A stretch of 32,413 nt of DNA from a virus (Duplodnaviria; Caudoviricetes): positions 1 to 32,413 of the IMG/VR virus record IMGVR_UViG_3300012665_000298; one strand, given 5' to 3'. A program made the translations under genes and the position numbers. This document shows, piece after piece, positions 1 through 32,413 of this stretch. The notes beneath the pieces were generated by a model that had not been told where the DNA came from, searched no databases, and saw nothing but the letters and a program-made list of their open reading frames with translations. Each line of letters opens with the position of its first letter. The stretch's first letter is position 1.

Positions 1-16
1 CATCAAAACTGATGAC

Positions 17-1003
17 ATGGCTATTGACAATCAACAAACGATTGTAGACACTACAGAAGTTGATAGTGAAGATGAACTTTCGGAAGAAAAAGTTCTTTCA
101 TATTTGGGAAAAAGATACGGTAAAGAAATCAATTCATTTGATGACTTAGTTCAAGAGAGAACTGATTCTGAGGAGTTGGATGAAGAGATTGCTACGTATT
201 TAAAATATAAGAAGGAGACAGGTAGAGGTTTCGAAGACTTTAAACAATTGAATAAAGACTACGATGCAATGGACTCTGATCAACTTCTTAGAGCTTACCT
301 ATCTGCTACGCAGGAAGGTCTTGACTCTGACGATATCGATGTTCTTATGGATGAGTATTCATACGATGAGGATTTTGATGATGAGTCAGATATCAAGAAG
401 ATTAAGCTCAAAATGAAAAAGTCTGTAAATGAGGCGAAGAAATTCTTCAATCAACAGAAGGAAAAATACAGAGTTCCGCTTGAGTCAAGTAGATCCTCTA
501 TTCCTGAAGAAGATAAGGAAGAGTATGAGTCTTATAAACAGTATATACAATCGTCTAAGAATCAACAGGAGGAAAGCGAGCGTAAGAGTAAGTGGTTCGA
601 ACAAAAGACAGATGAGGTCTTTGGTGGAGAGTTCAAAGGTTTTGAGTTCAATATCGGAGAGAAAAACATCACATTTGCACCGGGAGATGCCACCGAACTG
701 AAAAAGTTGCAATCAAATCCATACAGCTTCATATCGAAGTATTTGGATGAGAATGGAATGATGAAGGACGCAGCTGGATACCATAGATCATTAGCGATGG
801 CACTGAACCCTGAAAAGTTTGCCAAGTTCTTTTATGAGCAAGGCCAATCAGATGCCACAGATGATGTGACGCGTAAGATAAAAAACATTAATATGTCTGA
901 ACGTCAAACACCTGTAAGCGTTAATAAGGGAGAAGTAAAAGTAAAAGCTGTTAATCCTGACTCCGGAAGAGGACTCAAGATTCGCAGTATTAAAAATGTT
1001 TAA
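17..1003 (+). CDS. Putative capsid scaffolding/assembly protein (possibly 5'-truncated by the window edge)
   Basis: Very acidic, helical 328-aa ORF directly upstream of the major capsid gene. The frame is open back to position 2, so the real start may lie outside the window. Function inferred from position and composition. Confidence 0.55.
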   Translation: MAIDNQQTIVDTTEVDSEDELSEEKVLSYLGKRYGKEINSFDDLVQERTDSEELDEEIATYLKYKKETGRGFEDFKQLNKDYDAMDSDQLLRAYLSATQEGLDSDDIDVLMDEYSYDEDFDDESDIKKIKLKMKKSVNEAKKFFNQQKEKYRVPLESSRSSIPEEDKEEYESYKQYIQSSKNQQEESERKSKWFEQKTDEVFGGEFKGFEFNIGEKNITFAPGDATELKKLQSNPYSFISKYLDENGMMKDAAGYHRSLAMALNPEKFAKFFYEQGQSDATDDVTRKIKNINMSERQTPVSVNKGEVKVKAVNPDSGRGLKIRSIKNV

Positions 1004-1022
1004 CCTTTAAAAAAAAGAAAAA

Positions 1023-2462
1023 ATGGCTTTAAATTCAACGCCCGGATATAACTTGCAGCCGAATGCGCAGCAAGTAGCGTTATCCACAAATTACATTACT
1101 GACTTCAACTTTTTGAATCAGTACCTTCCTGACACTTACGAAAAAGAATTCGAGCGTTACGGAAATCGTACAGTTGCATCTTTCTTACGTATGGTAGGAG
1201 CAGAGATGCCGTCTAACTCTGACATGGTTAAGTGGGCAGAGCAAGGTCGTTTGCATACTAAGTATGTTAACTGTGATTCAAGTGCAGCACAATTTTCAGA
1301 TACAGCTACAATTACTGTAAATGATGTTCTTATTCCATCTGCAACAGGTAAACCAATCGCTATCCGTCCAGGACAAACTGTATCTATCTCTGCTAACACA
1401 GGTGGTGCTTCTAACAAAGCAATCGTTACTGCAGTTAACACAACATTAGGTACATTCGATGTAGCTTACTACGAAGGAGCAGGACAAGCATTTACAGGTA
1501 CAGACGTATTGACTGTATGGATCTACGGTTCTGAGTTCCGTAAAGGAACAAACGGTATGCAAGGTTCATTAGAGGCTGACGATATCTTCTTCGACAACTC
1601 TCCAATCATCATCAAAGATAAATACTCTGTATCAGGTTCTGATATGGCGCAAATCGGATGGGTTGAGATCGAAACAGAGAACGGAGCTAACGGATACCTT
1701 TGGTATTTGAAATCAGAGCACGAAACTCGTTTACGTTTTGAAGATTACTTAGAGACTGCAATGATCGAGGCTGTACCAGCTGAAACAGGATCAGGAGCTG
1801 CTAATCAAACAGCAAATGCTCAAGTTGGTAACAAAGGATCTGAAGGAGTATTCTACGTAGTAAACAACCGCGGAAACGTATGGGGTGGTGGTAACCCAAC
1901 TACATTGGGTGATTACGATACAATTATCTCTCGTTTGGACAAACAAGGTTCTATCGAAGAAAACGTATTGTTCTTAAACCGTGACTTCAGCTTAGACGTT
2001 GATGATATGTTGGCTGCACAAAACTCTTACGGAGCAGGTGGTACGTCTTACGGATTGTTTGATAACGACAAAGACATGGCTTTGAACTTAGGTTTCACAG
2101 GTTTCCGTCGTGGTTCTTACGATTTCTACAAAACAGACTGGAAATACTTGAACGATCCAACAATGCGTGGTGGTCTTCCAACAGGAGCATCTGCAACAGG
2201 TACAGTAACAGGTTTATTGGTTCCTGCAGGTTCAACAACTGTATACGATCAAATCATGGGTCAAAACGCGAAACGTCCGTTCTTACACGTTCGTTACCGT
2301 ACAGTTAACGCTGAAGACCGTCGTTACAAAACTTGGATCACAGGTTCTGCTGGTGGAGCGCAAACAAGCGACTTAGATGCTATGGAGGTAAACTTCTTGT
2401 CTGAGCGTTGTGTATGTACACTTGGAGCGAATAACTTCGTATTGTTCCGTTACGGAGCATAA
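1023..2462 (+). CDS. Major capsid protein (HK97-fold, crAss-like/Bacteroidota podovirus type)
   Basis: 479 aa with strongly biased high-expression codons (TTC, AAC, TAC, CGT, GGT), an A-rich leader and a downstream terminator. It sits at the head of the structural operon, and the sequence (WAEQGRLH, YGSEF.KG, GYLWYLK) resembles Bacteroidota phage MCPs as I recall them. Confidence 0.85.
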   Translation: MALNSTPGYNLQPNAQQVALSTNYITDFNFLNQYLPDTYEKEFERYGNRTVASFLRMVGAEMPSNSDMVKWAEQGRLHTKYVNCDSSAAQFSDTATITVNDVLIPSATGKPIAIRPGQTVSISANTGGASNKAIVTAVNTTLGTFDVAYYEGAGQAFTGTDVLTVWIYGSEFRKGTNGMQGSLEADDIFFDNSPIIIKDKYSVSGSDMAQIGWVEIETENGANGYLWYLKSEHETRLRFEDYLETAMIEAVPAETGSGAANQTANAQVGNKGSEGVFYVVNNRGNVWGGGNPTTLGDYDTIISRLDKQGSIEENVLFLNRDFSLDVDDMLAAQNSYGAGGTSYGLFDNDKDMALNLGFTGFRRGSYDFYKTDWKYLNDPTMRGGLPTGASATGTVTGLLVPAGSTTVYDQIMGQNAKRPFLHVRYRTVNAEDRRYKTWITGSAGGAQTSDLDAMEVNFLSERCVCTLGANNFVLFRYGA

Positions 2463-2475
2463 TCAAAACAAATAT

Positions 2476-2506
2476 GAGAGGGGCAGCAATGTCCCTCTCT
2501 ATTTTT
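2476..2506 (+). terminator. Rho-independent terminator after MCP
   Basis: GAGAGGGGCA-GCAA-TGTCCCTCTC hairpin (GNRA loop, one G-U pair) followed by TATTTTT. Confidence 0.85.
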
Positions 2507-2526
2507 AAATAATTAAATTATATCTA

Positions 2527-3288
2527 ATGAAAACACCGAACACAAAACCTGCGGTAGCAGACAAGGTCTATAAACTAAAAAATGACGCTGCACCACTTTC
2601 TTTTACATTACCATCAAGAAGTACGAAACGATTTCAGTTACTTTGGTTTGATGAAGAGAACAATGTAAATCGCCCATTGCGATATGCGATAAATCAAAAA
2701 TCACCATTCGAAGACGAGCAAGACGGAAATGCAATTGTAGATCAAATTGTATTTGAAGATGGATTCTTGCACGTGCCAAAAACAAACCCTGTATTACAAA
2801 AGTTTCTTTACTACCATCCATTAAATGGATCTTCATTCGTTGAGGTTAATCACGAGAAAGATGCAGAGCAAGAGGTTGAGTGGTTGTTCTACGAAGCAGA
2901 TGCGCTTATTAAAGCACGTGAGCTTTCACTAGAAGAAATTGAGTTGATGACAAGAGTATTATTTAATAGAGACCCATCTCGTTTTACAACTGCAGAGTTG
3001 AAACGTGATATCTTGGTATACGCTAAGAGAGACCCACGTGGATTCTTGAACGTATTAGATGACTCATCGTTAAAGACTAAGTCTCATGTACGTTCATTCT
3101 TTGAAGCCAAGTTATTGGTATTCAGAAACAGTAACAAAGAGATTTGGTTTAACACGCCATCTAACAAAAAGAGAATGGTCACTATTCCATTTGGAGAAGA
3201 CCCATACGAGGTAGCTACGCAATTCCTTCAAAGTGACGAAGGTATTGAATCTTTAAAAATGCTTGATAGCAATATGGAGCTACTTTAG
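2527..3288 (+). CDS. Conserved phage protein following MCP (function unknown, possibly virion assembly)
   Basis: 253-aa ORF with an AT-rich leader, bounded by two terminators. No catalytic motif recognised. Confidence 0.6.
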   Translation: MKTPNTKPAVADKVYKLKNDAAPLSFTLPSRSTKRFQLLWFDEENNVNRPLRYAINQKSPFEDEQDGNAIVDQIVFEDGFLHVPKTNPVLQKFLYYHPLNGSSFVEVNHEKDAEQEVEWLFYEADALIKARELSLEEIELMTRVLFNRDPSRFTTAELKRDILVYAKRDPRGFLNVLDDSSLKTKSHVRSFFEAKLLVFRNSNKEIWFNTPSNKKRMVTIPFGEDPYEVATQFLQSDEGIESLKMLDSNMELL

Positions 3289-3310
3289 TAAGGATATATA
3301 TAGAGAGGAG

Positions 3311-3340
3311 AAAGGGGTTACATAATGTGCCCCTTTTTTT
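3311..3340 (+). terminator. Rho-independent terminator
   Basis: AAAGGGG...CCCCTTT stem with an internal ACAT/ATGT pairing, followed by a T7 tract. Confidence 0.75.
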
Positions 3341-3342
3341 AT

Positions 3343-3350
3343 TACCTTTG
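3343..3350 (+). promoter_or_regulatory. Bacteroidota housekeeping-sigma -7 promoter element (TAnnTTTG)
   Basis: TACCTTTG in an intergenic gap, immediately after a terminator and 14 nt before the ATG at 3365. Confidence 0.65.
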
Positions 3351-3364
3351 TAAAAAGGATTATA

Positions 3365-4108
3365 ATGATAAATTCGGTTAGAAACACAGTACTATCTATA
3401 CTCAACAAAAATAACTACGGTTATATCTCACCTTCAGATTTCAACTTACTTGCGTTACAAGCGCAGATGGAGTTATTTGATGAATTGTTTAGTGGCTATA
3501 ATAAAGTAATTAACATGGAGAACTCTCGTATGTCAGGTACTGACTACGCAGATATTGGAAAGAGTTCGGCAGAGGTATTAGAGTCTTTCTTAGTAAATGA
3601 CTTCTTGACTCAGGTGTCACCACTGACAAATGAGTACTACTTACCATCGTTAACAACTACAGGATATAGTCCTTACATGATAAGTAAGATTACTTGCTAC
3701 GATCCAAATACTTCATTAAGATTAAAGGATGCTGAGAAGGTAAGTAATGGAAATATTAATCTATTACTAGACTCTCCACTAACATCGCCAAGCTTATTGT
3801 ACCCGGCATATATAATTGAAGGGGAAAAGGTTTTAGTTTATCCGGAGATTATCAATGGTGTAAACTCATTGAAGTGTTCTTACTTTAGAACACCGTTAGC
3901 TCCTAAGTGGACGTACATCAACTTACTAAATGGTGAGCCTGCATTTGACCAAACACAGCCTGACTATCAGGACTTCGAGTTGCCAACAGAAGATGAGTAC
4001 AAGTTAGTTACAAAAATCCTTCAGTACTGTGGTGTCGTTATTCGTGAGTCTGAGGTAGCTCAGTTTGCAGCAGCACAACAACAGCAAGCAGAACCAACAT
4101 TTACTTAA
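3365..4108 (+). CDS. Tail ring/tubular (adaptor) protein, P22 gp4-like/crAss-like ring protein
   Basis: N-terminus (V...LNK...GYISP.DFN..A..AQ) and C-terminal Y.R.P..PKW...DFELP pattern match crAss-like ring proteins as recalled. Located between capsid and muzzle genes. Confidence 0.65.
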   Translation: MINSVRNTVLSILNKNNYGYISPSDFNLLALQAQMELFDELFSGYNKVINMENSRMSGTDYADIGKSSAEVLESFLVNDFLTQVSPLTNEYYLPSLTTTGYSPYMISKITCYDPNTSLRLKDAEKVSNGNINLLLDSPLTSPSLLYPAYIIEGEKVLVYPEIINGVNSLKCSYFRTPLAPKWTYINLLNGEPAFDQTQPDYQDFELPTEDEYKLVTKILQYCGVVIRESEVAQFAAAQQQQAEPTFT

Positions 4109-4117
4109 TAATAAGAC

Positions 4118-5041
4118 ATGGCATATATTTCACAGTATCAGTATTATGAGAACGGGGGCAATGCTCCCGAAGATGCTAATTGGGGTTCGTATCAATACGT
4201 TAGTTTAACTGAGATTGTTACAAACTTCCAATTAATGTATTCAGGTAACCACTCGTTAATTAATAATGAGGAGCGTTACAAGATCTTGTTCCACGCAAAG
4301 CGTGCGATTCAAGAGTTAAACTACGATGCGTTCAAGGAGATCAAGGTATTAGAGTTAGACGTATGCGAGAAGCTACGTTTTGTACTTCCTTCGGACTACG
4401 TTAATTGGGTTCGTATATCTATGTACAAAGATGGGTACCTATACCCATTATCAGAAAACATTCAGACGTTGTCATCGAAAGCTTACTTACAGGACAACAA
4501 CTGTAACATCTTGTTTGATCAGGATGGTAATGTACTTGAGCCTCAGTTCTCTCAGATTGACTGGGATAGAATTACTAATACAAAGAAGAGCATATACCTT
4601 AACCATGGAAATCAGTTTGATGGCCAAGAAGGTTACTGCTGTGATGGTAATTGGTACTTTGACTACGCAATTGGAACTCGATACGGATTAAATACAGAGA
4701 CAGCTAATAGAAATCCTACATTTAATATTGATAAGAAGGCAGGAGTTATTAACTTTGACTCAGGTATGGCTAATCAGTCTTGTATACTTGAGTACGTATC
4801 TGATGGTATGGAGAACGGTGATAATAGTTTAATTACCGTAAACAAGTTATTTGAGAAGTATGTATACGCTTATATTCAGTATGAGATACTTAACTCTAAG
4901 TTAGGTGTACAAGAGTACGTAATTAGTCGTGCACGCAAGGAGAAGACAGCTCTTTGGCGTAATGCAAAAATTAGAATAAGTAACATACATCCTGGAAGAC
5001 TCTTAATGAACATGAGAGGAATGGATAAGTTCATGAAGTAA
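4118..5041 (+). CDS. Tail ring/tubular structural protein
   Basis: 307 aa with a LPSDYVNWVRI motif and a late 'ILEYVSDG...YVYAYI' segment typical of ring/adaptor proteins. Directly upstream of the muzzle gene. Confidence 0.6.
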   Translation: MAYISQYQYYENGGNAPEDANWGSYQYVSLTEIVTNFQLMYSGNHSLINNEERYKILFHAKRAIQELNYDAFKEIKVLELDVCEKLRFVLPSDYVNWVRISMYKDGYLYPLSENIQTLSSKAYLQDNNCNILFDQDGNVLEPQFSQIDWDRITNTKKSIYLNHGNQFDGQEGYCCDGNWYFDYAIGTRYGLNTETANRNPTFNIDKKAGVINFDSGMANQSCILEYVSDGMENGDNSLITVNKLFEKYVYAYIQYEILNSKLGVQEYVISRARKEKTALWRNAKIRISNIHPGRLLMNMRGMDKFMK

Positions 5042-5042
5042 T

Positions 5043-8000
5043 ATGGCAAACATAACAAGAAACTTTACTGCAGGCCGAATGAACAAGCTCGTTGACCAAC
5101 GACTTGTGCCTAATGGTGAATACGTAGATGCATTGAACGTAAGAATGGGTTCCACTGAGCAATCAGAGATGGGTGTTATTGAGAACACTAAAGGAAACCT
5201 ACCACTTACAGAGATTGGTTATATAGACGGAACTCCGTTAAGTATTGAGGCAAGATGTATCGGTGCGTTTGAGGATGGATCAAGAGAGACAGTGTATTGG
5301 TTTGTACATGATCCTAACTTTCCTACAGGGGCCACAGGAAAGCTTGACCTTATCATGTCATTTAATACGTTAACTAACATACTAACGTATCACGTTATTA
5401 GTATTGACAATGGCGATGGTATAGACACAACGCTTAATTTCAATCCAAAGTACTTAATTACAGCTGTAAATAAGATAGATGACTTATTATTTTTCTCTGA
5501 TGACTACAATCCACCAAGATGGATCAATGTAACAGAGAACTATGCTAACCCGTCACCAACAAATATTGATTACTATGTTGCAGTTCCTCCAACTGCTATA
5601 GCACCTCATCCTGAGATTTTAAGTGAGAGACTTAAGGTTGTTAAGAAACCACCAGTTGAATCACCTACGTTTCAGTTAACAAATGTTGGAGGACAACAAA
5701 ACTTTTTGCATGATAACTTTATCTGCTTTGCATATCGTTATCGTTATGAAGATAGTCAGTACTCTGCAATATCTCAGTTTACTTTACCAGCATTTTTACC
5801 GGGGTCATTTGATTTCTCAGTAAATAGTATGCTGAATAATGGTATGCAGAATGCAGCAAATACAGCAATTATTACCTACAACTCAGGTGGGCCACTTGTA
5901 GTTGGAATTGACTTATTATTTAAGGATGCGAGTAATAATATCATAAAGGTAATTGAGAAATTAAATAAAGCTGATCTTGGTTTAGTTGATAATACTGACT
6001 ATACTTATACATTTTCAAATAGTAAGATATTTACAATACTACCTGATTATGAAATACTTAGGTTGTATGATAACGTACCTAGGTTAGCCAAGGCACAGAC
6101 TATTATGGGTAATCGTTTGATGTATGGAAACTACCTTGAAGGATATGATCTGCTTGATAAGTACGGAAATCCTGTAAACTTTCAATACTATACAGAGTTA
6201 AAGACTGAGGATATTGGTTTAGCTACATTGGAAGATGATACACAATCAGGTAATTATAATATTGATGGAGCGACAAGTATATCTAATGCAGTCCTTTCTT
6301 TTGACTTATCTGGAATTAGTCTAACTGCTGGAGCAAATATTTCTTTTGATGTAACATTAAATCATAATTCTTTTTCAGGCAGTACACCATTTCCTACAGA
6401 AGAAAATGCTAGTTTAAATATTTCATTCTCATTTATACTTCCTATAAACTATTCATCTGCATACGAATTAGCTACAAGTGTAATATTTCAAGAAGCAATC
6501 GGAATAGCTTCTAATATACAGCCAATTGCAAATGCTTGCAATGGTACAACTATGACAGATGCATTTAACTGTGCACTAATACAAAACTTAAATACATACA
6601 TAAAATACAATAGTGGAATCAATGCTATAGGTGAGCCAATATTAATTGGAACAACCCCAAGTAGTAGCATTATAACATTACAGTTTCCTGCTGCAGTATA
6701 CGTTGACAATATTACAACTCCAACATATACAGTATACGAGTATCTTGGTATAGGGTCATCTACTGTAACTTATCAAGACATATCTAATACCCAAAGTTTA
6801 CATAGTAATAGAGGTTACGAGATTGGTATTGTTTACATGGATGATTTTAATAGATCAACTACAGCATTAGTAAGTAAGAATAATACAGTCAATATTCCAT
6901 GTGGTAATTCTAAGTTTAAGAATTACATAAGAGTCACTATACCTAGTTCACCTGTACCGCAGATTGCTCCGGAGTGGGCAACAAGATATAAGTTTGTTAT
7001 TAAGCCTGACAAAGAAGATTATAATACAGTTTATTCAAACTTATTCTTTGAGGATCCTGAGACAAATAATACTTACTTTCTTCTAGAGGGGGAGAATACT
7101 AGAAAAGTTGAGACGGGAATGAGATTAATTGTTAAGTCAGATACATCAGGACCTACACAAAATTGTGTATTTGCAACTGTACTTGATAAACAAGCTGAAC
7201 AAGCTGATTTTATTACCGTACCTAGTACGTTATATCCTGGAGTTAATATACCTGTACCTACAGGTGTGTATATGAAGATAAATGCTAATAATTTCAATGC
7301 AATATTTGATGAGCAATCAGTTATTGCACCGGGATTAGTTCGAGCTGAAACCTCTTTGGGAGGCTTTCAATATCCTTATGTAAATTATAGTATGAATATA
7401 TTTAATCCTGTGACAATTACGTATGAGGATTATACAGTTCCTGCAGGTAGTAAGATTCAAATGTATTTTAAGTTTGAAAGACAGGGAACTAATAACTGTG
7501 AGAAAAGAATATATACATTAAATCTAGAATTAATCTCCAAGGCAAATTACAATAATATGCAGGATTGGTGGAATTATGATAATGTAGCATCTTTATTAAA
7601 TTCAGGAGTTGCTGAAATAGACGCTACAAGTTCGTGTCCAATGGATAACGTATATGATCCAATAACACAAACATTTCCGGGTCCTATACCAACGGGGATT
7701 GGATGTTTGACCTTAGCAAACTATTATCATTTTGTTAGAGAACCATTGACTAATGCATTATACCTTGGAGTACAAGGGCCTCTAAATTGTAATACAACAC
7801 AAAATAAAGCTAAATCATCTGTAGAAGTAAACATTACAGTATTTAGATCAGAAAGTACATTTATATTTGAGACAGAGCCTAATGAGGCTAATCCGGATAT
7901 ATTCTTTGAAAGTGATCAATCGTTTGAGATTGACTCAAATGGAAATCATAGAGGAAATGTACTAAACCAAAACTTAGGTTTGGGTATTCCTGCTGTTATC

Positions 8001-9722
8001 GATACTAGCTTCTTTAACTGCTACGCATTTGGTAATGGAGCTGAGAGCTACAAGATACTTGACTCAATTGTCGGTGATACATTTAACTTGGGTAACCGAG
8101 TTACTGCTGTAGCCAATGAAGACTATAAGGCAGCAAGAAGGGTGTCAGACATGACCTATAGTGGTGTATACAACAACGAGACAAACATAAATAAACTAAA
8201 CGAGTTCAACCTGGGCTTGCTTAACTTTAAGCCGCTTCAGAATGCATTCGGACCTATCTACATACTAGATGCTCGTCAGACTGACGTACTTGTACTACAG
8301 GAAGATAAGATATCCTACGTGTTAGCAGGTAAGAACCTATTGTCTGATGCTGCCGGTGGTGGAGCTGTTACATCTGTGCCTGAGGTACTAGGTACACAGA
8401 TCGCACGTACTGAGAAGTATGGTATTAGCTTCAACCCTGAGAGTTATATCCATTGGGGATACGACAGATACTTTACAGACTCTAAACGAGGAGCTGTTAT
8501 TCAGTTGAAAGGTGGAATGGGAGAGATGGATCAGTTAGCTGTTATATCTGAGGATAACATGAGTACTTGGTTCCGTGACTTATTTATTACTGACTTCAAT
8601 ACTCAGAAGCTTGGTGCATACGATCCATACTTGGATGAGTACGTATTAAGCTCTAACAACATTACTATACCAACTGTAACAGAGTGTTTAGCTTGTGGTG
8701 TTACTCAAGAGTTTACATTTACTGAATCTGTTAAAGGATTTGAGTACTGCGTAAACGTTGGTCCTATTGTAGGTGACGTAGAGATTACGTACAACGTAAT
8801 ATCACTTCCAGTTGATGGAGAGTTCCAAGTTCAAGCTGAGTACGATGGTAATACTTTTTCAACGGGTATTGTTAACACATCAGGTTCATTAATAGTTGAT
8901 AAGACTTTGAACACAGTTGACACTGTATTGGTATCTATTGGTACAAACGGTCCTGCTGTTCTTCAGATTAGCGTTAACTGTCCTACAGCGAATACGCTTA
9001 AAATTGTTGAGGTTGTATTGACAGCTGCATCTGAGGCAGGGCAAACAATTCGTACAGAGTACAGATACACAGACGGAGCATACGTTGGTTCATTACAGTC
9101 TAACCTAGTGTTCTTTGATACAGGAACTAATCCAGTAGTGTCAAGGTATAACACAGTCATTGGCTTCCAAGGAACTGCAAGTATCCCAACTGATAACAGC
9201 ACGATGAGAATGATATCAAGTGGAGGTGGCGTACTTACGTTCCAATTTGATCCTGCAAATGATAGCTTCAAGTACTTAAGAACCAATACATTATACAATA
9301 ATAATACAGCTGAGATTAACGCACTAGTTGCTGCATCAAATACAGCTACTCCAATATTAGGAGCAGGTGATTATTTTTATGCTGACTTTAACGTTGGAAC
9401 TACAGACAATTATTTATATTTGATATGGGATTTGAGAAACTCAGTTCCTGCTGATTTGTGCTACTCAGCTACAGCAGACGGTATTACAAGTATATGCTGT
9501 GACTGTGATCCATGTTCGGATCCATGTAAGACTTGGAGTTTTAGAAATGTTGGAGAGGGAACAGCTCAGGTAGAGTATACAGATTGTAATGGAGTTGTCC
9601 AGTTTCTTCCAATAGCTGAAAAAACAACAGAGGTAGTATGTGCATTAGCAACTGTACTTCCGGAAATACTATCAGGAAATATATTAATAACGGTTGTCCA
9701 AGAGTGTGGATGTCCAAACTAA
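5043..9722 (+). CDS. Tail muzzle/stabilisation protein (P22 gp10-like), N-terminal part, with inserted and C-terminal Cys-rich accessory domains
   Basis: N-terminal F..GRMNK..D.RLVPNGEY.DALNVR motif; VPRLAKAQ.IMGNRLMYGNY; late YGIS.NPES...RYFTD.KRGAV.L motifs typical of crAss-like stabilisation proteins. Beta-rich composition. Confidence 0.75.
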   Translation: MANITRNFTAGRMNKLVDQRLVPNGEYVDALNVRMGSTEQSEMGVIENTKGNLPLTEIGYIDGTPLSIEARCIGAFEDGSRETVYWFVHDPNFPTGATGKLDLIMSFNTLTNILTYHVISIDNGDGIDTTLNFNPKYLITAVNKIDDLLFFSDDYNPPRWINVTENYANPSPTNIDYYVAVPPTAIAPHPEILSERLKVVKKPPVESPTFQLTNVGGQQNFLHDNFICFAYRYRYEDSQYSAISQFTLPAFLPGSFDFSVNSMLNNGMQNAANTAIITYNSGGPLVVGIDLLFKDASNNIIKVIEKLNKADLGLVDNTDYTYTFSNSKIFTILPDYEILRLYDNVPRLAKAQTIMGNRLMYGNYLEGYDLLDKYGNPVNFQYYTELKTEDIGLATLEDDTQSGNYNIDGATSISNAVLSFDLSGISLTAGANISFDVTLNHNSFSGSTPFPTEENASLNISFSFILPINYSSAYELATSVIFQEAIGIASNIQPIANACNGTTMTDAFNCALIQNLNTYIKYNSGINAIGEPILIGTTPSSSIITLQFPAAVYVDNITTPTYTVYEYLGIGSSTVTYQDISNTQSLHSNRGYEIGIVYMDDFNRSTTALVSKNNTVNIPCGNSKFKNYIRVTIPSSPVPQIAPEWATRYKFVIKPDKEDYNTVYSNLFFEDPETNNTYFLLEGENTRKVETGMRLIVKSDTSGPTQNCVFATVLDKQAEQADFITVPSTLYPGVNIPVPTGVYMKINANNFNAIFDEQSVIAPGLVRAETSLGGFQYPYVNYSMNIFNPVTITYEDYTVPAGSKIQMYFKFERQGTNNCEKRIYTLNLELISKANYNNMQDWWNYDNVASLLNSGVAEIDATSSCPMDNVYDPITQTFPGPIPTGIGCLTLANYYHFVREPLTNALYLGVQGPLNCNTTQNKAKSSVEVNITVFRSESTFIFETEPNEANPDIFFESDQSFEIDSNGNHRGNVLNQNLGLGIPAVIDTSFFNCYAFGNGAESYKILDSIVGDTFNLGNRVTAVANEDYKAARRVSDMTYSGVYNNETNINKLNEFNLGLLNFKPLQNAFGPIYILDARQTDVLVLQEDKISYVLAGKNLLSDAAGGGAVTSVPEVLGTQIARTEKYGISFNPESYIHWGYDRYFTDSKRGAVIQLKGGMGEMDQLAVISEDNMSTWFRDLFITDFNTQKLGAYDPYLDEYVLSSNNITIPTVTECLACGVTQEFTFTESVKGFEYCVNVGPIVGDVEITYNVISLPVDGEFQVQAEYDGNTFSTGIVNTSGSLIVDKTLNTVDTVLVSIGTNGPAVLQISVNCPTANTLKIVEVVLTAASEAGQTIRTEYRYTDGAYVGSLQSNLVFFDTGTNPVVSRYNTVIGFQGTASIPTDNSTMRMISSGGGVLTFQFDPANDSFKYLRTNTLYNNNTAEINALVAASNTATPILGAGDYFYADFNVGTTDNYLYLIWDLRNSVPADLCYSATADGITSICCDCDPCSDPCKTWSFRNVGEGTAQVEYTDCNGVVQFLPIAEKTTEVVCALATVLPEILSGNILITVVQECGCPN

Positions 9723-9732
9723 ATAATTAAAT

Positions 9733-11043
9733 ATGTCTTATTACTTAGATGCCCCATCACTTGGATCAGCAACAGCGGTATATACCGATGCCGCATTAAC
9801 GATATGCGCTCCTGATGGGTTTTACTCTGACACGTTAATTGTTAGAGAGCTTGTTGGGTGTGTATTGCAACCACAGCAAATATGTAAATCTTGCGGTGTG
9901 GCTTGTGGTACTGACTGTAGTAATACAGAGTTAAAGACAGGTGTATACAAAGTTACAATTGATTTAGGTAATGATCCGACAAGTATCGGAGCAGTAATCG
10001 TTAAGTTTGATCCTCAAAGTTTTCCAAAGGGAATTGAGGCTGAATACGATGGAATAGTATACAACGCGTTAAGTTCTCCAATATATGGCTTCCTACAGGG
10101 GGCACTTGGTTTTCCAACGTATATCGGTGATGTAGATGATGACTGTGGTATAACAACAGGGTTCCATACGTTAACAAACTACACATTTAATCCATCTACG
10201 TTAGTATATAGTACTAATGGTACTACTCAGATTGTAAACATATTTCCTTCTCAAGTACAGACTACAATAAATAATCCTGGAGAGTGTGTGTTTGTTATAC
10301 CAAAGGCATCGATTAATCCTTCGTCATTAACGATTACAGTATTCTCTCCGTGTAGCTCTTCATTTACTTTAGATGTAAGCTGTCCAACAGTTCTTCCAAT
10401 ATTCTATGGTGGTCAAGGATCATCATTGCCGTCACAAGCTTGTGAGTATCAGGATACCATAGCATATTACAGTGCGCCTGTAAATGGAAATGGAACAATA
10501 CTTGGTCTATTCGATTGGGTATTCTTAGATGTCAATGGAGAGTTTCATGCACCGGATGGTTACTACTATGCACCTACCGCTTTAACTCCACCATACGAGT
10601 GGTTTAGATTAGAGAACGGTGTTATCGTTGAGTTTGGTCAGTGTGGTTATAATAACTTTATTATTGAGCGTTGTGCAGATGGATTACAGTTAGTTGCTGA
10701 CTCATCTATAACAGGTGTAAACGTAGGTGACTTTGTAAATATATCAGATCCATTCTACGGAGGATGCGTGTTCCAAGTTATGTCATATACGTCTGTTACT
10801 AACACAGTAACCATTGATGCGGACGTAGCCATTACAAGTTGTGAAGAGGTATGTGTTAGCTACAAGGTAGATAACTTTACGTTAGACACTTACAGTGTAG
10901 ATTACATAGATTGTGCAGGAGCATCTCAAACAACTACCGTATCAGGATCAACAATCATATACGTATGTGCACGAGTAAACTCGGTAGTAGTAGATGGATC
11001 ACCTGCAGGTGTAGTAGTATCATTAGAATCATGTAGTTGTTAA
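9733..11043 (+). CDS. Cys-rich, beta-rich virion appendage protein (putative receptor-binding/tail accessory)
   Basis: 436 aa rich in T/S/G/V/C with two APDG[FY]Y motifs. Its C-terminal module is homologous to the C-terminus of the upstream protein. Confidence 0.55.
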   Translation: MSYYLDAPSLGSATAVYTDAALTICAPDGFYSDTLIVRELVGCVLQPQQICKSCGVACGTDCSNTELKTGVYKVTIDLGNDPTSIGAVIVKFDPQSFPKGIEAEYDGIVYNALSSPIYGFLQGALGFPTYIGDVDDDCGITTGFHTLTNYTFNPSTLVYSTNGTTQIVNIFPSQVQTTINNPGECVFVIPKASINPSSLTITVFSPCSSSFTLDVSCPTVLPIFYGGQGSSLPSQACEYQDTIAYYSAPVNGNGTILGLFDWVFLDVNGEFHAPDGYYYAPTALTPPYEWFRLENGVIVEFGQCGYNNFIIERCADGLQLVADSSITGVNVGDFVNISDPFYGGCVFQVMSYTSVTNTVTIDADVAITSCEEVCVSYKVDNFTLDTYSVDYIDCAGASQTTTVSGSTIIYVCARVNSVVVDGSPAGVVVSLESCSC

Positions 11044-11053
11044 AAATAAATAG

Positions 11054-11884
11054 ATGTCAGAATATACATTAGCATATAGCGAAAAAGTAAAGGGGTGGAC
11101 ATCGTTCTACTCCTTTATCCCCGATTGGATGATTGGGATGAACAACTACTTCTATACGTTCAAGGGAGGTAATCTATACCGACACAACGTGAATCAAACT
11201 AGGAATACGTTCTATCAAAGTTGGTGGACTCAAGAAGGTCATCCTGAAAAAGCATTTGAACCATCTACATTACAGACGGTATTTAACGATGTTCCACTTC
11301 AGAACAAGTTGTTCAAGACATTAAACATAGAGGGTGATGACGCTTGGGCAGCAACTATGCAGACTGACATTCAGACTACAGGATACATCGAGTACCCATG
11401 GTTTGAGAAGAAGGAAGGTGCATGGTTTGCATTTGTTCGTAATTCCGGAACAGTTCCGGCACTTACAGATGAGTACGCGTTGCGATCACTGAATGGTGTA
11501 GGACGAAGCGCGTCAATCACTGGCCCGGCTGCTGCATTGCAGATTAACTTCTCCATTGCACCGTTGGTTGCTATTGGAAGTATTGCAAGTATTGGTGACT
11601 ACCTTTACTACGCATTGCCACCATATACCACTCCTGTACTATGCGGTGAGATTACAGGAATTACACAGGACTATCCGGCAGGTGACAACTACTTTGTGGT
11701 AGACACTACGTCAGGTGGAGCTATTCCACCTATTCAGACACCGTACTTCTTATACATCAAAAGTTCAGTTGCTGAGTCACATGGTGTACTTGGTCACTAC
11801 TGCGTGGTTAATTTAGAGAATAGCAATACGTCAAAGGTTGAACTTTTTGCTATCGAGTCAGAGGTAATGAAGAGTTATCCTTAA
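11054..11884 (+). CDS. Probable C-terminal part of the muzzle/stabilisation protein, encoded as a separate gene
   Basis: Begins TLAYSEKVKGWTSFYSFIP and contains KLFKTLNIEG and FEKKEGAWFA, motifs I recall from the C-terminal region of one-piece stabilisation proteins. Confidence 0.6.
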   Translation: MSEYTLAYSEKVKGWTSFYSFIPDWMIGMNNYFYTFKGGNLYRHNVNQTRNTFYQSWWTQEGHPEKAFEPSTLQTVFNDVPLQNKLFKTLNIEGDDAWAATMQTDIQTTGYIEYPWFEKKEGAWFAFVRNSGTVPALTDEYALRSLNGVGRSASITGPAAALQINFSIAPLVAIGSIASIGDYLYYALPPYTTPVLCGEITGITQDYPAGDNYFVVDTTSGGAIPPIQTPYFLYIKSSVAESHGVLGHYCVVNLENSNTSKVELFAIESEVMKSYP

Positions 11885-11891
11885 TTTTTAA

Positions 11892-11899
11892 TATCTTTG
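11892..11899 (+). promoter_or_regulatory. Bacteroidota -7 promoter element (TAnnTTTG)
   Basis: TATCTTTG in the short intergenic gap, 18 nt before the ATG at 11918. Same TAyCTTTGTA context as the site at 3343. Confidence 0.65.
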
Positions 11900-11917
11900 T
11901 AGATAAATAATTATATT

Positions 11918-12826
11918 ATGATTGGAGCAGTATTAGCAGGACTTGAACTAGCATCTTCAGCGGCAGGGATAGTTGGATCATTTACTCAAGCAAATAAACA
12001 AAAGAAATTTTACGAAGAAGCTAAAGCTGATGCAGCCAAATCAATGGTTGCAGCAAAAAAAGCCATTAACGTAAATTATTATAATAATCTTGCTATTCCA
12101 ACTCAAGCATATGAGATGGAGAGAGATTTGATAAATGCAGCTTCTGCTCAAGCAACTGAAGCAGGTAGAGAAGGTGACCAAAGAGGCGTTGCTGCTACAG
12201 CAGGACGCGTTCAGGCTGCTACAGCAGACGCAGCAAGAGGTGTTAGAGCTGATATGTCTAAGGATTTATATAACCTAGATAAACTTACTCAAGAAGAGAA
12301 CAGTCGAATTGCAACTAAGTTAGCAAGCCTTGACTTAGCTGAGGCAGAGGGAGCACAGTTAGCAGCGGCAGATGCTCAAAAATCAAGAACTGCTGCAATT
12401 ACTCAAGGTTTTGCAGGAGTGGCAGACTTCGCAGGTAAGGCCGCAGGTATGCTTCCTTTGTATGAAAAAACAAAAGGAGCTAAGATGTTTGCTAACTTGC
12501 AAAAAGATTATCTTCAGGCTGGTCAATCAGGTAAATTATCTTCAGATTATTTGGATGAATCAGGAAATCCAATAGATTTTCAACAAGCAATTGTTAAGAT
12601 GGGAGGATTTGGTGCAAACGTAGGAAGCTTAGATGCTAATAAATTTCAGAATTATATTACAAGTCTTCCTTATGAGCAAATGCAATCTGCATTTCAAGAC
12701 AAATCATTTATGCCAACTGAAACTAGTTCAAATGAATATTATTTAAAAGGAATGGAAGTAAATCCTATGGAAGATTTTGATCTTTCTTCTGTAATCAGTG
12801 GTTATAAAAATTTGCAAAAAAAATAA
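11918..12826 (+). CDS. Putative ejection/internal virion protein 1 (small, Ala/Gly-rich)
   Basis: Hydrophobic Gly/Ala N-terminus (MIGAVLAGLELASSAAGIVG), Ala/Gln-rich coiled coil and a second Gly/Ala segment. First of three genes of rising size after the tail genes, as for podovirus ejectosome genes. Confidence 0.65.
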   Translation: MIGAVLAGLELASSAAGIVGSFTQANKQKKFYEEAKADAAKSMVAAKKAINVNYYNNLAIPTQAYEMERDLINAASAQATEAGREGDQRGVAATAGRVQAATADAARGVRADMSKDLYNLDKLTQEENSRIATKLASLDLAEAEGAQLAAADAQKSRTAAITQGFAGVADFAGKAAGMLPLYEKTKGAKMFANLQKDYLQAGQSGKLSSDYLDESGNPIDFQQAIVKMGGFGANVGSLDANKFQNYITSLPYEQMQSAFQDKSFMPTETSSNEYYLKGMEVNPMEDFDLSSVISGYKNLQKK

Positions 12827-12829
12827 AAC

Positions 12830-14380
12830 ATGGCAACATATTATAAGTATGCTGAGCAAAGTGCTGATAGTCAAATAAATTGGGCAGAGATAGGTAAGAA
12901 CCTATCCGATACGCTTCAAGAAGCTAATAAGATACGAGAAGACAAAAAGGAAGCACTTAATCAATCTACTCGTGAGTTTTCAAAGACATTAGCTAATTCA
13001 CCTCAAGGAGAAGATGCTTTAGCAAATCAACGGACATTAGACTTTGCAAGTGATATGACTGAATTAATGTTAATTCAAGAAAACCTTTTTAAGTCAGGTC
13101 AGACAAAATTTAAAGACTACGCTATTGTAAGACAAAACTCAATAGATAGTACAGAGCAATTATTCAATCTATCTAAAGAGTATCAAGAAGAGTATCAAAA
13201 GAAGATGGAAAGGATGAAGGCAGGCACTTCATCTAAAAAAGAACAGCTTGAAATGGAGCAAGTTGAGGGGTATTCAAACCTATCAACTATGAAGCCATAT
13301 ATAAATCCAACAAACGGTAATGTTAGCATGGCTAAGGTTACAAAAAAAGAAATTGATGGAAAGATTGTTGAGGTTATGGATGAGGATCCAAATAATTACA
13401 TAGGTGTAAACGATGCTAGAAATCGAATAAAATCTTATTGGGATAAATTTGATGTGACAAAAGCTCTAGTTGATGTTGAGGCTGTTTTAGGATCAGATAT
13501 AGGGTCATTTAGAAAAGCAGGAGGTCTATTTAAAGCAGGTGAGATAGTTACAACAGAGGATGTTACAAATAAAAAAGATTTTGAAGATGCTAAAAACTTG
13601 TACGTAAAAGCAGAAGATAACTTTATAACGGGACTTCTTTCTAATGGATTTAATGTTGAATCAGTTTTATTAGATCACAAAGTATTTGCTGAAGATGGAA
13701 AAGAGTACAATTATACATTTAATAAAGACGATCAATCTCCTAATAAAATATTAATGAAGGTCGTTAATGGCACATCTGTAATGGATGAAGAAGGTACATA
13801 CTATAAAGATCAGTATAAGGCATCAACAGATTACATGAAAAAACAGTTGCGTGTTATGCTTGATAAAAAAGTAAATATCGACACTTACAGTGAGCCTGCT
13901 AACTTTGCTCCTAACTACGGGACTGGTAGTGGAGATGAGAAACAGAAAAAAGCTGAAGCTGCAAATATGTTAGGTTATTTCTACTATGGTACACCTGCTC
14001 AGATGAAGGCAGCAACAAACTACTTCAAAGGAATTGATCCATCGATTAAAGGTATTGTTCGTGCTAATGATAGAATTATCATCGAAAGACAGACTAAAGA
14101 TGCCAAGGGGAATGTTACAGGTACAAATTACGAAAGTGTTTATATGCAACAAGGAGGTAAAAAATTATCTCAAAAAGAATTTATTCAGTCTGCATCACCT
14201 GAATTAGCAGGAATAAACGATATCTTTACAGGACTTGAACAAGGAAGCTATGTTGAAGGTAAACCTTTAAGTCAATATGAACAATCTATTATACATAGAG
14301 ATGTTAGTGCTGAGGAGAATATGCAAAAAGGCGGTAAGGGAACAGGTAATATAAGTACTTCGCAGTACAATCCAAAATAA
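12830..14380 (+). CDS. Putative ejection/internal virion protein 2
   Basis: 516 aa with a helical N-terminal half. Position between the small and the giant cargo genes. Confidence 0.55.
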   Translation: MATYYKYAEQSADSQINWAEIGKNLSDTLQEANKIREDKKEALNQSTREFSKTLANSPQGEDALANQRTLDFASDMTELMLIQENLFKSGQTKFKDYAIVRQNSIDSTEQLFNLSKEYQEEYQKKMERMKAGTSSKKEQLEMEQVEGYSNLSTMKPYINPTNGNVSMAKVTKKEIDGKIVEVMDEDPNNYIGVNDARNRIKSYWDKFDVTKALVDVEAVLGSDIGSFRKAGGLFKAGEIVTTEDVTNKKDFEDAKNLYVKAEDNFITGLLSNGFNVESVLLDHKVFAEDGKEYNYTFNKDDQSPNKILMKVVNGTSVMDEEGTYYKDQYKASTDYMKKQLRVMLDKKVNIDTYSEPANFAPNYGTGSGDEKQKKAEAANMLGYFYYGTPAQMKAATNYFKGIDPSIKGIVRANDRIIIERQTKDAKGNVTGTNYESVYMQQGGKKLSQKEFIQSASPELAGINDIFTGLEQGSYVEGKPLSQYEQSIIHRDVSAEENMQKGGKGTGNISTSQYNPK

Positions 14381-14396
14381 TATTTAAATTTACAAG

Positions 14397-17300
14397 ATGA
14401 ACGAACAAGCACTAAACGATGCATATAAACTTTTCTCAAGTAAAGGTTATAGTGGTGATATAAATCAGTTTAAATCTTTAATGGCATCTAATGGAAATGC
14501 CTTAAACGATGCACATAAACTCTTCTCAAGCAAGGGATACAGCGGAGATGTCAATCAGTTTAAATCTTTAATAGGTGTTGGTGGGCAATCACAAGTAAAA
14601 AAAAAAGCTCCTTCAGAAGGATTGGAATCAAAAAAAGCTACGAAGGGAACTTCGGTATTATCTTTGGAAGATTTTTCATCGGTATCTCCGTCAGAAAATT
14701 ACAATAAGAAATCACTTTCTCAGACATCTAAAACAGGACAGGTATTTAAAGGTTATCCCGGTAAAGGTGATAAGGAATACCTATTTGAGAATGGTAGATG
14801 GTATGAGGATAACTCAAAAAAACAATACTTAGAGGGTCAGATAAAAGCCTTAGAGGAGAGAAAATCGGGATTAAAAAGCATTGAGTCTGAACTTGAAAGA
14901 AAGTTAAGCGCAAAACCTATTGATAAAGCTATTGCTGAAAAGAAAAAACAATTATCTCAGTCTAACTCTAAGAACTTAATATCTGATCCATTAAGAGTAA
15001 CTGCCTTAAATAAACACTTCGGTAAGGAGGCAAGTACATCTCCATCATATAAAACATTTGTTGGTTATCCTGGTAAGGAGAAAAACCAATACATGATATC
15101 AGGTGATGGGAATTGGATGAGAAAGGAACCGGGCCAAAAAGAATGGCACACACTTACAGATCCTACAGCTGTTACCGCATTAAATCGTCAGTTCAAACAA
15201 AACGTCAAGGTTCTTCCTAAAGACGTAGCCAAAAAGCTTACTACTGAGAATAAGATTAAAACTGATTTCAATAGAAAGATTGATACTGTAATTACATCTA
15301 AGCTTACTGATGAGTCAGAAGAAAGTGTAGTTGATACATTGACTAAACAATTTAAAGGTTCAGGGTTTACATTTTCACAAGAAAAAATTGGGTCTGATCG
15401 AGTTTTAGTTACCGCTCCAAATGGACGGGACAAGAAGTTGATAGTGACAGACAACTGGACTTGGAAAGAAGATAAAGAAGCGGCATCAGACTTAAAGGCG
15501 TTTATGCGTCAACACGGGGATGCGGCATATAGCAAAGCTGAACAAGATATTGCTGAAAGTGAAGGTTACTTCTTGACAAAGGATATAAACGCTAAACAAG
15601 CTGCATTAAACGCTGGCTCAGGTCAGATGCAACCTGAACAACGTGATCTTAAGATAAATACTGATGGTAGTATTGAATATGCTGACACAGAACAATTAAA
15701 GCAAGAAAAAAAGAAAGCTGTTTCATTAGACATAGAGGAAAGACTTAAAGCTCCTGAGGTACGTAGAGAGTACATGAATCAGAAAGCTGCTCAATTTGAC
15801 GAAGTAAGAGATCGATATAAGACTAAAGACCTGTCAGATGATGATTTAAAATATGCCTATGCGCAAATTAAATCTGACGACAAAGAGATTAAAAGAACTA
15901 ACGACTTTGTTACTGACATCAACAAGTACACTAAAGACTACAACAAGAGTAAAGAGTTTCATGAAGGATACGTTGAAGACATTCAAAGCAAACTTCGTTC
16001 CGGAGAGATTACAATGGAACAGTATGAAGCAGAGTACAAACCAAAGATTGAGGAAGAAGATGCTCGATTAAAGTCACAGAGTGCTGACATATCAAAAGAC
16101 TTAAGTAACCTTCCAAAGGTACAGTTAGCAATGGACAAGTCTGTTGCTCAGAACTTTATTATTGCTGAATCAAAGGGTAGTATTGCTGGTGGTATGACAT
16201 ATAACTTTGCTAAAGGTTTAACTGACATTACTCGTTTCTTTGGTGTATCTAAGGAGGAGCAAGACAAGATGATCCGTGAAGCAACGGGTATATTAACCAC
16301 TGAAGAGTTCATGAACTCAGGTGATAGAAGTGATATATCTAAGGCAATGTTCTCTATTACTGAGTCATTAGGAGCAGGTATATACAAAGCGGTTCCAGGT
16401 ATAGGTCAGGCATTAACAGCTGCTAGTTTATATAGCATGGGTTACTACGAGTTGAAAGATGACTTAGACAGTGCTGTAGGAAAAGATGGTAAGCCATTGG
16501 ATATTAGTGAGCGTGACAAGATTGTCATGTCAGGTCTTTATGGTGCAGCATCTGCAGCTTTAGAGAGTATTGGACTAGATGCAGTGCTTGGTAAAAGTAA
16601 AATTGTTAATGGTGTAACAAATAGAATCATTAAGAATGCACTTAAGTCAATACCAAGGAATGCGTCAAAAGAGTTTATAGAGGCAGCTATTAATAGCAGT
16701 GCTAAGGCATACGCTGCAAACTTTGCAACAAAGACATTAATAACACAGGCTACAGAAGGAGTTACTGAGGCAGCTCAGAACTTAGCAATGGCAAGCACTA
16801 AAGAGGTCTATGACCAATTGAATGAGACTGATTACTTTAATAATAAGAGTGGTTGGGAGATTGCTAAGGATGCCATGTACGATGGGTACCTTGGAGCATT
16901 GGGTGCAGGTGTTACACACGTAGCTACGCAAGCTCCTCAAGCAATTAAATTAGGTGTAAACTCGGTATACAAAAAACCTGAGATTGAGATGCTAATCCAA
17001 TCTGCTAAGACAGTAGGTATGGATCAAGCTTTGATTACAAACCTAAAGGCTAGTATATTAAAAGGAAAGGTATCTAAGGAAGAGGCTAAGGATATATTGA
17101 ACTCATTCCAAACAGTTCAATCAAAGGTTGAGTCAATGACACCTAACCTATCTGTAGACCAACAGTCTGTGACTCTTGACTTAATGTTAGAGAAGGACAG
17201 AATTTCAAAAGAAATAGAAGGGAAGGACCCGAATCTCGTTGTAGTTCAAAAAGCAAGAATTGGCGAGATAGATAAACAAATTCAAAAAATTGGAGAAGAT

Positions 17301-20300
17301 GCCGTTCAAAAGCAAGCAACAAGTGAAGTTCCTGTTCAGTCAGAAACCGGAGTTGGCGAAAAAGTGGAGGGAGGAGTACCCCAACCAACCACTGAGCAAG
17401 TTACCGAAGAAGTTGTCGGAGAAGAAGTTGAAAGTGAGCAAGCTCAAACAGAGGTCACTAAACAAGAAGCGTTAAATAAAGAACGAAGTAAATGGGAACA
17501 ATTATCTCAATCAAATAAAAAAGGTGTAGCACAATCTGCAGCACAAGCACTAGAAGCATTTGATGAAAATCCTGTTGAGTTTGTTAAAAGAGAATTATCA
17601 GGTTTTGAAGAAGGATCTAAAGAATATAATGAGTACAAAAATCTTTATGATTTATTAACAGCTGAAGCACCTGTCGTAGAAACTGCAACAACTGAGGCTG
17701 TGTCTTCAAAGACACAGGAGACAGCTCCAAGTACTGAGTCTGAGTTAGACTTTGAGGTTACACCTGAGGTAAACCAAGAGGCTGATGCACTTGAGAAGTT
17801 ATTGGCTGATGAGGGTATTACGGTAGAAGCACCGGTGGTAGAACAACCTGTGGCTGAAGAGGCAGTAGTTGAACAGCCTATGGCTGAAGAAGTTGCTGTT
17901 GAAGAAGAAGCTGTAGTTGAAGAGATCCCATCTCAACCTGTTTCTGAAATGCCTTTAACTAATGTAGACTTGAAATCTTTAAATCAAGAAAAGATAAATA
18001 GTATCTATGAAGCACTTCCTAAGGAGACAAAAGAAAAATATTTCCCAGCAGGAGTAGATGGTATAAAGTCAAGTAGATTCGTATCTAATCTAAAATCTGC
18101 ATTAGGTGAAGTAAAAGCAATTAAGGCTATAAGACAAGAGGCCGCACCTGTATCTGAACCATCCGGGAAAACCGGACAGTTGCCGATTACAGAAGAAGCT
18201 CCTGTAGCTGAAGCTAAACCTACTGCAAAACCAAAAACTGCTAAGAAGCTTACGGTTAAGGAGATTGTTCAAAAGTATAGTGATCACATCGACTCATTGA
18301 TTAAGGCTGAGAAAGAAAAATCGGATAGAAAAATTGTTCAACTTGACAACCAAAAAAACTCAGCAAGAGAAGAAAGACGTAGAGAACTTAATCAAGAGAT
18401 TGAGAATTTAAAGATTGATTTCATAGCTAAAAAAATTAGCTTAGAGAAAAAGAAAAACGATAAGCAAGCTGCTAAAGATTTCAATGAGAATCCTGCACGC
18501 TTTAGAATGTCTGAGGGTACTCAGGAAGAAGCTGATACAAGAAATGATGAGGATGCTATCGTTGCTAAGATGAACGAGGCAAGTGCTGAGGAGAAGGGAT
18601 TAACGAGGGGAGAAGTTCCTGAGTCGGTTGAGGTTAATCCAATTGAAGAGTCATCGTCATTGTCTAAGGGATTAGACAAGGTGTTGAAGTTCTTAGGTTT
18701 AAAAGACAAGAACTCATTACTTAAAAAGATTGAAGACTTTAACGGTATACCAATGATACTTGGTATGTCAGATATGTTAGCTGCCGGAACGATTAAAGAT
18801 TCCATGGGTGGCGACATGGTCGTAGATGGTGGTTTACTATACAACACTCTAGGTAAGAATGTAGGTCTAGCTTGGGCAGGTGTAACTGAAGATGGAGCTA
18901 ACAACCAAGTTAAACAAGCGCGTGAGCTTTACGAAGCAAACAAAGAGTTGTTTGATAGATTGTGGGCCGAAGGAAAGATTCCTCAAGGACACGTACCTAT
19001 GGCAATTATGCGTATGGGTAACACGGCTGTGAACTCAAACGAGGCTGTGTTTAGATACTTACTTCCATTAGTAAAAAGTTTACCATTAAAGAATAGAACA
19101 GCTGCGCTTAGAACCTATATGCAGACCTTACAGTCTAAGGCTGAGGGTAACGCTGCATCTTATTGGTTTACTGAGCTAGATGAGCAGATGGAGATGGGTA
19201 ACGTGGCTTCTAAAGAAGACGTTATATCTTACCTTGATAAATTAATTGAGGAGGAAAATAAAAAAGAAGTTCCTTTAAAGGCTAAAGTAGATAAGATTAA
19301 TTCTTTCAGAAATGCCATTAAGAAAAATAAAGATGGTCAAGAGAGAACATTTGATGATATAAGAGAAGATCTAAACGAAAGATTAGAGAAGATTGTTCCG
19401 GTCATGTTAGCAAGTTACATTAAAAGTAACAAGATTAAGACATTGGATGGATTCCTTGAGGCTGTAGTTAATGAATCTAAGAAAAGAGCTCAAGGTGATA
19501 AAAACATATTCTCTTTACCTGTTAGATCATTTATATTCAATAGCTTAGTATCACCTGAATCAACTAAAGGTGCAAATAGTTTAGCTGTAATTAAGACCTT
19601 ATTAGATGGTGTTAAGAAAGCTGATCCAACTATATTTACTGCTAGACATATATACGATGCCATCGGTGAGAAGTCAATGCTTAAGGCAAACCAAGGTGAT
19701 GTAGTTGGTATCATGGGTATCAAGGTTGTTGATGAGAATGGAAATCCTGCAGGTGGAGCTAAAAAAGCTGATCACAATAACTACGGTTACGGTCCGGAAG
19801 GAAGGGTAATCGCATTGATTAAAAATCCTAAACAGGGTATCGATGTATTCCCTGAGTTTAGAGCTAAGTTAGCGCGTGTATTTAAACCAAGTAAGACAGG
19901 TGTATATCCAAAGATAGACAACGCTATCCAACAAACAGGTGGAGCGTTCTTTATGGATGCAGCCTTTAGAGGTACTGCTCCGGCAGTAGATGCTATGTCT
20001 GACCTTAAGGTATTGATTGGTAAGTTAAGATTTGCATTCCCTGAGGTAAGCGTTGCTACGACTCAAGAAGAGTTTGACAACTTCTTAGAGCAAGAAGGAA
20101 TTAGAGCACGTGAGAAGGATGGTAAGGTTATCTATGGTGTTACCAAGGATGGTCGTATCTTCTTAAACCCAACTGAACAAACATTACGCACACCTATTCA
20201 CGAGTTCGGTCACATTTGGATTGACTACTTGCGTTCTACTGCGTCAGGCAAGAAGGGTGATATGCTACTTCAAAAAGGATTTGAGTTAGTAGATGGAACA

Positions 20301-23300
20301 CCTGAGTACGAGAGAGCGTTAAAAGAATACGGTAACAGAGAGTTAGCGTTAGAAGAGGCGTTAGTAGAGTTAATGGCTGTCAAAGGTGACACCATTGCTA
20401 GTGCCGCTAAGAAGTCTCAGTTCTTGGAGTGGATGAACGCTATGTTCAAGTACATTAAAGAGAACTTGACTCGTTCTAAAGACTTTGCTCAGACAAAAAT
20501 CAAAGACTTGACTCTTGACGAGTTTATTAATATTGGATTGGCTGACTTATTCTCAGGACAGAGAGTAAGTGGTAAGTTTGATGCGAGGACCGCTGGGGAG
20601 GCTAGTAGGGCACGTTTCTCAAAGGCGGACAACATATCTAAGATAGTAGATATTGCGGCCAAGAATGGTGTGTCTAACGAAGCCATCAAACTATTGTTGG
20701 CGAGAAGAGGATTCTCTATTAGTGATATCAATGCTGCATTTGTTAAGAAAGCAGCTCCTATTAAAAAAGGAAAGGTTTCTAAGGTTACAGTTAACGAGAA
20801 GACTGCGTTAAAGGATCAGATTAGATTAGAAGCTCGTGCAGCTCGTGAGGCTAAGAAGGATGTAAACGATAAGAGAAAAGACTTAGCTAAGACTATCTCT
20901 GACATGGAGACTACCGGTAAGATTACCACTAAGCAAGCACAGGCATTAATGGCACGTATTAGCAAGCTTAACATGGACAATCCGGCAAAGGTTGATGCAT
21001 TTGTTGAGTACGCGGGTAGAGTATTTGAGAACGCTGAGTTTGCACAGGATGTGGCTAGAGCACGTTCACTACAGTCTAAGGTAAGAAATAACGCTAAGTC
21101 TAAGCTTGGTATCGCTAACGACTTGATCTCTGAGATACTAAAAATGGCATCTATTAATCCATCGTTAATTCCATCTAAGGTATTTGATACCTACATGGAA
21201 ACTATGGAGATGCTTGGTCAAAGAACAACTGTCCTAAAACTTGAGGATAGAGGGGAGCTTACGCAAAAGGTTGCTGACATTTTAGACGCAGTTAACGAGG
21301 AGTTATCTGTAGCCAGTGAAATGGCTGAGCGTTTTGAAGCTTACGACAAGAAAGAGGTTAATAGTGAAGGAAAGATAGACTTTGCTAAGACCTTAGACAA
21401 GATGATAGCTGATGATACGATTACCAAGGAAGATGCTGATATCATGCGTAAGTACAAGTCTGATATAATTGACAAGGAGTCAACTAAGATGACTGAAGAA
21501 GAGCTTGCTAAAGAGAAAAAGACTTTGCTTGAAGTTATTAAAAAAGATGTTATAACTGATGAGGCTATTAGAAACCTACCATCAGAACTAGAACGTAAGT
21601 TAGCTAATTCTATTAAATCATTACTTAAGACTGATGCTGTTAACAGATTGGATAACAGTACGTTAAAGAACTTATTAAAGTTAGTTGACAATATAAATAA
21701 TGGTTTCGTACCTCACTACGCTCAGAAAATGAAGGAGAGATTAACTTCTATTGATAATTCTCCAGTATTAGAGACATCAATCAAGAAAGGAAATCCATTA
21801 AAGGTTAGCTCATTTACGAGCAAGGTTAAGGCCTTATTCACGAATAGAAACTATGTATTGGAAATGATACGTAGCGTGGCACTAGCGAATGTTGATCAAG
21901 TGTTTGGTGACTTTAAAACAAACAACATATTCAAAACAATGTTTGAAGGATCAGCTAAAGGTATCAGTGCATTTAATTCTGAGTTAGCAAGGGTTCAAGA
22001 TAAGCTAGAAGATGCAAGACTCAAGGTAGCCAAGTCATTAGGTCAAGATCCAAACAAGGTAACTATGTCTGCGTTCAAAACAATGACGTACTTGTTACAA
22101 CTTGAGAAAGAATCTAATCCTGACAGCAAGCAAGTAAACAACGCTGTTGACTTTATCAATGCTACTATTGATCAAATTGAGAAGGGAGAATCTATTTATA
22201 CAGAGATGGATGCTGAGTTCTTACAAGATATACTAGATAAGTATACTAAAGAAGGTCAGATAGATACCAATAAGCTTTACAACTCATTTAATTCAGCTGA
22301 GAAAGCTGCTATTAAAACGATACAAGAAGTAAACGACTCTATGACTGAAAAGGCTGTGTACACAGCAGGTATAATTAGAGGTGATAAGATTAATCCAATT
22401 GCTAACTATGTGCCACACGTTGTACTTAAAAAAGTTAAACCTGGAGAGGATATTTCAGGGGCAAGCGATGTAGCTAACTTTAGTGAATCAAGAGAGCCAT
22501 CTACGAAGGCTAAGAACTTAGTTGAACGTACAGGTACTGTTACAGCTATTAGCTTTAACCCATATCAATCTACGCAGAATGCGGCTAAGAATGTATTGTT
22601 AGACTTCCATATGACTGAGCCAATTAGGATAGCAAGAATGACCATAAACGAGACTCGTAAGAGATTGGAAGAAGGTAAGGTAACACCTGAACAAAGAATG
22701 TTCTTGAATGCTATTAGTAACGCATTCGAAGAGGCTACACAAAATGTATTAGCAAATAGCTTCCAACAAAATGAGTTATTAGATAAAGCAGTAGCTTATA
22801 TAGCTAAGGCTGGATATCAAGCTGTGTTAGGTACAAGTGTGACGCGTACTGCATCAGAGTTACTGTCTAACATGAGTGCGGTTGTATTAATGAACCCTGC
22901 TGCATTTGCTGAAGGAGTTAAAAGCTTTAGCAACTTCTCAAATCCTGAGGAAGGACTTGACATCATGTTAAATGTTGGTAGTGCTCAGACTGAGCGTGTT
23001 ATGGGTGGGAATACTCAAGGAGGTATGTTGGTAGATCCTTCTATCATGAAGCGTGCAGTTGGTATGAAAGATACCAAAGCAAAAAATAAGTTAGCTAGTA
23101 CTATGCAGATGATCTATAACAGATCAATCAAGAAAGGTTTAAATGCTACTGAAGGTTTATCAGATATATTGATGTCTTCTCCGGATATGATTGTAACTAG
23201 ACCTACATGGTTTGGATCATTTGCAACTGAATTTGAAAAGGCATCAGGTAAGAAAGCTGACTTTGATAAGATCAAGGCTAACGATGAGGCGTACATGAAT

Positions 23301-24458
23301 GAGAATGCAGATGCTATTAAGGCTGCTAAAGAGAAAGCTGATAAGGCTGTATTCAACTTAAGTGCAACGAATAATGCGTACATGGGATTATTGAAAAACA
23401 ATATATCTCCAGACTCAAAAGGGATTACTAAGGCTGTTAAGGTATTTGATAACTACTTGACTCGATTTACTACATACGAGTACTTAAATTCTCGTACTGC
23501 AATCTATGCGTTAGCAGGTAATGGTATGATTAGCAAGGGAGAGGCTATAAGATTATTAGCAGGTGTTACTACACGTATGATCACATACTCGTTATTAACT
23601 AAATCACTTTCAGCTGTATTGTTAGGATTAATGGGTGGAGATGATGAGGATGACGACAAGACTTTCATGCAAAAGCTTGGTCAAGCTGCGGCATCTGCCG
23701 GGACGACATTGATGCTCGGTAGAAACTTCGGTAATATCTCAAGAAATATCATGGGATATGGTACAGAGAAAATGAATGAGAAGTATCTTACAGCTTTAAG
23801 AGAAGGTGACTACGATGCATACCAAGATGCAATTCAGTACACAGTTGTTCCTCAAGAAAAGAAAGGGGAAATGGGTAAAGGAGTTGACGTAATGGATATG
23901 TACGTTAATATGTTAGGACCTGTAAGTCCATTCGTAAAGAGTCTTGTTTATGGTATTGAGAAGTTAACCGAGAAGGACAGAGTTGCTCCGAAGGCAAGTG
24001 ACAGCGATGCTGTTAAGGCTAAGAGGAAAGAAGCTGTGACTAGACAGCAAAGAGAAAGAAATGAAAGAGTTCCTTTAGAGATTATAGGTACGTTAGGATA
24101 TGTACCATTCTACAAGGATATCAGAAAAGCAGTGAACGAATCAATCTACTCTGATCTTAAGAAATCCCTTAAAGAGCAAGAAGCTAATAAAGAAAAGAAG
24201 GCAGAGATGTTAATGGGTTACGAGAGTAAGACTGACATGGAGGATAGCAATCCTAAGCTTTACGAAAGACTTTATGGTGAAGGTGGTAAGTACTATGCTC
24301 AAGAGGAGATTAGACTAGCTAATGAGAATCTTAAGGAAAGACTTAAGAAAATCGAAAAACAATTAGGTAGTGGTGAGATCGGTAGGACATATGCAAGATC
24401 ACTTCGTAAGGAAGCAATTCGAGATAAAGCGAATAGGATAAAACAAGCTAATAGATAA
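14397..24458 (+). CDS. Giant putative ejection/polyvalent protein with a zincin-like metallopeptidase domain
   Basis: 3353 aa. N-terminal repeats, Gly/Ala hydrophobic segments (~16150-16950 and ~23550-23720), Glu/Pro/Val-rich linker (~17290-18250), HEFGH at 20199-20213 with downstream EEALVE at ~20352, and a long helical C-terminus. Confidence 0.75.
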   Translation: MNEQALNDAYKLFSSKGYSGDINQFKSLMASNGNALNDAHKLFSSKGYSGDVNQFKSLIGVGGQSQVKKKAPSEGLESKKATKGTSVLSLEDFSSVSPSENYNKKSLSQTSKTGQVFKGYPGKGDKEYLFENGRWYEDNSKKQYLEGQIKALEERKSGLKSIESELERKLSAKPIDKAIAEKKKQLSQSNSKNLISDPLRVTALNKHFGKEASTSPSYKTFVGYPGKEKNQYMISGDGNWMRKEPGQKEWHTLTDPTAVTALNRQFKQNVKVLPKDVAKKLTTENKIKTDFNRKIDTVITSKLTDESEESVVDTLTKQFKGSGFTFSQEKIGSDRVLVTAPNGRDKKLIVTDNWTWKEDKEAASDLKAFMRQHGDAAYSKAEQDIAESEGYFLTKDINAKQAALNAGSGQMQPEQRDLKINTDGSIEYADTEQLKQEKKKAVSLDIEERLKAPEVRREYMNQKAAQFDEVRDRYKTKDLSDDDLKYAYAQIKSDDKEIKRTNDFVTDINKYTKDYNKSKEFHEGYVEDIQSKLRSGEITMEQYEAEYKPKIEEEDARLKSQSADISKDLSNLPKVQLAMDKSVAQNFIIAESKGSIAGGMTYNFAKGLTDITRFFGVSKEEQDKMIREATGILTTEEFMNSGDRSDISKAMFSITESLGAGIYKAVPGIGQALTAASLYSMGYYELKDDLDSAVGKDGKPLDISERDKIVMSGLYGAASAALESIGLDAVLGKSKIVNGVTNRIIKNALKSIPRNASKEFIEAAINSSAKAYAANFATKTLITQATEGVTEAAQNLAMASTKEVYDQLNETDYFNNKSGWEIAKDAMYDGYLGALGAGVTHVATQAPQAIKLGVNSVYKKPEIEMLIQSAKTVGMDQALITNLKASILKGKVSKEEAKDILNSFQTVQSKVESMTPNLSVDQQSVTLDLMLEKDRISKEIEGKDPNLVVVQKARIGEIDKQIQKIGEDAVQKQATSEVPVQSETGVGEKVEGGVPQPTTEQVTEEVVGEEVESEQAQTEVTKQEALNKERSKWEQLSQSNKKGVAQSAAQALEAFDENPVEFVKRELSGFEEGSKEYNEYKNLYDLLTAEAPVVETATTEAVSSKTQETAPSTESELDFEVTPEVNQEADALEKLLADEGITVEAPVVEQPVAEEAVVEQPMAEEVAVEEEAVVEEIPSQPVSEMPLTNVDLKSLNQEKINSIYEALPKETKEKYFPAGVDGIKSSRFVSNLKSALGEVKAIKAIRQEAAPVSEPSGKTGQLPITEEAPVAEAKPTAKPKTAKKLTVKEIVQKYSDHIDSLIKAEKEKSDRKIVQLDNQKNSAREERRRELNQEIENLKIDFIAKKISLEKKKNDKQAAKDFNENPARFRMSEGTQEEADTRNDEDAIVAKMNEASAEEKGLTRGEVPESVEVNPIEESSSLSKGLDKVLKFLGLKDKNSLLKKIEDFNGIPMILGMSDMLAAGTIKDSMGGDMVVDGGLLYNTLGKNVGLAWAGVTEDGANNQVKQARELYEANKELFDRLWAEGKIPQGHVPMAIMRMGNTAVNSNEAVFRYLLPLVKSLPLKNRTAALRTYMQTLQSKAEGNAASYWFTELDEQMEMGNVASKEDVISYLDKLIEEENKKEVPLKAKVDKINSFRNAIKKNKDGQERTFDDIREDLNERLEKIVPVMLASYIKSNKIKTLDGFLEAVVNESKKRAQGDKNIFSLPVRSFIFNSLVSPESTKGANSLAVIKTLLDGVKKADPTIFTARHIYDAIGEKSMLKANQGDVVGIMGIKVVDENGNPAGGAKKADHNNYGYGPEGRVIALIKNPKQGIDVFPEFRAKLARVFKPSKTGVYPKIDNAIQQTGGAFFMDAAFRGTAPAVDAMSDLKVLIGKLRFAFPEVSVATTQEEFDNFLEQEGIRAREKDGKVIYGVTKDGRIFLNPTEQTLRTPIHEFGHIWIDYLRSTASGKKGDMLLQKGFELVDGTPEYERALKEYGNRELALEEALVELMAVKGDTIASAAKKSQFLEWMNAMFKYIKENLTRSKDFAQTKIKDLTLDEFINIGLADLFSGQRVSGKFDARTAGEASRARFSKADNISKIVDIAAKNGVSNEAIKLLLARRGFSISDINAAFVKKAAPIKKGKVSKVTVNEKTALKDQIRLEARAAREAKKDVNDKRKDLAKTISDMETTGKITTKQAQALMARISKLNMDNPAKVDAFVEYAGRVFENAEFAQDVARARSLQSKVRNNAKSKLGIANDLISEILKMASINPSLIPSKVFDTYMETMEMLGQRTTVLKLEDRGELTQKVADILDAVNEELSVASEMAERFEAYDKKEVNSEGKIDFAKTLDKMIADDTITKEDADIMRKYKSDIIDKESTKMTEEELAKEKKTLLEVIKKDVITDEAIRNLPSELERKLANSIKSLLKTDAVNRLDNSTLKNLLKLVDNINNGFVPHYAQKMKERLTSIDNSPVLETSIKKGNPLKVSSFTSKVKALFTNRNYVLEMIRSVALANVDQVFGDFKTNNIFKTMFEGSAKGISAFNSELARVQDKLEDARLKVAKSLGQDPNKVTMSAFKTMTYLLQLEKESNPDSKQVNNAVDFINATIDQIEKGESIYTEMDAEFLQDILDKYTKEGQIDTNKLYNSFNSAEKAAIKTIQEVNDSMTEKAVYTAGIIRGDKINPIANYVPHVVLKKVKPGEDISGASDVANFSESREPSTKAKNLVERTGTVTAISFNPYQSTQNAAKNVLLDFHMTEPIRIARMTINETRKRLEEGKVTPEQRMFLNAISNAFEEATQNVLANSFQQNELLDKAVAYIAKAGYQAVLGTSVTRTASELLSNMSAVVLMNPAAFAEGVKSFSNFSNPEEGLDIMLNVGSAQTERVMGGNTQGGMLVDPSIMKRAVGMKDTKAKNKLASTMQMIYNRSIKKGLNATEGLSDILMSSPDMIVTRPTWFGSFATEFEKASGKKADFDKIKANDEAYMNENADAIKAAKEKADKAVFNLSATNNAYMGLLKNNISPDSKGITKAVKVFDNYLTRFTTYEYLNSRTAIYALAGNGMISKGEAIRLLAGVTTRMITYSLLTKSLSAVLLGLMGGDDEDDDKTFMQKLGQAAASAGTTLMLGRNFGNISRNIMGYGTEKMNEKYLTALREGDYDAYQDAIQYTVVPQEKKGEMGKGVDVMDMYVNMLGPVSPFVKSLVYGIEKLTEKDRVAPKASDSDAVKAKRKEAVTRQQRERNERVPLEIIGTLGYVPFYKDIRKAVNESIYSDLKKSLKEQEANKEKKAEMLMGYESKTDMEDSNPKLYERLYGEGGKYYAQEEIRLANENLKERLKKIEKQLGSGEIGRTYARSLRKEAIRDKANRIKQANR
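14413..14572 (+). repeat. Tandem intragenic duplication, 90-nt period (ALNDA[YH]KLFSSKGYSGD[IV]NQFKSL x2)
   Basis: 14413-14482 and 14503-14572 are near-identical; most differences are synonymous. Confidence 0.9.
14597..14707 (+). other. Candidate programmed -1 frameshift/slippage cassette (A10 and A7 runs) with an overlapping -1 frame
   Basis: GTA AAA AAA AAA GCT (14595-14609) and TCA AAA AAA GCT (14628-14639). The -1 frame reads SSFRRIGIKKSYEGNFGIIFGRFFIGISVRKLQ* with stop at 14705-14707. Confidence 0.55.
17299..17475 (+). CDS. Nested (+1 frame) small basic protein, MPFKS... family
   Basis: 58 aa MPFKSKQQVKFLFSQKPELAKKWREEYPNQPLSKLPKK..., resembling a small phage protein family I recall as stand-alone genes. 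A-rich leader with A at -3. The host-frame codons here are atypical (GCC, ACC, GGC, CCC). Confidence 0.65.
   Translation: MPFKSKQQVKFLFSQKPELAKKWREEYPNQPLSKLPKKLSEKKLKVSKLKQRSLNKKR
17835..17894 (+). repeat. 30-nt tandem repeat encoding VVEQP[VM]AEE[AV] in the acidic linker
   Basis: GTGGTAGAACAACCTGTGGCTGAAGAGGCA followed by GTAGTTGAACAGCCTATGGCTGAAGAAGTT. Confidence 0.7.
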
Positions 24459-24459
24459 G

Positions 24460-24481
24460 AGTAGTGCCGAAAGGCACTACT
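24460..24481. terminator. Hairpin at the convergence of the two transcription units (probable bidirectional terminator)
   Basis: Perfect 9-bp stem AGTAGTGCC-GAAA-GGCACTACT filling the gap between two convergent stop codons. U-tracts are weak on both strands. Confidence 0.7.
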
Positions 24482-24669
24482 TAAAAGTCATCGTGCTCTA
24501 TAGACTTTAAGAGCATACGTAGCTCGGAAATAACGGATATGATATCCTTGTCGACCTTGTGAAACTCACGGTCAACTAACTTTTCATAGATATCTGCTAA
24601 GGACTTATGACATATGTCAATTGTGAAGGCGATGCGCCTTGCTCTGTCCATTTCGTTATTCCCCTCCAT
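24481..24669 (-). CDS. Small hypothetical helical protein
   Basis: 62 aa, last gene of the tightly packed minus-strand operon. Confidence 0.6.
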   Translation of the reverse strand: MEGNNEMDRARRIAFTIDICHKSLADIYEKLVDREFHKVDKDIISVISELRMLLKSIEHDDF

Positions 24670-24673
24670 ACGC

Positions 24674-25222
24674 TTATCTCATTACAAGACTATTAAAAAA
24701 ATTATTCAACTTCGATTCTACGTGTTCCTCTTGTCCGATAGGTGTTCTATCGTTGATTAGCCAAAGGATTTTCTGTAGCCGATCATACTTTAGTTTGTCA
24801 CTTAAGTACTTTTGATTCTCCAAAGATAACTTTTCTATTTGTTTGTGCAACATCATTGAGTTATTTATTATCTTAATCTCCTGATTATCTTTTATCTTAG
24901 GTATGATGTCATTAAGTTTTTCTTTAAGGTATATATACATCTCACGGAACTCTGTACTACTACTAAACAACCAATCAAAGTTCTTCATGTAGTGTATAAT
25001 AGTTGAATGGTCTTTACCAATAGGCACACCAATAGACTTAAATGAATAGTTATATTCACGTGCAATCTTTGCATATATAATCCTTGCATCTACAAGGTTT
25101 CTCTTTCTTGAGTCACCATATATATTGATATCTAGCTCACCCTCAACAACTATCTTGATCGCCTCTAACTTAGTCTTGGGGCTGATCTCCTCTAAATACT
25201 TCTGTTCTGATTCCATGTTCAT
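24674..25222 (-). CDS. DnaA C-terminal (domain IV)-like HTH DNA-binding protein with a coiled-coil tail
   Basis: SRKRNLVDAR...YSFKSIG..IGKDHSTIIHY matches the DnaA domain IV signature (R...AR...S...IG..F..RDHTTV.H). No AAA+ domain. Confidence 0.8.
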   Translation of the reverse strand: MNMESEQKYLEEISPKTKLEAIKIVVEGELDINIYGDSRKRNLVDARIIYAKIAREYNYSFKSIGVPIGKDHSTIIHYMKNFDWLFSSSTEFREMYIYLKEKLNDIIPKIKDNQEIKIINNSMMLHKQIEKLSLENQKYLSDKLKYDRLQKILWLINDRTPIGQEEHVESKLNNFFNSLVMR

Positions 25223-25424
25223 TTAATTCTTTAATTCTAAATTCTTGTAACTTACTTAATTTTCCATCCGGACGCTTGACCTCGCTGAACAGCACACCTG
25301 TGTTAGGTGGTATAGCGATAAGGTCCGGGATACCGTTCTTATTAGTCTTGATGAGCTTTATGACGTAGTAACCTTCAGCCTCAAGTTCCTTTATACGCTT
25401 GGCTTGTATCTGCTGTTCGGTCAT
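25170..25424 (-). CDS. VRR-NUC family (PD-(D/E)xK) nuclease
   Basis: E..IQ...GIPDL...F.EVK...GKLSKLQ motif set in 84 aa. Confidence 0.85.
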   Translation of the reverse strand: MTEQQIQAKRIKELEAEGYYVIKLIKTNKNGIPDLIAIPPNTGVLFSEVKRPDGKLSKLQEFRIKELNEHGIRTEVFRGDQPQD

Positions 25425-25669
25425 AGCTCAAATAGTTCTCTACGGGTTATTTCTAATTGCTCAAGCTCTTTAGTAAGCTGAGCCTTTAATAGATTTAAAG
25501 CAACTTTATAATCAACATAACACGGTTGATCACGAATTGTAATCCATTCATATGTAAAACAAATTGACTCCATTTTTTCAATTACTTTTTCAATCTGCTC
25601 TACTCTTTCCTCATTTTCAATTATCAATTGAATAAGAAGTTCTCCTTTTCTAAATTGTTCTACTGTCAT
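25421..25669 (-). CDS. Hypothetical protein
   Basis: 82 aa, ATGA overlap with the downstream gene, AT-rich. Confidence 0.65.
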   Translation of the reverse strand: MTVEQFRKGELLIQLIIENEERVEQIEKVIEKMESICFTYEWITIRDQPCYVDYKVALNLLKAQLTKELEQLEITRRELFEL

Positions 25670-25675
25670 AGGTTT

Positions 25676-25888
25676 CTAATTTAATTTTGGTAAATCATAA
25701 TCAATTCTACTACCATCTGATGATATTTCAGCAATTAACAAACCAACTACTTTGCAATAACCGATATTGTTGTCGCAATAATTTTGAGCATCATCAAAAC
25801 TAATTCCTTTAACATGAGGTCCTTGCCATAATTTCAACTCATTTGTATGAGGATTGATTGCTTTTATTTCTGTAACATATAAGTTCAT
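25676..25888 (-). CDS. Hypothetical protein
   Basis: 70 aa, ATGA overlap with the upstream gene, globular-looking sequence. Confidence 0.65.
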   Translation of the reverse strand: MNLYVTEIKAINPHTNELKLWQGPHVKGISFDDAQNYCDNNIGYCKVVGLLIAEISSDGSRIDYDLPKLN

Positions 25889-26166
25889 TTTGCTTCAATT
25901 TTAAATAATTGTTTTTGTAGTCTTATGTTATGCTCAACTACCTTATTACATTCCTTTCGGCTTTTCTCTAGCTGTTTCTCTAAGTTATTAATTCTACCTT
26001 CAAGAGAGATAAAGGTCTCTTCCTTTACCTTTCTTCCTGTGTATTCCTTAAGCTTATCTTCTAGTTCAGAGATGTAAGAGTTTGACTTTCCAAGTTTAAT
26101 TCTCAACTGCTTGATTACTTCGTAATCGGGCACCTTCATTAGACCTGACCATTCTTGATCTTTCAT
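25885..26166 (-). CDS. Hypothetical coiled-coil protein
   Basis: 93 aa with a heptad pattern and ATGA overlaps at both ends. Confidence 0.65.
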   Translation of the reverse strand: MKDQEWSGLMKVPDYEVIKQLRIKLGKSNSYISELEDKLKEYTGRKVKEETFISLEGRINNLEKQLEKSRKECNKVVEHNIRLQKQLFKIEAK

Positions 26167-26420
26167 AACTTTTCGATTTCGTTTTTAACTTCTTTCCAAT
26201 ACTGAACTGATAAAGACATAGATAAGTATATACTTGCATATCTTTCATCAGATCCTTTAGTATAGTGGTTTATTAACTGCTTAGTTGACTCTATACACTC
26301 ATCAACTGTTATTAATGCACATTGTTTGGCTAAATCTTCACACATCCAAGAACCATCTTGAGCATTACTACTTAAAGTTAATTTCTCTACTAATTGTTTT
26401 GCTTTTTCCTTCGGTGTCAT
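26163..26420 (-). CDS. MTPKEKA-family small protein, copy 2
   Basis: MTPKEKA...AKQCALITVDE...YWKEVKNEIEKL; paralog of the adjacent gene. Confidence 0.8.
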   Translation of the reverse strand: MTPKEKAKQLVEKLTLSSNAQDGSWMCEDLAKQCALITVDECIESTKQLINHYTKGSDERYASIYLSMSLSVQYWKEVKNEIEKL

Positions 26421-26638
26421 AACTTTTCGATTTCTTGTTTAACTTCTTTCCAATGATCAACCTGAGTAGTGTAGTTTTCATGTACTTCATCGTAATCTTC
26501 ACAGCACTTGATTACCATATCAACTGCAATAATTGCAAGTCTCTTAGGTAACTCTAATGGAAAATTAATATCTGTTTCATTAATAACTTCATCTAGATAT
26601 CTATCTACAAGTCTTACTGCTTTTTCTTTTGGTGTCAT
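26417..26638 (-). CDS. MTPKEKA-family small protein, copy 1
   Basis: MTPKEKA...PKRLAIIAVD...HWKEVKQEIEKL; paralog of the adjacent gene. Confidence 0.8.
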   Translation of the reverse strand: MTPKEKAVRLVDRYLDEVINETDINFPLELPKRLAIIAVDMVIKCCEDYDEVHENYTTQVDHWKEVKQEIEKL

Positions 26639-28068
26639 AATAATTTTTTAAAATGTGTAACTGTAAAATCTTTCTTTGCCGATACGGCTTTGTATATCTC
26701 CTTCTCGATACCTCCCTTGGAGAACAACCAATACACTTTATTGTACTTGCGTTCCTTGGTAGTCATCCTGTCGCGTGATTGCCAGTAGCTTGTAGCACTG
26801 AAGTCGATGTTGTAGTATACCAAGTAGTCAGCGTTCTTTAACGATATGCCCTCACGTCCTGAGACGATCTGCAATGCTATCACCTGATAGCCTTCGTTGT
26901 CAAACTTGTCTAGCTCAGTTGTCAACTTTTCTGCGCCAAAAACTTGACGCAATGCCTTAAGCTCTTCCTTGAACTTATAGAAGACTCCAATCCTTTGGGT
27001 AGGGAACTTCCACTTCAAGAACTCTGCCTTGCTCAGGTCAATTATCATAGAGTTACCACTCTCGAACTTGATGGTGCCACTGCATAGCTGATGTACTTTC
27101 TGCATAAGCTTAACCGGTGTGTCAGCTAGGATTATCTCTTCCTTCCCCTCGATCACCAAGTCTTTCTTAAGCTTCTTGATCATCGCGTAGGTCGAAGGCT
27201 TCATGCTAACGTACAGCACCTCCTCTTCTACTTCACTATCAAAGCCTGCTTCTTTCTGCGTGTAGCTTATCATATAAGGCTTCATTAGCTCAAGGATAGA
27301 TGGCTTTCCATCTGAGTAGTCTCTGATGCGTAGGCTGTTGATCATTCGCTCCTTCACGTTCACGTGCTCGTTTGCAAACTTGTAGAACGTAGGGCATCCT
27401 CTAAACGGATTGCCAGGGATTGCGCTCACTTGGTGGTACATCTGTGAGTAGGACTCCGGGGTTGGTGTACCTGACAGCAAGATAACGTAAGGCTTATTGA
27501 TCCTGATGAACTCAGCTACAATCTTCGCTCTGTTACTTGCCTTAGGAAACGCACCCATACCATGTGCCTCATCCAATATAATGACATCGTATCCAATCTT
27601 ATCAATCGTGTGAAGGCTCTCATAGTTGATAACGTCTAACGCGTAATCAGGTGATAATAAGTCGTAGTCTCTTTGTATCGTTGATATGGCTTTTTTCTTG
27701 GTTACAAATAAAACTCTCACAGGCTCCAATAGCTCGCATATGCCGAGACTTGTCAGTGTTTTGCCTGTCCTTACTTCCATAGCTAAGTAAACGAACTTAG
27801 AAGTGCTTAAAATGCCGTAGGCTTTTTGAATAATTTCTTTCTGATAATCTCTAAATTCTATCTTCATCTTCTTGTAGTGTTCAATACTATCCTTTACTTT
27901 TTTAATTGGCTCGTCCATGTTGCGGTACATCGGCATCTCTGTAGTCACAGTGTTCCTACCTCTGCCTGAGGTAACCATCTTGGTCTTGCTCATTACCTTA
28001 AAGACTGCGTTAAGTTGATCAAGCATCATCTTGTTGCTGTATCCTGGTATTCTATCTATTTCCTTCAT
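26635..28068 (-). CDS. SF2 (SNF2-like) DNA helicase
   Basis: Walker A MEVRTGKT, DEAH, LSGTP, GREGISL and a motif VI variant YWQSRDR. Start placed at ATG 28068, just after the upstream stop; an alternative start is ATG 27867 (MKIEFRDYQ). Confidence 0.85.
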   Translation of the reverse strand: MKEIDRIPGYSNKMMLDQLNAVFKVMSKTKMVTSGRGRNTVTTEMPMYRNMDEPIKKVKDSIEHYKKMKIEFRDYQKEIIQKAYGILSTSKFVYLAMEVRTGKTLTSLGICELLEPVRVLFVTKKKAISTIQRDYDLLSPDYALDVINYESLHTIDKIGYDVIILDEAHGMGAFPKASNRAKIVAEFIRINKPYVILLSGTPTPESYSQMYHQVSAIPGNPFRGCPTFYKFANEHVNVKERMINSLRIRDYSDGKPSILELMKPYMISYTQKEAGFDSEVEEEVLYVSMKPSTYAMIKKLKKDLVIEGKEEIILADTPVKLMQKVHQLCSGTIKFESGNSMIIDLSKAEFLKWKFPTQRIGVFYKFKEELKALRQVFGAEKLTTELDKFDNEGYQVIALQIVSGREGISLKNADYLVYYNIDFSATSYWQSRDRMTTKERKYNKVYWLFSKGGIEKEIYKAVSAKKDFTVTHFKKLL

Positions 28069-28070
28069 AG

Positions 28071-28409
28071 CTATCGTGTTATTATGTTCTTGCATACAGC
28101 ACACCTTACCTCATCGTACTCGTAGCTTAAGATGTCCGGGTAGTCACACTGACACTCATAATCCTTTGGCGTGCCATCAGGCTTAAATCGAATGTCGTAT
28201 ATATTCTTCAGATTTGCGCAGTACTCAAACATCTCCTTGCTCTCAAAGTAATTAATTATCATCTTCATGTTACCTGAGTCTAGTGGCTCATCGGGTAGGT
28301 GAGCGAACATGGCAATTGGTGACTCAGTGATCGCATCGTAAGTAGCCTTACCGGTGATCAAGTTATGTGAGTTGATCATTGCTACGTGCAGTAATTGTTT
28401 TTGTCTCAT
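28071..28409 (-). CDS. Hypothetical protein with a UVR-like helical motif and a C-terminal CxC...CxxC putative Zn site
   Basis: YFESKEMFEYCANLK and CQC...CAVC; ATGA overlap with the upstream gene. Confidence 0.6.
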   Translation of the reverse strand: MRQKQLLHVAMINSHNLITGKATYDAITESPIAMFAHLPDEPLDSGNMKMIINYFESKEMFEYCANLKNIYDIRFKPDGTPKDYECQCDYPDILSYEYDEVRCAVCKNIITR

Positions 28410-28591
28410 TTTGTGCTTTGTTTGTAATCAATTATAAATCCTATTGCAACTATTATGTTCATTCCTACAGATGCTAAAATCTCAATGATGTCTTCGTATA
28501 CGCTTGTCATTAGGTGGATATGTCCTATAGACCAAAATGGTATAGCTAGGTTCTGACTGATCCAAACTATTAAGAACGTAACAAATCTCAT
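28406..28591 (-). CDS. Small membrane protein (two hydrophobic segments)
   Basis: 61 aa with FVTFLIVWISQNLAIPFW and IIEILASVGMNIIVAIGFII; ATGA overlaps at both ends. Confidence 0.65.
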   Translation of the reverse strand: MRFVTFLIVWISQNLAIPFWSIGHIHLMTSVYEDIIEILASVGMNIIVAIGFIIDYKQSTK

Positions 28592-28845
28592 TTTATTTCG
28601 TAGTTAACTTTGATGTCTTTCTTGAGGTCCTTCAGCTCTCGCTTCATAGACTCAAGCTCTTGCTTGATTCGCTCAATGTACAGGCTTAAGTCCATCGCTT
28701 CTTCCTGTGCATGAGTTAACCAATCAGTTAACTCTAGGTCATCACGCGTTAGCATCGTTCCATACTTATTAATCCCTGCCTGACTACGTTCGTAGTACTT
28801 TGCCATGACCTTCAATACGATTGGGTCTTCTACCTTCTTTTCCAT
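28588..28845 (-). CDS. Small all-alpha protein, possibly MazG-like/NTP-pyrophosphatase-related
   Basis: RSQAGINKYG...WLTHAQEEAMDLSLY, an EExxD helix motif common in phage proteins of this kind. Confidence 0.55.
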   Translation of the reverse strand: MEKKVEDPIVLKVMAKYYERSQAGINKYGTMLTRDDLELTDWLTHAQEEAMDLSLYIERIKQELESMKRELKDLKKDIKVNYEIK

Positions 28846-29078
28846 TAGTCTAAATTTAAGTTATACTCATCTAATAAATCACCAAGCTTTGATCTCCAAT
28901 ACTCAGCATTTCTAATCTGTTCTTCATTGGCTTCTACTTTTTCTATGAATCCGTACTTAGTTACACCCCTTAGTGCTTGGTCTAAGTTCCAAGCTAAAAG
29001 CTTCCACTTATATCCATCAAGTGCATCCTGTAAATCTTCCTTCTCTTCGAAGCCATCATATTCAATTGTTACTTTCAT
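28845..29078 (-). CDS. Hypothetical phage protein
   Basis: 77 aa, coupled to both neighbours (ATGA and TAATG overlaps). Confidence 0.65.
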   Translation of the reverse strand: MKVTIEYDGFEEKEDLQDALDGYKWKLLAWNLDQALRGVTKYGFIEKVEANEEQIRNAEYWRSKLGDLLDEYNLNLD

Positions 29079-29470
29079 TTGTCCAGTTTTTTCGTTAATA
29101 AACTATCTCTGTATGCTATCTCTTTCCTAATAAGGTCAAGGTGCCAATCTGCACCACCATACTCTAGTATCGCCCATAGGTAGTCGTCCTTTATATCGCA
29201 TATCGGAATGTATGTTAGTGGCTGTCTGCCATCTACTCCACGGCTCCCACGTACGGCATACTTACGTACAATCTCAAAGGGATCGTCTGCGTATATGTAC
29301 TTTGGTTCAATCATGGTCATGTCATTTGCACCATACCTCTCGTACTCATTACCCCCATCAACCATGGCGTGGTTAGGGCAACTACAGGTATTGTAGTCGT
29401 GCCGGCTGTAGCTTACTATTGTCTCGCCACACTCAAGGCACTTAATCGCGTTATATACTATCTGTCTCAT
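29075..29470 (-). CDS. Zn-binding hypothetical protein (CxxC...HD..CxC...VDGG)
   Basis: NAIKCLECGETIVSYSRHDYNTCSC...VDGGNEY, a widespread phage motif set, plus a RGSRG.DG.QPL C-terminal part. Confidence 0.7.
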   Translation of the reverse strand: MRQIVYNAIKCLECGETIVSYSRHDYNTCSCPNHAMVDGGNEYERYGANDMTMIEPKYIYADDPFEIVRKYAVRGSRGVDGRQPLTYIPICDIKDDYLWAILEYGGADWHLDLIRKEIAYRDSLLTKKLDK

Positions 29471-29479
29471 ATCTTATAC

Positions 29480-29704
29480 TTAATCGGTTATATTCCGTTT
29501 ATCTGCATGAATTTTTACAAATTTTTCATCATAGTAAAGATCACCATGCAACGAATCTTTACCGCAGTTTTTCTCTGCTGACTCGTATGCTTCCATTACA
29601 GCATCCTGAAACTTCTTATCAGCTTCTTTCAGTAGTGCATACCATGTAAACTTATCTTTAGGTGTATCCCATAGCTTATCAAATAACCATTGTGTTGCTG
29701 TCAT
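29480..29704 (-). CDS. Hypothetical protein (MTA..WL family of Bacteroidota phages)
   Basis: 74 aa, MTATQWL...EAYE...YYDEKF; ATGA overlap with the upstream gene. Confidence 0.65.
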   Translation of the reverse strand: MTATQWLFDKLWDTPKDKFTWYALLKEADKKFQDAVMEAYESAEKNCGKDSLHGDLYYDEKFVKIHADKRNITD

Positions 29705-29955
29705 ATCATATTGTTTTTAGTAAAGTACTCTGCCACCTGACCGATGTCATCGAACTTAATGTTATCAAATTTCTTATCCTCAAAGTTGTACTGGACAAGA
29801 CTTATATTCTTAACTGCACGCTCAAAGTTACATATCTTACAGACCCTGTTTCTTCCAAGGTCTGTCTTCAATGTGTAGTGTCGCTTGTTCTCGGTGAAGC
29901 TTTCCAATGAAAGCGTTCGCCTACAGCTGTAGCATTGTTTCTCTCTCACTATCAT
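29701..29955 (-). CDS. Small Zn-finger protein (CxxC...F...CKxC)
   Basis: CYSC...SF...CKIC, like the N-terminal Zn finger of phage HNH/EndoVII proteins but with no nuclease domain. Overlaps the primase 3' end by 35 nt. Confidence 0.6.
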   Translation of the reverse strand: MIVREKQCYSCRRTLSLESFTENKRHYTLKTDLGRNRVCKICNFERAVKNISLVQYNFEDKKFDNIKFDDIGQVAEYFTKNNMI

Positions 29956-32353
29956 TCTCTTCAGGTTTTCGATTAATAATTATCCATCTGCCCTTGTCCT
30001 CTCTACCCTCGGTAGGCATAACCCCGTGCTTGTAGATAGCGTATGATGACAGCCACTTGTAGAACTTCGTTCGACTGATTGTCATCTTAGCCTTCGGTCC
30101 ATAGTCCGGGTACTCGTTAATGAAGTCAAAGTATAGGTCGTTCTTGTAGTACTTTATGCTTGGGTACAGTCTCTGATCATCCTTACCCGAATCATCAATT
30201 AGTCCAACCCACTCGATGAAGTCATGACAGGTCTCAGCTGATAGCTGACGTATCTTAAGGTTAACAAACTTAGACTTAACTAGTCCGGTGTTAAGGTATC
30301 CTTGTAAGCAAGCTACCATGTAGTTGTCAAACTCACACCAATCCTCATCGTTCCAATCTGCAAAGAAGTGACGACCGAACTCATCTTGTGGCGTGAAGTT
30401 CATGTTGTAGTGCTGATGCAGTTCCAACTCCCACTTACGTCTAGCGAATGAGTTACCGGCACCCTTGATTGCGTAGTTCGTTGTGATGGCTACCTTGGGT
30501 GACTTGTTGAATGGTATCTTAATCGCATCCTTGTTCTTCTTCTCAAGCGTTAAACCCTCCGTGATGACAGAGAACAATCTCTCGAAGTCAAAGTATCGTT
30601 TAACGTCATCAAAGCATAGTATCTGAGTGTCTGCGCTTAGTAGTTGATATGGGAAAGACTTCTCAAATGCGAACGCCTTACCATCTATCACCACTAGCTT
30701 CTTCATCTGACTAAGTGCGTTCATGAATAGTCCCTTACCCGTACCACCCTCAGGGTTGTCACTGATGACCTCATCGTTTAGGATGACAGCCGGACAGAAC
30801 GATAGGTTCTTATACCCGTGCATAAGGAATCCAATGGTACTCTCCATGGTAGCAACTCTGTACTCATCGTTGTTGCATATGTTAGAGATGAACTGAACGT
30901 AGTCGCAGTTACCGGTGATGTCACAGATGTTGAAGCTCCTATCGATCACGTGTTCCTTCCAAACGTATCCACCTAAGTCCAAGTAGTCTATGGTCTTTAT
31001 CTCTCCCTTGGATATGTGAACAGCGCAGTTCCTGTAGTACAGGTATGCCGAGTCACTCGTGTCCTCGATGAAGTAGATGTCAATCGTTGCCAACATAGAC
31101 AAGAACTCCTCCTTAAAGAATCGAGTGTTGTCAGCGAAGTAGTTGTATACACTCATGTCATCAAGGTTCAGTAGGTAGTCCAGGATAAAGTCCTTTATCT
31201 CCTTCTCTGATGTGTGGTCTATCAGGTTGTTGGTTACCTTGACAAACACGTAGTTCTTACCACCCTCAGGGCAGTACTTGTAGAACCCATTGTCTTCCAA
31301 GAACTGCTTAAATAGGATGTGTACTACCTTGATGATTCCCTTGTCGTTCTTTGACCAAAACGTAGAATTAGCGTTCTCCTCCTCTACCTTGTTCAGAACT
31401 GAATCGATTGTCTCCGTATCCAAATGGGAATCTTGTAGCTGAATACGAATCTCTTTTTTTGATACACCACGTCTTAGCTTTGCCTTGATCTGATTGACTC
31501 TGTCCTCGTCCTCGTAGTACTTGGTACCGAAGTTAGCTGTGTTCTTGTAAGCTGAGTCAATCGTAGTTGCTATCTCGGATAGCGTGAAGTCTTGCGTAGC
31601 AAACTGATTAAGTACGTAGGATGCAAGGCTCTTGTTGATACCGAAGTCATTGAACGCCATCGCAAGGATGTACGCGTTATGGTTGCGCTGTCCTTCCACC
31701 ATCGGGTGCTTCTTCTCCCACCACTTGAGTAGTATCTCAACTACCTTGTTCTCATCGGTAATTGGAATCGTAGCTACGTCTCTGAACTTTGTTACCTCTT
31801 GGTACTCCGGCTCTTCGATTACGTCCCATATGGATGAGTTCTCGTTCACGAATATCAACGGGTCGTATGACTCGTAGCATACACGTGATAGGTTCTTTGA
31901 TGTCTTGTCAAAGTATGGTGAGTCAAAGTACTTCTCTAGGCTGTTGAAGTAGTTGGTGTGATTCTCCGGATCCTTTGGCACCTTGATCAGTACCTTTAGT
32001 CCGTTACCTGATGGTGAGATGAACACCGAGTACACGTACTTGTTCTTTGAGATTTGCTCCTTATCCTGTAGTAACTCTTTTTGTTTTTGGTATCCATCAA
32101 AGTCCAAACAGATGAGTCCGCTGTGCTCAACTAATGAGTTGTCTGTACGCTTCGTAAACGTACCACTGAAGCATACTGCCGGTAAAAGCTTTTTAAGGTC
32201 GTTACGAACGTCCTTACGCTTCTCTGTGCGTATCTTCTTAACCAAGTCCTTTGATGCCCCGTTCTTAACCCTATCGAGTATGTTCTCAACATCTCTATAG
32301 AATGGAGTGTCGGTCTCCTTAATGTTTTTGAATATTGTTATAGTAAATGTCAT
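29921..32353 (-). CDS. Primase-helicase: BT4734/VirE-N-like primase domain, PriCT-like domain and SF3-like P-loop helicase
   Basis: LPAVCFSG.F, HSGLICLDFD and FISPSGNGLK (primase); GQRNHNAY (PriCT-like); GGTGKG, FDD and TTNY (helicase motifs A, B, C). Confidence 0.85.
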   Translation of the reverse strand: MTFTITIFKNIKETDTPFYRDVENILDRVKNGASKDLVKKIRTEKRKDVRNDLKKLLPAVCFSGTFTKRTDNSLVEHSGLICLDFDGYQKQKELLQDKEQISKNKYVYSVFISPSGNGLKVLIKVPKDPENHTNYFNSLEKYFDSPYFDKTSKNLSRVCYESYDPLIFVNENSSIWDVIEEPEYQEVTKFRDVATIPITDENKVVEILLKWWEKKHPMVEGQRNHNAYILAMAFNDFGINKSLASYVLNQFATQDFTLSEIATTIDSAYKNTANFGTKYYEDEDRVNQIKAKLRRGVSKKEIRIQLQDSHLDTETIDSVLNKVEEENANSTFWSKNDKGIIKVVHILFKQFLEDNGFYKYCPEGGKNYVFVKVTNNLIDHTSEKEIKDFILDYLLNLDDMSVYNYFADNTRFFKEEFLSMLATIDIYFIEDTSDSAYLYYRNCAVHISKGEIKTIDYLDLGGYVWKEHVIDRSFNICDITGNCDYVQFISNICNNDEYRVATMESTIGFLMHGYKNLSFCPAVILNDEVISDNPEGGTGKGLFMNALSQMKKLVVIDGKAFAFEKSFPYQLLSADTQILCFDDVKRYFDFERLFSVITEGLTLEKKNKDAIKIPFNKSPKVAITTNYAIKGAGNSFARRKWELELHQHYNMNFTPQDEFGRHFFADWNDEDWCEFDNYMVACLQGYLNTGLVKSKFVNLKIRQLSAETCHDFIEWVGLIDDSGKDDQRLYPSIKYYKNDLYFDFINEYPDYGPKAKMTISRTKFYKWLSSYAIYKHGVMPTEGREDKGRWIIINRKPEENDSERETMLQL

Positions 32354-32407
32354 CTTAATGTCGATTTAATGTCGTTTTTGTTTTATCATTTCCCTTTAGA
32401 TAAAGGG
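32344..32407. repeat. Three T[AT]AATGTC repeats at 11-bp spacing plus an inverted repeat (candidate origin/operator)
   Basis: TAAATGTCA 32344, TTAATGTCG 32355, TTAATGTCG 32366; CCCTTTA-GA-TAAAGGG at 32392-32407. Confidence 0.5.
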
Positions 32408-32413
32408 TTATGT

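Follow-up and report, generated by a model that had tools for sequence, protein, structure and literature searches.

A candidate overprinted hairpin tail near the start of a giant virion-type gene in flavobacterial podoviruses

The giant gene that closes the structural module of this phage very probably gives rise to a second, short protein. Past ten consecutive adenines (A10) near the gene start, the -1 frame encodes basic residues and then a conserved tail, and a one-base gain at the run joins 67 residues of frame 0 to 36 of the -1 frame, giving a 103-aa isoform beside the 3353-aa protein. Such a recoded isoform of about 103 aa, with a protein-coding hairpin tail, was the core of the original prediction, and it is supported by conservation of the run, selection on the -1 codons, a predicted hairpin and classical shift signals in relatives. 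By the pattern of its substitutions, the -1 frame after A10 is an overprinted protein code under selection. The product would be a so far unannotated protein under strong selection in aquatic Bacteroidota phages, a widespread group.

A wider proposal is tentative, and as a whole we would sooner doubt than assert it: flavobacterial podoviruses, cultured families included, may encode a hidden fourth ejection protein, which is unannotated in the deposited genomes examined. It would be a small membrane-inserting hairpin protein whose code overprints the linker of the giant ejection protein, and its dose relative to that protein would be set by interchangeable recoding devices, namely A10 polymerase slippage in one group and, in the other, ribosomal shifting driven by pseudoknots at sites of three kinds.

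The A10 run at the start of the giant gene

The window, i.e., the whole 32,413-nt stretch of DNA analyzed, covers part of a phage structural module and, beyond it on the opposite strand, replication genes; it is of flavobacterial phage type. Its capsid-type protein matches Flavobacterium phage Elemo, Cellulophaga phages, Maribacter phage Panino and one environmental genome (85 records), and its 1559-aa protein has Gundel as a further match. Both Calle and Gundel belong to the podoviruses infecting Flavobacteriaceae (PMC8776804). The final three structural genes rise in size (302, 516 and 3353 aa; Table 1), as do the three consecutive genes gp14, gp15 and gp16 that end the structural module of podovirus T7 (PMC8954989). 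By this position the 302-aa and 516-aa genes would correspond to a first and a middle ejection protein, and the size and position of the 3353-aa protein make it likely to be an internal or ejection protein. Unlike the T7 proteins, those of the window have no sequence match to solved structures, and the available part of the T7 source describes no frameshift isoform (PMC8954989). The giant protein and a profile of the 516-aa protein gave 0 matches in the PDB at E<=0.1, and thus no homology to characterised ejection proteins. The giant protein matches phrog_32588 at residues 2471-3295 and, weakly, a structural protein of Elemo (E about 7e-6). In phi18:3, genes syntenic with the ejection-type genes of the window are annotated as virion proteins from MS/MS, including gp123, the counterpart of the giant gene; the isoform has no annotation there.

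Table 1. Features of the giant-gene region, in positions of the window
Feature	Position	Strand	Basis or remark
302-aa virion structural protein gene, phrog_13764	11918..12826	+	Gly/Ala-rich hydrophobic N-terminus
516-aa gene upstream of giant gene, phrog_35506	12830..14380	+	anchor for collecting homologues
Giant gene, 3353-aa virion-type protein, frame 0	14397..24458	+	ORF; last gene of structural module
N-terminal module, common to both products, swappable	14397..14597	+	two ~29-aa helical repeats and short linker
A10 run, putative slip site, GTA AAA AAA AAA GCT	14597..14606	+	run conserved in homologues
-1 frame, 36 codons then TAA (14705-14707)	14597..14707	+	basic stretch, then conserved tail
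Small hairpin TCCTT-CAG-AAGGA	14609..14621	+	weak; 2 nt after A10 run
Second A7 run, in phase	14630..14636	+	followed by 5-bp GGAA hairpin (14641-14654); local
Conserved aromatic/Gly beta-hairpin of -1 frame (predicted)	14645..14692	+	130-tail alignment and AlphaFold; invariant Gly codons 14654, 14666, 14681

The A10 run, the A7 run and their shared -1 frame all lie where the original prediction had placed them. Both runs are in phase as A_AAA_AAA and both are followed by GCT. The A10 run is the sole run of at least nine A or T in the 32.4-kb window, and contigs that cross it, sought in four independent public DNA sequencing runs, contain no indel there. Two further elements to which the prediction had given weight turned out to be incidental. 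A second run of at least seven adenines was found in 2 of 77 loci, the window included, which does not support a tandem slippery arrangement, and the hairpin TCCTT-CAG-AAGGA is both unconserved and unremarkable in stability (-3.1 kcal/mol, z +0.18; whole region z 0.09).

Homologous giant-gene starts were collected through the upstream 516-aa gene. This gene-first set comprised 183 loci, and removal of 41 duplicates, 43 that were too short and 2 without a downstream ORF left 97 distinct starts. As predicted, the run is kept: 94 of the 97 have at least nine adenines within 520 nt of the gene start, all A9-A10, whereas 605,947 nt of flanks contain 4 A9 and 0 A10, so the run is more than chance, even though the loci are related and the counts overstate independence. 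The 94 comprise 68 A10 in the phase of the window with an intact frame, 15 A9 in phase 0, each preceded by T, 7 A10 in phase 1, 1 A10 in phase 0 and 3 runs in contigs with a broken frame 0. Most runs end in one phase before G. Elsewhere in the giant genes, 0 of 20 KKK triplets are written entirely with AAA. The three exceptions are L015 and L085, which have no run, and L027, which has A8. The tail of L015 is degenerate and L085 has neither tail nor run, both possible losses; a further possible loss is L044:3190-3310, which lacks the A-run and has G_GGA_AAG and a stem, with no recognisable tail.

Cultured phages share the arrangement. A10 occurs at the same place in Elemo, phi38:1, Calle_1 and Gundel_1, and MW202828 has A11; in all five a short basic, aromatic, Gly-containing -1 frame follows the run, a likeness judged by eye. 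A profile of the tail scored Panino at E 0.24 and the window at E 0.5, and missed the tails of Elemo, phi38:1, Gundel and MW202828. Five genomes (Panino, phi18:3, phi46:3, phi13:2 and phi19:3) are deposited with A9, which breaks the giant gene into what is annotated as a small gene and a truncated remainder, a split that the recoding site explains. Since the Panino assembly was built with Canu from MinION reads (PMC11590407), its homopolymer was likely under-called. We consider A9 in all five genomes likely to be a homopolymer error. The 2013 Cellulophaga phage paper is said to have used 454 sequencing for phi13:2, phi18:3, phi19:3 and phi46:3. If A9 were real in these genomes, the giant protein itself would need slippage.

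Codon-level constraint on the -1 frame

A DNA motif of the tail region was learnt frame-blind from the gene-first loci, and it fell in a single phase in 93 of 93. At a cut-off of >=20 bits, 77 loci with 52 non-redundant cores were retained; 16 of the 93 tails scored below this and were excluded from the codon tests (several longer variants and a few without the motif). The peptide is conserved as Y-G-I-x-[FI]-G-R-W-F-[FI]-G, as the original prediction had anticipated, with selection acting at the protein level. Its three Gly columns are kept in 52, 51 and 52 of the 52 cores and use all four GGN codons, and frame 0 at these columns reads E, A, V, G or D. Nucleotide entropy over the three positions of the -1 codon is 0.90/0.75/1.34 (52 cores), so that variation peaks at the third position of the -1 codon, the base that frame 0 reads as its second. 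At the amino-acid level, mean identity reaches 0.53 in the -1 frame, against 0.35 in frame 0 and 0.31 in the +1 frame. Close pairs show the same pattern at the synonymous sites to which the prediction had pointed: of 358 differences, which are not independent, 211 are synonymous in -1 (2.85 times expectation) and 72 in frame 0. When codons were resampled with the frame-0 protein fixed, the three Gly were expected together 0.02 times in 52; they were observed 51 times.

The Gly-codon resampling and the wobble that follows the -1 frame reject both ways in which no protein would be made, namely a DNA or RNA element (promoter box or module-swap junction) and a genetic-code shadow of the Ser-rich linker, and we regard these as very improbable. 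The box TATCTTTG at 14659-14666 and the swapping of N-terminal modules at the run (in contigs of public sequencing runs; phi13:2 versus phi18:3) would fit a DNA element, and TCN codons, which yield hydrophobic residues in -1, would fit a shadow. However, TAnnTTTG, the Bacteroidetes promoter -7 box consensus, occurs in only 1 of 77 cores, that of the window itself, which excludes the promoter-like box as the source of the constraint. TATCTTTG has 5 matches in the window against 2.4 expected, and 12 of 100 shuffles scored as high. Moreover, relatives carry classical shift signals with covarying stems.

Recoding by two apparent mechanisms

Two scans with patterns lacking the A-run gave a motif-first set of at least 183 loci (about 340 estimated), at least 152 of them distinct. 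Among the matches listed, 148 of 152 distinct loci have the motif close to the start of a long ORF and in its -1 frame; of the other four, one is an A8 contig, two are chance matches and one belongs to the family but has an early stop. The tail frame has its own ATG in 1 of these 148 loci. Their sites, again among the matches listed, divide into A>=9 (84), G_GGA_AAN (36), A_AAG (16), G_GAU_UUU (7) and other (5). The long run is thus missing in 64 of the 148 listed, most of which have a classical shift site instead, with G_GGA_AAG the commonest site of the pseudoknot group among the matches listed. The G_GGA_AAN, A_AAG and G_GAU_UUU types are known -1 shift sites (PMC5009743).

In the non-A-run loci the site is followed, after a spacer of 5-7 nt, by a stem (32 of 33 non-redundant loci among the matches listed). 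Stem 1 scores 18.8 against its own 3' arm and 11.5 against the arms of other loci, with 24 of the 33 listed above the 95th percentile, and the arms differ widely in sequence between loci. Most of these loci also have a second stem with H-type pseudoknot geometry (mean score 27-35 versus 16-18 shuffled), a result of a simple scan in which the site of each locus was picked by rank and a few were misassigned. Some relatives (L196, L216, L266 and L292) combine A7 with a stem. Rfam has no family for the non-A-run stems and nothing at the window. The two groups are related: 19 of the 22 giant proteins listed for the non-A-run group fall in one BLAST component with those of the A-run group, and N-terminal module families are partly common to both. 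The upstream genes of the non-A-run group are too distant to match those of the A-run group. From these signals, -1 ribosomal frameshifting stimulated by a pseudoknot is the likely way in which the non-A-run relatives produce the same tail. Two probable routes to one tail would mean that it is the product which is under selection, much as for dnaX tau/gamma.

The A-run class has no comparable structure. In the window, a 3' stem-loop or pseudoknot about 5-9 nt downstream is absent (score 28 versus null 25, z 0.1), and in the A-run class as a whole a 3' stem scores 11.2 against its own arm and 11.1 against other arms, with 3 of 42 above the 95th percentile among the matches listed. A 5' hairpin before the run gave no signal either (mean z -0.31, 93 loci). 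The tail motif starts a median of 11 nt after the run in this class, which leaves no room for a 3' structure. Short shift sites have a structure beside them and long A-runs have none. Bacterial RNA polymerase slips efficiently on nine A or T, and in E. coli A_AAA_AAA is much less shift-prone than A_AAA_AAG (PMC5009743).

For the A-run group, the window included, the lack of downstream structure makes RNA-polymerase slippage likelier than ribosomal shifting, and slippage also fits best with a length held at 9-10 whatever the phase. The run has the features of a slippage site in that it lies inside coding sequence, is conserved in homologues and is avoided elsewhere. By analogy with other bacteria, we favor a transcriptional rather than a ribosomal step at A10, with some reserve. 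RNA polymerase would add an extra A at A10 in a fraction of transcripts; these, translated normally, would give the 103-residue protein, composed of the N-terminal module, a basic stretch and the predicted aromatic beta-hairpin, and unslipped transcripts would give the 3353-residue giant protein.

The same isoform could instead arise by -1 ribosomal frameshifting or sliding on A_AAA_AAA_AAA with no structural stimulator, which we consider somewhat unlikely. The window does have an A_AAA_AAA heptamer in phase, in fact two overlapping ones within A10, relatives clearly carry ribosomal signals, some of them A7 plus a stem, and the phase shared by most runs before G is in keeping with such a site. 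However, the length of 9-10 is kept despite changes of phase (8 of 97 have A10 in other phases), the class has neither a 3' structure nor room for one, and the long-run loci do not use the stronger A_AAA_AAG. Ribosome sliding in E. coli, moreover, is robust at A11 and weak at A9 and A10 (PMC4363877). Polymerase slippage remains our preferred route for the A-run group.

Among known systems, dnaX is the closest. One gene gives a long and a short product, and different lineages reach the short one by different mechanisms, a -1 shift at A_AAA_AAG in E. coli and slippage on a 9-run in Thermus thermophilus (PMC5009743). The gamma product is essentially a truncation, whereas here the new frame encodes a conserved tail of 17-60 aa, the shift comes within the first 2-3% of the length of a giant virion gene, and a single phage group appears to use both mechanisms. 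E. coli copA and carboxysome csoS2 (CsoS2A/B; CsoS2 is a shell-interior protein) also yield a short N-terminal product beside the long one by a -1 shift, but the residues that the new frame adds, where stated, number a few at most (3 aa for Cso2A) and form no overprinted functional tail (PMC5009743). Phage structural genes with -1 shifts include the G/GT tail chaperone, T7 10A/10B and the Kuravirus capsid gene, the last at G_GGA_AAG (PMC5009743), and the nearest phage case is a putative extending shift in a putative endolysin/internal virion protein of Alteromonas virus H4/4 (PMC5658483). In all four the shift lies near the end of the first ORF and extends the product, while that of the window truncates a giant protein near its start.

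Slippage and frameshift devices are already known; what appears new, and real, is that a single phage group uses two mechanisms to overprint a conserved tail where a giant virion gene begins, a use that we did not find in the literature searched. No description of this frameshift was found in the titles and abstract openings covered. In potyviruses, P3N-PIPO arises when the polymerase slips on an A-run, which gives access to a short frame nested in a long ORF; that system differs in belonging to a eukaryotic RNA virus with its own viral polymerase, and its sequence is unrelated. The phages described here form a natural series in which one product is apparently obtained via transcriptional slippage or pseudoknot-stimulated ribosomal shifting, and they yield dozens of new predicted natural bacterial frameshift structures.

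The short product and its possible role

AlphaFold modeling on 130 aligned tails predicted a two-stranded hairpin, with strands at residues 17-23 and 26-32 and a pLDDT of 91 over residues 21-30. The model sets the outer Gly residues opposite each other, and both cross-strand Gly are replaced by Cys in one lineage (L047:14155-14240 and L383), a single event; in a scan for further Cys-variant tails, 1 of 10 matches was a family member. The same two loci, in independent assemblies, have an A11 run and a basic stretch containing RGRP, which we take to be an AT-hook-like motif. After the lysines the tail has a median net charge of +4, and it ends 4-15 residues past the last Gly. A doubled motif or a longer, three-segment tail with a CG[IF]YC stretch was seen in Panino (L252), L101, L003, L009, L143, L151 and L159.

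The N-terminal module is helical, as judged from a four-helix model of a homologue (single-sequence fold, tail part unmodelled), and the modules form 24 clusters among 240 loci. Exchange of modules occurs exactly at the A-run: contigs in three sequencing runs join different upstream sequence at 14595, and phi13:2 (L257) has a Gundel-like module on a body like that of phi18:3 (L255).

Searches with the tail against PHROGs and Pfam gave best E-values of 0.017 and 0.092, each to single members and not usable, and there was no usable match at the family or fold level among PDB sequences, in Foldseek PDB or with VIA-align. An Atlas search with an in-frame version of the isoform reached a best score of 0.79, to unnamed viral clusters. 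As a standalone gene the tail was not found: a protein profile search, in whose longer version the best 8000 candidates were scored, gave six hits, all N-terminal module plus tail on single contigs. Eleven database proteins carry the tail in frame or in the +1 frame; they may reflect errors in run length and are left out of the evidence.

From gene context and chemistry, we suggest that the isoform could be packaged with the giant protein via the shared N-terminal module, and that the cationic aromatic hairpin would engage a membrane during DNA ejection. We regard this reading as almost, if not quite, an even call. For an outer-membrane channel, the 302-aa gene is a better candidate than the isoform with the -1 tail.

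Alternatively, though this is unlikely, the isoform would stay in the infected cell and out of the virion, held by its hairpin at the inner membrane or on an assembly intermediate, and would recruit or ration the giant protein through the N-terminal module in head assembly. Lambda gpG and gpGT offer an analogue, since they are active yet do not become part of the virion. In essentially all loci the tail remains joined to an N-terminal module, no signal peptide is present, and the amount of isoform is inherently tied to that of the giant protein, all of which would suit such a role. Nevertheless, the modules are diverse (24 clusters) and the tail is constant, which suggests that the tail has the fixed partner.

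A role as lysis helper is quite improbable. Here the hairpin would disrupt the outer membrane where a spanin is absent, like disruptin (gp28) of phiKT (10.1101/515445), and its positive charge is in line with this, as is the fact that a table of PMC8776804 lists no spanin for Calle or Gundel. Disruptin, however, is a free cationic amphipathic helix of about 56 aa, whereas the tail is a predicted beta-hairpin fused to the N-terminal module of a virion-type protein; it was never its own gene in the protein searches run, and the window does not include the lysis genes of this phage. Packaging with the giant protein is the role that we favor, at the strength given above.

Some features of the window lie apart from the isoform. 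The giant protein contains an HExxH motif (HEFGH, zincin-like) at residues 1935-1940, near position 20200, for which the Atlas lead was to clusters of LPD23/LPD1 polyvalent proteins (0.94, with the family on 18% of members). Just past the linker, its frame 0 has two GYPGK..K.Y...G.W repeats (14750-14810 and 15060-15150), which are also present in L001. Upstream, a 276-aa protein (11054-11884) matches the C-terminal domain of the Crassvirus muzzle (PF25729, E 7.5e-15); the N-terminal part of this family is either in the separate 1559-aa gene or absent, and a 436-aa Cys-rich gene lies between.
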